A stretch of DNA of 64,000 nucleotides from an uncultured Methanoregulaceae archaeon (GTDB taxonomy: Archaea; Halobacteriota; Methanomicrobia; Methanomicrobiales; Methanospirillaceae): NCBI GenBank assembly GCA_963717525.1, contig OY970343.1, positions 544,001 through 608,000 of the forward strand, given 5' to 3'. Shown in pieces: positions 1 through 64,000 of this stretch. A program made the translations under genes and the position numbers. Under the pieces are notes generated by a model. That model worked only from the letters and a program-made list of their open reading frames with translations. It had not been told where the DNA came from and did not search any database. Position 1 is the first letter of the stretch, and every line of letters begins with the position of its first letter.

Positions 1-1
1 A

Positions 2-454
2 CGGGCCATCGAACTGGGCGTGCCGCCCGGCCCTCTCTTTGGCCGGCTCCAGCGCGGCGAGACGGTCAAGGTGACAAAAGACGGAGAGGAGCGGGAGGTG
101 CTCCCCTCGGACGTGATGGGTGCGCCGCGCCCGGGCCGGAAGATTGTCTACACCGGGGATACGCGCCCGGTGATCCCGGCGCTTCTCTCGTACGGGAAAG
201 AAGCAGATCTCCTCATCCATGACGCGACCTACGATGAGAGCGAGAAGAAGCGTGCCGCCGAGTTCTATCATGCGACCGCAGCGCAGGCCGGTCAGGCAGC
301 CGCCGCCACCGATGCCCGGGTCCTTGCCCTCACCCATATCAGCTCCCGGTACACGGATACCGTAGCTCATGCCGCCGAGGCAAAAGCCGCGTTCTCCGGT
401 ACCGTTATCATTCCTGACGACCTGTTTATGCTGGATGTTACGTACCGGAACTGA
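2..454 (+). CDS. rnz: Ribonuclease Z, 3' part (5' end outside window)
   Basis: GVPPGPLFGRLQ exosite, YTGDT, HDAT and LTHISSRY motifs of RNase Z; frame is open from the window edge. Confidence 0.93.
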   Translation, partial: RAIELGVPPGPLFGRLQRGETVKVTKDGEEREVLPSDVMGAPRPGRKIVYTGDTRPVIPALLSYGKEADLLIHDATYDESEKKRAAEFYHATAAQAGQAAAATDARVLALTHISSRYTDTVAHAAEAKAAFSGTVIIPDDLFMLDVTYRN

Positions 455-582
455 AGCGGCCGGGGGCTTTTTTGTTCAGAAAACAGGTCAAAGCAATCCT
501 TTTCAGGTCTGACCTGTGGACAGGGAATAATCTGGATATTGTGATGAGGGTGGTAACCTTCGTACTCCCCATTGCGATGAAC

Positions 583-676
583 GCCGCCGCCCCCGACGGG
601 GCGCCCCCGCGGCGGATCAGGAATGATAAAACCGCACTTGCCCCGCCGTGCCCCGAAAGGGCCCTGAGGCGGGGAG
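583..676 (+). repeat. GC-rich structured dispersed repeat, family A copy 1
   Basis: Near-identical to the reverse complement of 29075-29168; internal arms CCGCCGC...GCGGCGG. Confidence 0.9.
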
Positions 677-958
677 GCATCACTTGTCGTAACGAGTCGT
701 TTTTAATTTTTATAATTCGAGAGTGACCCGGATCGGTTTATACCAGTTTCTCAATGGTACTCGTTCTCCTGTTTTTTCGTACAGCTTTTTTTTTACCTGC
801 AATAACAAGTGCCGGAATGACAACTAACATAACCCTCCGGTGACTATTCATGGTACACGCTGGCAATGCTGTGTGCCGGTTAACGAAAAAACGATACAAA
901 TACAGAGATAAGTCACATACCATATCGTTTCGTTTCGCCGTGCGTGTGGAGAAAGAAC

Positions 959-2794
959 ATGGAAAATGATACTCTTGTCTACCGGCTGGCAGCCGGCTGT
1001 GACCTGTCCGATGTTGAGGAAGGAAAGACGTACCTCGGCAAGGTGCAGGGTTTTGCCACCTTCGGGATGTTTGTCCAGCTCAACGACCGGATCAAGGGCC
1101 TCGTGCATAAGACCAGCATGAAGGCCGAACACAAGGAGAAGGACAGCGTGCTTGTCCGGGTCAGGCAGATCCGGCCCAACGGGAACATCGATCTCGAGGA
1201 GCAGCTGATCCAGGTCTACCAGGTCCAGCAGGTCGAGCGCACATCGACTACGGTCAGGATTGCCGACCTTGGCACAAAACAGGGAAAGAGTGTGGCCATC
1301 GAGGGAGAGGTTGCCCAGATCAAGCAGACGAGCGGTCCCACCATCTTTACCATTGTCGACGAATCCGGCACCCAGAACGTCGCCGCATTCGTGGAGGCCG
1401 GTGTCCGGGCCTATCCCGAAGTGGAACTGAACATGATCGTCAAAGTCATCGGCGAGGTCATGATGCGCAACAACCAGCTCCAGATCGAGGCCGATGCGGT
1501 TGCTGCACTGAGCGGTGACGAGGAAGTAACCGTCCGGGCACGGATAAAAAAAGCGCTCGATGCACGTGCCGAGCCCGAGAATATCAGGCCACTCGTGAAA
1601 AGCGACGTCCTCGACAGCCTGATGCCCGAGATGCGCAAGGTGGCAAAGATCATCCGGAGAGCGGTCTTCACTGCCCAGCCGATCATCCTCCGGCACCATG
1701 CCGATGCCGATGGTATCTGCTCGGCAGTCGCCATCGAGCAGGCAGTGGTCTCGCTCATCCGGGAGTCGGGCGGGGACTTTGACGCCGATTACTACCTCTT
1801 CAAGCGTGCCCCGTCAAAGGCACCGTTCTACGAGATCGAGGATATAACCCGGGACCTGGATTTCGCGCTCAAGGACCATGCCCGGTTCGGCCAGAAGATG
1901 CCTCTGGTGATCCTCACCGACAACGGTTCCACCGAAGAGGACGAACCGTCCTATAAGATCGCAAGCGTCTACGACATCCCGTTTGTCGTCATCGATCACC
2001 ATCACCCCGATGCGACCATCGACAAGTACCTCGTCGGGCACGTCAACCCGTACCATGTGGGCGGTGACTTCGGGGTTACAGCCGGGATGCTCGGAACCGA
2101 GGTTGCCCGGCTGATCAACCCCCGGGTCGAACCGCTCATCTGGCACCTGCCGGTCGTTGCCGGGGTCGGGGACCGGAGCGAGGCGCCTGAACGGGGCCTC
2201 TACCTTGCACTTGTCCGCGACCAGTACCCCGAGCAGGCATGCAAGGACATCGCGCTCGCCCTTGACTATGAGCAGTTCTGGCTCCGGTTCAATGACGGGC
2301 GGGAGATCGTCAAGGACGTGCTCGACCTGGTCGGGAACCACGAGCGCCACACCAAGCTCGTCGGTTTGCTGGTCGATGGTGCGAACAGGATGATCGAGGA
2401 CCAGATGAGCGCCTGCATGCCCCATGTCGCTGCCCGCGTCCTTGAAAACGATGCGAAGCTCTTCTTAATCGACGTGGAGATCCATGCCCACAAGTTTACC
2501 TTCCCTCCGCCCGGTAAGACCTCGGGCGAAGTCCATGACAGGCTCTGCAGGCAGAACGAAGGAAAGCCGGTCGTCACGATCGGCTTTGGCCCGGACTTTG
2601 CCGTGCTGCGCTCCCGGGGCGTGCACATGAACATCCCCCGCATGGTCCGCGACCTGCACAACGAGATCCCCGGCGGCGGCATCTCCGGCGGCGGGCATCT
2701 TGTCGTCGGGAGCATCAAGTTTGTCGAAGGCATGCGCGATGTAGTGCTTGAAGCCCTGATCAAAAAGATCGGCGAGGCCCCGGTCCAGCAGTAA
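959..2794 (+). CDS. Archaeal RecJ-like DHH phosphoesterase with S1 and OB-fold domains
   Basis: N-terminal S1-like segment (GKVQGFATFGMFVQL), OB fold, HHADADG, DHHH and GGGH motifs. Confidence 0.85.
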   Translation: MENDTLVYRLAAGCDLSDVEEGKTYLGKVQGFATFGMFVQLNDRIKGLVHKTSMKAEHKEKDSVLVRVRQIRPNGNIDLEEQLIQVYQVQQVERTSTTVRIADLGTKQGKSVAIEGEVAQIKQTSGPTIFTIVDESGTQNVAAFVEAGVRAYPEVELNMIVKVIGEVMMRNNQLQIEADAVAALSGDEEVTVRARIKKALDARAEPENIRPLVKSDVLDSLMPEMRKVAKIIRRAVFTAQPIILRHHADADGICSAVAIEQAVVSLIRESGGDFDADYYLFKRAPSKAPFYEIEDITRDLDFALKDHARFGQKMPLVILTDNGSTEEDEPSYKIASVYDIPFVVIDHHHPDATIDKYLVGHVNPYHVGGDFGVTAGMLGTEVARLINPRVEPLIWHLPVVAGVGDRSEAPERGLYLALVRDQYPEQACKDIALALDYEQFWLRFNDGREIVKDVLDLVGNHERHTKLVGLLVDGANRMIEDQMSACMPHVAARVLENDAKLFLIDVEIHAHKFTFPPPGKTSGEVHDRLCRQNEGKPVVTIGFGPDFAVLRSRGVHMNIPRMVRDLHNEIPGGGISGGGHLVVGSIKFVEGMRDVVLEALIKKIGEAPVQQ

Positions 2795-2967
2795 GGGGCA
2801 TTCTTCTTTTTCCGGTCAAACCCGATCAATGCCCCGGATTTTTAAAAATAATGTGGAATTGGGCCGGATAAAATTCGGCCCGATATTTGAACGATTTAAA
2901 TAGTTTCTTGTCAGATTTGTGTCACTATTCCCAAAAAAAACCATTAACCTTACCAGTGCTATCAGAT

Positions 2968-2978
2968 ATTTATATATA
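2968..2978 (+). promoter_or_regulatory. Putative TATA box
   Basis: TTTATATATA about 40 nt upstream of ATG 3018. Confidence 0.55.
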
Positions 2979-3017
2979 CATCGTGATCTATATGCATTCC
3001 TAATGCTGAGGCGAAAT

Positions 3018-3269
3018 ATGTCAACAGGTAAGAACATTCGTGATAAGTACAACGAAACCCAGCACAAAATCGTTTCCTATCTTCATTCAGGGATAGACAA
3101 AGGCAAACACTACTTCAAGTCCAAATATATCGCAAAAGATTTGGGCTTGTCCCCCAAGGAAGTGGGAACGAATATGGCGATCCTTGCCGGTATGTGCAAG
3201 GAGTTGTCCATTATCCGGTGGAGTTATTCGAATAGCACGACGTGGATGGTCACGCCCCGTGCTCTGTAA
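3018..3269 (+). CDS. Small winged-HTH protein of a conserved euryarchaeal family (DUF7123-like)
   Basis: YFKSKYIAKDLGLSPKEVG...STTWMV pattern. Confidence 0.7.
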   Translation: MSTGKNIRDKYNETQHKIVSYLHSGIDKGKHYFKSKYIAKDLGLSPKEVGTNMAILAGMCKELSIIRWSYSNSTTWMVTPRAL

Positions 3270-3300
3270 ATTTTTTTAATCATCCCCGCCTTCTTTTATT

Positions 3301-3489
3301 ATGCCAAAAACAGAGTTTGAATCATCCATTGAATTTGTTGCTGATATCAATGAGCAGAAGGATTGCCTGATGTCCCAGGATCCGACCCAGGATAATCCCG
3401 GCGCTCTCTGGTTCAACATCGATCTTCCCAAGGGACACCAGTTCAAAGCCGGAGACCGTGTACGGGTGATCGTGGAAAAGATCGGGTGA
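3301..3489 (+). CDS. Small hypothetical protein (62 aa)
   Basis: Clean ATG-TGA ORF; C-terminus FKAGDRVRVIVEK is beta-barrel-like. Confidence 0.6.
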   Translation: MPKTEFESSIEFVADINEQKDCLMSQDPTQDNPGALWFNIDLPKGHQFKAGDRVRVIVEKIG

Positions 3490-3544
3490 TCATCTCTTTT
3501 CCTGTGAAGTATATCGCGCTCCCCGTGCAGAGCGTATTTGAGGA

Positions 3545-4194
3545 TCAGGCACCGGATCCGGCTTTTTCATAGTACGAAAACGGTGTTTCCAGGGTGATCC
3601 GGAAGGAATCGACATAAGCGACACTGATGATCAGATACATCGAACCTGAGTTCCGTACGACCTTGTACATTGTACCGCCATTCTGGATTTCGGCACCTGT
3701 GATGATGGTGCCGGTTTTTGCATCGCAGAGCACCATCCTGAACATCGCGTACTGGGGCTGGCTGGTTGCGGTGACACTGATATTGAGGGCCCATGCGTCG
3801 TAGGGCACCGAGAAGACCGTGGTAAGGCCGCCCCGGGAATCCTCGACATACGCAAAGGGAACGGTCGCATTTCCCCGCAGGGGGATATCGGAAGCGCCGA
3901 AGGTCTCCATATGGTCGGGGAGATGGATCACCGGGTACGTGTACGGGTTATTCGGTACAGGATCCGGTAGGGTGGCGCCGGAGGCTGGGGGGTAAGATTC
4001 ACTACGGGGGTTGGTGTGACAGATACCGAGAACATGACCGTTGGCTCCGGGGCTGGAACGTTTGTCGCCTGTACAGCAGGGCCACTCCCTGAAACAGGCA
4101 GGAGCGGCGACAGCATGGCCGGGTTTACGATCATAGCGATGAGCAGGATCACCACCAGACCGCCGGCGATGGTAAAAATATCCCCCTTATCCAC
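3545..4194 (-). CDS. Membrane-anchored hypothetical protein with Pro/Thr linker (frameshift near 3945)
   Basis: N-terminal TM helix and PT-rich linker in ORF 3928-4239 continue into ORF 3545-3931. Confidence 0.6.
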
Positions 4195-4358
4195 ACGTAC
4201 TACTGGGATGTTCCTGATAAAAATCGTAATGATCTGCACGATGCAGGTACAAAAACCATGAGTTTTCCCGGCACTTCTTCCCTTTTTTTATCTGCGAGAC
4301 CGGCACAACGGGGTGGTGGCGGAAATACATTAGTATTCCCATTGTGTATATTGATGCT

Positions 4359-4619
4359 ATGGACGTTCCCGGCCTGCGGACGTGGGTCATGTTTTACCTG
4401 ATCTCGTTTGTTGTCCTCCTCTGGGCTGCATTTCTTACCGTGAACGGCACGATGCTCTGGGTAAGCCTGATGCTTGTCATCGTGGTCGTCGGTATTAACT
4501 TTGCCACTGTCTATAACCAGATAAAAGCCCAGGCCTCGAGAAAAGCCCTGCAGGCTGCGCTTACTAAAGACATCGGGAAAGATACCGAAACCGGGCCGGA
4601 CGATCGTCAGCGGCACTAA
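4359..4619 (+). CDS. Small two-TM membrane protein
   Basis: Two hydrophobic helices followed by a charged tail. Confidence 0.6.
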   Translation: MDVPGLRTWVMFYLISFVVLLWAAFLTVNGTMLWVSLMLVIVVVGINFATVYNQIKAQASRKALQAALTKDIGKDTETGPDDRQRH

Positions 4620-4629
4620 AAAAGGTTGT

Positions 4630-5440
4630 TCACTCTTTTTTCCGGTAGATCTTCTGGATGGAATTGAACGGTGTAAAGAGCCCCTCTACCTCGCGCCCGA
4701 GGTACTCGGTTTTTCCCATGACGTAATACCCGCCGGGCACAAGCGCCGAATGGAACGTCTTTGCGAGCTCGTCTTTCTGTTTCTCGGTAAAATAGATGGT
4801 CACGTTCCGGCAGCTGATCATGTCAAGGAACCGCGAGGTCGGCTGGCCGCTCATGAGGTCGTGGGGACGGAACCGGATAATTGACTGGAGGTGTGGCTTT
4901 ACCTGGTACGTCCCATCAGGGAGCCTGGTGAAATGCCGGTGGATCCGGGCTTCGGAAAGTTTTCCCATCGCTTTTTCCGAATAGATCCCGTCTTTTGCTT
5001 TTTTGAGCACGACTTCGTCGATATCGGTGGCAAAGATCTGGCCGGAGAGGGTCTTGTCGGCGGCGTTGATCTCGGAGAGGATCATGGCAAGGGAGTAGGG
5101 TTCTTCTCCCGTCGAACAGCCGGCACACCAGATGCGGAGTGTTTTCCTGCCTTTGAAGAGCGCGGGAAATACTTCCTTTCTGAGGAGATCGTACACATCT
5201 GCATCCCGGAAGAACTCCGTGACGTTGATAGTGAGCGCATTTCGCAGGTTCTCCAGCTCCGGGGGGTGTTCGCGGAGGTACCTGAGGGTACTCGTCGTAC
5301 GCCGATGTCCCGGTCGAACGCATGCGGGAGAGCAGCCGCCGTTTTATGTAGTCCTCCTTGTAATTGGAACACTGAATCTTGAGGGTCTGCTCGATATACC
5401 GTTTCAGGACCGCAAAACCGTCGTCTTTTTCTGGCGTCAT
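4630..5440 (-). CDS. cheR: Chemotaxis protein-glutamate methyltransferase CheR (frameshift near 5287)
   Basis: YKEDYIKRRL, NVTEFFRD, IWCAGCSTGEEPYSLAM and CRNVTIYF motifs. Confidence 0.92.
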
Positions 5441-5518
5441 TAAAATGCTCTGCTCTTATGGCTGGTGAATCGGGGGTGGAGAAAAAGGACCGTCTGTCCC
5501 CCTCCTTAACACTACCTC

Positions 5519-8419
5519 TCAGGTGTGGAATTCCTTCATCATGCTGGTGCAGCGCTCCACCATGGTCGAGAGCTCTGCCGAGGCACTGGCAATCTCCTCA
5601 GTCGATGCGCTTGTCTCCTCTGCAAGCGCTGCCATGTCCTCCATGCGCTGCTGGTTGTTCCCGGTAGAGGTCCTGACCGATTCGATGCCGGCCATCAGGC
5701 CGGAAGTGGCCTGGGCCTGGCTCTCGGTAGCTTTTGTGATCTCGGTGACCCCCTGGGAAACTATGTTTGCCTCGGCGATGATCCTGTTAAGCGATTCGAC
5801 CGTCATGTTGACACTCTCGATACCGCCCTTGATCTGCTCAAAGGAGTTCTGGATGGATGATGCCGTCATCTCGCTCTTGGTCTGGATGGATCGTATCAGG
5901 GTCTCGATCTGGCTACTTGCTTTCTTCGATTCCCCTGCCAGGTTCTTTACTTCGCCGGCGACAACGGCAAACCCCCGCCCGTGCTCTCCTGCCCGTGCAG
6001 CCTCGATCGCGGCATTAAGGGCGAGCAGGTTTGTCTGGTTCGCGATATCGGTGATCAGGTTGACGATCTTTGAGATCTGGCGCATCTGTTCATTTAAGCC
6101 TGTGATCTCGTTGACGCTCTGCTCTGAGATCTTCTCGACAGCCTGCATCTTGTCTGTTGCGGTCTTTCCGACACCGGCCGCCCGGACCCTTCCTGAGCTG
6201 CTTTATCGGCGTGGGTCATGACATCATGGGAGGTGCTTGCGATCTCCTCGATCGAAGCAGAGATGTCGGATATGACCCCGGATATCTTCTCGACACTGGT
6301 GAGCTGTTCTTTTGCATTGTCGGTCGCTTTCTGGGAGGAGATGGCCACCTGTTCAGTCGCCTTTGCGATCTCATCGGTACTCCGGATCGTGTCCTGGATG
6401 GTCACGTCCAGCTTCTGGATTGCCTGCATCAGTTCGGTTATGACCGAACGGATCGCCACAGCAGATGTATTATAATCCTTTTTGAGCAGCACGAGCGGAT
6501 CTGCGTCGTCGATGCTGAGCTGGAAGGTGAGGTCACCGGCAGCGATCTTTGCAAGGCCGGTCTGGAGTTCAGCGGCGCTTGCAGAGAGCAGCTCTGCACC
6601 GGCCTTTGCCTCCTCCATCATGACCTGGATCTTCTTTTCCTGTTCGCGCCGGGCCGTCACATCGACGTAGACGCATAGGATCGTCGAGATGTTCTGCTGC
6701 GCGTCCAGCATGGGTATCCCGTACTGTTCGAGAATGCGCAGCCCTTTCGGGAACTCGATAGTGATCTCCCCGAAACTCCGGGTCTTCCCGGTGAGCACTT
6801 TTTTGAGCCCCTCGCCGGTCTGCGAGAGGATCTTGAACTCCCGGGCGTTCATGCCATGCAGTTTCTCCTTTGAGAGTCCGGTGAGGCTGGTATACGCCTC
6901 GTTTGCCATGATGATCTTAAAGGACGTGTCCATGAGCATGATGGGCATCGGGTTCTGCATGACGATGATATCCGAACGTTTCTTGAGGGCAGCCACCTCT
7001 TCCATCTTCTTTGCGAGGTCCTGCTGGCTGGCACGCTGGCTGGTTACATCGTTGTACACGAGGAGGAGGTGCTCGATCTCGTTTTTGCTGTCCAAAAGCG
7101 GCATCACGTACTGTTCGAGAATCCGGGTGCCGCTGGGGAGTTCCACCGTGACTTCGCCGAATGCCCGGCGCTTCTCCCGGATAGCAAGGCCGGCACCCTC
7201 GCCTTTCTGTTCGTGGATCTTGACATCACGCAGGTTCATGCCCGTGATCCGGTCGAGGGTATAGCCGCTCATCTGCACATAGGCGGGGTTTGCCGAGATG
7301 ACCTTAAACGAGCGATCGGTCATTAAAAGGGGGATCGGGTTCTGCTGGACGATTGTCTCAGACATGCGCCGGGCTGCAAGGACCTCCTCCATCTCCTTTC
7401 TCTCTTCAGTAATATCGTTATAGACCACGAGGATGCTCTCGATCGCCCCTTTTGCGCCGGGAATGGGTATACCGTACTGCCGGAGCCGCCGGCTGCCTGA
7501 GGGGAACTCCACGACAACCTCCCCGGCGGAACGGGTGCCGGTCTCGATGACCTTCTTCAACCCCTCCCCGGTCTGTTCGGCCAGCTTGAAATCGCGCAGC
7601 GACATGGACAGCAGCCGGCTCTTCTCGATGCCGGTGAGCGCTACGTACGCATCGTTGACCACCCGGATTTTGAAACCCATGTCCGCGAGCACGATCGGCA
7701 TCGGGTTCTGCTGGACAATTGTCTCCGATCTGGCCCTGAGCCGTTCGATCTCCTCGTTCTTCTTCCGTCTGGTGGTGAGATCATCGTAGAGTATGACCAG
7801 GGACGTGACCTCGCCGGTGCTGTCAAGCACCGGGATACAGGTACTGCTCTAAGGTATGCACACCGGAAGGAAAGGTAACGGTGAGTTCACCGACGGCACG
7901 CCGTTTCTGTTCGAGAGCGACCTTCGCATCCTCCCCGGATAGGCTCGTGATGGCAAAATCATGGATATTGGTCGTGAGGATCCTGCTCTCGGGAATCCCG
8001 CTCATGGTGACATACGCGGCATTGGCTTCAGTAATATCCAGGGACGGCGTGGCAATGAGCATGGGCACCGGGTTGTTCTTCTCCATGAACTCGAGCCGCC
8101 GTTCGAGCACGTTGATCTTCTTCTCGCATTCCACAAGTACTTCCGGCTGCGTTCCTGCCGGCGCCGGGACCCCTGGCGTCGCTGCTGCTATCTTCGATAA
8201 GGCAGCATTCACGGCGTCCACGAGCGTCGTATATTCGCTCCCGAAATGCGACGCGTCAAGGGTTTTTACCGCCTTGTTGGCGGCTGCCCCTTTGAGCGCA
8301 AGGGCAAGATCCTCGTTTAACCCCCGCACCCGCTCTGCGATCTCATCGGGAGAACTCCGTCCAGCCGGGGCCGGTGCCCCGACGAATAATGCTTTTCGTC
8401 CCGGTCGTTGTTCGGTCAT
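5519..8419 (-). CDS. Soluble methyl-accepting chemotaxis protein with multiple PAS domains (frameshifts near 7840 and 6187)
   Basis: Repeated NP(M/I/V)P PAS starts; [30 protein letters not shown] signalling tip; no TM helix. Confidence 0.9.
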
Positions 8420-8453
8420 ACCCTTTCCCCATCCTATTTTTTCTATTAAAAAT

Positions 8454-8966
8454 TTATTCGGTGCTGTGCATGATACCGGCACCCGGGCTGTTCCTAGAGC
8501 CGCTGCCCAGATCGGTGATCACTTTTTCCATGTCAAGCCAGATAATGAGATCTTTTTTCTTCTTTTCAGTATCATCTGATGAGACCTTGATGATGCCCTT
8601 GACAAACTGGGAGAATTCTGACGAGATCCCGGCGCCGATGTGCTCGATATCAGACTCGGGCACCTGGCGGACGCTGGAGACATCGTCAACGATGATCCCG
8701 ATATTGTTCCCTTTTGCTGCCTCGGGGACAAGGACAATGATCTTCTGGTTATTCCGCACTTCCTTGTCGGGAAGCGCGAGCAGCGTGTTGAGGTTCATGA
8801 TGTTAGTGATCTCTCCCCGGAGGTTGATGACCCCGGAGATGAACGGTGGTGCCCGGGGTATGGGAGTGATCGGCATCATCTCCACGATCTCGCGGGCGAG
8901 GTTGATGTCCAGTGCATACCGCTCCCCGCCCAGCTCGAACTCCACGACATCGATTGTTCCGGCCAT
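8454..8966 (-). CDS. cheW: Chemotaxis adaptor CheW
   Basis: VVEFELGGERYAL, ITPIPRAPPFISGVINLRGEI and GIIVDDV motifs. Confidence 0.93.
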   Translation of the reverse strand: MAGTIDVVEFELGGERYALDINLAREIVEMMPITPIPRAPPFISGVINLRGEITNIMNLNTLLALPDKEVRNNQKIIVLVPEAAKGNNIGIIVDDVSSVRQVPESDIEHIGAGISSEFSQFVKGIIKVSSDDTEKKKKDLIIWLDMEKVITDLGSGSRNSPGAGIMHSTE

Positions 8967-8969
8967 AAC

Positions 8970-10961
8970 TCACCGTATCTTGAACTTGTCGGTCGCAGTC
9001 TTGAGCTGTTCTGCCATGGTGGAGAGCTCGGCGGAGGCGCTCGCGATCTCCTCGGTCGATGCACTCGTCTCCTCGGCAAGGGCTGCCATGTCTTCCATGC
9101 GCTGCTGGTTCTGGTGGGTGAGGGTATTGGTCTGCTCCATGCCCTGCATCACCCGGTTTGTCGCTTCGGCCTGTGCCTCGGTAGCCTTGGTGATCTCGGT
9201 TACGCCCTGCGAGACGACATGTGCTTCCGAGATGATCCGGTTGAGCACGTCGATGGTCTGGTTGACGCTCTCGATACCGGTCTGGATCTCCAGGTAGGAG
9301 TTCTTGATCGCTGCCGCGGTCTTCTCGCTGTTGTTCTGGATGGAGCCGATCAACGTCTCGATATTGTTCGTGGCGCTCTTGGACTCCCCGGCGAGGTTGC
9401 GCACTTCACCGGCAACAACGGCAAACCCGCGACCGTGCTCCCCTGCACGTGCCGCCTCGATCGCGGCGTTTAAGGCCAGCAGGTTCGTCTGGCTGGAGAT
9501 ATCAGCGATCAGCTTGACGATGTTTGAGATCTCCTTCATGCGGTCGTTGAGTGCCGTGATCTCGGCGACGCTCTCTCCCGAGATCTTCTCCACGGTCTTC
9601 ATCTTTGCCGTTGCAACCTTGCCCAGTTCTGCGGCCTGGTTGCCCTCGCTTGCAGCCTTCTGGGCATGGGTCATGAGGTCATGGGAGGTGCTTGCGATCT
9701 CCTCGATGGAGGCAGAGAGATCAGAGACGTCGCTGCTGACCTTTTCGATCTCGGTGAGCTGTTTTTTTGCCCCTTCTGCGGATTCCTGGGTCGATATCGC
9801 CACCTGTTCGGTGGACCTGGAGATCTCCTGCGTGCTCTTACCGGTCTCCGCGGTAGTGAGGTCGAGCTGGTGGGCGGCCTTTGCGATCTCCTCGATCACG
9901 GTCTTTATGGAGAGTGCTGCCTTGTTGTAATCTTTCTTCAGGGAGACGAGGGGATCGTTCTCCGCGATCTCTGCCACAAAGGTGAGATCCCCTTCTGCCA
10001 GCCGTGACAACCCGGACTCGAGCACGTCGGCACTCCCGGAGAGCGCCTCCGCCTTCTTCTTTGAGTCCTCCATGAGTGTCTGGATCTCCTGTTCCTGCCG
10101 GCGCCGCTCGGTGATATCGTTGTATACCACGAGCAGGCTCTCGACTGCGCCGGATTCGTCAAGGAGCGGGATATAATACCAGTCCAGCGTCAGCGTACCG
10201 GCGGGGAACTCGATTACGGATTCACCATGCCCGCGCTGCTTGGATGAGATGGTCGCCTCGACACTTACCCCTTTGTTCTTCTTGTACCGGAAGTCCTTCA
10301 TCGAGATGCGGGCGGCCTCGTCCCGGGAATACCCGGTCAGTTTCAGGAACGCATTGTTCGTCGAGCGGACGGCAAGGTTCGTGTCGATGGTGAAGAGTGC
10401 ATACGGGTTCTCCTCGATAATGCGGTCGGCCCGTTGCTTGATCTGCTCGGCCTCGGCAATCTTGTCGTGGAGCTCGGTCGTGTCGATCCAGAAATAGAAT
10501 GCCCCGTCCACTTCGCCGACGGCATCAAGCAGCGGCATCGCCTGGAGGGTCAGGTACTTCTGGGTGCCGTCAGGCCATTTCACCCTGCACTCGCTTACGG
10601 CGAGCTTGCGCGTCTCGAAGCATGCATAGACGTGATCCCCGGAGATGACGGTGATATCAAAGTCATACAGCCGCTTTTTCATCAGCTCGTCGCGGGTCCC
10701 TCGCCAGAGAGATTCGTATTTTTTATTGATGTTGACGATCGCCCGGTCTTTTTTCAGGATCGCGATTGCAAGCGGGTTGAACTTGATCATCGTATCGGCC
10801 CGATGCTTCTTCTCTGCCGTATCTGCTGCCCGTGCTATGAGCCGGTTCACCTGCTGTACCAGAGGCCGCATCTCCGTTTCTGCACGGTTTTCATCGATCC
10901 GGGTCTTCAGATCCCCGTCTGCGGCTTTCTTTACTGCCTGTTCCAGTGTTGTTACGTCCAT
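8970..10961 (-). CDS. Soluble methyl-accepting chemotaxis protein (HAMP-like, 2 PAS, MA domain)
   Basis: MCP tip motif, two PAS-like domains, no TM helix. Confidence 0.92.
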
Positions 10962-11848
10962 CTCATCACCTCATCTGCAATTATTTTGTATGCGCACCCG
11001 GCGCTGCTTTCCGGCGCGATATGCGAGATCGGCATACCACGCTTCTGGGCCTCGTACACCTCGGGAGAATAAGGTACGGTATGCACATCAGAAAACTTCG
11101 TTTCGATCCCGGCGAGCATCTCTTTTAAGCGGTCATGCTCTTTTGCATGTTCTTCATGTGCATACTTTTCCTCTTCCGTAAGGACATGGTGCGGAGTAAG
11201 GAACGACCGGAGCCAGCTGACAAGGTCACCTTTTTCCGGTTCCCGCGCCTTATCGGCCTCGTCCTCCCCGGCCTCGCCCCAGCGGGAGATGACAGCCATG
11301 TCCACGCGGAGTTCTTTTCCAAGGTCCTCTTTGATATCCTTAAAAATAGTAAAGAGCGGGCCCACACCGTTGAGGGCAAAGGATCCGGAATCGAGCGTGA
11401 CAATGATATGATCAGCGGCTACAAGGCCGTTTATCACAAACTGCCCCATGCTCGGGGGCGTGTCGATAAGGATCAGGTCATAGATCGGTTTCACGGGCAG
11501 CAGTGCGTCCCGCAGCACTTCTGCCCGCGAGGCAATCCCATAGAGATAGGGTTCTGCACCGACAAGATCCAGGTTTGACGGTGCAAGATCGATACCGGAT
11601 TCCGTAGAACAGATGATATCGATCATTTTAACCTGAGGGAACCCCTCTATCCGGCTCATGAAGAGATCATACATGTTCTTCCGGGCCGATTCCGGGAAAA
11701 CACCGAGGCCAGCTGTCGCATTGGCCTGGGGATCGCAGTCAACCACCAGCACTTTTTTCCCTGCCAGAGAACAGAATCCGGCAATATTCAGGCAGGACGT
11801 TGTTTTCCCGGTCCCGCCTTTATGGTGGCAGAACGTGATGGTTGTAAT
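10952..11848 (-). CDS. ParA/Soj-family ATPase; probable start at an ATT codon
   Basis: HKGGTGKTT deviant Walker A lies upstream of the ORF-track start; DCDPQANAT and ILIDTPP motifs; stop overlaps the MCP start. Confidence 0.85.
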
Positions 11849-12034
11849 GATATCACCTGACTGAATTTTTATAAAGGTTCCCTTTAATAACTTTGCTTTC
11901 CGGAAATTGTCGAGCCGGACTTTGTTTTTTTTATTTTTTTCAGGCTATTAAAGCGTTTTTCCAGTTTCGCGGGTATACGGAGTTTTTCCCAGACAGGGTA
12001 TAGGTTTTTATGGATAAAGTCTGACAAGAGAAGT

Positions 12035-12385
12035 ATGACCGGACGCTGGTGCCTGCTCGTGGGAGTCTTTCTTGTCCTGTTCCTTTCAGCTGCCGGCTGT
12101 ACCACCCTCCAAGTCGGGGACGTATCGTACGGGAACGGCAACCTGACTGTGGGGGTTGCAGGACCCGCTAATCCTGTTGATGTCGGGGTCCAGGTAACGG
12201 TTTATACGCTGGACCAGTTCGAGCAGCACGAACTGCTTACCACCGGAACCACGGCTACGCTCACCGGGAATGAAAACACCGTAACGATCCCCGTGCAGCT
12301 GGAACCGGGCAGCTACAAGATATACGTGTATATCACCCGGAACGGTGAGCGCGAGACTGCCATAATCCGGGACATTACGGTGTGA
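12035..12385 (+). CDS. Hypothetical lipoprotein
   Basis: Signal peptide with lipobox-like AAGC. Confidence 0.7.
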
Positions 12386-12389
12386 ATGC

Positions 12390-14056
12390 ATGCCAGGTTC
12401 GCATGCAGACCTTATACCGGCAGCCCGTGGCACGGAGCCGGCGGATGCTGTCTACCGGAATGCCGAGATCTTCGATGTTTTTTCCTGTACATGGGAGCGT
12501 AACGATCTCGCGATAAAATCCGGGACAATTGTCGGGATCGGGCGTTCGTACCGGGGCCTCCGCGAGCGGGATCTTCACGGGAAGTACCTGGTACCGGGCC
12601 TGATCGACGCTCACGTCCATATCGAAAGTTCGCTTCTCGCCCCTCCGGAATATGCCCGGCTGGTCGCATCGCATGGGACGACGACCGTGATCGCCGACCC
12701 CCACGAGATCGCAAACGTAGCGGGAAAAGACGGGATTGAATACATGCTGGCCGCCGGCGCGGTGCCCCGGTAGACATTCTTTACATGCTTCCATCCTGCG
12801 TACCGGCAACCCCCTTTGACATCGGGGGAGCAACACTTGATGCCGGCGCACTCTCCGGTTTCGTAGGCCGGGACGGGATCCTCGGGCTGGGCGAGATGAT
12901 GAACGTGCCGGGGGTGCTTGCCGGGGATGAGGAGATCACAAGAAAACTTGCGCTGGTGCGCATCCGCGACGGCCACGCGCCGCTCCTCTCCGGCATGGAT
13001 CTGAATGCCTACATCCTTGCCGGCCCCGACAGCGACCATGAATGTACCACGCGGGAGGAAGCAGCAGAGAAACTCCGGCGCGGGATGTACCTCTTTGTCC
13101 GCGAAGGATCGACCGAGAAGAACATCGCGGCGCTCGTCCCTGTTATCACGCCATGCAACGTCTCCCGGTGCAGTTTTTCTACCGATGACTGCCATGCGGA
13201 TCTGCTTGCCCGGGAAGGCCACATTGACCGGTGTATCAGGAAGGCGATGAGCTGCGGGTTCGAACCTGAACTTGCGATCCGGATGGCGACGCTTTCTCCC
13301 GCAGAACGCTTCGGTCTTTCTGATCGCGGGGCGCTTGCCCCGGGTCGGCGGGCAGATTTCTGTATCGTGGACAATCCCTGTACTTTTAGCGTCAGAGAGA
13401 CGTTCTCGCGCGGGAAGCCGGTAGCGGAATACACCAGTCCCGCAGCTGTCCCCGCCCTTTCGCCGGCAATCCGGTGCACCACGCCCTCGCCGGAACAGAT
13501 CCGGCTCTCCGGGAAAGGGCATGCGCGGGTCATCGGTCTCGTGCCCGGCCAGATCATCACCGGATCGCTCTTTTTCGACCTCGATGCCTCTCTCCTTCCC
13601 GACCTGAAGCGTGACCTGCTCAAGGTCGTGGTCTGCAACCGGTACGGTAGGGGGACGGTCGGCACCGGCATCGCGCACGGTTTCGGGTTCAAAGACGGTG
13701 CGATCGCCGCAAGTGTTTCCCACGATGCGCACAACATCATTGCGGCCGGTGCCGGGGACGATTCGATCCTCTCCGCCATCAGCGCAGTAATCCGGGCCGG
13801 GGGTGGTATGGCAGCGGTACACGGCAAGGAGGCGACGGTGCTCCCGCTGGACTGTGCCGGGCTTATGTCAACGCTGCCGGCTCACAAGGTTGTGGCAGCG
13901 CTGGATGATCTGAGGGCGGTGAGTACAAAAATAGGCGGTATCGCCGATCCATTCATGTATCTCTCGTTCCTTGCGCTCACCGTGATCCCGTCACTCCGGA
14001 TCACGGACCGCGGGCTCTTTGACGGGATCACGTTCCGGGATGTGCCGGTCTTTTAG
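12390..14056 (+). CDS. ade: Adenine deaminase (frameshift near 12765)
   Basis: [31 protein letters not shown] and SHDAHN motifs. Confidence 0.92.
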
Positions 14057-14198
14057 TTGACGGGGACCTGCATGCAGAGAGAGATCCCTTTTTTTAGATC
14101 CTGTCCGGATCTATGAAGTTCCCCGGCTCCGGAATAATCCCGGTATTTCTCCCGGCAGCATAAGGTTGATATTTTTCTATCACTATCAGTAATTGCAT

Positions 14199-14753
14199 AT
14201 GCATACCCCCACTCCTGAAGAGCTCCGTTCCCGCCGCGAAACACTGGGGCTCCGCCAGACCGAGATTGCACGAAGGGCAGGGATCAGCCAGTCCATGGTG
14301 GCCCGGATCGAAGCGGGCAGCGTCGATCCTCGGGTCAGCACCCTGAATAAAATAATTGCCGTGCTCAACAATGCCGAGCCAAAGAAGATCACCGCCGGCC
14401 AGATCATGCATACGCCGGTCCTCTCCGTCCCGCCGCAGGCAAGCATTTCGCAGGCTGTCGAGATCTTCGAAAAGAACAACGTCTCCCAGCTGCCGGTGAT
14501 CGAACGGGGTGCAACGGTCGGGTGCATCTCCGAATCGGTGATCGTGAAAGCGATCGAGCAGCAGCGCCTCCACCATACGCAGCAGTTCATGGTTAAGGAT
14601 TTTATGGAGCCCGGTTTTCCCACCGTGCCTCCGGATATGGATGTTGAGACCGTGATAAACATCCTCCAGCAGAACCACGCAGTGCTCGTGACTGAAGGGA
14701 GGATCGTGAGAGGTGTGATCACCAAGCATGACCTGATCACGCTTATCGTCTGA
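14199..14753 (+). CDS. XRE-type HTH regulator with C-terminal CBS pair
   Basis: LGLRQTEIARRAGISQSMVARIE HTH; SQLPV and ITKHDL CBS motifs. Confidence 0.88.
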   Translation: MHTPTPEELRSRRETLGLRQTEIARRAGISQSMVARIEAGSVDPRVSTLNKIIAVLNNAEPKKITAGQIMHTPVLSVPPQASISQAVEIFEKNNVSQLPVIERGATVGCISESVIVKAIEQQRLHHTQQFMVKDFMEPGFPTVPPDMDVETVINILQQNHAVLVTEGRIVRGVITKHDLITLIV

Positions 14754-14870
14754 TCCCGGTACTCTTTCGTTCTTTTTTCCTGTCCTGTCGCCGGGCCGAC
14801 AGAAAACTTTATTAATGATTATAAAAGAGGAATGCTTGTTGTGGTCGATACCACACCAGAGGGATGTTTC

Positions 14871-14978
14871 ATGGCAGATGAAGAGAAATCAAAAGATATT
14901 AGCAATGTGACGATTATCGGAATCGGTGTGGTATTGTTTATTATTATCATCGCAGTCTGGTACCTTTTCCTGAAATAA
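14871..14978 (+). CDS. 35-aa single-TM small protein (below ORF-track cutoff)
   Basis: MADEEKSKDISNVTIIGIGVVLFIIIIAVWYLFLK; GAGGG upstream; T-rich tract downstream. Confidence 0.65.
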   Translation: MADEEKSKDISNVTIIGIGVVLFIIIIAVWYLFLK

Positions 14979-15009
14979 CACGGTTCTCCGTGACTCTTTT
15001 ATCTCTTTT

Positions 15010-15679
<670 letters not shown>

Positions 15680-15757
15680 CGTCTCTCATTCCTCGTTCTT
15701 GAGGTGTTTGCCCCCGGCTCCATTCAACCTTTCGCTCCCGTGGTGGATTTTTTTGTA

Positions 15758-18409
15758 TTACTCTTCCCTTACTCCCCTCGTGTAGTGGCCAGCGGTGATT
15801 CCCCCGAGTGCGATCACTTTTGCCCGTTCCCTGAGTGTGGCATACCCGCGGGCAGTACTGGCGGGAGGTTTTGCTGCACGTGCGATGGCATCCCGGTAGA
15901 TCCGGACCATCTCACCAGCGTAGCCGGGCGTGCGGCCCCGTGCATCGATCACCATGGCATCGACGCCGATCCGCACCAGCTCCGGGACAGCATCGACAAG
16001 GCAGGTTTCGGCGGCATTGAAGATATGGCCCCGGCATTCGCCATCGATCCGGACCGGCAGGAGGTGCCCGGTCTCGTCCCGGATCCCATACCACTGGTCA
16101 CGTGAACAGGGACCAGCGCCCTTCCCGCACAGGCCCGATGGGATAATCAGGCAGTCCTCGGTAACCATCGTCTCGAGGTTTCCCTGCGCGAACACGGCCA
16201 GTTCCGGTCTCAGCCCCTGCGACCGCGCCGCACCGGCAAGGAGGGTGATCTCACCGGCAGATAATTCCGGCGAGAGCAGGAGCAGCTTAAAAGACAGCCG
16301 GCCCAGCGCCCGGACCGTCTCTGCATTGAAGACGTTGAGTCCCAGTGAACCCGCAAGCGTGATGCCTGGTGCAATCTCCGCCACGGCACCGGCAGTTCCC
16401 GGGTTGTCCACCATACACGCGTAAAGGCCTGCCTCGTGCAGCCGGGGCAGGGCCGATCGGATGGCGGAGATTTCGGCCTGCCGGGTGATCCTGGGCAGTT
16501 TCCAGATGAGCCGGGCGTTGTGTATCCGGCAGGTCTCAAGGGCAGAGCGGATCGTGTCTACCAGCCTTTCCGCGTCTTTTCCCTCCATGCCAGAACCCGG
16601 GGAGACCGGGGGTTCAAAACAGATCGTCCCTGCCCCGGCCCGGGCACCGGCCTCCACGATTCCGGGTGTGTCCGTGTACAGGATGATGCCCATGGCCCGA
16701 TCAGGGGATTTAAGGGTTCCGGGAAGCGGTAGTGCCTGATTGTGTGCAATAAACCGGTCAAGGCGCTCACGTGCTACCTCTATATCCTCGCTGGAAGGAC
16801 GAGAGGCAGCCACCAGGGCCTCTTTGGCACGGGCAAAAAACTCCCGCCGTACCCGATTGATCTCACTGACCGGGGCAAAGAGGGTGCCGTCATAACCAAG
16901 GGTGAGGCTGGCGATACCAAAGGGCGTCCCCCCGGTCTTTTCCAGCTGTGCGGCAAGTTGTTCTCTCGTGAGCGGGCTGGTCCGGGCTGGTGCGAGCCGA
17001 AGATTTCCGGCCTCTTCCACGGTGACTGGTTCTTTACCGGGCGGGTACAGGGTCCCCGCGAGCGTAAGAAGTCCTTCCGGAGTGACCTTCGCCACGATAC
17101 CGGCCGGCACCGGCTGACGCAGTCCGGGACTTCCCTGCCGGAGGATCTGCCGGGCGCGGGCCGCAAGATCGACCGATGATGTCAGGGAGACCCGGGCACC
17201 TTTCTCCACCGGGAGGGGGACGACGAGTTCGATCCCCTCCGGTTTTACGCCGGGTTCGGTGTTGAGAGAAAAGCCCCATTCCGCTTCCGGATTGCCGGGA
17301 TGGGAGAAGAGGAGCCCGTCCCCGGGATGCAGGGTGACCGCCAGATCCGGGCAGAGGGTTGCCGTGCCTTTCCTGCGGTCGTACCCGGACACGGTCCCGA
17401 TGAGCAGGCCGCGGTTGTCCGGACGGTCCCTGCCCATGAGGCTCCCTTTGCGGTCCCCGAAGAGGTAGCCCCGGGTGAACCCCCGGTTGAATGCGAGGGC
17501 AAGGTCGCGGAGTGCAGCCTCGTCCGGGACAAATGTACCTGCGGCAGCCTCGTCAAGGGCGCGCCGGTAGGTGGAGACCACGATCGCCACGTACTCCGGC
17601 GACTTCATCCTGCCCTCGATTTTTAACGATGCGACGGGAGAATCCACGAGCCGGGGGATATCCCGGTACGTGCAGAGGTCTTTTGGCGAGAGGAGATACG
17701 GTCCCGGCATCGGTACATCGTGGAGACCGGTCGGCCGGCCATACCGGTCAACCCCGGCGGTGACAAGGGTGTATTTTTTCCGGCACGGCTGGGCGCACAT
17801 GCCCCGGTTCCCGCTCCGGCCGCCGATCACGGACGAGAGGAGGCACTGGCCTGAATAACTGTAGCAGAGGGCCCCATGCGCGAAGACCTCAAGCCCCATT
17901 CCGGTATCCGCAGTCGCCCGGGAGATTGCCTCCATCTCGGAAAGCGGGAGTTCCCGGGCGAGCACCACCCGCGAGAACCCCATGGCATGCGCCCACCGCA
18001 CCCCCTCAGCGTTGTGGATGGTAAGCTGGGTCGAGGCATGGAGAACAAGGCCCGGTACAATCTCCCGTGCGAGAGCTGCGAGACCGGGGTCCTGCACCAG
18101 CACCGCATCAACTCCCGATTCGTACAGCCAGACAAGGTACTCAAGGACATCGGGGAGTTCCCGGTCGTGCACCAGCGTATTGACCGTCACGTACACCTTC
18201 ACGCCCCGGGCGTGGGCGTACGCGATCGTTTCCGCGATCTCCTCCCCGGAAAAATTCTGCGCGAACTTCCTTGCGCCAAACCGTTTCCCGCTCAGGTAAA
18301 CCGCATCGGCCCCGGCTGCCACGGCGGCAAAGAACGCCTCCGGGGAACCGGCTGGTGCGAGCAGTTCGGGGATCTTCTTCTTTGGGAGGGCAATCGTGCT
18401 TTTTGTCAT
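15758..18409 (-). CDS. U32 peptidase-family Fe-S protein, RlhA-like architecture
   Basis: ELLAPAGS, HASTQ, HGALCYSYSGQC...NRGMCAQPCR and LKIEGRMK motifs; long C-terminal extension. Confidence 0.88.
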   Translation of the reverse strand: MTKSTIALPKKKIPELLAPAGSPEAFFAAVAAGADAVYLSGKRFGARKFAQNFSGEEIAETIAYAHARGVKVYVTVNTLVHDRELPDVLEYLVWLYESGVDAVLVQDPGLAALAREIVPGLVLHASTQLTIHNAEGVRWAHAMGFSRVVLARELPLSEMEAISRATADTGMGLEVFAHGALCYSYSGQCLLSSVIGGRSGNRGMCAQPCRKKYTLVTAGVDRYGRPTGLHDVPMPGPYLLSPKDLCTYRDIPRLVDSPVASLKIEGRMKSPEYVAIVVSTYRRALDEAAAGTFVPDEAALRDLALAFNRGFTRGYLFGDRKGSLMGRDRPDNRGLLIGTVSGYDRRKGTATLCPDLAVTLHPGDGLLFSHPGNPEAEWGFSLNTEPGVKPEGIELVVPLPVEKGARVSLTSSVDLAARARQILRQGSPGLRQPVPAGIVAKVTPEGLLTLAGTLYPPGKEPVTVEEAGNLRLAPARTSPLTREQLAAQLEKTGGTPFGIASLTLGYDGTLFAPVSEINRVRREFFARAKEALVAASRPSSEDIEVARERLDRFIAHNQALPLPGTLKSPDRAMGIILYTDTPGIVEAGARAGAGTICFEPPVSPGSGMEGKDAERLVDTIRSALETCRIHNARLIWKLPRITRQAEISAIRSALPRLHEAGLYACMVDNPGTAGAVAEIAPGITLAGSLGLNVFNAETVRALGRLSFKLLLLSPELSAGEITLLAGAARSQGLRPELAVFAQGNLETMVTEDCLIIPSGLCGKGAGPCSRDQWYGIRDETGHLLPVRIDGECRGHIFNAAETCLVDAVPELVRIGVDAMVIDARGRTPGYAGEMVRIYRDAIARAAKPPASTARGYATLRERAKVIALGGITAGHYTRGVREE

Positions 18410-18416
18410 GGTCGCC

Positions 18417-18959
18417 TCAGAGCAGGGGGAGGAAATAGTGGATGAACCCGAGCGTGGCAAGCGTAATTGCCGCGGCAGAAACGCAGTACCCGGCCATCGT
18501 GATCGCAAACGACCGCCATTTCTGCCACCCGAAAAGCCAGGAGGCCGGGGAACAGAGGTATACACCGATAAGGATCTCTGCAGGGACGAGGCCGTAGATG
18601 CCGTACCGCTCAAACATCCATGAACGCGCCGTCATCCTCCGGGTCCAGTCCAGGAAGGCTGCAACGTGTCCCGACGCCGTCCCAATCGCATCGAATATAC
18701 CAAAGAGGCCAAGGAAGATCCCGGCCTCGACACTGGTGGCAACCGGCACCACATACTGCACCGGCAGGCCAAGCCCTATACCGATCGGTATCGACCCGTC
18801 CTCGATGACAAATGCGCTCGCGATAAGGGCACCGGCAGCAACGGGGGAGAGGCCAAGAAGGTATGCAGCGCCAAGCGGCAGGACGAATGCAAGGATAACG
18901 CACCATCCAAGCGCACTACAGGCAAGCCTGAGGGTTTTCATGACTGCCGCAGGTTCCAT
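18417..18959 (-). CDS. Multi-TM membrane protein (small multidrug export-like)
   Basis: Several hydrophobic helices; ERYGIYGL...GVY...WLFGW pattern. Confidence 0.6.
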   Translation of the reverse strand: MEPAAVMKTLRLACSALGWCVILAFVLPLGAAYLLGLSPVAAGALIASAFVIEDGSIPIGIGLGLPVQYVVPVATSVEAGIFLGLFGIFDAIGTASGHVAAFLDWTRRMTARSWMFERYGIYGLVPAEILIGVYLCSPASWLFGWQKWRSFAITMAGYCVSAAAITLATLGFIHYFLPLL

Positions 18960-19074
18960 ATCCGGTACTAGGGTTTTCACCCGGAAGGGGATAAACGGGT
19001 ATCCCAGACAACCCGTCCCTGACAGGCCGGGCAGAGCGTATCTTTTTGTGGCCCCGCGACAAATCGTCAGGTAC

Positions 19075-19704
19075 ATGCAGATCGTTGCCTGCCTGACGGA
19101 TCCCGCACAGGCTGCAGCCGCAGAGGCTCAGGGTGCACAGGTGCTCGAGCTCCGCCTTGACCTGATGGAGGGTAACCCGAAAGACCGGGTGCGGCAGTGC
19201 AAAGCGATCTCGCGTCTCCCGGTCATCGCCACGCTCCGCTCCGCAGAGGAAGGCGGCCGGTACTTCGGGAGCCCGGAGGAGTGGCAGAAGAAGATCGCGC
19301 CGGTTATCCCGCTCGTGGAGTATATTGATGTCGAGCAGCAGTTTGCCCGCATGGCCGGGCCGGTCAAAGCGGCGGGAAAAGGGATCATCGCGTCACATCA
19401 TACGGCAGGAATGGTGCCGCTCCCTATCCTCTTCGTGCTCGAACAGGAACTCCGGTCGTACGGCGAAATCCCCAAGATTGTTGTCACGCCGGGAAACGAG
19501 GAAGACCTCATCGATCTCATCGCCTTTACCCGGGCGGCAAAAAAACCGATCTGCACCGGGGTGATGGGAGCGGCGTTCCGGTACGCCCGTGCCATCCTCC
19601 CGCTTTTTGGCTCGGAGTTCGTGTACTGCCATACCGGTGTGCCGACAGCAGTTGGGCAGTATTCCGTAGAAGAGTTTGTTACTCTCGCAAAACTGCTTTC
19701 CTGA
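19075..19704 (+). CDS. aroD: Type I 3-dehydroquinate dehydratase
   Basis: ELRLD, IATLRSAEEGG, IIASHH, PKIV and MG motifs. Confidence 0.9.
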   Translation: MQIVACLTDPAQAAAAEAQGAQVLELRLDLMEGNPKDRVRQCKAISRLPVIATLRSAEEGGRYFGSPEEWQKKIAPVIPLVEYIDVEQQFARMAGPVKAAGKGIIASHHTAGMVPLPILFVLEQELRSYGEIPKIVVTPGNEEDLIDLIAFTRAAKKPICTGVMGAAFRYARAILPLFGSEFVYCHTGVPTAVGQYSVEEFVTLAKLLS

Positions 19705-19914
19705 AATCAAACATATGAAAAAGCCGCTCCCGGGGGCTTTCGCCCCCGCCGCTCGTCCACCCCCCAGATGCGATAGTGCTGTATTACTCATAATCAGGCA
19801 TGTCCCTGACACAGGAAATACAGAAGCATCGCATGTGAGTCCCGTCCCTCTCGGGAGACGCATTGGCTCAAGAGGGGGGCTGCACAAATTTAAAAACAGG
19901 TTTTCTACTAAACA
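19700..19914 (+). mobile_element. Family B MITE-like repeat, diverged copy
   Basis: GGGGGCTTTCGCCCCCGCCGCT...GCGATAGTGC...GCATCGC...GGTTTTCTAC shared with the 35092 and 43546 copies. Confidence 0.7.
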
Positions 19915-20005
19915 GTTCTTTTCAGTCAACGAGTGAAAAAGAAGATGTTTACGAAGGGGAAAAGCAGCGATCCTCCGTTTGTTTATCTGCACCAAAAAAA
20001 AAAAA

Positions 20006-20992
20006 TTACCGGTATTTTTCCTGTTCCAGCATCGTATCGGCAAGAACAAGCGCGAGCATCGCCTCTGCCACCGGGAGGATACGGGGCACGATGCAGGGGT
20101 CGTGCCGGCCGCCGACCGTGATCTCCACGGCGTTCCCGTGGATGTCCCGCGTCTGCTGGACCTTTGCGATGGAGGGCGTCGGTTTTACCGCAATGCGCAC
20201 GACGATATCCTGCCCGGAGGAGATCCCGCCGAGGATACCGCCCGCGTGATTGCTTTTAAAACCGGTGGCGGTCATCGGGTCATTGTTCTCGCTTCCGAAC
20301 CTCCCTGCGACCGCAAACCCGTCGCCGATCTCCACGCCCTTGACTGCACCGATCCCCATCATGGCGCCGGCAATTGCCGCATCAAGTTTCCCGAAGACCG
20401 GGTCGCCGAGGCCTGCCGGGCAGCCGGTTGCGATAATCTCCGCGATCCCGCCGACAGAGTCCCCGGCCGCCTTTGCCGCGAGGATCTCCTGTTCGATCTC
20501 CTTTGGTACGGTTTTGCCATGCACGGACATGATCCGGCCGGTGATAGCGATCCCCCGTCCGGCAAGGTACTTCAGTGCCACGGCGCCGGCCGCAACCCGG
20601 CCGACAGTCTCCCTGCCCGAGCTCCTGCCACCCCCCCGGTAATCCCGGATACCATACTTTTCCTGGTACGTGAAATCCGCGTGACCGGGCCGGAACTTCT
20701 CTTTGATCGCCTCGTAATCCTTCGACTGCGTATCCCTGTTTCTCACCAGCAGCGCTATGGGTGCGCCGGTCGTCATCCCTTCGAACACACCCGAGAGGAT
20801 CTCGACCGTGTCGGCCTCATCCCGCGCGGATGTCAGAGAAGATGTGCCCGGCCGCCTTCGGTCGAGCAGCGGCTGGATATCAGCCGCCGTTAATGCGAGC
20901 CGGGCCGGGCACCCGTCGATGACCGCGCCCACGGCCGGGCCGTGGCTCTCTCCAAAGGTCGTGACTGCAAAATTCCTGCCAAAGGTGTTCAT
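20006..20992 (-). CDS. aroC: Chorismate synthase
   Basis: [24 protein letters not shown] and GRHDPC motifs. Confidence 0.96.
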
Positions 20993-22377
20993 GCCAGTAT
21001 CTCCCGTATGACGGTATCGGGCACGTCAATCCCGAAGAAGAGCCGGAACTGCTCCCGTGCTTGGTGGATAAAAACCTCGGTACCGATAATGGTTGCGCAG
21101 CCGGCTTTCCGTGCTGCGGTGATCAGGGGTGTGACCGGGGGTGTGTACACAAGATCAAATACGGTCATCTCCTTCTTGAGCTGATCGTCCCGGAGCGGGC
21201 TTTTCGTGTCCGGCTGCATGCCAACCGGTGTGGCGTTCACAACAAGGTCAGGGTTTGTCCGGTCAAAGTCGTCCCATGCGCCCCACCGGCAGCCGGACCG
21301 CTCCGCGAGCGCCCGTGCCTTCTCCGGCGTCCGGTTCAGGATGGTGACCTCCATGCCGAGATCCATAAGGGCATACGCGGCCGCTGCTGCAACCCCACCA
21401 GCGCCGAGCAGTACCGCACGGGCACCTTTGTGGCCGGCGAGGGGTTTTTTGATGCCCAGCCAGTCCGTGTTACAGCCGTATGCTTCCCCGCAGGCGAAGA
21501 CCACCGTGTTTATTGCACCGATCTGCCTGGCCGCGTCATCGATCTCGTCAAGGCAGGCCATCACGTCCTGCTTGAAAGGGATGGTTACCGAGAGCCCTTT
21601 CGCATCGATGCTGCGGGCAGTCTCCATGATGGCGCTGATTGACGGGTCCTCGAACCGGGTGTAGTGGCAGTCGAGCTGGTATTTCTCAAAGAGCCGGTTG
21701 AAGAGGAGCGGGCTCCTGCTGTGGCCGCAGGGCCAGCCGGCAACTCCGAGGAACCGGGTCCGGGGATCATGGCCGGGACCGGTGAGCAGGGACTGCAGCT
21801 GTTCGCGTTCAGGTGCCGGGAGGGGGGTTGCCGCAAACCACTTTGCTGCTGCCTCCCGGACCGGGGCAGGGATCGTCCCGTGTTCCAGCAGGCCGAGGAT
21901 CCGGCCGGCCGCCTCTTCGTTTGTGGTCCGGCTGGTATCCACGCAGAAGTCTGCCGCTGCGGCATAGTTGTGGCGCCGGCGGGCGATCACCTCTGCGATC
22001 TCCTGATCCGCAGGAAGGCTGGTGAGAGGCGGGCGGGGGGCCCGGGCGAGCCTGCGCCTGATGGTCGCGATCTCTGCGGTCAGCAGCACACAGGTACTTT
22101 GTGCCCTGAGGTGCTCCATGTTTTTAGGGTCCATGACCACGCCGCCCCCGGTGCCGATCACGATGTCACGGGCAGGGAGCCCGGCGATCGCCTCACGTTC
22201 CAGCGTACGGAAGCGCTCCTCATCGTCCTTCCTGAAGATCTCCGGGATCGTGCGACCGCTCTGCTGTTCGATAAGTGCATCGGTATCGAGGAAGGGTACA
22301 CCCAGCCTGCGGGCGAGCACCGTCCCGATGGCGGTCTTGCCGGTCCCGCGGTAGCCGAAGAGCACGATCCGCCTCAT
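20989..22377 (-). CDS. aroK-aroE: Shikimate kinase (P-loop type) fused to shikimate dehydrogenase
   Basis: N-terminal [11 protein letters not shown] and GTGGG; C-terminal HSRSP, SVTIPFK, NTD, GAGG and NATPVG; one continuous frame. Confidence 0.9.
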
Positions 22378-23639
22378 TCCATCACCCCGGCAAGTGCGTC
22401 CCAGAAACCGGGATAGGATTTGGCGACGCATTCCGCGCCGGTGATCGAGACCCCGCCGATCCCGAGACCAAGGACGGCAAAGCTCATCGCCATGCGATGG
22501 TCGTTTGCCGGGTCGATGGTGCCGCCATGGAGCAGGGCCGGCTGGATGATGATCCGGTCTTCATGGGTATTTACCGTCGCGCCAAGCTGCCGGAGTCGTT
22601 CCGCGGTAACGGCAATGCGGTCGCTCTCCTTGTACTTCAGGTGGCCGATGCCGGTGATCACCGAGGGGGTCTTTGCCACCGCTGCCACCATGCAGAGCGT
22701 CTGGACCGTGTCGGGAGCCGAGGACATGTCGATGGTGATCCCGGCAAGCTGCCCATCGTGTTCGATCATGACACTGTCATGGGCATAGGTCACCTGGCAG
22801 CCCATCCTCACGAGTGCAGAAAGGAAGAACCGGTCGCCCTGCACGGAGTCCGGGGTGAGGCCGGTCACCGTCACTCTGCCGCCACAGATAGCCGCGAGCG
22901 CAAAGAAGTACGAGGCCGACGAGTAGTCCCCTTCGATGACGTACGTGCGGCCGGTGTAATGGTTGCAGGTGCTAACCTCGAACCTCCGGTATCCTTCGCG
23001 CCGGATAACCGCCCCAAAACCGGTCATGACACCGGTCGTGATGTCGAGGTACGACTGAGATGCGGGAGTTCCCGTGATCTCTAATGAGACCGGGTTTTTC
23101 GCGTAGGGGGCGGCCATCAGGACCGAGGATGCGAACTGGCTGCTCACCGATCCGTCTATCGTGGCGCTGCCGCCACGGAGATTGCCGCCGATCGTTACCG
23201 GGGGGAACCCGGGCTTTTTTGGAAACCTGATCTCCCCCCCGAGGACTGTAAGCGTGTCGGCAAGCGGCCCGACCGGCCGCTCCTGCATCCGGGCGCTGCC
23301 GGTGAGAGTGACCGGGTGATCCGCGAGGAGCGCGGAGGAGGCGAGCAGGCGCAGGGAGGTGCCGGAGTTATTAAGGTCAAGCACCGTGCCCGGGGGGCAG
23401 GTGAATGCCCCGTCACATCCTTCCACGATCACACTCCGGTCATTGGTTTTTATATCGGTGCCAATCTTTTCAAGGGCGGCGATCGTGAGTTGTGTGTCGT
23501 CGGCCATGAGCGGGTTGACGATGGTACTTGTGCCCTGTGCGAGTGCTGCCGCGATGAGGGCACGGTGCGTGTAACTCTTGGAGGGCGGGGCAGCGACCGT
23601 AAGGTCGATACCGCGCCGCAGGGGGAGGGTGACGATCAT
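22374..23639 (-). CDS. aroA: EPSP synthase
   Basis: PPSKSYTHR, NSGTSLR, SSQF, KESDR and DHRMAM motifs. Confidence 0.95.
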   Translation of the reverse strand: MIVTLPLRRGIDLTVAAPPSKSYTHRALIAAALAQGTSTIVNPLMADDTQLTIAALEKIGTDIKTNDRSVIVEGCDGAFTCPPGTVLDLNNSGTSLRLLASSALLADHPVTLTGSARMQERPVGPLADTLTVLGGEIRFPKKPGFPPVTIGGNLRGGSATIDGSVSSQFASSVLMAAPYAKNPVSLEITGTPASQSYLDITTGVMTGFGAVIRREGYRRFEVSTCNHYTGRTYVIEGDYSSASYFFALAAICGGRVTVTGLTPDSVQGDRFFLSALVRMGCQVTYAHDSVMIEHDGQLAGITIDMSSAPDTVQTLCMVAAVAKTPSVITGIGHLKYKESDRIAVTAERLRQLGATVNTHEDRIIIQPALLHGGTIDPANDHRMAMSFAVLGLGIGGVSITGAECVAKSYPGFWDALAGVME

Positions 23640-24430
23640 GGCGGCACCCTGATTTCCGGGTAGCATCCCAGGTTACGGACCGTGGTGATCTCTTTTAGTT
23701 CCCGGAGCGCCTCGTCCGTGCACCCGCTGACCGCGTAGTCAAGGAAAAAGACATATTTTCCCATGCCCCTTTTTGACGGCCTTGACTCGATCCGGGTGAG
23801 GTTGATCTTCTTCCTGGCAAAGACGCCAAGAAGGTCGTAGAGCAGACCGGCCCGGTCGGTGTCGGTGTCGATCAGGATGCTGCACTTTCCCGCCCGGCAG
23901 TCCGGGACGGATGTCTGCGAGATCCTCACAAACCGGGTCGTGTTCTCCGGGTTGTTCTCCACATGTTCAACGATCACCGGGATGTGGTAGATAGCGGCTG
24001 CCGAGACCGAGAGGATCGCCCCGGCGTTCGGGGTCTTTTTGGCCTCGATCGCGCTCGACGCGTTGCTGCTCGTATGGATCACCGGCACCTCCCGCCACTG
24101 CTCGATCCACCCGCTGCACTGCTCGTGGGTCTGCGGGTGAGCGTAGATCACGCGGATCTTTTCGAGCGGGACAAGGGAAGCGAGGCTATGGTGGATAGGC
24201 ATGTACATCTCCGCGGTGATCGAGAGGGGGTATTTGGTCAGGCCGTCAAGGGTCTCGCCCACCCCGCCGGCCTCGGAGTTCTCGATCGGGACGATGCCAT
24301 CTCCCCGCCCGGCTGCTACGCCCGCAAAGATGCTGTGGATGGTCGGCTCGAGAATAACGGGTTCGCACCCGAGCCGGAGCGCGAGCTCGTGGGAGAACGT
24401 CCCTTCGGGGCCGAGGGTGATGACGGTCAT
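23636..24430 (-). CDS. pheA: Prephenate dehydratase with ACT domain
   Basis: LGPEGTFS, VPIENS, NTTRF and NLTRIESRP motifs. Confidence 0.94.
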   Translation of the reverse strand: MTVITLGPEGTFSHELALRLGCEPVILEPTIHSIFAGVAAGRGDGIVPIENSEAGGVGETLDGLTKYPLSITAEMYMPIHHSLASLVPLEKIRVIYAHPQTHEQCSGWIEQWREVPVIHTSSNASSAIEAKKTPNAGAILSVSAAAIYHIPVIVEHVENNPENTTRFVRISQTSVPDCRAGKCSILIDTDTDRAGLLYDLLGVFARKKINLTRIESRPSKRGMGKYVFFLDYAVSGCTDEALRELKEITTVRNLGCYPEIRVPP

Positions 24431-25251
24431 TTCTTCACCATGCACTCTATCAAAGCGTCGGTGAGCTCCAGCCCGCGTTCGCAGTAGGTGCCGAGATGCC
24501 GGGTGTCGCGGGAGAAGAATTCGGCAAACGCTGCAGGATCACCGCCCTGGACGATCTCCGAGAGTTCCCCGGCTGCCGACCGGCACGCAGCGAGCACCCC
24601 GGGCACAAACGGGTTTTCCTGGAGTATATCGGCATAGAGCGCCGGGTCCTGAGAGAGAGCCGGCCTACGAGCGAGAGCTCGATCTGGTACACCGGGCTCA
24701 TGAACGGTCCGGTCTTCCCTATGTCAATGCCCAGCCGTGCGGATGGAGTCAGCCATGCATATCGTGACAAAGTGGGTGAGCCCCTGGACGATGGCCATCA
24801 TCCGGTCGTGCTCCTCCGGTGTTGCGATCGTGCAGACGGCCCCCTCGTGCAGGAAGATTCCCCTGAGGTCGGAAAGCATCGTCCCGGTTATCCGCGCCGG
24901 GCACATGATGATGGTCTGGCGTGCAATGGACGAGAGCGTCGGCCCGAACATCGGGTGGAGCCCGATGACCTGAGCCTCCGACTTAAGCATCGCCGCGACG
25001 GGGGCTACCTTGAGCGAGGTAAAATCGCAGAGAACCTGGTCTTTTCCGAGGAGCGGTGCGATCTCACCGATGACCCGCACGGTGTCGCGGATGGGCACAG
25101 AGACAATGACGAGATCGCAGGTCTCTGCGATGTCAGCATTCGTTACCGCTGTCGAACGCCCCGAGACTATCATCTCGTAGCCCGCCCGCTCAAAGACCGG
25201 GGCGAAGAGCTTTCCCATCTTCCCGGTGCCGCCGATGATGCCTGCCTTCAT
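24427..25251 (-). CDS. tyrA: Prephenate dehydrogenase (frameshifts in the 3' third)
   Basis: GIIGGTGKMG, DFTSLK, HPMFGP and EHDRMMAIVQGLTH motifs; TGA overlaps the pheA ATG. Confidence 0.88.
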
Positions 25252-25253
25252 GT

Positions 25254-26241
25254 TCACTTCTCGCGTATCGTCTCTTTGACCGGCATGCCAAAGTGCCTGC
25301 CGCCTTCGAGCGCACAGCCGAGGATCGTATGTCCCGGCGCAAGGTTCACGACCGAGATCGCACTCCCGTCGGGAGCCACGAGCCGGATCGTCTCTGCGTT
25401 CTGGAGGATCAGGCTCGCCTTGGCCCCTCCTCCCTCTGCCTCGACAAGGAGCAGTGGCCGGCGCTCGATTTTCGTCCTGCCTACAATAGCGGAACGGGCG
25501 GTGCCCCGGTGGTCGGCCACCAGCACCTGCCCCCCGATGGAGAGATCGGAGAGGTACGCGGTCTTCCCGTCAGGCATCAGGATGTATGCATGCACCGCGC
25601 CGGCGTTCACCCGGAACGGGCGGGGCGCGACGTACGGGTTTTCGAGCGTTTCGGCATGCACGAGGAGCATGGCAGACGAGGTGTTCCCCATCAGCATGCC
25701 GTCGCCATCGGCAAGCATCGAGCAGGTGTCCACGCAGACCCGGTCGCCCATGCCTACGGGCTGGATCTTTGTGACCGTGAAGGGTATGAGCTGCACGCTT
25801 CCGGAGGCGTTTTTTATGAGCGCCGCGACCGCCTTTACGACTGCGGGGTCTGTGGTTTTGAGGAGGATCCCGAACACGCCTTTTTCAAGAACGTGGAGAG
25901 CGAGCTCCGCCTCGTGAACGTTCTTTACGGCCGCGACGATCTTGTCCGACTGCGCGACCAGGTTTTCGAGCGGGATGACCGTCCAGTCGCTTGTCGTGAC
26001 GATGACGATCCGGTTCTTACCCTTCTGTGCCGCCTCGTTCTCGCTTGCCTTGTCGGTGATCGTGCACTCGATCACGTCTTTGCCCGGGAATGCGGTCGCC
26101 GTCAGGTGCGACGGTTGTTATCCGCCCGAGTCTTTTAACATCCCCGGCCCGGTCAGCCACGACCGCATCCGCACCGCTCTCGATGGCGGTCGTCACGATC
26201 TCCTTGTTCCACGGCCGGGCATCCACCCAGAACTGCTTCAT
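25254..26241 (-). CDS. aroB': 3-dehydroquinate synthase II, archaeal (frameshift near 26085)
   Basis: DWTVIPLENL, GDRVCVDTC, RPFRVNAGAVHAY and LQNAETIRL motifs. Confidence 0.92.
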
Positions 26242-27024
26242 TTATTGCTTCTCCAGCGCTTTCTTCGGGTCGACGTTGTGGTGGACAACGCGGCAGATAG
26301 ACTGGACAAAGGCCCGGGTATTGTCGCGCTGGAAGGCGTTCCTCCCCATGCAGACCCCGGCACCCCCGGCTGCGATCGATTCGCGGATCATCTCGAGCGA
26401 TTCAAGGTCGCTGCACTTCTCGCCGCCGGCGACAAAGACCGGCACCGAGCAGGCTTTCGTGATCCGGGCAAAGGCCTCGGCACTTCCCGGGTAACTGGTC
26501 TTTATCATGTCAGCGCCGAGCTCTTCTGCCACCCTGACGCACTGCCCGATGGTCTGGGGCGAGGTGGGGTCGATGCCCTTGCCCCGCGGGTAGATCATGA
26601 CCAGGAGCGGCATGCCCCAGCGGTTGCAGTCCCGGGCGATCTTCGCGCCGGACTCGAGCATCTTCGATTCGTTCGGGGCCCCGAGGTTGATGTGGATGGA
26701 GACCGCGTCGGCGCCAAGCGCGATGGCCTCTTCTACGGTGCAGACGAGGACCTTGTCGTTCGGGTCCGGGTTGAGCGAGGTGCTGCCCGAGAGGTGCACG
26801 AAAAGCCCGATGTCCCGGCCGTGCCGCCGGTGTCCTCTCTTGACCATGCCCTTGTGGAGGACGATTGCATTTGCCCCGCCCTCGCTCACATCAGTGATGA
26901 CTTTTGTCATGTCCAGGAGGCCGTCAATCTGGCCCATGGAAAACCCGTGGTCCATGGGAATTATCACGGCCCTCCCTGTGTTCCTGTCGATAATCCGTTC
27001 GATCCTGATATCCTTTCCAATCAT
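26242..27024 (-). CDS. aroA': DhnA-type class I aldolase, ADH synthase family, paralog 2
   Basis: PMDHG, HLSGST, YPRG, ADMIKT (Schiff-base Lys) and GRNAFQ motifs. Confidence 0.85.
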   Translation of the reverse strand: MIGKDIRIERIIDRNTGRAVIIPMDHGFSMGQIDGLLDMTKVITDVSEGGANAIVLHKGMVKRGHRRHGRDIGLFVHLSGSTSLNPDPNDKVLVCTVEEAIALGADAVSIHINLGAPNESKMLESGAKIARDCNRWGMPLLVMIYPRGKGIDPTSPQTIGQCVRVAEELGADMIKTSYPGSAEAFARITKACSVPVFVAGGEKCSDLESLEMIRESIAAGGAGVCMGRNAFQRDNTRAFVQSICRVVHHNVDPKKALEKQ

Positions 27025-27034
27025 GATTTCAACC

Positions 27035-27826
27035 TTATCCATTGAGAATCTTCAGCGCCTCTTCGACGCTCTTGTTCTGGTGCACGATACACGCTGCTGC
27101 CCGGACGAACTTGTCCGGCATCCGGTGCTGGAAGGCGTTCCGGCCGATCGAGATCCCGGCCGCACCGCCCGCCATCGCGCCTTCAATCAGTTCCAATGTT
27201 GTGCGGTCATCCGTCTTTGAACCTCCGGCGACCACGACCGGCACCGGGCAGCCCCGGGTCACTTCGCGGAAGGACTCGGGATCCCCGGTGTACACGGTTT
27301 TCACGATATCGGCCCCGAGCTCGGCTGCCACCCGTGCGGCGAGCTTCACCTGCTCGACATCGTTCTCCTTCTTGATATCTTTGCCCCGCGGGTACATCAT
27401 CGCGAGGAGCGGCATCCCCCATTCCATGCACTCGACCGCCACGTGCCCGAGGTCCTGGAGCATCCGCGCCTCGGACCCGGCCCCGATATTGACGTGCATC
27501 GAGACCGCGTCGGCGCCCATCTTCAGCGCGTTTGTCACCGAGTTTACGAGCACCTTCTCGTTCGGGTCCGGCCCAAGCGAGGTGGATGCCGACAGGTGCA
27601 GGATGAGCCCGATGTCGCGGCCACCCTGCCGGTGGCCGAAGAGGGCGAGACCCACGTGGCCGATCACCGCGTTTGCCCCGCCGTCCGCGACCAGGTTCAC
27701 GGTCTGGCCCATGTCGATCAGGCCGGGGATCGGCCCGTTCGACACCCCGTGATCCATCGGTACGATGACGGTCTTTTTCGTATTACGGTTCATGATTCTT
27801 TCCAGACGAATTTCTTTACCTCTCAT
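27035..27826 (-). CDS. aroA': DhnA-type class I aldolase, ADH synthase family, paralog 1
   Basis: PMDHG, HLSAST, YPRG, ADIVKT and GRNAFQ motifs; first gene of the operon, with GGAG SD. Confidence 0.87.
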
Positions 27827-27876
27827 AACAACAACTCCCCCTCCAGCCCTGATACAACAACCAGACGTGAAGGGAA

Positions 27877-28041
27877 TTACCGGTACCGGGGATAATACCC
27901 GAAACCGAAAAAGCCAAAAAAGCCAGAAACGCGATAGCCGATGCTTCTCGCGTTTACGCTTTCAGAAACGGCATTACTGATGCTAAAGATGGGTGCTGCG
28001 CTTTCAGAGATAAAGACATTCACGAGGGAAAAAACCCTCAC
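27877..28041 (-). CDS. Candidate Phe/Tyr-rich leader peptide of the aro operon (54 aa from GTG; may start at ATG 28066 with a +1 shift)
   Basis: [54 protein letters not shown]; stop is 50 nt before the aroA' ATG. Confidence 0.7.
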
Positions 28042-28088
28042 GGGCGCTGTTGCACTCTTCCTGCATGATTATTGGTTGGAGCCGGGGG

Positions 28089-28095
28089 TATATAA
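28089..28095 (-). promoter_or_regulatory. Putative TATA box of the leader/aro operon transcript
   Basis: TTATATA on the minus strand, ending 22 nt before ATG 28066. Confidence 0.65.
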
Positions 28096-28261
28096 TTGTG
28101 CGTGCTAAGGAGTAGCATGGTGGGGGGAACCGGCCCATTTTATGGGCCAATCTCTCTTTTTCATATGAATCTCAAAATTTTCATTAGAATGTGAATAGCA
28201 TTATTAAATTATAATATTATCAAGTAAAATTTTGATTCAAAATCAAAACCAATTAAACAGA

Positions 28262-29038
28262 TTATAGATCTTTCCTTTTACTCCAAAGAAATTTGGCCAA
28301 TTGAATTCTTCCTTTATTTTTTGAATAATCCGACATATATATCGGTACCATTCGTATCATCTTTTCAAGTATTCTATAGAAAAATTTTTCAGAAATCGAT
28401 TTGATTATTAATAAAAATAAAAATCCCTTGAAAGTTTCATCTGGCCTAGAACATATTGAAGAATCCCAAATAAACAATCCAATTATTGTATCCTTTTTCT
28501 TATCAAAACCCAAGTCACTTAAATCTTCAACATTGATAAATAAATTTTCCATCATTTTTTTTAATAATTCTGCATTTAAAGACAGATAATACAGAATTAA
28601 ATTAAAAACAGCTGCAATAATACAGAAAATTGCTGAAGTATATGACATCAATTCAGAGAGATGAAAATAAAATGATCCTATGGAAATAATGAATAATGCA
28701 GGAATTATGCCTAAAGTAAATATTGCATCAAAATAACCAAAAATACTGCCAGAAATTTCTATGGATTTTCTCAGTCTAATTAAATGAGGTAATGATTTTT
28801 TTTGGGGATCAAATTTTTTTATATAATCTCCGCATTCAAAAATTTTACGATAATAGTCGTAATTCGAAGGAGATTTGTATTGCTGTTTTAGAGATTGTGG
28901 GGCTTTTAAAACAATGTTGGAGTATAATCGAATAAAATCTGCTCTAACGTTTAATTTCTCTTCAATTCGAAAAATAAAATTACATAGGTATCGATTTAGA
29001 CGATTAGTACAACTATCACAGTTGGTGTTATAGTCCAT
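28262..29038 (-). CDS. AT-rich orphan membrane protein (2 predicted TM helices)
   Basis: Intact 258-aa ORF in a markedly AT-rich stretch. Confidence 0.65.
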   Translation of the reverse strand: MDYNTNCDSCTNRLNRYLCNFIFRIEEKLNVRADFIRLYSNIVLKAPQSLKQQYKSPSNYDYYRKIFECGDYIKKFDPQKKSLPHLIRLRKSIEISGSIFGYFDAIFTLGIIPALFIISIGSFYFHLSELMSYTSAIFCIIAAVFNLILYYLSLNAELLKKMMENLFINVEDLSDLGFDKKKDTIIGLFIWDSSICSRPDETFKGFLFLLIIKSISEKFFYRILEKMIRMVPIYMSDYSKNKGRIQLAKFLWSKRKDL

Positions 29039-29074
29039 CGATTTTGTATTCCTTTTTCAGATAAATAACGATCT

Positions 29075-29168
29075 CTCCCCGCCTCAGGGCCCCTCTCGGG
29101 GCACGGCGGGGCGAGTGCGGTTTACCCTTCCTGATCCGCCGCGGGGGCGCCCCGTCGGGGGCGGCGGC
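29075..29168 (-). repeat. GC-rich structured dispersed repeat, family A copy 2
   Basis: Reverse complement of 583-676 with few differences; followed by a GGGGGCAACAGCCCCC hairpin. Confidence 0.9.
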
Positions 29169-29290
29169 ACATCTCTCCCGTGGGGGTGTGGGGGCAACAG
29201 CCCCCGCGATACCACAAGCTCCATAGATTCCCGGAACAGTCTGGCCCGCGACCTGGCCATTCCGAAAAAAGCCTGAGCCCCCGGTCTTTC

Positions 29291-30184
29291 TTACCGGTCC
29301 CCGACCACGGCATACACAAACGATGACGTAGTGAGGAGTTCCCGTCCTTCCTTCTTTCTGTTGAAATACAGGCGCCGGTAATCGTTCCCGGGCACAATCC
29401 GGAGCCGGGAAAAGCCTCGTGCGCGGAGAAACGCTCCCGGGCCTTCCTTTGGCATCGAAAACAAGATCGGTTCGCCGTGGCGGGCGGTATGTTTCCCGAG
29501 ATCTTCTCTCATCTCCCGGGATGAGGAATCCGTGTCACCGGTTTCCTCCGGATAATCAAAGAGCACGGCGCTATTTTTGCCGGAATTATTGACCACAAAG
29601 GACAGGATCGCATCAATGGCCGGGGGGGTAAGGTACATGATCACGCCTTCCATGACAAAAAGGGTCTTTTTCTCCGGGGAATACCCGGATTCCAAAAGAA
29701 GGCTGCCAAAGTCCTGCGTCTCAAAATCAACCGGGACATACACAACATCTTCGGGAAGCCCGCCAAAAATTTCCCGGATCTTCTCTTTTTTTACCTGCTG
29801 GGTATCGGGATGATCGAGCTCAAAGACCCGCACGCGGCCCGTAAATTCCTTGATCCGGTACGCCCGGGTATCATACCCCGCACCCAGGATCACCAGCTGG
29901 AGAAGCCCGGTCTTTGCCGCAAGCGTGATAACCTCGTCAAAATGCCGGGCCCGTGCAACAACATAATTCCGGAGCCCGGGGAAATGGTTGTCGGTATATT
30001 CTGTCAGTTCATCAAGGCGATCGGGATCAATAAACCGGATCGCGTACGGATCGTAGCATACCCGCAGGTCTTGCGGCAGCATCGATTCGGCTGCCCGGAA
30101 TGCGGCCACCCTCTTAGCAGTCCGGCTGGGCCCGGAGCGGGAGTGGTTACGGGCGGGATCACGGTCTCTCTCTGATCGTTCCAT
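29291..30184 (-). CDS. SAM-dependent methyltransferase (LCM/O-methyltransferase family)
   Basis: QLVILGAGYDTRAYR, FELDHP and EGVIMYL motifs. Confidence 0.88.
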   Translation of the reverse strand: MERSERDRDPARNHSRSGPSRTAKRVAAFRAAESMLPQDLRVCYDPYAIRFIDPDRLDELTEYTDNHFPGLRNYVVARARHFDEVITLAAKTGLLQLVILGAGYDTRAYRIKEFTGRVRVFELDHPDTQQVKKEKIREIFGGLPEDVVYVPVDFETQDFGSLLLESGYSPEKKTLFVMEGVIMYLTPPAIDAILSFVVNNSGKNSAVLFDYPEETGDTDSSSREMREDLGKHTARHGEPILFSMPKEGPGAFLRARGFSRLRIVPGNDYRRLYFNRKKEGRELLTTSSFVYAVVGDR

Positions 30185-30368
30185 AATAGAGCCATTTTTC
30201 CCGGAAGATAATGAGTTTTTTTATTGCGCCCTCCCAAGGGATACATCAAGCCGGGAGCGGCGGCACTCCTCGCTCATGGAGGCATCAGCCCCCCAAAACC
30301 GGATAAGGGGGAGAGGGGGTAATTCCCTCTTGAAAAAAAGTAGGGGTGGGGGGCAGGCCCCAGTCAGG

Positions 30369-30566
30369 TCAGGAAATTAGTATGCCACGAACTCTTGTCG
30401 CATACCATACCCCGAATCCGCTTACGATGGCAAAAAGGATGACTATGACTATGGTCAGTGCAGGCTGGCGGTCCGGGTGCGCTATCATATTGATGTATAT
30501 AGCCAGTCCCTCGATAAGGGAAAGGAGGACAAACATCATTGGTAAGTTATACTTCTTTTGCGTCAT
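30369..30566 (-). CDS. Small two-TM membrane protein
   Basis: MTQKKYNLPMMFVLL...; two hydrophobic helices. Confidence 0.5.
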   Translation of the reverse strand: MTQKKYNLPMMFVLLSLIEGLAIYINMIAHPDRQPALTIVIVILFAIVSGFGVWYATRVRGILIS

Positions 30567-30721
30567 GCTCTCTTCACACTTCGATATATACGCTGATTTT
30601 AAAGAATTAGGTATCTGTTCCTGCCACAAGGGTTACGATGTAAATTTATTTTACCGTCAGGCAGCAGAGAAGTGTACTCCCCCCCACACCATTTTTATCC
30701 CCAGCCCTCGGAAACAATCCT

Positions 30722-31373
30722 ATGAAACTCATCGCATTCAACGGGAGCCCCCGGAAAAAGAGGAACACCGCGACGCTCCTTGAACACGCATGCAAAGGCG
30801 CCAAATCAGAAGGGGCAAAGACCGAACTCATCCACTTGTACGACCTGGACTACAAGGGCTGCACCAGCTGCTTTGCCTGCAAGCGGATCGGCGGGAAGAG
30901 ATACGGGCACTGCGCTGTAAAAGACGATCTCCTGCCGGTCTTTAAAAAAGTCGAAGCAGCGGATGCGATCCTGGTGGGCTCGCCCATCTACTATTCGATC
31001 ACGACCGGTGAGACCCGGTGCTTCCTCGAACGACTGATGTTCCAATACTCTGTTTACGATAAAGAGCGGTCAACGCTCTTTGGCCGGAAGATCCAGACCG
31101 GGTTTATCTACACAGCCGGGGCAAAGGAGGAGATGGTGCGGGAGATGGGCTTTGACCGCAATGCACAGTCTGACCGAAATGGCGATGGCCCGGATCTTCG
31201 GGTCGTGCGAGTCGATGTTTGTCACCGATACGCTCCAGTTCGATGATTATTCGAAGTATGTCTCCACGCTCTTTGACCCGGCGGAGAAGAAGAAACACCG
31301 GGACGTGCAGTTCCCTAAAGACTGCAAGAAGGCATATGAGCTCGGGGCCCGGCTTGTTCACACAACGGCATGA
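30722..31373 (+). CDS. Iron-sulfur flavoprotein (Isf/flavodoxin-like; frameshift near 31165)
   Basis: NGSPRKKRNT, CTSCFAC-x8-C and GSPIY motifs; C-terminus in ORF 31080-31373. Confidence 0.85.
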
Positions 31374-31390
31374 AATTTTCCGGTGAGGAG

Positions 31391-31440
31391 TCGCCGCGGA
31401 GGAGTCCCTTGGGGGGCGGCTGGACTCCTCGCTTATGGGT
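31391..31440 (-). repeat. Degenerate family A fragment
   Basis: CGCCGCGGAGGAGTCCC...GGGGGCGGC..ACTCCTCGCT aligns with 29135-29170, 30251-30280 and 31795-31830. Confidence 0.55.
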
Positions 31441-31536
31441 GGAGGAGTACTCCATCACTTAATCCTATCCGGGCCCAAATTGGGCCCCGATTGGTATCTG
31501 ACCATGCCAAAAGAAGCCCGTATCGGGCTCCGTTTT

Positions 31537-31719
31537 AAAATAAGCCCAAATTAGCCTTATTTTTGCAATCGGACAAATTAAAACGTTCACATAAAGGTGA
31601 TTTGCGGGCCGTTTTTTGGTCCGGATGGGTTTTCTGTTGATCCTGAAAATAGTGGCCGCTTTAGGGGTCTCTATGGCCCGCTAATGGGCATTATATGGGG
31701 CTCAATTTGGGCTTATTTT
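31537..31719. repeat. Perfect 16-bp inverted repeat AAAATAAGCCCAAATT / AATTTGGGCTTATTTT
   Basis: Arms at 31537-31552 and 31704-31719. Confidence 0.8.
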
Positions 31720-31794
31720 TGCAAAAGGGGGAATATATGAGCTTTAAATTTCAGGGAAAACAATCGGGCGGTTTTACGGGCGTATTTTTGAGGA

Positions 31795-31830
31795 GCGCCC
31801 CGTCGGGAGCGGCGGCACTCCCCGCTCATG
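31795..31830 (-). repeat. Family A fragment
   Basis: GCGCCCCGTCGGGAGCGGCGGCAC matches 29147-29170 with one mismatch. Confidence 0.7.
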
Positions 31831-31878
31831 TTCATTGCCGGGCAGTCTCACGGGCCGTTTTTGGCTGAATAAAAAAGA

Positions 31879-32472
31879 TCAGGATCTTGACAGCATAAAC
31901 TGGTGAACGGACCAAGGCACGAGATAATAGAAGAACACCGTGGCTGCAACGATAAGCAGTATGACGACAGGGATAATAATGGCGAGTGCCGCCTTCCGGG
32001 TACTCAGGCTGCCAAGTTCGCGGATACCGTGAACATCGAGAACCAGCGACCAGATCGAAAAGAAAAAACCGATCCATGGGATCCATCCGTATACAAAAAA
32101 AGGGGTCATCCCGTACACGATCGCTTTTACGGTCTGCGCAAGCCCGTTCCTCCCGCCGAGGATCCAGACCCAGAGATGGACCCATACACTGAAAAGCAGC
32201 GTAAAAACCGTCCCCGCGATAAAGATTGAAATAATAGAAATGATTGATGCCAGCACCATTGCACCTGCCCCGGAAACGAATGATGTTCCAGGCAGGACAT
32301 GCGTGAAGGACCCGACAATTGCTGCAAAAACGACACTGAGAACGGCGAAAATCAAAAGGAGTGTGGAGAAATAGTGGCTCACGGTCTTTTCTGTATCGTC
32401 CCGCGATTCCCGGAATGCCTCACCGGGAGTAGAGAGAAATTTTCTGGCACGTGCGATGCCCGTGTCAAGCAT
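31879..32472 (-). CDS. Yip1-domain membrane protein
   Basis: LSTPGEAFRE, HLWVWILGG, YGMTP..GWIP and GIRELGSLS pattern; about 5 TM helices. Confidence 0.8.
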   Translation of the reverse strand: MLDTGIARARKFLSTPGEAFRESRDDTEKTVSHYFSTLLLIFAVLSVVFAAIVGSFTHVLPGTSFVSGAGAMVLASIISIISIFIAGTVFTLLFSVWVHLWVWILGGRNGLAQTVKAIVYGMTPFFVYGWIPWIGFFFSIWSLVLDVHGIRELGSLSTRKAALAIIIPVVILLIVAATVFFYYLVPWSVHQFMLSRS

Positions 32473-32832
32473 ACATGAACCAATGCCAGACAATTATTTA
32501 AACAAATGTACGACCCGCTCCTTTGAGAGCCGTGTACTAATTGACACATGATCCGCGGCCCGCAATTGTTGGAGGCGAGGGGTACCCCCTCCCGGGTTAA
32601 TGTATCGGTCCCGGGATACTTTGTTCCCGCACATCATGTTATACGCTGGCATAACCTATTATTATGTACATAAACGGTTTTGGGCATACATACGATCGCG
32701 CCCGATCCTGATGATCGAATACCAGCGATCCATGACCTCCCCGGTGAAATCTTTTTGTAGTAGTGATCGATTAAAAACCAGGCCCTGGTATCTTTTACCC
32801 TCTGGTCGAAGCAACATATCAAAGAGCAGACA

Positions 32833-33030
32833 ATGGCGAAACAATTATTAAAATCGGTAGTTATGGGAACACACTCCGGATATATCATCCGGTGGACCTG
32901 TCCCGCGTGTTATGCAGACAATGCAATCATCAACAGGACCGCCGGGGAGTTTTTCAAGGAAGCCCGGGATTCCACATGCCGGCAATGCAGGCAGCGCTCA
33001 ACCATTTCAACACCCCGCCTTCGTAATTAA
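32833..33030 (+). CDS. Small zinc-ribbon protein
   Basis: CPAC...CRQC pairs. Confidence 0.6.
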   Translation: MAKQLLKSVVMGTHSGYIIRWTCPACYADNAIINRTAGEFFKEARDSTCRQCRQRSTISTPRLRN

Positions 33031-33273
33031 CCGGCATTTCCTTTTTTGATTTTTACGAGCGGAACATCCTGAAAAATACGACCCCTCCCTCATTGCCCCT
33101 CCGGGGTTTGTGCGGTTCTCTTTTTCCTGATCCGCCATGGGTCCCCCCTTCATGAGTGTCTTCGTACTATTTCGTCATTGTACACGAACGATGATTCTTA
33201 TGCCATCCCGGCCGTGTGAAAGCCTTTTGTAGTTTCATCATATAAGAATGAAATCAATACTTGAGTGATCACC

Positions 33274-33672
33274 ATGACCGACAAGAAAGGGCATTTCGAT
33301 AAGGGGCTATGGGTGGAAGACCCCGTTGCAGCCCCCGCAAAAGAGCAGAGCCAGATCGACGTCCGCCTCGCCGCCGCAACCAAATCGGTTCTCTCCGCGA
33401 TGGACGATCTCGCAAAGGTCACCCACGATCTCGTGGCAACAGAAGAGGGCAAGAAACATATCGAGAAGACCGTGAATGAGACTACGGTGCAGGTCCGGAA
33501 GTCCTTTGACGATATACTCGCCCGGGCCAGGGCCGAGGTGGATAAGGCGAAGGCTGATGTGGAAAAGGTAAAGGCTGAAGTGGAAAAAGCAAAGGCCGAT
33601 ATGACCAAGGCAAAACCCGAAGCGGAAAAGGCGAAGGCCGGCATGGGCAAACCGACCGTGCCAAAAAAGTAA
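33274..33672 (+). CDS. Hypothetical coiled-coil protein with 7-aa C-terminal repeats
   Basis: AEVDKAK/ADVEKVK/AEVEKAK/ADMTKAK/PEAEKAK. Confidence 0.7.
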   Translation: MTDKKGHFDKGLWVEDPVAAPAKEQSQIDVRLAAATKSVLSAMDDLAKVTHDLVATEEGKKHIEKTVNETTVQVRKSFDDILARARAEVDKAKADVEKVKAEVEKAKADMTKAKPEAEKAKAGMGKPTVPKK

Positions 33673-33731
33673 GCGATAGTGGCGAGATCCCCGCATGGGA
33701 TCTCAGTTTCCTTTTTCCTGTGACCTTTCCC

Positions 33732-34283
33732 TCATCCTACGTTCTTTTTTATCCACGCAACGTAGTGGTCCATCCAGTTCTGCAGGTAGGCCCTGCTCCC
33801 GGCCCCGATGTTTCCAGCATCGTCAAACATGCCCTCCCTCATCTGGAGGTAGGCCTCGGGCTGGCGGAGCACGGCGACATCAAGGTAGGAGAGGACGTTT
33901 CGTAAGTGCTGCTGGGCCAGGGCCGTGCCGATGGCACCGGTGGAGACGCCGATGATCCCTGCCGGTTTTCCCGCCCACACACCTTGGCCGGGCGGTCGGG
34001 AGCCTTGATCAAGGGCGTTCTTGAGCAGCCCCGGGATCGAACGGTTGTATTCCGGGGAGACGAACAGCAGGCCACTGGCTGCCCTGATCTCGTTTTTCAT
34101 CCGTACGACCTCCGGGGCCGGGTGCTCATCGTCGTCCTGGTTATACAGCGGCAGGTCGCCGATCCTCACCTGGCGGAAGGAAAATTCCGGCGGTGCCAGC
34201 TTCACGATGGCATCGGCAAGTTTCCGGTTGAATGAATCCTTCCGGAGACTTCCGACGATAACGGCAATCTGGTACTGGTTCAT
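33732..34283 (-). CDS. NAD(P)H-dependent FMN reductase (ChrR/YieF type)
   Basis: GSLRKDSFN, PEYNRSIPGLLKNALD, WAGKP and AQQHLR motifs. Confidence 0.9.
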   Translation of the reverse strand: MNQYQIAVIVGSLRKDSFNRKLADAIVKLAPPEFSFRQVRIGDLPLYNQDDDEHPAPEVVRMKNEIRAASGLLFVSPEYNRSIPGLLKNALDQGSRPPGQGVWAGKPAGIIGVSTGAIGTALAQQHLRNVLSYLDVAVLRQPEAYLQMREGMFDDAGNIGAGSRAYLQNWMDHYVAWIKKNVG

Positions 34284-34461
34284 GCATCATACCTTCGTGG
34301 GGTACGGTATCTGTATTTCCCTGCCCCTTCAAAAAGACATGTGCCCATCCGGCATCTCCAGGCTTTTGAGAGGAATTTTCCGCCGCGATGCTACCACCCC
34401 CCCTTGGTATTTTTCTCAAGTGATTTATACCGGTATATGGTATAATTCACTAAACCCGGCT

Positions 34462-35061
34462 ATGTCGCCACTGAACAGGATCCCCGGGGCAGGACCGGTG
34501 AATAAACCTCCGGTTACCCGCCACATAATCAGGCCGGAGAGATGGATCTTCTCCGGCCTCCTTCTCGCCCTGGTTCTCGCGCTCGTGTGCGGTCCGGCCC
34601 TTGCCCTTCCTGACCCGCCACCGGGCGCCGGTGCCGGGCATTTTGACCAGGGAATTACGGTATACTGGCCGTATCATGCTTCCCTCATGGTAACAGGTTT
34701 TATTCTCCTCTTCTCCGGGTTTATTGTCGCACGGTACCACAAGACCAAGAACTGGTTCAAAACGCACGCCCTTCTCCAGGTCTGCGGAGGTGCCTGCATC
34801 ATCGCCGGCATGGCGGTTGGCGTGTACATGGTCACGCTCTCCGGTTTCCCCCCTCTCCGGAATATTCATGAGATCCTCGGCGTGACGACCGTATTCCTGG
34901 TCATCATCGCCCTTGCACTGGGTTACAGCGTCCGGCGGGTTCACACCGCAAAAACTGTTGTCCGTATAAGCCATCGCTGGCTGGGGAGGATTGTGATCGG
35001 TCTCATGGCGGTCACCATCGTTCTTGGTATCTACTTTTTGTCTCTCATCCTTCGCCGGTAG
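34462..35061 (+). CDS. Cytochrome b561-like membrane protein
   Basis: Four TM helices each carrying His (YHASLM, THALLQ, IHEILG, SHRWLG). Confidence 0.7.
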   Translation: MSPLNRIPGAGPVNKPPVTRHIIRPERWIFSGLLLALVLALVCGPALALPDPPPGAGAGHFDQGITVYWPYHASLMVTGFILLFSGFIVARYHKTKNWFKTHALLQVCGGACIIAGMAVGVYMVTLSGFPPLRNIHEILGVTTVFLVIIALALGYSVRRVHTAKTVVRISHRWLGRIVIGLMAVTIVLGIYFLSLILRR

Positions 35062-35091
35062 GTCGACTGTTGTTTTTTTTATAAATATTGA

Positions 35092-35312
35092 CTCTGTAGC
35101 AATCCTCAATGGGATTTGTAAGCACGCTCTTGGGGGCTAAAGCCCCCGCCGCTTTGGCATCCCCCGGTTGCGATAGTGCCGTATTACCTGCAACATAAAG
35201 ATGGATGTTTCATGTACAGGTAGGTACAAAGGCATCGCGTACTCCCCCGCCCCCTTTGGGGGCAGGACTGACGTAAAGGGGGTTTATCTCAAAAAAAAGG
35301 TTTTCTACAGAG
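35092..35312 (+). mobile_element. Family B MITE-like element with ~15-bp terminal inverted repeats
   Basis: Left CTCTGTAGCAATCCT and right AGGTTTTCTACAGAG match 13/15; internal hairpins; no ORF. Confidence 0.75.
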
Positions 35313-35424
35313 CATAAACATTCAAAAAGCGATGGCTGCACCTGACGGGCCACCCTCCCAGATCCGGCGTATTTCCTGAAGTCGGCGGATCTCCCCGGCA
35401 GGTTTCCTGTTCATCCCGGGCATT

Positions 35425-37119
35425 TCACGCGTGGCCGGAGAGCATCCGGTACGCCCGGGCAATCTCTGCCACGCTCCATGCCTGGGCAATGCACCCGTTG
35501 GGATGGAATGGCGGGTCGCCATCAAAGATCTCGGATATGTACCCTATCCCCGCCTCCCTCCCATGCAAAAGGATTGGAACGAGGATCTGTGCCGCCCGTT
35601 CCCGGGGAACCCCGTTCCGGAGGAGTGCCTCAGCATAATAACCGGTAAGCCAGGGCCAGACACACCCGTTATGATAACTGCTGTCGCCCGTGTACTGTCC
35701 CTTGTAATCAGGATCCGACTGCGAAAGCGTGCGGAGCCCGTACGGTGTCAGGAGCGCCCGGGAAATTGTGCCAAGCGCAGTTGCGGCCTGCTCCGGGCTG
35801 ACGAGACCAAGAGCGATCGCAATCACCTGGTTTGGCCGGACAGAGGAATCGACCGGATCGATCACGTCATACAGGCACTCCCGTTCCTTATTCCAGAACC
35901 GCCCGAATGTCCTGCGTGCCGATTCGGAACTGACCGGCACCGGGATCCCCATTGCCTCCGCTTCTGCCAGGGCATGTACCCAGAGAGCATTGACCTCGAC
36001 CGGTTTCCCCGCACGGGGCGTGAACGGGGTATCCATCCACGTGCTCCCCGGGACAACGGAGATCAGGTCATGGTCCAGCCTGGCAACAGGGGAAGACGGG
36101 TATTTTGCCAGAATATTTTCCATTACCGGCTTCATCTTCTCCATGAAGGGATCGTCCCCCCACCGGCGCCGGTACCGGACGAGGGCCTGGATAAACCATA
36201 ACGAGGCATCGCTGGTGTGATAATTGTCAGGAAACCTGTTGGGGATCACGCCATCCCTGTTCAGAGCGGAAAGCCGCCTGAGCACGGCGCGGGCCTCGTC
36301 TCGCATCCCGCGTTCAATGAGCAGGCCGGTAACACTGATGGCCGAATCACGCCCCCATGATTCGCAGAACCAGTGGTAGCCGGCATATATCTCGTCTCCC
36401 TGGCAGAATGCATCCGCTGCCCGGTCCAGCCAGCCGGGTATGGCCTGGGGTGACCGTGCACGGGGCGGGTCCGGTGGATCGAGTGCTGCGCCGGTGCAGC
36501 GGAACAGGACGGCAGAATTCCTTACCTGTCCCTGGAAAACACCCGGTGAATAGAGATCCTCCACCGGTTCGTACCCCCGTTCGTACTCCCGCTGGTACCA
36601 GAGATTCCGGTAGGTGACAGGGCTGGCCTCGTAGGGCAGATCTCCGTGGAAAAAAATCTCTCCCCACCGGAACCCGTCGGGTTCGTTCGTGCAGCCCGGG
36701 GCAGGGTCCCTCATGACCCCATGCACCGGCCGGTCGGTGATGAGGGGACGGATCCAAAGGTCGGCATCGCCGGTGATATCGTAGGTCACCGAAAGGCTCC
36801 CGTCAAACGTGATCGTCTTTTTTACGATGATGCCATCGATCCAGTAAACCCACGACGGGGGGTATGCCGAAAATGCCGCAAGGTACCGGAGCCCCCCATC
36901 GTTCGCTACCCCCTGGTACTGCTGGGAGGAGAGCTGGATCCCGTTCACCCGTTCATCAAGCCCGGCGAGAAGGAGGCGTCCGTCCCTGACAAAAAGCCCG
37001 TGGTATTTCCTGGTGTTGCCTCCTACGGTCGAGGAAGCGTACACGTGGTACGATACCAGGAGAAATTCAAGGCTCCGGGCAGTTCCGGGGATCTGGACCT
37101 CCCGCCCGTACTGGAACAC
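35425..37119 (-). CDS. Glycogen debranching enzyme (amylo-alpha-1,6-glucosidase, archaeal type)
   Basis: TRKYHGL, AGYHWF..WGRD, TWMD, GKPVEVNALW, YHNGCVWPW and QAWSVAE motifs. Confidence 0.9.
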   Translation of the reverse strand: MFQYGREVQIPGTARSLEFLLVSYHVYASSTVGGNTRKYHGLFVRDGRLLLAGLDERVNGIQLSSQQYQGVANDGGLRYLAAFSAYPPSWVYWIDGIIVKKTITFDGSLSVTYDITGDADLWIRPLITDRPVHGVMRDPAPGCTNEPDGFRWGEIFFHGDLPYEASPVTYRNLWYQREYERGYEPVEDLYSPGVFQGQVRNSAVLFRCTGAALDPPDPPRARSPQAIPGWLDRAADAFCQGDEIYAGYHWFCESWGRDSAISVTGLLIERGMRDEARAVLRRLSALNRDGVIPNRFPDNYHTSDASLWFIQALVRYRRRWGDDPFMEKMKPVMENILAKYPSSPVARLDHDLISVVPGSTWMDTPFTPRAGKPVEVNALWVHALAEAEAMGIPVPVSSESARRTFGRFWNKERECLYDVIDPVDSSVRPNQVIAIALGLVSPEQAATALGTISRALLTPYGLRTLSQSDPDYKGQYTGDSSYHNGCVWPWLTGYYAEALLRNGVPRERAAQILVPILLHGREAGIGYISEIFDGDPPFHPNGCIAQAWSVAEIARAYRMLSGHA

Positions 37120-37144
37120 TCTTGAAGCACTCCTTGTAATTTTT

Positions 37145-38386
37145 TTAACTGTCGGCAAGTTCCCGGTAGACCATGAGGGTGTTTTCTGCGGCTGTGTCCC
37201 AGGTAAAGTGCTCGATCACCCTGCTCCTGCCGTTCCTGCCCATCGTTTCAGCAAGGTCATGGTGCTTCAGGATCGCGATGGTAAACTTTGCAATATCAAG
37301 GGGATCGTACGGGTTGATATGGTAGCCGCAGATTCCCTCCCCTGCGGGAATCACCTGCTCGCGGAAACCTGAGGTCCCCCGTGCCCCGACAACGACCGGT
37401 TTTCCCATCGACATGGCCTCGGTACAGACAATGCCAAAGGGTTCGTATTTCGAGGGCAGGACAACGACATCGGACGCAGCATAATACAGGATGCGTTCCT
37501 CTTCCGGTGCCATCCTGAAATGTAAAATCACGTTCTCTTCAAGATGGTGGTTGTGCACCATATGCACGAGCATCTGCTCCATATCGCCGAGGCCAAGAAT
37601 GACCAGTTTTGCATCGGGGATCTCTTTTACGATATGGATCATTGCCCGGACAAGGGTGTCGGCTCCTTTCACCCACGTGAGCCGGCCGATGAAAAAGATC
37701 ATCGGCGAATGCCCGACCCCGATCTTTTCGCGGAACGCCTCGATCTCGCGGGACGTAAACCGTGCGGGATCGTATTTCTTCTCATCGACACCATTGTGGA
37801 TGACCCGTATCTTCTGCTCCGTGTACCCGTAGCTTACCAGTTCGTCCCTCATGGCATAGCTGACCGTAACGATACGGTCTGCGATGGTGGCGGACAGGTG
37901 TTCAATATCCTTGATGGTCGGGGAGCCGGTAGGGTTTCGTCCCTGTTCCGTTGAATGGAAGTGAAAGACAAACGGTACCTTGAGGTTCCTTTTGGCCGTG
38001 ATGCCGGCAAGCGCCGCGAGCCAGTCGTGGGAGACCAGCAGGTCGTAATGCAGGTTCTCCTTCGGGACGAGGTAATTTACCAGCTTCGATGCAGAAAGCA
38101 GGTTGTACAGGAGGGTTTCGGCGAAAAATTCCTGCCCGTTCTCATCCCATGTCTTCACCTCTGCCGGGTTGATAATGGAAATAATATCGGAAACTTTCAT
38201 CAGCAGTGGGCGGTGGATATCTATGCCCGAACGGATCTCAGATGTCGGATCGCTGCCCGTATTCCGGGAAAAAACAGAGAGTGAATGTCCTCTCCGGACG
38301 AACTGGCGGGAGATCTCGTCTGCATACGTCCCGAGGCCCCCCCGGAAAAAGGGAGGGAATTCATCGACGAAATAGGCAATTTTCAT
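37145..38386 (-). CDS. GT4 glycosyltransferase (glycogen synthase-like)
   Basis: GGLG, HDW, HSTE.GR and EPFGIVCTEAM motifs. Confidence 0.88.
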   Translation of the reverse strand: MKIAYFVDEFPPFFRGGLGTYADEISRQFVRRGHSLSVFSRNTGSDPTSEIRSGIDIHRPLLMKVSDIISIINPAEVKTWDENGQEFFAETLLYNLLSASKLVNYLVPKENLHYDLLVSHDWLAALAGITAKRNLKVPFVFHFHSTEQGRNPTGSPTIKDIEHLSATIADRIVTVSYAMRDELVSYGYTEQKIRVIHNGVDEKKYDPARFTSREIEAFREKIGVGHSPMIFFIGRLTWVKGADTLVRAMIHIVKEIPDAKLVILGLGDMEQMLVHMVHNHHLEENVILHFRMAPEEERILYYAASDVVVLPSKYEPFGIVCTEAMSMGKPVVVGARGTSGFREQVIPAGEGICGYHINPYDPLDIAKFTIAILKHHDLAETMGRNGRSRVIEHFTWDTAAENTLMVYRELADS

Positions 38387-39528
38387 GCAACCACCCGGGA
38401 ATACGTTTCGGTCATCTTCTCGCCGATCGGGCCCCACAGGAACTTGCGGTCGATCTTTTTCCTGCCCCTTTTCCCGAGTGCAACAGCCTGTGAGGGGTCA
38501 TCAATTACCGTGTTGATCCCCCATGCAAGTGAGTCCGGGGAGGGTTCCACCGTCACTCCATCAACGAATGCATCGATGTTTTCAGAAAGCCCACCCACGT
38601 TGGATGCAACAACCCCTTTTTCAGCGCTCCAGGCTTCCAGCAGCACAAGACCGAACGGCTCGTTCCTGCTGGGGATTACCACGAGATCGCAGGCGTTCAG
38701 GAGACGGACATACTCAGAATCAGGAACGTACCCCACAAAATTAGCAGGGAGATCCTTTGCCCGCTCCACCAAAAACTGATGCATGTCCCCCTCACCTGCA
38801 ACGATTAACTTTGCATCCCAGTGATTTTGGCATACGGTTCTCATTGCCTCGATAAGCAGGTCAGGACCTTTCTGGTAGACCAGCCTGCCGATGAAGAGGA
38901 TGAGCGGGGCGAATGGGTGGATCCCGTATGCCTGCTTTACTTCACCAGCGTCGATCTCAGCGCGGAACTGATGCGGCACCACCCCATTGGGTACCACATC
39001 ACATTTCCAGTCGGGCACATTATAGAGCTGCATGACCTCGTTTTTGAGTGTTGCTGAAACAGCCGTTACCCGCTTTGCGATGAGGCCCCCGTACCACTCC
39101 TTGCCGGAGATCTCCTTAAACTCCCACCAGTCGCCAGACTGGTTTCCGCTCCTGCCGTATTCTGTTGAATGATAGGTAAGAATGGTGTTCCTGTCCTGAA
39201 GGATATGGAGCGCCTGTACTGCATGCCAGTCATTAAAATGGAGATAATCAAATTTCCGGCCAGTATCGAACCGGTGAAAATTTTCTACCATCAAAAGACT
39301 CATGCTGTTGCAATACTCCACGATGTTGTTGCCCTGGGGCTGGCAGTAATGATAGTGAACACCATTGATCGTCTGGTCCTGAATCCCGCCGCGGGTAAAG
39401 AAGTGAACTTCGTGGTGCTGTGCCAGGGTTTCCGCGAGATGGGTTGCAGCCCTTGCCAAGCCTCCCACGCGTTCGGCATAGAGCGATTCCCAGCAGAAAA
39501 TGGCTATCTTGAGTGACTCCAAAGACAT
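38383..39528 (-). CDS. GT4 glycosyltransferase (glycogen synthase-like)
   Basis: VGGLA, NDW, HSTEYGR and EPFGLVLLEAW motifs. Confidence 0.88.
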   Translation of the reverse strand: MSLESLKIAIFCWESLYAERVGGLARAATHLAETLAQHHEVHFFTRGGIQDQTINGVHYHYCQPQGNNIVEYCNSMSLLMVENFHRFDTGRKFDYLHFNDWHAVQALHILQDRNTILTYHSTEYGRSGNQSGDWWEFKEISGKEWYGGLIAKRVTAVSATLKNEVMQLYNVPDWKCDVVPNGVVPHQFRAEIDAGEVKQAYGIHPFAPLILFIGRLVYQKGPDLLIEAMRTVCQNHWDAKLIVAGEGDMHQFLVERAKDLPANFVGYVPDSEYVRLLNACDLVVIPSRNEPFGLVLLEAWSAEKGVVASNVGGLSENIDAFVDGVTVEPSPDSLAWGINTVIDDPSQAVALGKRGRKKIDRKFLWGPIGEKMTETYSRVVA

Positions 39529-39823
39529 TCCCTCCGTTTAAAAATCAGGTACCCGGGATCCTTTCGTTCTGTACAATCCTTTCATCACGGTATCAGGTTT
39601 GCGTTACCCGGGCTGTTCTTCCTCCGGTTCGTGAATCCTTCCCTGATCATCCATTGCAGGGAAAACGGCCGAGTGAGGTCCCCTCAGAGCCCCGGAACCG
39701 TCTGATGCTCTCCGGAATGCTTATCAGTGATTTTATGATTCCAAAAGACAGGATATAAAAATGATCGTTCTTTGCAATTTTTGAGAAAGGCACTTTTCTC
39801 CTCATACCAGGAAGATTGTGCCC

Positions 39824-41098
39824 TCAGAACGGATCTGCAACGAACGCCGTTGATGAAAGGATGTCACCAAGCCCGGTTGTTTTCCGGACATTGTGCGAAA
39901 TGCAGGTGGGGATGACCACCACGATCCGGTCACCGGTCCTGAAAATGCCGGGCGATTCATCCGGACCAAATGCTGTCCGGATATCCGCATATGCCTGAAG
40001 GCCTTCCCGTGACAGGACCGGGCCGCTCCCTCCCGCTGCACCGGCTGCCTCCTCGGCAGCAAAGAGGAGGGCATTCCGGGATAATTCCGGCTGCCCGGCC
40101 CCGGGTTTCAGGATAAGGATATAATACCCGAAGGTATGCAGGTGGAGCCGGGGCACGCCCGTGGCATGGGCAAGGGCGAGGGCATCATGCACCAGTGCAA
40201 CCGGGGATGCGGGGAGTACTTCCGGCGGTTTCGGGTCCGGCGCCCCCGGTGCCTGTGTGAACATGACCAGTTCGTGTTCATTGAGCCCGATACTGTCCGT
40301 ATTTTTAAGGATATGATCGAGCATCATAGAAAGGACCGGGGGTGGCGTCCCGGAAACGCATTCAACGTGTGTCCGCATCCGGGAATGAATGTTCCGGATC
40401 CGTAACAGCTGCCTTGCGGCGGTGACAAACTCCTGTTCTGTCCGCAGGTACTGGTAGCCGGACAGGAATGCACGCCGGCATGTGGCGATCTGTTCGAGAA
40501 AAGCATCCTCTTTTTCCTCCGGGATGAGGATGGTGGATGGGTCATGGACCGGTGACACGATAAACCGGTTTTTCCGGGGCACAACCCCCTCAGCCACGGG
40601 TATGAGGCCCGGGGAAAATTCAAAAATAAGATGGATAATATCGGGATTATCGCCGGTTCCCGGATCGAAGGTCAAAGGAAGGATACCGGCACCCTCCAGC
40701 AGAGTTTGCGTATCGGGACCGGCGCCGGGGACAACACAGACCACCGGCGCGGCATTCAGCCTGCGCATCTGGATCGCGGCAATTCCCGCCTGCCCCCCGA
40801 TAACGAGAGAACCGGTGGTCGAAAAAAAACCGGAAAGAGCCTGGAAAACAGGGGGGTCATCGATAACCATCTCATCGGCTGCGCAATACCGCATCGAATA
40901 TTTCAGCCGTTCGAGAAGGGCCGCGAAGCCCGGCCCGGTCTGCTGCCGGAGATCACCGAGCAACGCCCGGGTGACCGGGATAGCCCGGTCGATATTTGCA
41001 TTGAACCCGGTCATGACCGGGCCCGGCTCCGGTCTTTGCAGGGATTTGTACAGGTCCGCCCACGTGCCGGTGTACACAAAAACACCACCTTGTCGCAC
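39824..41098 (-). CDS. ADP-dependent glucokinase/phosphofructokinase
   Basis: GFNANID, GGQAGIAA, NRFI, SIGLNEHEL, HLHTFGY and TTGLGDILS motifs. Confidence 0.88.
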   Translation of the reverse strand: MRQGGVFVYTGTWADLYKSLQRPEPGPVMTGFNANIDRAIPVTRALLGDLRQQTGPGFAALLERLKYSMRYCAADEMVIDDPPVFQALSGFFSTTGSLVIGGQAGIAAIQMRRLNAAPVVCVVPGAGPDTQTLLEGAGILPLTFDPGTGDNPDIIHLIFEFSPGLIPVAEGVVPRKNRFIVSPVHDPSTILIPEEKEDAFLEQIATCRRAFLSGYQYLRTEQEFVTAARQLLRIRNIHSRMRTHVECVSGTPPPVLSMMLDHILKNTDSIGLNEHELVMFTQAPGAPDPKPPEVLPASPVALVHDALALAHATGVPRLHLHTFGYYILILKPGAGQPELSRNALLFAAEEAAGAAGGSGPVLSREGLQAYADIRTAFGPDESPGIFRTGDRIVVVIPTCISHNVRKTTGLGDILSSTAFVADPF

Positions 41099-41220
41099 GC
41101 CAGATTAGATGCCGGATGATGATAAAGGTGCTTTAGGGTGTCCTCTCATCTGTCCAGCGGTACTTCCCATAGTATTAACCATGGCTTAATCCAAAATGAA
41201 CCGGGAGGAAGATTTCGCAT

Positions 41221-43392
41221 ATGGCAGACCATAAGGACGGGCTGATGGACAAGTTCCCCCATGTACCTGAACAGTTATCCGGGCTTGTGGATCTGGCATA
41301 CAATCTCTGGTGGAGCTGGCACCCGGAAGCACGGGTACTCTTTAAGCAGATCAACCAGCAGGCATGGAAAAAAAGCATCCATAATCCGGTGAAGATGCTC
41401 CAGGAGATTCCTGCCGAATTCATGGACGCAGTTCTTTCAAATACGGAATATCTCCGTCGTTATGATATCATCATGAACCGTTTTTCCCGGTACATGACCC
41501 ACAACAACGGGTGGTTCTCAGAGCAATATCCCAAAGGCAGGTCGCTCACCATTGCCTATTTTTCAGCGGAATACGGCCTCCACCACTCGCTGCCGTTTTA
41601 TGCTGGCGGTCTCGGGTTCCTGGCCGGCGATCACTTAAAGGAGTGCAGCGATCTCGGGGTTCCGCTGGTCGCCGTGGGGTTCATGTACTCCGAAGGGTAC
41701 CTCCACCAGCACATCCGTCCTGATGGCTGGCAGGATAATATTACCGAAATGCTGGATCGCGATGCAGCGCCCATCACGCGGGTCCTGAACACTTCCGGTG
41801 ACCAGATGGTGGTACAGGTCCCCTTTATCGAACCCCCGATCCATGTTGCGGTGTGGAAGGTCGCTGTGGGCAAGATCCCGCTCTACCTGCTCGATACCGA
41901 TATTCCTGCAAATATCCCTGAAAACAGGACCATCTCCCATCGCCTGTACGCAGAGCAGACCGAGCAGCGCTTAAAACAGGAGATAGTACTCGGGATCGGC
42001 GGGCGCAAAGTGCTCAGCGATATGGGTATAGATTTTTCGGCCCTCCACCTCAACGAAGGGCACCCGGTGTTTGCGCAGCTGGAGCGGATCCGGGAACGCG
42101 TTGCAAAAGGCGTGAGCTTTACTGATGCCATGAATCAGGTGAAGGGGACCGCCGTTTTTACCACCCACACACCGGTTCCTGCCGGGAATGATATTTTCCC
42201 CCTCGATCTTATGCGCAAATATTTTTCCGGTTATTACCCGCAGCTGGGTATCGATGAGGAGACCTTTTTTAAGCTCGGGCACCATCCCTGCGATGCGGGC
42301 ACCGGCTTTAACATGACCGCATTCGCCCTCAAGCTCACCCAGTTCCATAACGGGGTGTCAAAGAAACACGGCACGGTTGCCCGCGAGATGTGGCGCTGCC
42401 TGTGGCCGGACCTCCCGGTACAGGATATCCCCATCGATCATATCACAAACGGGGTTCACATTCCGACATGGCTGAACCCCCGGATGGAAATCCTCTATTC
42501 AAAGTACTTCAGCACTATTGATCCCCAGTGGCAGATGAACCGGGATAACCCGGAGATCTGGCAGATGGTTGACGAAATTCCGGATAAGGCTCTCTGGGAG
42601 GAACATATCTGGCTGAAACAAAAGCTCTTCAACAGGATCCGGGAAAAAAAGCGGATCAAATGGGGAAGCCAGTTAAACGAGCCCGGCAACCTCGTGGCAG
42701 AAGGCCTGATGCTCAACCCCTCTGTCCTCACCATCGGGTTTGCCCGCCGTTTTTCTGCCTATAAACGGGCAGACCTGATCTTTCACGACCGGGCCCGTCT
42801 CCGGCGGATCCTGACCAATCCCTGGCGTCCGGTGCAGATCATATTCGCCGGGAAAGCGCATCCTGCCGATAACGAGGGGAAAGAAATCCTGCAACGCATA
42901 TACGAGTTTTCCCAGCAGCCGGAATTTGGTGGCCGGATCGGATTTGTCGAGGATTACGGGGAACAGATGGCCCAGTACCTGGTCCATGGCGTGGATGTCT
43001 GGATGAACAATCCCATCCCTCCCATGGAGGCATGCGGGACGAGCGGTATGAAGGCGTCATTAAACGGTGTACTCAACCTGAGTATTCTTGACGGGTGGTG
43101 GATTGAGGGGTACAATGGGAAGAATGGCTGGGCCTTTGAAGGTGAGGAGTCTCCGGCATCCCGTGATGCATCAGACGCAGCCGCCCTCTATACCCTGCTT
43201 GAAAACGAAGTGGCGCCTCTTTACTACTCTGCCTATCTCGACGGAATACCCCATGGCTGGGTCAAGAAGATGAAAGAGACCATAAAAAGCACCAGTGCGG
43301 CATTTTCCGCCCGGCGTATGGTCAAAGAATATGTCACCAGGTACTACCCCTCTCTCCTGGCATGTGCGGAAAACGAGTGCTCCCTCCACTGA
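41221..43392 (+). CDS. glgP: Alpha-glucan (glycogen) phosphorylase
   Basis: AYNLWWSW, YFSAEYG, GGLGFLAGD and EACGTSGMK (PLP lysine) motifs. Confidence 0.94.
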   Translation: MADHKDGLMDKFPHVPEQLSGLVDLAYNLWWSWHPEARVLFKQINQQAWKKSIHNPVKMLQEIPAEFMDAVLSNTEYLRRYDIIMNRFSRYMTHNNGWFSEQYPKGRSLTIAYFSAEYGLHHSLPFYAGGLGFLAGDHLKECSDLGVPLVAVGFMYSEGYLHQHIRPDGWQDNITEMLDRDAAPITRVLNTSGDQMVVQVPFIEPPIHVAVWKVAVGKIPLYLLDTDIPANIPENRTISHRLYAEQTEQRLKQEIVLGIGGRKVLSDMGIDFSALHLNEGHPVFAQLERIRERVAKGVSFTDAMNQVKGTAVFTTHTPVPAGNDIFPLDLMRKYFSGYYPQLGIDEETFFKLGHHPCDAGTGFNMTAFALKLTQFHNGVSKKHGTVAREMWRCLWPDLPVQDIPIDHITNGVHIPTWLNPRMEILYSKYFSTIDPQWQMNRDNPEIWQMVDEIPDKALWEEHIWLKQKLFNRIREKKRIKWGSQLNEPGNLVAEGLMLNPSVLTIGFARRFSAYKRADLIFHDRARLRRILTNPWRPVQIIFAGKAHPADNEGKEILQRIYEFSQQPEFGGRIGFVEDYGEQMAQYLVHGVDVWMNNPIPPMEACGTSGMKASLNGVLNLSILDGWWIEGYNGKNGWAFEGEESPASRDASDAAALYTLLENEVAPLYYSAYLDGIPHGWVKKMKETIKSTSAAFSARRMVKEYVTRYYPSLLACAENECSLH

Positions 43393-43545
43393 TTTTTTGA
43401 TAAAAGGGACAGGAGATACGGGAATAGTGAGGGAAAACAGCCGGGCCGGTTATTTTTAACCTAGGTGAAATTCCAAGGGGCGGGCATTTATGAAGGATGA
43501 AGAATACCGGTGCAAAGCCGGCGGGAGATAAAAAGAAAAAAACCG

Positions 43546-43778
43546 GCTTTGTAGAAATCCTGAAATGAGATTTGTAAGGATGTTCTTTTTGGGCTGCAGC
43601 CCCCGCCGCTTTGGCAACCCCTGGTTACGATAATACCGTATTACCTGCAACACAAAAATGGAAAGATGGATGTTTCTTGTGCAGGTAAAACAAAGGCATC
43701 GCTTATGCCCCCGCCCCCTTTGGGGACAGGGCTGGCGTAAGGGGGGCTGTATCTCTTAAAAAAAGTTTTCTCCAGAGC
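43546..43778 (+). mobile_element. Family B MITE-like element
   Basis: Colinear with 35092-35312; ends GCTTTGTAGAAA / TTTCTCCAGAGC. Confidence 0.75.
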
Positions 43779-43802
43779 AAAAAAATCTGAAAAACCTTTT
43801 TT

Positions 43803-44000
43803 TCAGCATTCATCCAGCATTTTTTTCATCATTTTCATAGTTTCGATCTTGAACTGGAAATGCTTGATCATTCCCTCTTTCATCATGATCTTTCCGTCGA
43901 TCATGCGCTTCATCATGGTCTTCTTCTGATCATCGTTTAACTTTTCCCACATCTCTGTCATGAGCGTTTCATGCTGCTGCATCATTCCCTGTTCGTGCAT
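43803..44000 (-). CDS. Small methionine-rich protein (65 aa, 15 Met)
   Basis: ATG 44000 preceded by AGGAG; MHEQGMMQQHETLMTEMWEK... Confidence 0.7.
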   Translation of the reverse strand: MHEQGMMQQHETLMTEMWEKLNDDQKKTMMKRMIDGKIMMKEGMIKHFQFKIETMKMMKKMLDEC

Positions 44001-44232
44001 GGTGTTTTCAACTCCTGGTTCCGGCAGGCCGGATCGAACGTGTTTTTCTTGGACAGGAAAATAAAATATTGTCCAGCTTTCAGCGGGTGTGACAAAGTTT
44101 GAAGTTCCTGCACAGGATCCCTTTTTGTGGGAATACAAAAAGACCATGCATGAGTTATCCGGATCCTTCTTTGTACCAGACTCCCCGGGGAAATATAAAA
44201 TGGACATACTACCGGGTCATTTCAAAATTTGT

Positions 44233-44283
44233 AATATGACAAAACGTTTTTTAAGTCCTTAAAAAGGTTTTTATTGTCATATT
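44233..44283. promoter_or_regulatory. 51-bp nested palindrome between divergent genes; candidate operator
   Basis: AATATGACAA...TTGTCATATT outer arms; TTTTTAAG-TC-CTTAAAAA inner arms. Confidence 0.6.
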
Positions 44284-44363
44284 TATCGATCTATGTACCG
44301 GCGGCTGTGCGTCGCTTTTGATATGCGCATCTTTCACGGTACTACCGGTGGTGATACTGGCAG

Positions 44364-47300
44364 ATGAGAAAAGGGAGCAGTAAAAAAACAAAAACGGATC
44401 TGCCGGAATCACACGAGTCCCCTGCCCCTGGCGATGATAAGGGTGCCGGTCGTGCGAAATCCAGGCGCACTCCTCCCGGGAAGGAGCAGGCGCTGGAAGC
44501 GCTTCAGGAGAGCGAATCAGTCCTGCGCAGTTTCTTTGATTCATCGGGTGCAATGCGGGGCATCGTCGAAGTGATCGCAGAGGATGATGTACGCCATATC
44601 ACCGATAATGCAGTGACTGCTTCTTTTCTCGGCCTGACACCTGAGGCCATGAAAAACAAACGTGGCTCTGAACTGGGCGAACCGCCTGATATCCTGCGGA
44701 AGTGGATTGGCCACTATACCGACAGCCGGAAAAGCGGGAAACCGGAGACATTCGAGTACTTTGACAAGCGGGGGAGACCGGGGGCCTGGCTTCTTGCCAC
44801 CGTCAGTTACCTGGGGACACCTCCCCACGGGTACCCCCGGTTCGCCTATGTGGTCCTCGATATAACCGAAAGCAAGCGGGCCAAATCTGCCCTCATGGAG
44901 AGCGAAGAGCGGATGCGCTTCGCGCTGGAGATCAGCCACACCGGGGCATGGGATCTCGACCTGACAGACCATACCGCCCACCGTTCGCAGGAGCATGACA
45001 AAATCTTTGGTTATTCCGGGATTCTCCCCACGTGGACGTACGAAATATTCCTCGATCATGTGCTTCCGGAGGATCGCGCTCTCGTAGATTCGAAGTTCCG
45101 CCACGCCGTGAATACAGGGGGCGACTGGAACTTTGAATGCCGGATCCGGCACACTGATGGTGAAATCCGCTGGATCTGGGCGGCCGGCCGGCACCGCACC
45201 GGTGGTTCCGGCACGCTGGGAAGGATGATGGGAATCGTTCAGGATATCACCGAACGAAAAGAGGCCGATGAGGCGCTCCGGGAGAGTGAGGAGCGGTTCC
45301 GGGTCATTGCTGAGACATCCCCCGTGCTGTTATCGGTGAGCAGTGTATCTGACGGTACGATCCTCTTTACCAACCCTGCCTATGATCGTGCATTCGGATT
45401 CCCACCGGGCGAAATTATCGGGATGCCTGCAAAGGAACTGATTTACGATCCCGCCGAACGTGACGCAGTCATCGATATCCTGCATGAGACCGGGGAGATA
45501 CGGGATCGCGAGGTAAGAGTTATAAGAAAAGACGGGACCCCCTTCTGGGTCTCTATATCGCTCGCCCACATCAGATTCAACGGAAACGAGGCGATCCTGG
45601 GAGGTTCAGTTGATGTCACGGATCGCAGGAGTGCGGAAGCGGCGCTGCGCGAGAGTGAGGTACGGTACCGCACTGTAGCAGATTTTACCTATGACTGGGA
45701 GTTCTGGATCGATCCTGATGGCCGGTTCATCTACCTTTCACCATCGGCCGAAAAGATCCTGCGCAGGCCGGTTAGCCAGTATACCTCTGCTGAGGCGCTT
45801 TTCCGGGATGTAACGCACCCTGACGATCTCTGCACCCTGCTTGCACACACGGCTCATGATATGACCGGGCAGGGTCCCTCTGAAATGGAGTTCCGGATCG
45901 TACGCCCGGATGGCGAGGTGCGCTGGATCCAGCATGTATGCCAGCCGATCATTGACGCGGAAGGGAGATTTTTGGGCACGCGGGGTTCGAACAGGGACAC
46001 CACCGAGCGCAAACAGGCAGAGGAAGCTCTGCAGAAAGCCCGCGACGAACTGGAGAGCCGTGTTGAGGAGCGCACCGCTGAGCTCAGGGAGGCGGTACAA
46101 TCTGCCGTTACCGAACGCCACCGGCTCTACGATGTTCTTGAGGCGCTCCCTGTGTATGTCTGCCTGCTCGACAAGGACTACCGCATGCCATTTGCCAACA
46201 GGTACTTCCGGGAAACCTTTAAGGAACCGCAAGGGCGCCGTTGTTATGACTTCCTTTTCAACCGGAAAAAACCCTGTGAGACCTGCGAGACCTACACCGT
46301 CATGAAGACCCGTGCGCCTCATCACTGGTTCTGGACCGGCCCGAACGGCAGGGACTACGATATCTACGACTTCCCCTTCACGGATACCGATGGGTCCTTC
46401 ATGATACTCGAGATGGGTATAGATATTACAGAACAGAAGAAGGCCGAAGGAGCGCTGAAAAAAGCGAATGCATATAACCGGAGCCTGATCGAGGCGAGCG
46501 TCGACCCGCTGGTCACCATCAACCCGGATGGGACTATCAGCGACGTCAACGAAGCAACGATCCGGGTCACCGGTTTTTCCCGGGAGGAACTGATAGGGAC
46601 CGATTTCTCTGACTATTTCACGGAGCCGGAAAAGGCAAAGGGAGGGTACGAGAAAGTATTCCGTGACGGGTCGGTGACCGACTATGCACTGGAGATCCGG
46701 CACAGGAACGGACAGGTGACTCCGGTTCTCTACAACGCGGTCGTGTACCGGGACGCGGCAGGGAATGTCACCGGTGTCTTTGCCGCTGCCCGTGACATCA
46801 CCGGGCAGAAAAAGGCCGAAGAGGCGATCCAGAAAGCAAACGATCTCCTTGAGAAGCGGGTGAAAGAACGGACCTCAGAACTGGTGCAGTCCAATGCAAA
46901 TCTCAAAGAAGAAATTTCCCAGCGCAGGCTGGCGGAATCCCTGGTGAAAAAAACCGTATCCGAACTGAATGCAGCCATTGAATCAACAGTCGACGGGATT
47001 TATGTCATAGACAGGGCCGGGAAGATCATCCGGTATAACCAGAATTTTGCATCCATGTGGAAGATTCCGGACGAATTGTTGCACAGCGGTGAAGACCGTG
47101 CGGTGTCTGGATATCTGAAAACACAGGTAAAAAATCCCGGGTTGTTTAAGGACAGTGATGATGAATATAATCCTCCTAGGGATCGTGAGACCTATGACAT
47201 GCTGGAACTTAAGGATGGCAGGATTTTTGAACGATATTCAAAACCCCAGAAGATGGACGCTCTGATCATCGGCAGGGTCATGAGTTACCGGGATGTCACC

Positions 47301-47957
47301 GAACGCCGGCACGCCGAGGAAAAACTGATCGCTTCCCTCCAGGAAAAAGAGACCCTTATCCGGGAGATCCACCACCGGGTCAAAAACAACCTCCAGATCA
47401 TATCCGGTCTTCTGGATATGACGCGGATGCGGACGTCTGATAGTACAACAAACAGCATCCTGACCGACATGATGCTGAAGATCAAGACCATGGCACAGAT
47501 CCATACGCGGCTGTACGAGAGCAAACAGTTCGATAAGATCAACATGGGTGTCCAGATCCGGGACCAGGTATCAGACCTGTCCAACATATACGGCCGTACA
47601 GGTGCCGAGATCTCCTGCGAGATCGACGCTGGCGATATCTACCTGCCGGTCGACCAGGCCCTCCCCTGCGCTCTCGTGGTAAACGAGATCCTTTCCAATG
47701 CATTCAAACATGCGTTCAGGGGGAAAAAGCACGGGAATCTGAGGATTTCCGCAACACAGGCGGACGACCACATCTGTATCATCGTCCATGATGACGGGGT
47801 CGGGATCCCCGAAGATCTGGATGTCTACCGGACCACCAGCCTGGGATTCAAACTTATCCGCAGTCTCGTAACGCAGCTGAACGGGTCTGTTTCTATCAGC
47901 AGTGCCCATGGCACGGAAGTGACGGTGGAATTCCCTGTCCATACCGGAGGTAAATAA
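44364..47957 (+). CDS. Cytoplasmic multi-PAS sensor histidine kinase (HisKA_2 type)
   Basis: Repeated PAS/PAC units (DITERK); [21 protein letters not shown] and DDGVG motifs. Confidence 0.93.
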
Positions 47958-47959
47958 CC

Positions 47960-49303
47960 ATGTCAAAGATCCTTGTTGTTGATGATGAAGCGATTATAAC
48001 AATGCAGCTGGAAGAACGCCTGACCGCGATGGGATATACCGTTGCCGGGATGGCGTCATCGGGTGAGGACGCTATCGAGAAGGCACGGCGGCTTATACCG
48101 GACCTGGTGCTCATGGACATTGTCATGCCGGGAAAGATGAACGGTATTGAAGCGGCAAAGACCATTGCCGAACTGGAGATCCCGGTGGTCTTTGTCACGT
48201 CATACGCAGACGATGCAATCATCGAGAAAGCAAAGCAGGTCAGGCCCTACGGGTATATTGTAAAACCCTTCAATGAACTGGAGATCAAGGCTGCGATCGA
48301 GGTCGCCCTGTTCCGGAAGACTGCGGAACAGGAGCTTCGCAAGGCCGCCCACTCAGCTCAGGAGAAGAGCGCCCGCCATCCGGGAAGTGATGCAGAGGAT
48401 GATGGCGGCGCGGAATATATTGACCTGCCGGAGATCAAGACGGTCCTTTTAAAAGATATTTTTACCGATATTGTTCTTTTCCTGTATGCCGATCCTACCT
48501 TAAAAGAGCCGATATTCAGGTTCGCCCTTGAGGCCGGGCTGAAAAAAAGAGGGCGCAATTTCTTTGCCTATCACCGGTCCACCCTGCAGAAATATTTTTT
48601 AAAGGAGATCCAGCACGGGGACCTTTTCATGCGACGGGTAAAGAAGGGCGAGGTGTATCTCCTGCCCGGCATTCTTGAGAAATGTTCAGGATCGTTACCC
48701 CGGGACCCGGCGGCCAGCACGCTTCAGGTCCTCTTTGATTTTTCCGAAACGGACGAGTTTTCCGATATTCTCACCGTAAAAGATCTTATTCTCGCAAAGA
48801 AGAGCCAGGGAGTACCCCTTTCGGGTATCATTGCCGTGAATATGGCCGATATCGATCACAACCAGATAAAACTGCTCTCCGATGGCATTGCAAAGATCAT
48901 CATATCCACCGGTAAAGAAACAACCCTTTCTTTTGCCAACCTCTCCTTCCCTTCCGAATCGGTCGCCGTTGTTCCCCAGGCAACCATCGATGATGTCGTG
49001 AAAAAGTCGCTTGAACCGGTGGTGCTCTCGCTCCTGGAAAAACCCATATCCGGCTATGATATCGTCCACGAAATCCACAACCGTTATAATGTTCTCATTC
49101 CCCAGGCACGGATTTACACGTACCTCTATGATCTTGAACAGAAAGGATACCTCCTGATGAAGACCTCGGGAAAATCAAAACTGTATTCTCCCACAGATTC
49201 CGGAAAAAAGTATATTCATAACCGGTTGAACGAGTTCAAGTTTGTTTTCCGGCATATCATGGGAGAGAGTGCCCCTGCCATCACTCCCCCCGAGAAGAAA
49301 TAA
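47960..49303 (+). CDS. Response regulator: receiver + middle domain + C-terminal PadR-like wHTH
   Basis: VVDDE, LMD and KPF receiver motifs; PISGYDIVHEI...IYTYLYDLEQKGYL...KLYSPTDSGK. Confidence 0.85.
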   Translation: MSKILVVDDEAIITMQLEERLTAMGYTVAGMASSGEDAIEKARRLIPDLVLMDIVMPGKMNGIEAAKTIAELEIPVVFVTSYADDAIIEKAKQVRPYGYIVKPFNELEIKAAIEVALFRKTAEQELRKAAHSAQEKSARHPGSDAEDDGGAEYIDLPEIKTVLLKDIFTDIVLFLYADPTLKEPIFRFALEAGLKKRGRNFFAYHRSTLQKYFLKEIQHGDLFMRRVKKGEVYLLPGILEKCSGSLPRDPAASTLQVLFDFSETDEFSDILTVKDLILAKKSQGVPLSGIIAVNMADIDHNQIKLLSDGIAKIIISTGKETTLSFANLSFPSESVAVVPQATIDDVVKKSLEPVVLSLLEKPISGYDIVHEIHNRYNVLIPQARIYTYLYDLEQKGYLLMKTSGKSKLYSPTDSGKKYIHNRLNEFKFVFRHIMGESAPAITPPEKK

Positions 49304-49402
49304 CATTTTTTAGTAATTGTAAAATATCAGTCTTCAAAAAGATAATGGGAAAATCCAAGACTCAATCAATTGAAGTTATAAGATTTAAAAGCATGAGGAA
49401 TT

Positions 49403-49440
49403 CGCTCTCGGGGGCTAAAGCCCCCGCCGCTCGGGCACCC
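49403..49440 (+). repeat. Truncated family B fragment
   Basis: CGCTCTCGGGGGCTAAAGCCCCCGCCGCT matches 35125-35152. Confidence 0.7.
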
Positions 49441-49998
49441 GAAAACGCTTTTCTTCAGACTAAAAATATACATTTTTCACCACATTGGGGCTGATTGTTG
49501 ACAATCACCTAATATTTTTTGAAAATTATCTGCTTTCCCGCCAGAATGCCCGAAAAGGACCGGTATCTTTCCTGCCATGAGTGAGTGTCCGGCTCGCTTT
49601 TGGGATCAGGAACAGGGATCCTATATGACAAAATATGAAACAATCCCTGAAATATCCGGTAACCTATATGGAGAGGACAAAAGAAAGGAGGGATGTGTGG
49701 GTAGGTGATTTACCCACATCAAGGGCAAATGCCATGCCACAAAAATTCAACCCTCATCAATCTTTGAAAAACACCCTGCGGGGAGGAGACCGGATAAGAG
49801 AAAGGGGTGGGGAAGCCAACCGTATACGCATCAGAAAATTGTCTGATTAAAAACTGTTTGCAGACAAATCGCTTAGTCCAACAATAATATCTGCCGGTTC
49901 CCTGGCAACGGGCAGTGCTGCCGGGGACAAAAAATCCCCACAAACATCCCTCAAACCAGACCGGGTTAAAAAGGCTCCGGCAAAGGACCCTGACAAAA

Positions 49999-50304
49999 AT
50001 GAGAGAACGAGATACTTTTCAGGAAGATAGCGGGTTCGATCCGCCGATCAGCAAGTCTTACACTGGCAGGCATATCTACCTCACTATCGATCTCCAGGGG
50101 GTGGCGGAAGAACAAATCCGGATAGACCTTGAAAAGACTGCTTTTACCTTATCCATATATGAGAATGAAAAGACGTTCCGGAAAGTGATCCGGATCCCGG
50201 AAGGGGTACGGCTATTCAGGAAAAAGTTCTCTGACGGAATACTGGAAATCGTCCTTGAAAAACCGGCGTCCTCCTATTACCGGCGAAGAAACGCCCGTTC
50301 TTAA
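49999..50304 (+). CDS. Minimal Hsp20/alpha-crystallin-like protein
   Basis: IDLQGVAEEQIRIDL...FSDGILEIVLEK. Confidence 0.6.
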   Translation: MRERDTFQEDSGFDPPISKSYTGRHIYLTIDLQGVAEEQIRIDLEKTAFTLSIYENEKTFRKVIRIPEGVRLFRKKFSDGILEIVLEKPASSYYRRRNARS

Positions 50305-50448
50305 TCCCGGTTTTATCGTTATCTCATATTTTGTTTCATAGTTTGCATTTCACAAAAGAGCCTATACCCTCGTATTGATTATTTTCATTCAAAGCGGGGA
50401 ATGTGCCGTAACGGACCATTATCCCTGTTCTTTATAAGGAGAAAGATC

Positions 50449-51066
50449 ATGGACGAAAACAAATTCTATACCTTACCCAAGCTGCCCTATGATTATGCAG
50501 CCCTGAAACCCTTTATTTCTGAAGAACAATTGAAACTGCACCACCAGAAGCATCACCAGGCCTATGTCACCGGTGCAAACGCCATCTATGAGAAACTCGA
50601 CAAGGTGCGCAAAGAGAACACGGACCTGGACATGAAGGCAACACTCAAGGAGTTGTCGTTCCATCTCGGGGGATTCAGGCTCCACAACCTGTTCTGGGAG
50701 AACCTTGCACCTGCGGGAAAAGGCGGAGGCGGGGTACCCAAAGGGGCCCTTGCGGAAGCGATCAACGCGGAGTTCGGGAAATTCGACCGGTTCAAAAAGG
50801 AGTTCACTCAGGCTGCAACCAGTGCCGAGGGCTCGGGGTGGGCTGCACTGTCCTTCTGCAGGAAGACCGGGCGCCTTCTCATCATGCAGATAGAGAAACA
50901 CAACACGAATGTCTTCCCCGGCTATGGTATCCTCATGGTCCTTGACGTCTGGGAGCACGCGTACTATCTCGATTACAAGAATGACCGGGCAAAATTCGTC
51001 GATGCCTTCTGGAACATCGTAAACTGGGATGAGATTGGCAAACGGTTTGACCAGATCCGGAAATGA
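50449..51066 (+). CDS. sod: Fe/Mn superoxide dismutase
   Basis: [21 protein letters not shown] and DVWEHAYY motifs. Confidence 0.96.
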
Positions 51067-51152
51067 GAAAAAGACCGGGGGAGACACTCCCCGCTATGCC
51101 GCGTGCTCCTCGCAGCCCGGGGTATCACCGGAGAACACGGGTGGCCTGACGT

Positions 51153-52543
51153 ATGACTGCGGAGTATGATCTGGTGATTATCGGGAGCGGTGCCGCCGGT
51201 GTATCTGCAGCGACAACTGCAGTACATCTCGGTGCCTCCCGTATCGCAGTCGTCGAGCGGGGACCACTCTGGGGTACCTGTGTCAACACCGGGTGCATCC
51301 CGAGCAAGTTCCTCCTCACCCTGGCCGGTTATGCCTACTACCGGGGACATGGCCATCCCGGGGTCCATACGGAGAGCCGGCTCGATCTTGAGGAGGTGCT
51401 CACTGAAAAAAATGCGCTCCAGGAGAGCCTGAGGGAAAAAAAGCGTGATAACCTGTTCTCCCGGCTGGGTGTCGAGCTTATCGAAGGGGAAGCGAAATTT
51501 CTCTCTCCCCATGCACTGCAGGCCGGCACTAGGAAACTCACGTCAAAGCGGTTTATCATCGCAACCGGCTCATCACCTGCGATCCCGCCGGTAGAGGGGA
51601 TCGGATCTGTTCCGTTCATGACGAGCAGTGAGGCACTCAGCCCGGAACGCATCCCCGGCACGCTCATCATCATCGGGGGGAGAGCGCAGGGCCTTGAGTT
51701 CGCCCAGCTCTATGCCCACCTGGGAACCAAAGTCACCGTTCTCCAGAGGAGCCCGAGGATCCTCCTGAGGAGGACCCGGAGATCGCGGACCTGATGGCCG
51801 GTTATCTCGCACAGGAGGGTATTGATATCCTTACCGGGGTCGAAATCAGGCGTGCCAAACGATCGGGCGAGGCTGTTGTGATCGTTGCGGGCATCGGCGG
51901 AGAGCAGCGGACTCTCTCTGCAGATCGCCTCCTCCTTGCAACCGGACGTTCGCCGAACACACGGGAACTCAACGTCAGCGTTGCAGGAGTGAACACGGGA
52001 AAAGACGGTGCAGTCATCGTCGATCCGACCCTGATGACCTCGGCCCCGCACATCTGGGCGGCCGGTGATGTTACCGGGGGACCCATGCTTGAAACGGCAG
52101 CAAAGTATGGCGGGGAGATCGCAGCATCAAATGCCCTCCGGGAACTGAAACGATCGTATAACCGCGCCCTCCTCCCCCACGGGATCTTTACCGCGCCGCA
52201 GGTTGCGAGTGTGGGGATGACTGAAGAGAGCGCCCGCAGGGCCGGCCTCCAACCGGTATCGCACAGCATCAGCATGGATTCCCTGGCAAAATCCTCGATC
52301 GATGGGGATACGCGGGGCATCGTGAAGATTGTTACCGACCGGGGGAGCAGGCGTATCCTGGGGGTCCATATCTGTGCCCCGCTCGCCACCGAGATGATCC
52401 AGGAAGGGGTCATTGCTGTGATGAGGTACCTGACTGCAGACGATCTCGCAGAGATCCCGCACATCTTCCCTACTGCCACCGAAGCGCTTGCCGTGTGTGC
52501 CCGGGGCCTGCGGGAGCATACCCGGGATCGTCAGGAAGGGTGA
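51153..52543 (+). CDS. MerA-like pyridine nucleotide-disulfide oxidoreductase (frameshift near 51768)
   Basis: IIGSGAAG, GTCVNTGCIPSK, ATGRSPN, AAGDV and FPT motifs. Confidence 0.85.
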
Positions 52544-52676
52544 TTCAGGCCCGTAAAACAGGGCGGGGGGACCGGCATATGCCGGGCACCTCTCATCAGG
52601 TGTTCTAAAATCTGGAAACTGCCACAATGGTTATCTAGTATTTTGGGAGAAAGACCCACAACAGTGAAGTGGTTGT

Positions 52677-53547
52677 ATGAAAGCTTGGTTCACGCTTATG
52701 GTATTCCTTGTATTGACAGGAGCACTCCTCATTGCCGGGTGTACCCAGAACACGGCACCCGCGCAGGTAACACAGCAGATGACCCCGCTGACTACCCAGA
52801 CACCCGACACTATCAGGGTTGCTGCAAGCTCGCTTGGGAATATCCTCGTGGATGCGCAGGGGAAAACCCTGTATTATTTTGCCCTTGACGTACCTGCGAG
52901 CGGTGCGAGCATGTGCACCGGCTCGTGCGCGGGTATATGGCCGATCTTTTACAGCAGTGCGATTACAGTTTCGCCCCCGCTTATGGCATCCGACTTTTCG
53001 TCCTTTGTCCGGGCTGACGGGACGAGCCAGACCACCTACCGGGGATGGCCGCTTTATTATTTCCAGGGAGACACAAACCCGGGCAATGTCTATGGCGAGA
53101 ATGTGAACAAGGACTGGTTTGCGGTCAAGCCGGACGAAACCGTGATGATTGCCCAGCGTGATACTCTCGGATTATTTCTTACCGACCGGATGGGCAACAC
53201 GCTGTATTACTTCGCAAAGGACACTCCGGGCACAAGTGCCTGTACGGGTGCCTGCCTTGCAAAATGGCCTGCATTCAGCGCCGGGCCGGTCAATGCCCCA
53301 TCGGTACCTGGATCCCGCAGATTTCAGTACAATGACCCGGGCTGATGGCACGAACCAGACTACGTTTATGGGAAGACCGCTGTATTACTTCGCGAACGAT
53401 ACAAAACCCGGCGATACAAACGGTGAGGGGTTCAATAACCTCTGGTACGTTGCAAATATCACCGGTACAGTCCCGGTAGCACCGACTCCCGTCCAGACAA
53501 CTGTAGTCCCGACACAATCCATGATGTCATATGGAGGAGGCTACTAG
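52677..53547 (+). CDS. Secreted lipoprotein with Yx(F/W/Y)xxD repeats (frameshift near 53308)
   Basis: IAGC lipobox; TLYYF..D, CTG.C...WP.F and R.DG..QTT..G.PLYYF repeats. Confidence 0.85.
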
Positions 53548-53867
53548 TCATATCCCGTGGTGCCAGGGAGGATCGTAGCATTTTATTCCCTGTAAGATGG
53601 GGGATCTCAATCTTTCTTGCCGGATGGTGATGGCACCGGTGAGTGATGAACCGGGATGTTATCGCGACATTTTATCCGGGCGGGGAAAAAGGATATACCT
53701 ATTACCCCTCGATGGGATCAGAGAAAAAAGGGAATTTCCCTGTTGGCTGTTCCGGAACCGGCACAGGGATTTTTCACCCCGGCAGGGAGAAAGACCGTCT
53801 CATGCCGGTCTCTTTTACCCCACAGCCTTGTAAGGCCCTGGCCGGTTGCCCGGATAAGCCGGCACTT

Positions 53868-54347
53868 TTAATCGATGGAAATCTTTCCCTTGGGCTCTTT
53901 TGTCAGCTTTTTCAGGTGGATTTCCAGTACGCTGTTCTTGAACGTTGCAGATGACGCATTGTCTGTCACCGGTTTGGGGAGGGGCACAATCCTGGTTATC
54001 GAGCCAAAACAGCGCTCACGAAGGTAGTATCCCTCTTTTTCATCTTTCTTTTCGCCCTCGCGTTCGCAGGATATCTCAAGTGCCTGCGGAGTTACCAGGT
54101 CAAGGGAGATATCCTTTTTTCCCACGCCCGGGATCATGTCCGCAGTCACCACAACTTCGTCGTCTTTCTCGGTGACATCTACATGGAAATCCGGTCGCTG
54201 CGCAGGCAGCATCTTATTTCCCGGCCCCCCTGCGGCAGGCAACAACGCCACCGGGCTGGTCGAGTAGATCTCCCGGCTCAGCGCCTCCATGTACTTCCTC
54301 ATGTCTTCGATCTCATCAAAGACAGACCGGTAATACCATCGAACCAT
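53868..54347 (-). CDS. Small heat shock protein Hsp20
   Basis: VDVTE, ADMIPGV, RERCFG and ATFKNSVLEIHL motifs. Confidence 0.9.
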   Translation of the reverse strand: MVRWYYRSVFDEIEDMRKYMEALSREIYSTSPVALLPAAGGPGNKMLPAQRPDFHVDVTEKDDEVVVTADMIPGVGKKDISLDLVTPQALEISCEREGEKKDEKEGYYLRERCFGSITRIVPLPKPVTDNASSATFKNSVLEIHLKKLTKEPKGKISID

Positions 54348-54613
54348 CTTTCACTTTCCATAATTCTTCTTATATCTACCTTGTTTTTGGATTTTTAGGA
54401 TTCCCGTATCATTTCCGCGAGGTAAGGGATCACTGGTTCTCCGGCCAGTACCCGGCAACCTCTAATCCCTTGACCGTCTGAATATGTTTGCAGGTGGTGT
54501 ATCAGATTTATCAGGTAATCCGGATTTTGAAACACTTTTTGAAAAGAGCGGCCACGGGTTCCTGCGTAGAATGAACCGGTTTTGTCCTGTACTTTCACGA
54601 GAAGATCGCCGGA

Positions 54614-54889
54614 TTAGTTTTTGAGGTCTTCAGGTGTCAGCAATTTCAGCACGGCCTCGATGCCGGAGATCTCACGCCTGATTACCTCTTCGTGAAAATA
54701 CTGTCTCAGTTTTGATTCGAATTTTAACCGGTTTTTGTGGTTCCAGCCCTTCCCGGGATCGTACTGGCCCTTGAGATAGGTCTGGAATTCAGCGAGGTCC
54801 TGCCGGGTCAGCTTCCGTATGAGGGTCTCCCCGTACCTGTTCATCAGGGACTGTTTCATCTCATCAGAGGGGTTTTTTTCCTTGACCAT
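54614..54889 (-). CDS. Hypothetical protein (91 aa)
   Basis: ATG ORF with protein-like composition. Confidence 0.55.
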   Translation of the reverse strand: MVKEKNPSDEMKQSLMNRYGETLIRKLTRQDLAEFQTYLKGQYDPGKGWNHKNRLKFESKLRQYFHEEVIRREISGIEAVLKLLTPEDLKN

Positions 54890-54908
54890 AGCGTCGTACC
54901 CCGGAACG

Positions 54909-55104
54909 TTACACCGTCGAATCTATCCTGTGCTGGTCCGGGTCTTATCCGGTAAATCCCCGGGTGTATGAGAAGGTCGAACACGTTGATCTTCTGGTTT
55001 ATGAGATCATCATAACTGTAGAAATCCCCGTTGGGATCTCCTGCACCGGACCAGAACACCTGGATCCCGTCCTGGTATTTTTTACTGCTCGCAACCTGCT
55101 GCAT
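54909..55104 (-). CDS. Small hypothetical protein (probable frameshift near 54945)
   Basis: GGAGGAG SD before ATG 55104; removing one A gives ...YRIDPDQHRIDSTV*. Confidence 0.5.
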
Positions 55105-55705
55105 GGCTCCTCCGCTTTTATCATGGCCGTTTGTGCCCTGCCGGGAGATAATCCCCCGGGGCAAACGCCGGTTCCGGGGGCAATTTTCCTGCAGTGCCCT
55201 TTATTGTTTTTTGCGGACACCCGAGTCCTTTTCGTGTGATTTTTTTCAGTCAGACCGGGGATGGGTCCAGTAATGCCGGATGAAATCGGAATATATGCAA
55301 TTCTCAGAATTACACCGGTTGCAGCCATCCCCCGTGCAATAGATCCCCTCGGGAGAGACCCCGGGATAAGAACATTTTTGAATATTCTCTCTCATTTTCC
55401 AGAGGTTACCCGGGATTTTATGGAGAGGATCTCCTGCGACCCATGACCTGCCTGCATTTTCAACCAAGGGAATCGATCTCATCCGTTGAGGGATTAAACA
55501 GGAGGATATAAGGGATCTCTCTTAAAAACCAGTTTTTGAAACAAAATCTGAAATAACCGGTCCCCGGGAAAACCCCGCTGATGCCCTGGCCGTTCATGTA
55601 AACAACTACAACCGGGGTAAAAAAGGAAAAGAAAATAAGAAACGCTCACCTCAGGGAGAATTTCTCCCCCTGTACGTGATTTTCTGGAATCCGGTATACC
55701 GCCCT

Positions 55706-56092
55706 TTATCCGATCAGTGTTTTAAATGAGTCTTCCACGTCCTCCATGGAATACCCGAGATTAATTAAATCCTGTTTTATGGCGGGGACAAACGAGGGGT
55801 CTGGCATTTTTTTTGCATAATCCGCGAGGATACCGGCGATGATTCCGGGTAATTCGGCCCTCCTGCCGCTGTAGATATGCTTTAACAGCAAAAAAAAAGC
55901 ATTGCGTATCACGTCGCTGCCATATAACTCCGGCTTGCCATCGGTAGATCCGAGAAGTCCCCCCCATATCTCAGCGATATCGTGTTCCCTGCAGAAACGG
56001 GAAAATTTCCCGGATACCAGGTAATCGCCCATACCCTGGCGTATCATATGGTCCGCTATGAGCCTGAGTGCTTTGTGCGGGTCCTGTGGCAT
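55706..56092 (-). CDS. Hypothetical protein (128 aa)
   Basis: GGAGAGG upstream; helical composition. Confidence 0.6.
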   Translation of the reverse strand: MPQDPHKALRLIADHMIRQGMGDYLVSGKFSRFCREHDIAEIWGGLLGSTDGKPELYGSDVIRNAFFLLLKHIYSGRRAELPGIIAGILADYAKKMPDPSFVPAIKQDLINLGYSMEDVEDSFKTLIG

Positions 56093-56373
56093 CGGTATAA
56101 TGGTTGATCGCCTCTCCTGTATTTACACTCTTCGCACGTTGTCCGGTAAACCCCGCGGTGACCGGCTTTGCCTCGTTTTTGTGTCTTTATTGCTGGGGGA
56201 ATCGCGAAGGAGGGATCTCCCGGTCATGATATTGTTTCTGGCGGTTCATTGTAAAATAAGATCATTAACCCGAGTATCTTACCCGGGGTGCCGGAATGCA
56301 ATTGCTGCCGGAAAAAATGTGACAGGTTCCTCTATCATAAGTATTAATAATCCGCATGACCCCTTTGAAGATT

Positions 56374-57102
56374 ATGACCCGGCTGCATTTCTTCGCCTTA
56401 TCGGATCGGGGTATCAGGACTACCAACAATGATGCTTTCTGTGCTGAAAAGATTGGGAACTATTATGTTTTCGGAGTAGCTGAGGGACAGACTGACCCTG
56501 CCTTCGATGACACTGCAAGCGGCATCGCAGTCTCCTCTCTCATGGAGTCTGTAAAAAGCCGGAAAAATTCACCGGCTTTGGCCCTTGCTGCGGCCGTGCA
56601 CGAGAGTGATGCCCGGATCACTGCGCGTGCTTCAAACTCCCCTGAGAAAACCAGGGATGCTACACACCTGAGTGCCTGCCTCATCGATGATGCCCTGGAA
56701 TGCACGATTCTCGACACCGGTGAAGGGAATGCCTATCTTATCAGCCGTGATGGCATCCATCTCCCCGGGGAACACGCATTGTCCGGTCAACCGGAAGGGC
56801 TGGAGTTCCTCACACGAGGCCACAGCGGTGAGAAGAGACGGGGAGAGATGATCGCTCACACGCTCGGTGAACCGCATGTCCTGACGAAAGCTGACTTTGC
56901 CATGGTACCTATCGCGGATCGTTTCCTGCTCCTCAGCACCGGCGGCCTGCATGACTATGTCAAAAAGGAGAGGATTGCGGAAATTGTTCTCCAGAACGGG
57001 GAGAATGTAGAGTCATCCTGCCAGTACCTGCTTCAGGAAGCCCTCTCTGCCGGGAGCGAACGGACCATTACCATTGTCCTCGTCCACGGTCACCTCCACT
57101 AA
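56374..57102 (+). CDS. PP2C-fold phosphatase-like protein with degenerate metal ligands
   Basis: SDRGIR..NND, GVAEG, DTGEGNAY, LLLSTGGLHD and ERTITIVL align to PP2C motifs. Confidence 0.75.
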   Translation: MTRLHFFALSDRGIRTTNNDAFCAEKIGNYYVFGVAEGQTDPAFDDTASGIAVSSLMESVKSRKNSPALALAAAVHESDARITARASNSPEKTRDATHLSACLIDDALECTILDTGEGNAYLISRDGIHLPGEHALSGQPEGLEFLTRGHSGEKRRGEMIAHTLGEPHVLTKADFAMVPIADRFLLLSTGGLHDYVKKERIAEIVLQNGENVESSCQYLLQEALSAGSERTITIVLVHGHLH

Positions 57103-57539
57103 AACCCTTTTAACGGCTGCGTTTTTTTTTTTAGTTTTTACAATGCCTGAGAAGGGGCCGGGTTTTACGCTGGATGAGAGAACACGGGCACATTCTGGTA
57201 TGGATTCTCCATCGCCCTCTCAATGCGGTCATTTTTGGCTGACAATTATTCCCGGAGAGTATTGTTTCAAAGTATGTCTCAAAAGATGATACAAGGGACA
57301 AATGCTATAATTCACGATAGTAAGTGCTCATGTGCGGGAGACGGATGGCAGATCTTTGCAGGAATTCAATTCCGGAAGGATCCCCCGGGTCGCCCATCCC
57401 CGGGACCGTTACAAAAACAAGGGAAACAGTGGTGCCATGTTAAAACCCGGTGTGTCCCGGGAGCCTGATAAAAAGCCACACAAAGAACCGCCCCCGGCCG
57501 AATTATTTCTGGAGAGAAAATGGAGGAGAATGAGAGATT

Positions 57540-57794
57540 ATGATCACCGTAAAGAAAAGGGATGGCCGCAAAGAACCGTTCGCGGCCGAAAAGATCGTGG
57601 TGAGTGCGATAAAATCCGGTGCACCTCTTGAGGTTGCACGGACCATCGCCCATGGGATCGAACAGGGTGCAACCGATAGCATCTCCACCCGGGAGATCAA
57701 AAACCGGGTGCTCGTGATGCTCAAGGCGAAAAATCCTGAATGGGAGAGGAACTGGATGGTCTTTGATACAGCGGTAAAAAAGCGATCAGAATAA
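57540..57794 (+). CDS. Stand-alone ATP-cone domain protein
   Basis: VKKRDGRKEPF..EKI and ISTREI motifs. Confidence 0.85.
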   Translation: MITVKKRDGRKEPFAAEKIVVSAIKSGAPLEVARTIAHGIEQGATDSISTREIKNRVLVMLKAKNPEWERNWMVFDTAVKKRSE

Positions 57795-57819
57795 GGTGCA
57801 CAAGGGAGGAGAGCCGTCT

Positions 57820-58032
57820 ATGCCATACCGGTGGAAAACAAAGGTTGATGTGGATGAAGCCATTGTCGTCATGATGAACGTCCTTGACAAGAACCCGGAC
57901 CTGCCGAACTGGCTTATTATGACGATCAATGGTTCGATAGCTGATTCAGACAAAAAAATTGTCGGATATTTCTTCGGGGAAGTAAAAAAGCACGTTCCTC
58001 AGGCCCTCAAATACTTCGAGTCCCGCGAGTAG
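57820..58032 (+). CDS. Small hypothetical protein (70 aa)
   Basis: GGAGGAG SD; follows the ATP-cone gene. Confidence 0.6.
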   Translation: MPYRWKTKVDVDEAIVVMMNVLDKNPDLPNWLIMTINGSIADSDKKIVGYFFGEVKKHVPQALKYFESRE

Positions 58033-58144
58033 GAGGGCACCGGAAAGTGTATTTTTCCTCTGCCCCCTTGCCGACCATAGAGTGAGGGACAGGAAGCGTA
58101 AAAAACGGCTGGCAGGCAGCCTGTCGGTTAAATGACGAAGGATC

Positions 58145-59188
58145 ATGCAGGACAAAATTGATGTCGGGATTATAGGGCTGGGCAGCACGGGAACGCTCAG
58201 GAAAACGATAGCAGAAAACAACCCTGCACTCAACCTGGTCGCGGTCAGTGATGCCCACCGGCCAAATATCCCCCGGAGGGAAACGTATAGCTATTATGAG
58301 GATTACCGGAAGCTCCTGGACTCCGGTGTCGATGCAGTTTTTGTCGCCCCCCAGAATAAATACCGGCCGAAGGTCGCGATCGAGGCCCTGAACCGGGGCA
58401 TACACGTCTTTTGCGAGATCCCGCCCGGCAGGACGGTACAAGATATGCAGGATATTATCGCTGCAGAAAAAAAGGCCAGGGGTACCGTGCTTGATTTCGG
58501 GTTCACCCACCGGTTCCACGATACAGTGGTGAAAGCACAGGAGCTGATAAAAACCGGCACGTACGGGAAAATCCTCTGGATGAAAGGCGTCCACGGCAAA
58601 TCAGGCGGAAATGATTTTGAGAGCATATGGCGGAGCAACCGGGATTGGGCGGGAGGAGGTATACTGCTCGACCAGGGGATCCACATGGTTGATCTTTTCC
58701 GGTTTTTTGCGGGAGATTTTAACGGAGCAAAAAGTTTCGTCACCACCTGTTTCTGGAATATCCCGGTGGAAGACAATGCTTTTGCCCTGTTACGCAACTC
58801 CCAAAACCAGGTCGCGATGATCCATGCGTCTTCGACCCACTGGAAAAACCAGTACTCCCTTGAGATCTGTCTTGAGAACGGGTACATCACCATTAAAGGC
58901 GACCTCAGCCCGAACGGGGATTACGGGCCCAGAGAAACACTTATCGTCTCATCCCGCCCGACCGGAGATGAGGAACGTGCATCCGGGCTCTCCAAAGAAT
59001 CGATCACCAGTTTTGATACGGCTGCTTCGTGGGAACGCGAGGTGGACGCATTTGTCGATTGCATCAGCAGCGGCGCAAAGGTACAAAATGGATCCTCTGG
59101 CGATGCCCTCCAGGCAATGAAACTTGTCGACCGTATATATCGCAGGGATACGGCCTGGTGGAGCCGGTGGAAATTGTCCGGTACATGA
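58145..59188 (+). CDS. Gfo/Idh/MocA-family oxidoreductase
   Basis: GIIGLG, HVFCEIP and GGGILLDQGIH motifs. Confidence 0.88.
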   Translation: MQDKIDVGIIGLGSTGTLRKTIAENNPALNLVAVSDAHRPNIPRRETYSYYEDYRKLLDSGVDAVFVAPQNKYRPKVAIEALNRGIHVFCEIPPGRTVQDMQDIIAAEKKARGTVLDFGFTHRFHDTVVKAQELIKTGTYGKILWMKGVHGKSGGNDFESIWRSNRDWAGGGILLDQGIHMVDLFRFFAGDFNGAKSFVTTCFWNIPVEDNAFALLRNSQNQVAMIHASSTHWKNQYSLEICLENGYITIKGDLSPNGDYGPRETLIVSSRPTGDEERASGLSKESITSFDTAASWEREVDAFVDCISSGAKVQNGSSGDALQAMKLVDRIYRRDTAWWSRWKLSGT

Positions 59189-59260
59189 CGCATGTTCCGG
59201 CAAAACAGCCGGCATGCCAGGTGATCCACAAAAAAGGACCAAAAACAGGAAAAACCGAAT

Positions 59261-59725
59261 TTACCTGCTATATGTCGCGATAGCCTGGCCTCCGTATTGT
59301 ACCATATGTCCTTCCATAGCCTTTTCAAGGACATCCCGCTTTGACCCTGGTGGAATTCCCAGTATCGCGTCAAGGCCGTACACATTGAAATAATAGGTAT
59401 GGACCTCACCCTTAGGCGGGCAGGGGCCCCGGTATCCGGTGGTGCCGAAATCATTGGTCCCCTGGACTGCCGTGAAGGGCTCGGTTATCACTGCGGCCCG
59501 GGGAATTTTCTCCGGTATGGTCGGCCGGGATTCGAAATCCCAGATCAGCCAGTGGGTGAAGCGTTCAGAAGGCCCGATCCGGTCGTCAATAATGATTGCA
59601 AGGTACGGGGAATGGATCCGGTCGATATGGATCACCGGGGATATATCCTCGCCGTCACAGGTATGTTTCCTGGGAAAATCCCCCTTGTCAAAATCGATAC
59701 TGATGAAAAGGTTCTCGGTCTCCAT
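59261..59725 (-). CDS. YbhB/YbcL (PEBP) family protein
   Basis: TCDGEDISP, FTHWLIW, GTNDFG, GYRGPCPP and HTYYF motifs. Confidence 0.9.
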   Translation of the reverse strand: METENLFISIDFDKGDFPRKHTCDGEDISPVIHIDRIHSPYLAIIIDDRIGPSERFTHWLIWDFESRPTIPEKIPRAAVITEPFTAVQGTNDFGTTGYRGPCPPKGEVHTYYFNVYGLDAILGIPPGSKRDVLEKAMEGHMVQYGGQAIATYSR

Positions 59726-60025
59726 AATGGTGTAACTCCTGTCCCTCCCTAGGTTTTTTTAAGACAGGGAGGATGAATGACCCTGTATCCTCCTGTCCTT
59801 CTATAATCCTATGCCGGAGTTACAAAATCTGTAACATTGTTTGAACGATAAAACCCTCATTTATCCCAAAACTCCTTTTCACCCGGGCATCCCGTAGTGA
59901 CCCGGTCGTGATTTTTACATCCGGGCTGAGAAAAATTTTTTTGGAGATTTTGTTTTCATTTTCCGGGATCTCCCGATATATTAATGAGGATATTCCTGCT
60001 AATTGTCCGCGGAGGAAAATCAGGA

Positions 60026-60255
60026 ATGGCAAAAGTTGATGAGTCCGTGGCAAATCTCGATGTCTGCGGGAGGTTTTGCGGGTCCTGCCCGACCTATGCA
60101 GCGAACAATCTGAAAAATGGCAAACCGTCCCTCCTTTTCTGTGGCCGTGGTGGATCCCTCAAGGCCCCGGAAGGGAAGAAGGAAGGATGCAACTGCCCGA
60201 AGTGCGGCGTGCATACGCGGTACAGCTCACCGGTGATTACTACTGCATGAAGTGA
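60026..60255 (+). CDS. Cys-rich small protein, DUF2769-like (frameshift near 60225)
   Basis: CGSCPTY, LFCGRG and GCNCPKC motifs; restoring one base gives ...LTGDYYCMK*. Confidence 0.7.
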
Positions 60256-60741
60256 CGTGGCAGTACAGGATATTTCTGGTGTTGTTGTGCGTTTCCGTGA
60301 CATAACAAAATGGGGGCAGCGTAACGGGAGGTAATGATCGGGCGCACCAGAGAACAGATCCTGGATAGTATACATCATGTGGAATCCGGAGTTTTCCGGA
60401 CAAAGGGGAAGGGGTATCGCCTACCCCCCTCCCCATCAGGATCGTAAACGGGGCTATCCCCCAACCCTTTCACTAGTTCAATCATCCGCTCATAATCTGT
60501 TGCCGCACTACCCACCGCTCCGCACCATCCGGGCACAGGACTACAAAAAACCCGCCATCCCGGATTTCCTTTTTTGGAAATCCCGTCGTTTTACCATGAT
60601 AAATCCGACAGCTATTACTTAAACATCGCGAATGTACCCATAAACGATAGTTCTCTCCGGGAGAGCAGAGCGGAAGGAAAAATCCGTGGCAACCGAACCT
60701 GGATCACTACAGAACGGGATACTCTCCCTGCCCCGGATATA

Positions 60742-62532
60742 ATGCCCGAAAAACGTCTGCTCAGGCGCCTCACCATCGCTTTTGGCCTCATCACGACTGT
60801 TATCAGCTTCCTTGCGATTTTCACGGCGCACTTTGGTATCACTCTGTTCAGCAGCGTGAACCAAAATTACCGGACGATGGCATTCAGCGCGGCCCTGATC
60901 TGGATCTTCATCGGATCCATGCTCGCATATCAGGCAGCAAAACCGCTCCTGCGGATCTCCAGGCTGGTCGTGCAGGCATTCCTTTCTCTCATCGCAGCCA
61001 TTGAAGCCATCGAATTTGTTTTCAGTATCCATGGAAGTCATTCTTTCATTGAGACACTCTTTGTCAGGGCAGGGACGGTTGTTCTCGGGCCCACATCCTC
61101 ACCTATCTCCCCGGTAGCTGCCGGTCTCATAGTTCTCGCGGCAATTGCGCTGGTGTTTGTTCTCCGGGATAAAGGCCTGCCGGCACAATCGATGCGGACA
61201 GCAGATGCGATCAGTATCGCCGGGCTTGCGATCTCTGTTATCAGCTTCACCTTTGTCATGAGCTATTTCTATGGCAATCCGTTATTGTATGGAACACAAT
61301 TCATCCCCATCGCATTCCTGTCAGCGCTCGCCTCCTTCTTCGCCGGGGCAGCCCTTGTCGCTGCCGCCGGCCCCGGCGCAGTCCCGGTCAGGTACATTAT
61401 CGGTAATTCCACCAGCGCCGGCCTTCTCCGGGTGTTTGTCCCGCTCGTTGCCGGCATTATCCTTATCGAAAATATCGTGTTTGTCGGGCTGTCTTCCTGG
61501 TTTGATGTCCGCGATGCGATCCTTCTCTCGACAACTCTGGTGATCTTTATTCTCGCTACCGCTTTTGTGGTGGCAAGGATCTCCGGGAAGATGGGAGGGA
61601 GGCTTGAGCGTGCCGAGCAGGAACTGGTCCGGAAAAACGAAGATCTCGGCGCCATGAACGAGGAACTTACCGCAATTGAGGAAGAACTGCGCCAGGCAAA
61701 CGACGGGCTTCTGGCAAATGAACGCCAACTGCTGCGGAAAAACGAAGATCTCGGCGCCATGAACGAGGAACTCAACGCGGTCAACGAAGAACTCACCGCT
61801 GCCCAGGATGAACTTCACCAGAATATCGAAGAACTCAGCCTCCGCGAGGAGGAACTGATCAAAAGCGAGGCAGATCTCAGGGATGCCCTCGCAGAAAAAG
61901 AGGTCCTCTTGTCGGAGATCCATCACCGGGTCAAGAACAACCTGACCGCATTCATCTCGTTACTCAGCCTTGGTGGCACCTATGAGGAAAGCGAAGCGGG
62001 CCGGGCCCTTAAAAAAGACCTCCAGAACCGGGCCCGGAGCATGGCCCTGATCCACGAGACCCTGTACCAGACCGGGAAATTCTCGAACGTGGATATGGAG
62101 GTCTACCTGAATAACCTCGTCAGCCAGATCGCCGGTTCCTACGCAGAACGTTCGAGGATCCGGATCGTTGTCGATGTGCATGAGGTGAACCTCGATATCG
62201 CACGTGCCACCACTGCCGGCCTGATCATCAACGAGCTCTTAACCAACTCGTTCAAGTACGCATTCCCGCCGGGGTTCGACTGTATGGCGGTACGGGGAAA
62301 ACCCTGTACGATCCGGGTCTCGCTTGCCCACGAGGATGGGACGGATGTCCTCACCGTGGCTGATAACGGGTGCGGACTACCGGAGGGATTTGATCCCCTG
62401 GCAACGAAATCCCTCGGCCTCAAGCTGGTGACCTTCCTTGCCCGCCACCAGCTTCAGGCGGAGATCGGGATCCGGGCGGAGAGAGGAACAGAATTCAGCT
62501 TCCATCTGAAAAATACCGGGGATGAAACATGA
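60742..62532 (+). CDS. Membrane-bound sensor histidine kinase (HisKA_2 type)
   Basis: About 8 TM helices, coiled coil, then [20 protein letters not shown] and DNGCG motifs. Confidence 0.9.
   Translation: MPEKRLLRRLTIAFGLITTVISFLAIFTAHFGITLFSSVNQNYRTMAFSAALIWIFIGSMLAYQAAKPLLRISRLVVQAFLSLIAAIEAIEFVFSIHGSHSFIETLFVRAGTVVLGPTSSPISPVAAGLIVLAAIALVFVLRDKGLPAQSMRTADAISIAGLAISVISFTFVMSYFYGNPLLYGTQFIPIAFLSALASFFAGAALVAAAGPGAVPVRYIIGNSTSAGLLRVFVPLVAGIILIENIVFVGLSSWFDVRDAILLSTTLVIFILATAFVVARISGKMGGRLERAEQELVRKNEDLGAMNEELTAIEEELRQANDGLLANERQLLRKNEDLGAMNEELNAVNEELTAAQDELHQNIEELSLREEELIKSEADLRDALAEKEVLLSEIHHRVKNNLTAFISLLSLGGTYEESEAGRALKKDLQNRARSMALIHETLYQTGKFSNVDMEVYLNNLVSQIAGSYAERSRIRIVVDVHEVNLDIARATTAGLIINELLTNSFKYAFPPGFDCMAVRGKPCTIRVSLAHEDGTDVLTVADNGCGLPEGFDPLATKSLGLKLVTFLARHQLQAEIGIRAERGTEFSFHLKNTGDET
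61630..61772 (+). repeat. Intragenic 38-bp direct repeat at 105-nt spacing
   Basis: CGGAAAAACGAAGATCTCGGCGCCATGAACGAGGAACT at 61630 and 61735. Confidence 0.85.
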
Positions 62533-62909
62533 CGGAGAAAACGGTACTGATAGTTGAAGACGAGGGTCTGATCGCTCTCCACCTGACAGAGACCCTGGAA
62601 AACAGGAGATTTGGGATAATCGGCACGGTTCATTCCGGAGAGATGGCACTCCAGGCACTCGAAAAGTCTCCAAAACCCGATCTCATCATAATGGATATCG
62701 GGCTTGCAGGATCACTTGACGGAATCGAGACGGCCCGGAAGATTCGGCAGCAGTATACTATCCCGATCATCTTCCTGACTGCATATTCTGATAAGAGCCG
62801 GATGGAGAAGGCAAAAGAGCTATCGGCCGTCGAATACCTCATAAAGCCGGTGACCGAAGAGGATCTCCTTACTGCAATCAGGAGAGCACTGGACGGTCCG
62901 GCCCCGTAG
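62529..62909 (+). CDS. Single-domain response regulator
   Basis: IVEDE, IIMD, FLTA and KP motifs; ATGA overlap with the kinase gene. Confidence 0.92.
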   Translation: MTEKTVLIVEDEGLIALHLTETLENRRFGIIGTVHSGEMALQALEKSPKPDLIIMDIGLAGSLDGIETARKIRQQYTIPIIFLTAYSDKSRMEKAKELSAVEYLIKPVTEEDLLTAIRRALDGPAP

Positions 62910-63322
62910 GCGCCCCTAAAAATGCAACGATGGTCCCCCTCTTGGCAGAATAACACGCAGATATGGCTCCTCTCGTACCAGGAATGAAATGGAGGAAAAG
63001 AAGCCGGGCGTGTGGGTTTTCACGCCCGGGAAAACTAAGTGTGTGTAGAGAAGCTCTTCTGACCGCCCTGCTGTGCGGTCGAACCGGTTTAGACCGGGTA
63101 ACGTTAAAAATCTGTGGTCACTTTCTGTTTTTTGAGACTCTGGTTGGACCCGGTTCCGGTGCGTTCTCCGGATTTTTACCCGTCACCTTGACGGGTTACG
63201 ATGATGCCATTTTCCGTTAAGGCCGGATAACGCACCTGCACAGCCCCCGCCAGGAACCCCCGTATCGGACCCGTAAAGGTGAACCGCACCGTCAGGTTCC
63301 GGTGGAATCCCGAAAGAATGCG

Positions 63323-63746
63323 CTACTTTTTCCAGACTTCCATGCTGGACATGTTCTTCCCGTGGTAGGTGATCTCGGATGCTGCAAATACCAGGACCAC
63401 GTAATCGGGGTTGTCCACCGTTTTGAAATACTGCTCAAACATCGGGTTCCAGTATTTCTTTTTGGTTAAAATGTCGTCGTGGACTTTTCCCTTTGCCCTG
63501 ATTTCCACGTAGGGATCGGAGAACTCTTTTCCCGACCAGATTGCAATGGCAGTCTCGGGGTTCTTCATCAGTCTGCTCAACTTTTCTGGAACTCTTCATG
63601 GTGCCGCCCACCAGAATCATGTCAGGGAAGCCGGCCAGTACCATGAAGCGCACCGCGGGCATTTTCCCGTCAAGAGTGGCGACGGCGGCAGGGTGTGGAC
63701 CGCCCATCACTTCGAGGATCTTCTCCTTGAGTGTCATAATGCCCAT
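63323..63746 (-). CDS. Pyridoxamine 5'-phosphate oxidase-like / general stress protein 26 family (frameshift near 63575)
   Basis: VATLDGKMPAVRFM, SRKVEQ..KNP and YFKTVDNPDY motifs. Confidence 0.8.
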
Positions 63747-63966
63747 GTAAATATTTCATGAATGATAAAAGTTATGATAGGGGAAGACGGTTCCGGGACG
63801 GTCAGATGATCCCGCCTTCCTTTACGTCCTGTACTGTTGTTTCAGCGTATGTTTCAAAATCTGTTTTTCAGGAAAGATCCTTTAAAAGTCACCGGTGAAT
63901 ATCCGGCCCGTTGAAGGCCTCTCCCTTTCTGGCGGGGGCACCAAAAAAACAGGAACAGGTGAGATC

Positions 63967-64000
63967 ATGGAGGAAAAAACACTGGAACTCATGAAAAAAT
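63967..64000 (+). CDS. Start of a CDS running off the window (MEEKTLELMKK...)
   Basis: AGGTGAG SD followed by ATG. Confidence 0.55.
   Translation, partial: MEEKTLELMKK

Follow-up and report, generated by a model that had tools for sequence, protein, structure and literature searches.

How might an archaeal operon for aromatic amino acid biosynthesis be controlled by ribosomes translating a short reading frame in its own leader? The question arises in the window, a 64,000-nucleotide stretch of contig OY970343.1 from an uncultured Methanoregulaceae archaeon, where the aroA' gene for ADH synthase opens a same-strand run that continues with a second aroA', aroB', prephenate dehydrogenase and prephenate dehydratase. 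The first-pass annotation had proposed a leader whose Phe codons, when ribosomes stall on them, select between two competing hairpins. Our analysis supports a ribosome-sensing leader for this operon, along with a conserved hairpin just after the leader stop that in this genome conceals the aroA' Shine–Dalgarno sequence (SD). The leader is real, but the switch originally proposed for it is wrong in detail, and the key part is a proposed frame gate located 60–130 nt upstream of the interval to which that proposal was confined. The nearest named relatives by protein identity (95–97%) are Methanoregula or Methanoregulaceae records. The gene and promoter features are as follows.

27035..27826, minus strand: aroA' (ADH synthase), scoring above the TIGR01949 cut-off
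28089..28095, minus strand: TATA box, 29 nt before the AUG at 28066
28103..28117, no strand assigned: palindrome TGCTA-N5-TAGCA, candidate transcription-factor site upstream of and adjacent to the promoter

Orthologous loci have a TATA-like box mostly 29–34 nt ahead of the AUG. Because the spacing is 29 nt here and similar in the orthologues, the transcript is probably leaderless or nearly so, with a start site inferred from the TATA–AUG distance. The palindrome is a candidate operator for some regulator and is not needed for the leader model. Its pattern has a single copy in the genome and is present in 57 of 205 leaders, at −50 to −53 in those of the Methanoregula type. In Methanoregula it precedes the TATA box, and in f2 g15 and g22 (L260–L272) it falls between that box and the AUG; in other orders, longer palindromes that appear related by eye are found between the TATA box and the ADH-synthase genes, where the leader is seemingly absent. 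A TGTACA beside the TATA-like box of the trp operon (G000:C1:1809920-1809945) resembles the TRP box of TrpY.

Three further observations concern the neighborhood. Relative to three relatives (L002, L004 and L005), aroB' carries one extra G at 26093-26085 that splits the gene, probably an assembly error. The prephenate dehydrogenase gene (24450-25257) stops after 177 amino acids with its continuation in another frame, which is probably a second indel. Just upstream of the leader, 28262-29038 contains an AT-rich 258-aa open reading frame without an NCBIfam match.

For comparison, 217 upstream regions were collected: 137 from 151 genomes of the order, taken as the best full-length match per genome with G043 contributing two, and 80 named ones. 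Some genomes occur in both sets and exact duplicates were dropped before folding, giving sample sizes of 187–199; the loci are related and partly duplicated, so the counts given below are not independent. Six regions are cut short, 182 have the double cassette described below in frame with an AUG and 29 do not. Choosing the AUG automatically from TATA scores gave noisy results (161 of 212 at +1), and the cassette pattern together with independent stop picking was used instead. Positions in cassette 1 are fixed by the search pattern, whereas those in cassette 2 were left free. The coding features of the leader are listed here.

28004..28066, minus strand: frame-A uORF of 20 codons, opening at the AUG at 28066
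28028..28041, minus strand: cassette 1, with SD-like GUGAGG, P-site UUU (28033-28031) and A-site Phe codon UUC (28030-28028)
28010..28023, minus strand: cassette 2, an 18-nt repeat of cassette 1, with GUGA, P-site CUU (28015-28013) and A-site Tyr codon UAU (28012-28010)
27877..28011, minus strand: frame-B (+1) open reading frame, stop UAA at 27879-27877, 62 aa if read via a shift at cassette 2
27880..27924, minus strand: aromatic control-codon run of five Phe and three Tyr codons, coinciding with the U-tracts

The U-tracts are the Phe codons themselves, just as the first-pass annotation had it, but a conserved AUG out of frame with these control codons had been missed. Frame A, opened by that AUG, is 20 codons long, does not share the frame of the aromatic run and ends 1–3 codons past the Tyr codon in 168 of 182 leaders. 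When the aromatic stop is picked independently of the cassettes, it falls in the +1 frame in 178 of the 182 leaders that have them; two of the four exceptions are broken by indels (L138 and L140), and in the other two (L114 and L172) a different stop was picked while the +1 frame is open. Leaders that lack the cassettes have their aromatic reading frame in frame 0 with the AUG in 29 of 29 cases (L118 has two in-frame stops), and there is no +1 leader without the cassette 1 pattern. The +1 relation is kept across 27 different spacer lengths; as a control, 49 stop-to-aroA' lengths are spread 14/16/19 over the three phases. The spacer is open in frame B only, with further stops in frame A in 158 and in frame C in 179 of 180 leaders, and the final aromatic codon lies 1–3 codons ahead of the stop in 188 of 194.

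Two trivial sources of the split frame were considered and set aside. Assembly error is rejected because 178 of 182 leaders share the split, although nearby indels seem to be present, and slippage by the polymerase would be unlikely with just 3–5 consecutive U in cassette 2. Near the leader end, positions 27888-27886 read CGG (Arg) in this genome and UGG (Trp) in close relatives; Trp sensing may have been lost here through this change.

The codons at the two cassettes are constrained. At cassette 1, where the pattern fixes YUU-UUY, the P-site codon is UUU in 157 and CUU in 25 of the 182 leaders and the A-site codon is UUC in 145 and UUU in 37. At cassette 2, where both are free, the A-site codon specifies Tyr in all 182 (UAU 155, UAC 27) and the P-site codon is YUU in 180, with CGU in the remaining 2. 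The A-site codons change only synonymously in frame A (UUC/UUU and UAU/UAC), in each case altering the frame-B residue. The P-site codons vary only between CUU and UUU, and their third base is constant although frame A alone would permit it to change. The SD-like element is more variable: an exact GGUGA is found at cassette 1 in 88 of 182 leaders, 4 nt from the shift site, and Methanoregula has GAGG at 2 nt. A spacing of 4 nt is within the range used for initiation in this genome (4–7 nt in 78 of 160) and is not the compressed position of RF2. The first shift site follows the AUG by 11 codons in 67 leaders and by 5 in 115; a third, degenerate 18-nt unit (28059-28042) stands ahead of cassette 1 in Methanoregula-type leaders.

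A pattern search located one double cassette apiece in 57 of the 68 genomes of the order and none in 333 other genomes of the phylum, and a reversed-pattern control gave no matches. The double cassette is single-copy in this genome, with no second occurrence elsewhere. No such leader was seen before the trp operon of this genome, and a crude, noisy scan of the genome for other leaders with amino-acid runs gave none tied to a biosynthetic operon among the matches listed. In other orders, a reading of the region ahead of the best ADH-synthase match per genome showed no comparable leader in 30 of 35 genomes. The genome encodes tRNA-Phe(GAA) and tRNA-Leu(GAG); ARAGORN did not find tRNA-Tyr in this assembly, which is 87% complete.

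How the in-frame leaders arose was followed on a tree built from aroA' proteins, with 46 rows for split leaders, 22 for in-frame leaders and 6 for the outgroup, chosen from 182, 29 and 30, respectively. The in-frame state requires six changes on this tree, at least five of which are forced by well-supported branches. In pairwise alignments, the bases absent from in-frame leaders map to the slippery cassettes in L015, L019, L046, L121, L132, L100 and L111, and L019 encodes C-L-I, the product predicted for a shift at cassette 2. We also note that f4 g18 and f6 g20 (L283–L287 and L292–L296), which belong to different families, have a common leader end, FWFRQ*, the same hairpin and neighboring aroA' branches; the nesting of g20 with g18 on the tree suggests horizontal transfer of the locus.

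Three helices had been drawn for the RNA between the control codons and aroA'. All can be drawn on the minus-strand transcript at the positions below, where every sequence named for them is located.

27927..27955, minus strand: helix 1 (27955-27948 with 27934-27927), which forms here and is not conserved across the order
27872..27900, minus strand: helix 2 of the earlier proposal, not expected to form
27838..27875, minus strand: helix 3, the post-stop hairpin (27875-27868 with 27845-27838, plus an inner stem), whose 3′ arm contains most of the aroA' SD at 27844-27836

The 171-nt stretch 27990-27820 folds better than its shuffles (z −3.35, with 1 of 200 as good). Helix 1 had been described as a hairpin followed closely by U-tracts, and it does form here (pair probabilities 0.75–1.0; region z −3.1). 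Among 49 distinct Methanoregula-type leaders, retained from 57 after duplicates and long spacers were dropped, 259 of 392 cells pair. It is not general, however: the order-wide median z for this region is −0.56 (n = 164, 30 below −2), and helix 1 is unsupported as a conserved terminator-like element across the order.

Helix 3 is confirmed, with a probability of 0.66, and covers 7 of the 9 nt of the best SD match to the 16S 3′ end read from the genome, GGAUCACCUCCU. It is followed by AGUUGUUGUU and the aroA' AUG, without a terminator-type U-run after the leader stop. Column-wise pair counts for this helix (277 of 392) are blurred by register shifts, and per-sequence folds were therefore used. 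A post-stop stem of at least 4 pairs begins −3 to +8 nt from the stop end in 192 of 194 leaders, with sequences that differ between genera. Folding of this region is moderately above that of shuffles (median z −1.8; 83 of 194 below −2). Order-wide, 112 of 194 leaders have half or more of the SD in paired bases, and lineages that leave the SD uncovered have retained the hairpin. Rfam gave no match on the leader and one sub-threshold match (E 0.18) upstream of it.

Helix 2 is central to the idea that stalling at the Phe codons exposes the SD by exchanging helix 3 for helix 2. The two helices do have bases in common, as that scheme requires, and this part of it stands. Helix 2 itself contains a U:U mismatch (27897:27875), has a free energy of −8.0 kcal/mol and a probability of about 3e-9, and is not conserved; a competing hairpin (27911-27898 with 27890-27877, −12.9 kcal/mol) beats it and is compatible with helix 3 (−18.1 kcal/mol). 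Nor do the real sequences outdo codon-shuffled ones: in 187 leaders, pairing between the final 15 codons and the 5′ arm of helix 3 has a median of −2.2 kcal/mol, compared with −2.7 kcal/mol after codon shuffling, and ranks in the top 2 of 21 in just 12 of 187.

Ribosome positions speak to the same point. With a footprint mask whose length follows the 15–16 nt given for Haloferax (PMC7261190), the aroA' start, which costs 13.4 kcal/mol to open in the unmasked RNA, costs 11.7–14.6 kcal/mol with the A site anywhere from −16 to −3, a range that takes in all the Phe codons as well as the Tyr-Tyr pair. The cost drops only at the last Tyr codon (7.5 kcal/mol at −2), at −1 (4.4 kcal/mol) and at the stop (5.3 kcal/mol) with a 16-nt mask, and a 13-nt mask opens the start only at −1 and at the stop. 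A stall at any Phe codon would thus leave the SD closed, contrary to the original suggestion, and we regard the switch between helices 2 and 3 as scarcely credible.

Across the order, the start is blocked (at least 8 kcal/mol) in 117 of 198 leaders. A drop of at least 3 kcal/mol is seen in 75 of these at the last aromatic codon, in 75 at the stop and in 15 at an earlier aromatic codon, while in 42 of the 117 the mask gives no 3-kcal drop. In 66 of 198 leaders, including many from Methanoregula, the start is nearly free (below 6 kcal/mol). Occlusion of the SD is thus not a universal output, and since these leaders keep the hairpin as well, it must act otherwise there, for example by pausing or ending transcription.

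The model that we favor builds on the anatomy of the leader, its frame relation, its codon constraints and the position of its hairpin. Translation would begin at the 5′-terminal AUG, in frame A. As long as Phe and Tyr are in good supply, ribosomes would pass both cassettes and terminate one codon beyond the Tyr codon, with about 125 nt still separating them from helix 3; helix 3 would stay over the aroA' SD and the operon would be off. A shortage of Phe-tRNA or Tyr-tRNA would leave UUC or UAU unread in the A site, and the tRNA paired with UUU or CUU in the P site could move one base on and re-pair with UUU, carrying the ribosome into frame B; the SD-like element 2–4 nt upstream may assist this shift. 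Shifted ribosomes would then reach the aromatic run and slow there and, judging from the folds, at the last aromatic codon or the stop they would unwind the 5′ arm of helix 3 and free the SD. In the off state, loss of coupled translation might secondarily expose U-rich RNA to termination. In-frame leaders would retain the second stage only.

The chemistry of the shift has precedent, as CUU_U and, in a minority, UUU_U form the +1 site of RF2, and a slow A-site codon is described as driving +1 shifts (PMC5009743). We consider entry into frame B by frameshifting likely and, given such entry, helix 3 over the SD is likewise the probable main output in this genome. The combined proposal, that starvation-driven +1 frameshifting gates ribosome access to helix 3 as a two-stage sensor of Phe and Tyr, has in our estimate an even chance of being correct. 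The broader statement for Methanomicrobiales, in which tandem hungry-codon +1 sites form a dedicated sensor of Phe (first site) and Tyr (second site) that gates an aromatic-biosynthesis leader peptide and has been hard-wired by deletion at least five times, seems to us somewhat favored by the comparative data. Points against the gate include the variable SD-like element with its initiation-like spacing and the UUU kept at both shift sites, which could instead be conserved because frame B needs Phe there. Frameshifting in a Phe leader can also be incidental, as in pheL (PMC3082878), but there the shift occurs at the leader end and the frame it leads into serves nothing further, whereas in this leader that frame contains the control codons. 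The RNA data for orthologue L225 comprise 24 runs, all of them in the form of contigs; in the four compared with the locus, one contig bridges the cassette and the aroA' start, but the library may contain DNA and we give it no weight.

Could the same frame gate work on transcription instead of on the SD? In such a scheme, the U-rich run and the post-stop hairpin, by pausing the polymerase, would lead to FttA/aCPSF1-dependent or intrinsic termination when no ribosome follows, and a shifted, stalled ribosome would cover the U-tracts. The hairpin is indeed strongest where the SD is uncovered (f4 g12, g16 and g18 and f6 g20; median z −3.5 to −5.5), the SD being paired in 0 of 20 leaders of these groups and uncovered also in L003 and L005, and FttA is reported to favor U-rich nascent RNA (PMC13681488). 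However, the 3′ arm is the SD itself in most genera (at least half paired in 112 of 194), and U-richness follows from the Phe and Tyr codons, so that a mainly transcriptional output appears unlikely to us, if still a serious competitor. A different objection does away with the shift altogether: frame B might start by itself at the GUG or AUG of cassette 1 (here the frame-B GUG at 28041), leaving frame A as a separate regulatory uORF. This triplet is GUG or AUG in 180 of 180 leaders (GUG 148, AUG 32), the equivalent triplet of cassette 2 varies to GGG and CUG, and a start at 28041 would give an ordinary 54-aa reading frame. Such a start would lie just 7 nt (115 leaders) or 25 nt (65 leaders) behind the 5′ AUG, however, and in the 7-nt form an SD would not fit; starvation at the frame-A Phe codon would place a ribosome over the GUG and give regulation of the wrong sign; the GUG belongs both to the SD-like GGUGA and to a local hairpin, which offers another cause for its conservation; and the in-frame lineages use the AUG. 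We find a separate start doubtful on these grounds.

A further candidate for what frame A controls is a long-range helix between cassette 2 (28021-28004) and aroA' codons 1–6 (27825-27808), which has pair probabilities near 1 in the full-leader fold. The duplex is strong here (−21.1 kcal/mol, z −4.4), and 412 of 490 cells pair in the 49 Methanoregula-type leaders, but no two-sided change is seen, 41 of the 49 show a mismatch at the invariant A of the Tyr codon, z is below −2 in only 40 of 156 leaders order-wide and the open +1 frame is left unexplained. Stalling in frame A that acts through this helix is an improbable basis for the leader, although the helix may serve as an extra lock in this genus. 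Among these readings, the starvation-driven frameshift gate acting on helix 3 is the one that we carry forward.

If the gate is real, archaea would gain both a ribosome-mediated leader-peptide attenuator and a cellular regulatory +1 frameshift, and hungry-codon frameshifting would have a purposeful, productive use; a 2016 review states that no starvation-specific trans-frame proteins were known (PMC5009743). Our search of the open-access literature found no description of this leader, no archaeal leader-peptide attenuator and no cellular regulatory +1 frameshift in archaea. Archaeal aro and trp genes are described as being under the control of TrpY and Tar, DNA-binding proteins that respond to aromatic amino acids (PMC6737238). 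Archaeal frameshifting is described for fucA1, a magnesium chelatase and haloviral tail genes (PMC8211752, PMC5009743); the cellular cases named there are −1 shifts in protein genes, whereas the shift proposed here is +1 and in a leader. At 60 nt, the cassette is small enough for a reporter, for which the natural in-frame variants are built-in controls. It also offers a direct test of internal SD pairing by elongating archaeal ribosomes and of the coupling between translation and termination.

Two comparisons help to place the leader among attenuators. Short leader reading frames rich in the amino acids of the pathway precede biosynthetic operons in the trpL and hisL systems. The same arrangement is described for pheL (PMC3082878), and the leader here is similarly enriched in the pathway amino acids. 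It departs from the classical form in that we found no alternative antiterminator and no pair of mutually exclusive antiterminator and terminator structures between which a stall at control codons could select, no terminator hairpin with a U-run follows the leader stop, the control codons stand at the very end beside a single hairpin and most leaders are split over two frames. The mycobacterial polycysteine attenuators (bioRxiv 10.1101/834739) have a leaderless short reading frame with control codons ahead of an operon and resemble the 29 in-frame leaders, but they are bacterial and respond to cysteine, and the accessible part of that report describes no frame change.

Two frameshifting systems offer further parallels. 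As in ermC and cat leaders, a hairpin covers the downstream SD (7 of 9 nt paired here; 112 of 194 leaders order-wide), and a leader ribosome overlaps its 5′ arm once it stands on the final aromatic codon or the stop but not before. In ketolide-induced frameshifting at ermCL–ermC (PMC5009743), a shift in the leader reading frame likewise sends ribosomes into a structured spacer, which is unfolded for downstream initiation. There the trigger is a drug and the shift is a side route of a stalling attenuator, whereas here the proposed trigger is a lack of the pathway's own products, acting through hungry codons; the present leader, unlike ermCL–ermC as described in that source, is archaeal, precedes an aromatic operon and has two conserved +1 sites. 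With prfB (RF2) it has in common the CUU_U/UUU_U site, found in 180 of 182 leaders at the free cassette 2 and in 182 of 182 at the pattern-fixed cassette 1, as well as a slow A site, a candidate SD-like element upstream and decay of the site where the shift is not used (PMC5009743). It differs from prfB in having a Phe or Tyr sense codon rather than the UGA stop codon in the A site, two tandem sites, a leader peptide as product and an SD-like element that is variable and mostly 4 nt away. The output is thus like that of ermCL frameshift induction and the shift sites are like that of prfB, but the leader is a member of neither class.

What the first reader, a model, noticed from the sequence alone, without database searches (positions are those of the whole stretch)
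27877..28066. Phe/Tyr-rich leader peptide ahead of the aromatic amino acid operon: candidate archaeal attenuator
Seen: between a TATA box (28089-28095, minus strand) and aroA' (ATG 27826) lies an ORF absent from the ORF track. It reads [54 protein letters not shown] (28041-27877). Eight of the last 14 residues are Phe (5) or Tyr (3), there is no Trp, and it stops 50 nt before the operon. The operon holds the shikimate genes plus pheA and tyrA but no trp genes, so the codon bias matches its end products. Established: bacterial pheL/trpL leaders sense charged tRNA through clustered control codons, and transcription and translation are coupled in archaea. To my knowledge, leader-peptide attenuation is not well established experimentally in archaea. 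Inference: this is a ribosome-stalling sensor for Phe-tRNA and Tyr-tRNA controlling the whole operon.
Basis: partly seen in the sequence, partly recalled or inferred. Interest (0 to 1): 0.93.

Follow-up and report, generated by a model that had tools for sequence, protein, structure and literature searches.

The report
Frameshift-gated archaeal amino-acid-sensing leader
In many methane-making archaea the aromatic amino acid genes are preceded by a conserved short leader that probably switches them on when ribosomes run short of Phe or Tyr, and the ribosome seems to enter that leader by slipping one base at a 'hungry' codon, a sensing trick that recurs at isoleucine, leucine and cysteine genes.

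Summary
The ORF is real and conserved. All 107 usable aroA' upstream regions from the order (Methanomicrobiales) hold an ORF ending in an F/Y/W cluster (53% of the last 16 codons), usually followed at once by a hairpin that reaches the aroA' ribosome-binding region. An ATG at the inferred transcription start (28066) opens a 20-codon uORF with two RF2-like sites, YTT-TTY (Phe) and YTT-TAY (Tyr), and stops just after them; the cluster ORF lies in its +1 frame (97 of 107 loci; in frame in 9). The same design sits at a cimA-like gene (Ile codon), a leuA-like gene (Leu codon, four synonyms) and an HTH regulator beside cysteine genes (Cys codon). There the protein itself is in the +1 frame, often with no standard start codon. 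Best reading: a starvation-driven +1 frameshift gates entry, then stalling on the cluster turns the operon on. Main rival: initiation at a conserved GTG/ATG (94 of 94). 'No Trp' does not generalise (Trp in 67 of 107). No translation or regulation data; not found in ten literature searches.

The parts
28103..28117 (.). Palindrome TGCTA-N5-TAGCA just upstream of the TATA box; candidate transcription-factor operator (a separate layer of control)
   Evidence: present in 35 of 39 long-uORF loci; a similar palindrome lies before another aroA' paralogue in family f14. Function inferred.
28088..28095 (-). TATA box; places the transcription start at or next to the ATG at 28066 (leaderless mRNA, inferred)
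   Evidence: the best TATA 8-mer starts 30-33 nt before the uORF ATG in 90 of 94 homologues, scanning 15-60 nt
28004..28066 (-). Zero-frame uORF, 20 codons ([20 protein letters not shown], stop TGA 28006-28004)
   Evidence: the stop lies 1-2 codons after the Tyr codon in 87 of 94 homologues
28028..28042 (-). Candidate +1 shift site 1: SD-like bases, P-site TTT (28033-28031), A-site TTC Phe (28030-28028). Also holds the rival start GTG 28041-28039.
   Evidence: P-site codon TTT 79, CTT 15 of 94 (not required by the search pattern); GTG 73 or ATG 21 of 94 in the +1 frame
28010..28024 (-). Candidate +1 shift site 2: GTGA, P-site CTT (28015-28013), A-site TAT Tyr (28012-28010)
   Evidence: P-site codon CTT 48, TTT 44, CGT 2 of 94; locus L082 lacks one T here and is in frame
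   Evidence: the +1 frame is open from site 2 to an F/Y/W cluster in 94 of 94
27880..27921 (-). Phe/Tyr control-codon cluster, also U-rich (runs of T at 27921 and 27912)
   Evidence: homologues: TTT 330 vs TTC 145, TAT 299 vs TAC 62; last F/Y/W within one codon of the stop in 101 of 107
27837..27876 (-). Hairpin starting right after the leader stop; its 3' arm holds the GGAGG of aroA'
   Evidence: -18.4 kcal/mol; spacer z below -2 in 61 of 107 and below -1 in 86 of 107; covariation weak
27035..27826 (-). aroA' (ADH synthase), first gene of the operon
   Evidence: NCBIfam NF005556 and TIGR01949 above cut-off
20006..27042 (-). Rest of the operon: second ADH synthase, DHQ synthase II, tyrA, pheA, aroA, aroK-aroE fusion, aroC
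   Evidence: tyrA and pheA score below their curated cut-offs; tyrA and aroB' carry frame breaks in this assembly

Best explanation
A two-step ribosome sensor of charged aromatic tRNAs. The ribosome starts at the ATG at the 5' end of the mRNA. With plenty of Phe and Tyr it reads both sites in frame, stops after 20 codons and leaves; the U-rich leader stays bare and the hairpin covers the aroA' ribosome-binding region, so the operon is off (blocked initiation, aCPSF1/FttA termination, or both). When Phe-tRNA or Tyr-tRNA is scarce the ribosome waits with the hungry codon in the A site, the P-site tRNA slips from CUU/UUU to UUU (+1), the ribosome enters the leader ORF, stalls along the F/Y(/W) cluster, shields the U tracts and loosens the hairpin: the operon is on. 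Shown: sequence anatomy, conservation, the match between codon and pathway at four loci. Inferred: transcription start, translation, the shift, its dependence on starvation, and the output step (hairpin versus termination not resolved).
For: (1) P-site codons are YTT in 94 of 94 (site 1) and 92 of 94 (site 2), never TTC or CTN otherwise; the matching wobble positions of the +1 frame hold only T or C, while neighbouring wobble positions take purines (54 distinct haplotypes). CUU_U and UUU_U are the RF2 shift sites (PMC5009743). (2) In 9 of 107 loci the TATA-linked ATG is in frame with the cluster; L082 keeps the uORF start of its relative L012 but lacks one T at site 2; 9 of 9 loci of one paralogue in family f14 (another class) have in-frame F/W/Y leaders. 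(3) Matched controls: cimA-like gene before ilvB, TTT-ATY (Ile) in 33 of 34 loci; leuA-like gene, NTT + Leu in 36 of 37; enzyme in the +1 frame, with no ATG/GTG/TTG at or upstream of the site in 11 of 33 and 16 of 36. Outside the order, with a rule blind to the A-site codon: Ile in 10 of 10 sites found (20 loci), Leu in 14 of 15 (20 loci) as TTA, CTA, CTC or CTT. HTH gene beside tRNA-Cys and Cys/Met genes: YTT-TGY (Cys) in 9 of 9 close homologues. (4) Sign logic: a stall on a hungry codon would block a start codon under the ribosome, the wrong sign for biosynthesis; a shift gives the right sign. (5) T-run lengths of 2-7 are too short for polymerase slippage at most sites (established knowledge). 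(6) aCPSF1 is in the genome; at least two U4 tracts in 86 of 107 clusters.
Against: A GTG or ATG sits at a fixed place in the +1 frame in 94 of 94 aro leaders, with GTG-ATG exchange, as a start codon would. Two thirds of cimA-like (22 of 33) and 20 of 36 leuA-like loci also have a standard start in the enzyme frame at or upstream of the site; M. mazei MM_1284 is annotated from an in-frame ATG upstream of its site. Other families use ATT or GTT in the P site, which re-pair less well. The SD-like GGTGA ends 4 nt before the P codon, within the 4-6 nt range used for initiation in this genome, not clearly compressed. Hairpin covariation is weak (one two-sided pair in each of three groups); the first helix ends more than 30 nt from the ATG in 10 of 107; a ribosome stalled inside the cluster lowers the opening cost by only 1-4 kcal/mol of about 15. 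Three of 73 further loci have a broken or deleted cluster. The A-site Phe/Tyr and Ile/Leu were part of the search patterns; the rule was written. Loci are related, not independent. No footprint, peptide or reporter data.
Confidence: 0.62

Rival explanations
1. One reading: the leader ORF is a control-codon attenuator but starts at its own GTG/ATG (28041 or 28023), de novo or by termination-reinitiation after the uORF; no frameshift.
For: GTG/ATG at the first place in 94 of 94, GTG at the second in 87 of 94; synonymous change in the +1 frame across the overlap; termination-reinitiation is shown in H. volcanii for 1- and 4-nt overlaps and short gaps (PMC6728339, passages).
Against: The starts lie about 20 and 38 nt upstream of the uORF stop here; in 55 of 94 loci the first GTG is 7 nt from the 5' ATG, with no room for an SD; 7 of 94 lack the second GTG. 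Many cimA/leuA/HTH loci with the same motif have no standard start. It does not explain the YTT restriction or the pathway-matched A-site codon, and a stall in the uORF would cut expression on starvation.
Confidence: 0.2
2. The +1 shift is real but runs at a fixed rate (or responds to general tRNA state); only the cluster senses amino acids.
For: Ty1-type CUU sites shift at a set rate on slowly read codons (PMC5009743); the A-site codons are the less used synonyms in this genome (ATT, CTT, TAT).
Against: The A-site amino acid changes with the pathway (Phe/Tyr, Ile, Leu, Cys) and is kept through four Leu synonyms.
Confidence: 0.08
3. RNA-only element: the F/Y codons are a by-product of a U-rich terminator, read by aCPSF1 or an RNA-binding protein; translation is incidental.
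For: F/Y codons end in T 551 to 180, while other T/C-ending codons in the cluster end in C 310 to 142; U4 tracts set aCPSF1 efficacy (review PMC13675443).
Against: TAC, TTC and TGG are common; the cluster keeps one frame over 24 different linker lengths and ends within one codon of a stop in 101 of 107.
Confidence: 0.05
4. The ORF encodes a small trans-acting peptide with an aromatic (membrane-binding) tail.
For: Conserved N-terminal VFSPVNVFI-like stretch and aromatic C-terminus.
Against: Linker free in length and sequence; the in-frame leaders share only the tail; no Pfam match; position locked to the hairpin.
Confidence: 0.04

Closest known systems
Bacterial leader-peptide attenuators pheL/trpL (established knowledge)
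   Same: Short ORF before a biosynthetic operon with clustered codons for the end products.
   Different: Archaeal; 48-62 codons or more; cluster at the C-terminus; no antiterminator/terminator pair or U tail after the hairpin seen; entry appears to need a +1 shift. The shift at the end of E. coli pheL is described as incidental (PMC5009743).
Mycobacterial leaderless polycysteine sORF attenuators (bioRxiv 10.1101/834739; abstract and section 11 read)
   Same: Leaderless sORF, control-codon tract, stalled ribosome frees a sequestered ribosome-binding site.
   Different: No frameshift gate there; here aromatic residues, archaeal host, and the hairpin lies 3' of the stop.
RF2 (prfB) autoregulatory +1 frameshift (PMC5009743, passages)
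   Same: Short zero-frame ORF, CUU_U or UUU_U site, SD-like bases just upstream, functional frame is +1, some lineages lose the need to shift.
   Different: The A site holds a sense codon for the pathway's product, not UGA; the sensed species would be aminoacyl-tRNA. The same review says of starvation-driven shifts giving useful products that no examples are known (2016).
Rho-dependent leader control such as tnaC (recalled) and aCPSF1/FttA U-tract termination (PMC13675443, PMC13681488, passages)
   Same: A ribosome on the leader could shield the termination factor's binding tract.
   Different: Stalling here would come from hungry codons; no conditional aCPSF1 attenuation was found in the searches.
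Known archaeal frameshifts: Sulfolobus fucA1, haloviral G-T, Mg chelatase (PMC8211752, PMC3711429, passages)
   Same: Programmed frame change in archaea.
   Different: Those are -1 (one viral +1) and not tied to amino acid supply.

Membership tests
pheL/trpL-type transcription attenuator | Short ORF directly upstream of the biosynthetic operon | tested here: met
   stop 32-127 nt before aroA' in 107 loci
pheL/trpL-type transcription attenuator | Clustered cognate codons, conserved with synonymous change | tested here: met
   907 of 1712 codons F/Y/W versus 7.9% in genes
pheL/trpL-type transcription attenuator | Mutually exclusive antiterminator and hairpin-plus-U-tail terminator | tested here: not met
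   one hairpin after the stop, U-rich tract lies before it; no alternative fold seen (folds only, no exhaustive search)
pheL/trpL-type transcription attenuator | Read-through rises on starvation | not testable with these tools
   RNA runs were contigs only
Leaderless sORF translational attenuator (mycobacterial type) | Start codon at the 5' end of the mRNA | tested here: inconclusive
   TATA spacing fits in 90 of 94; no mapped start
Leaderless sORF translational attenuator (mycobacterial type) | Structure that hides the downstream RBS and is opened by the stalled ribosome | tested here: inconclusive
   mean opening cost 15.2 kcal/mol bare, 11.2 with 3 nt past the stop masked, 7.8 with 9 nt; helix ends within 20 nt of the ATG in 86 of 107; covariation weak
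RF2-type regulatory +1 frameshift | Short zero-frame ORF with the functional frame at +1 | tested here: met
RF2-type regulatory +1 frameshift | CUU_U or UUU_U shift site | tested here: met
   94 of 94 and 92 of 94 in the aro leader; UUU_A, YUU_C and NUU variants at the other genes
RF2-type regulatory +1 frameshift | SD 3 nt upstream of the site | tested here: inconclusive
   16S tail GATCACCTCCT found; GTGAT/GGGAT ends 3 nt, GGTGA 4 nt, GAGG 2 nt before the P codon; initiation spacing for GGTGA is 4-6 nt
RF2-type regulatory +1 frameshift | Stop codon in the A site | tested here: not met
   sense codons Phe, Tyr, Ile, Leu, Cys; it works like RF2 but is not a member
RF2-type regulatory +1 frameshift | Trans-frame product measured | not testable with these tools
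   no proteomic or footprint access
Rfam RNA families | Match above gathering score | tested here: not met
   one sub-threshold hit (E 0.16) upstream of the promoter

The most novel reading that the evidence does not exclude
Halobacteriota archaea run a general amino-acid-sensing system in which a hungry cognate codon triggers a programmed +1 frameshift, either straight into the enzyme or regulator (Ile, Leu, Cys) or into a control-codon leader that attenuates an operon (Phe, Tyr). It would be a first natural use of starvation-driven frameshifting as a nutrient sensor, a first leader-peptide attenuator in archaea, and would mean the true N-termini of these enzymes are mis-annotated across the phylum.
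Probability: 0.6. Interest if true: 0.96.

Novelty: new variant of a known kind. Interest (0 to 1): 0.92.

Why it matters
How archaea match amino acid synthesis to supply beyond a few repressors is largely open, and coupling of transcription and translation has little functional proof there (PMC13681488). This leader gives a compact, conserved test case. The sister sites lie in genetically tractable hosts: M. mazei MM_0671 is annotated with a non-standard ATC start and MM_1284 carries the Leu site, so existing ribosome profiling and simple reporters can decide the matter. It would also fill the gap noted in the 2016 recoding review: no known useful product of hungry-codon frameshifting.

Tried and rejected
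Rfam scan: nothing. Genome-wide scan for other control-codon leaders in G000: 52 hits, none other convincing by eye; a looser slippery-site scan was swamped by chance hits and its output was cut. A short MKSGWW ORF before trpE in G000 is not conserved in 25 further loci; rejected. No such leader or site was seen by eye before hisG, lysC-like, argB-like or the third HMGL gene (some of these are internal to operons whose first gene I did not inspect). The 12-nt motif alone is not diagnostic: 26 of 29 matches in three genomes lack the architecture. RNA runs for a relative's locus (L411) were contigs only; four were laid and cannot show starts, ends or levels. Fusion of the leader into aroA' rejected: the spacer length is not kept modulo 3. 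An assembly error as the cause of the +1 phase rejected: same phase in 97 loci, although this assembly has frame breaks elsewhere. NCBIfam and PDB searches could not tell CimA from LeuA. Genus g25 was not examined for the aro leader. Earlier scan notes: none.

Full report
Observation. The operon is aroA', aroA'2, aroB', tyrA, pheA, aroA, aroK-aroE, aroC. The closest named records are Methanoregula and Methanoregulaceae at 90-97% identity, so the window is inferred to be from Methanomicrobiales. In this genome alone the cluster is modest evidence (p about 5e-5, tied with two other segments).

Conservation. I examined 108 aroA' upstream regions: the top loci regions I picked for genus spread from the 150 listed matches. 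Eight loci were dropped beforehand (second paralogue, fragments, contig ends) and L046 is truncated, leaving 107. All 107 have an ORF ending 32-127 nt before aroA' with 4-13 F/Y/W in its last 16 codons; 907 of 1712 such codons are F, Y or W against 7.9% in G000 genes; Trp occurs in 67 of 107; the last F/Y/W lies within one codon of the stop in 101 of 107. A further 80 named loci, overlapping this set, gave 70 of the main type, 7 too short and 3 with a broken or deleted cluster. In family f14 (another class), 9 of 9 loci of one paralogue have an ATG-led in-frame F/W/Y leader, and the 19 loci of two other paralogues do not. None of 30 loci from the class of G303 shows one (30 of about 100 matches, orthology not established). 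Genus g25 was not sampled.

The missed front end. An ATG at 28066 lies 29-30 nt from the start of the TATA box. Choosing the ATG by TATA score alone gave, in nearly all displayed rows, an ATG whose frame is one base behind the cluster ORF (output partly cut). The TATA starts 30-33 nt before this ATG in 90 of 94 loci, so the mRNA is probably leaderless. The uORF holds two six-codon units ending in YTT-TTY and YTT-TAY. 94 loci fit a strict pattern (which required the Phe, the Tyr and a stop within 8 codons); three more have the same sites (L064, L065 with a later stop, L071); nine are in frame with no shift needed; L073 is unresolved. Not required by the pattern: the P-site codon is TTT or CTT in 94 of 94 at site 1 and 92 of 94 at site 2; the stop falls 1-2 codons after Tyr in 87 of 94; the +1 frame runs open into the cluster in 94 of 94 over 24 linker lengths. 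L082 matches the uORF of its relative L012 but lacks one T at site 2 and is in frame. Against a shift: GTG (73) or ATG (21) stands at one place in the +1 frame in all 94.

Matched controls elsewhere. In G000 two isopropylmalate/citramalate-synthase genes have the same design. The one that leads an operon with ilvB has TTT-ATY (Ile) in register in 33 of 34 loci; the other has NTT plus a Leu codon in 36 of 37 (these patterns included the A-site codon). The enzyme is in the +1 frame, and 11 of 33 and 16 of 36 have no ATG/GTG/TTG at or upstream of the site (three of the 11 have an ATG 4-5 codons downstream). In 40 loci from other families of the phylum, a rule blind to the A-site codon, written, found sites in 10 of 20 (all Ile) and 15 of 20 (14 Leu as TTA, CTA, CTC or CTT; 1 Ile); 18 of the 25 lack a standard start upstream; 15 loci have no site. 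An HTH gene next to tRNA-Cys, a SepSecS-like PLP enzyme and Cys/Met genes has YTT-TGY (Cys) in 9 of 9 close homologues, while 21 more distant paralogue loci have ordinary starts; the same Cys site occurs in G303. Calling the first gene cimA and the second leuA rests on the ilvB context and on recalled features of characterised enzymes; library searches did not separate them. In the M. mazei tables MM_0671 has an annotated ATC start and MM_1284 contains the Leu site but is annotated from an in-frame ATG.

Output step. A hairpin begins 0-7 nt after the leader stop (z below -2 in 61 of 107) and ends within 20 nt of the aroA' ATG in 86 of 107, more than 30 nt away in 10. The mean cost of opening the initiation region falls from 15.2 to 13.1 kcal/mol with the cluster masked to 9 nt before the end of the stop, 11.2 at 3 nt past it and 7.8 at 9 nt past it. 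Covariation is weak. The cluster favours TTT and TAT against the genome's bias, unlike its other codons, has two or more U4 tracts in 86 of 107, and aCPSF1 is present. So shielding of a U-rich termination signal and opening of the hairpin are both possible and have the same sign; I cannot rank them.

Mechanism. Most likely (0.62): fed ribosomes stop after the uORF and the operon stays off; starved ribosomes slip +1 at the hungry Phe or Tyr codon, stall along the cluster and turn it on. That the element is a translated amino-acid-sensing leader of some kind I put near 0.9. The main rival is initiation at the conserved GTG/ATG (0.2); termination-reinitiation is proven in archaea, for much shorter overlaps.

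Literature. Ten searches listed no paper on an archaeal leader-peptide attenuator or on this frameshift; most hits were seen as listings only, and subscription journals are missing. Passages read: PMC5009743 (first 300,000 of 449,034 characters held; RF2 site, 3-nt SD spacing, no known useful hungry-codon shift), PMC8211752, PMC8116511 (no mention of attenuation), PMC11456600 (supplements searched except files 5, 13, 14, and file 6 is cut, so an sORF entry could be missed), PMC7261190, PMC13675443, PMC13681488, PMC1854888, PMC3711429, PMC6728339, bioRxiv 10.1101/834739 (abstract and section 11; 79, 88). Recalled, not from a call: a putative Trp-codon leader was once proposed before the Thermococcus trp operon.

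Verdict. Real, conserved and more unusual than first read. It works like a leader attenuator gated by an RF2-like shift, but it is a member of neither family. Entirely comparative evidence; experiments are straightforward.

Noticed in passing
G000:C1:629570-631073 (+), loci L121, L162-L191: cimA-like gene before ilvB lies in the +1 frame of a short uORF with TTT-ATT (Ile); conserved across the order and in other classes.
   Followed up: yes
G000:C1:311167-309900 (-), loci L123, L192-L227: leuA-like gene in the +1 frame of a uORF with YTT + Leu codon; the G000 copy also has an internal frame break near 310711, probably an assembly error.
   Followed up: partly
G000:C1:114042-114330 (+), loci L410, L412-L419, L438, L450: Unannotated-looking 91-aa winged-HTH ORF in the +1 frame of a uORF with YTT-TGY (Cys), beside tRNA-Cys and Cys/Met genes; a conserved TTAACAATTGTGAA-like box lies upstream.
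   Followed up: partly
L252, L253, L264 (families f13, f24, f22): A variant site GAA ATT CTA/CTC (Leu) 30-34 codons upstream of the enzyme core, in frame +1 with it.
   Followed up: partly
window 28103-28117: TGCTA-N5-TAGCA palindrome next to the TATA box; similar palindromes near aroA' promoters in other genera and in family f14; candidate operator of an unknown regulator.
   Followed up: partly
G000:C1:1809930-1809950, loci L132-L161: Conserved palindromic TGTATAAATATGTACA box over the trpE promoter; suggests repressor control of trp genes rather than a leader.
   Followed up: no
window 26075-26240 and 24450-24770: aroB' and tyrA each carry a frame break in this assembly; likely indel errors, not compared with relatives.
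   Followed up: partly
window 28262-29038 (-): AT-rich 258-aa ORF upstream of the promoter with no Pfam match; looks foreign.
   Followed up: no
L421-L440: A paralogous small HTH gene family is preceded by a conserved ATGTTAAC-N3-TTAAC repeat, possibly its own binding site.
   Followed up: no
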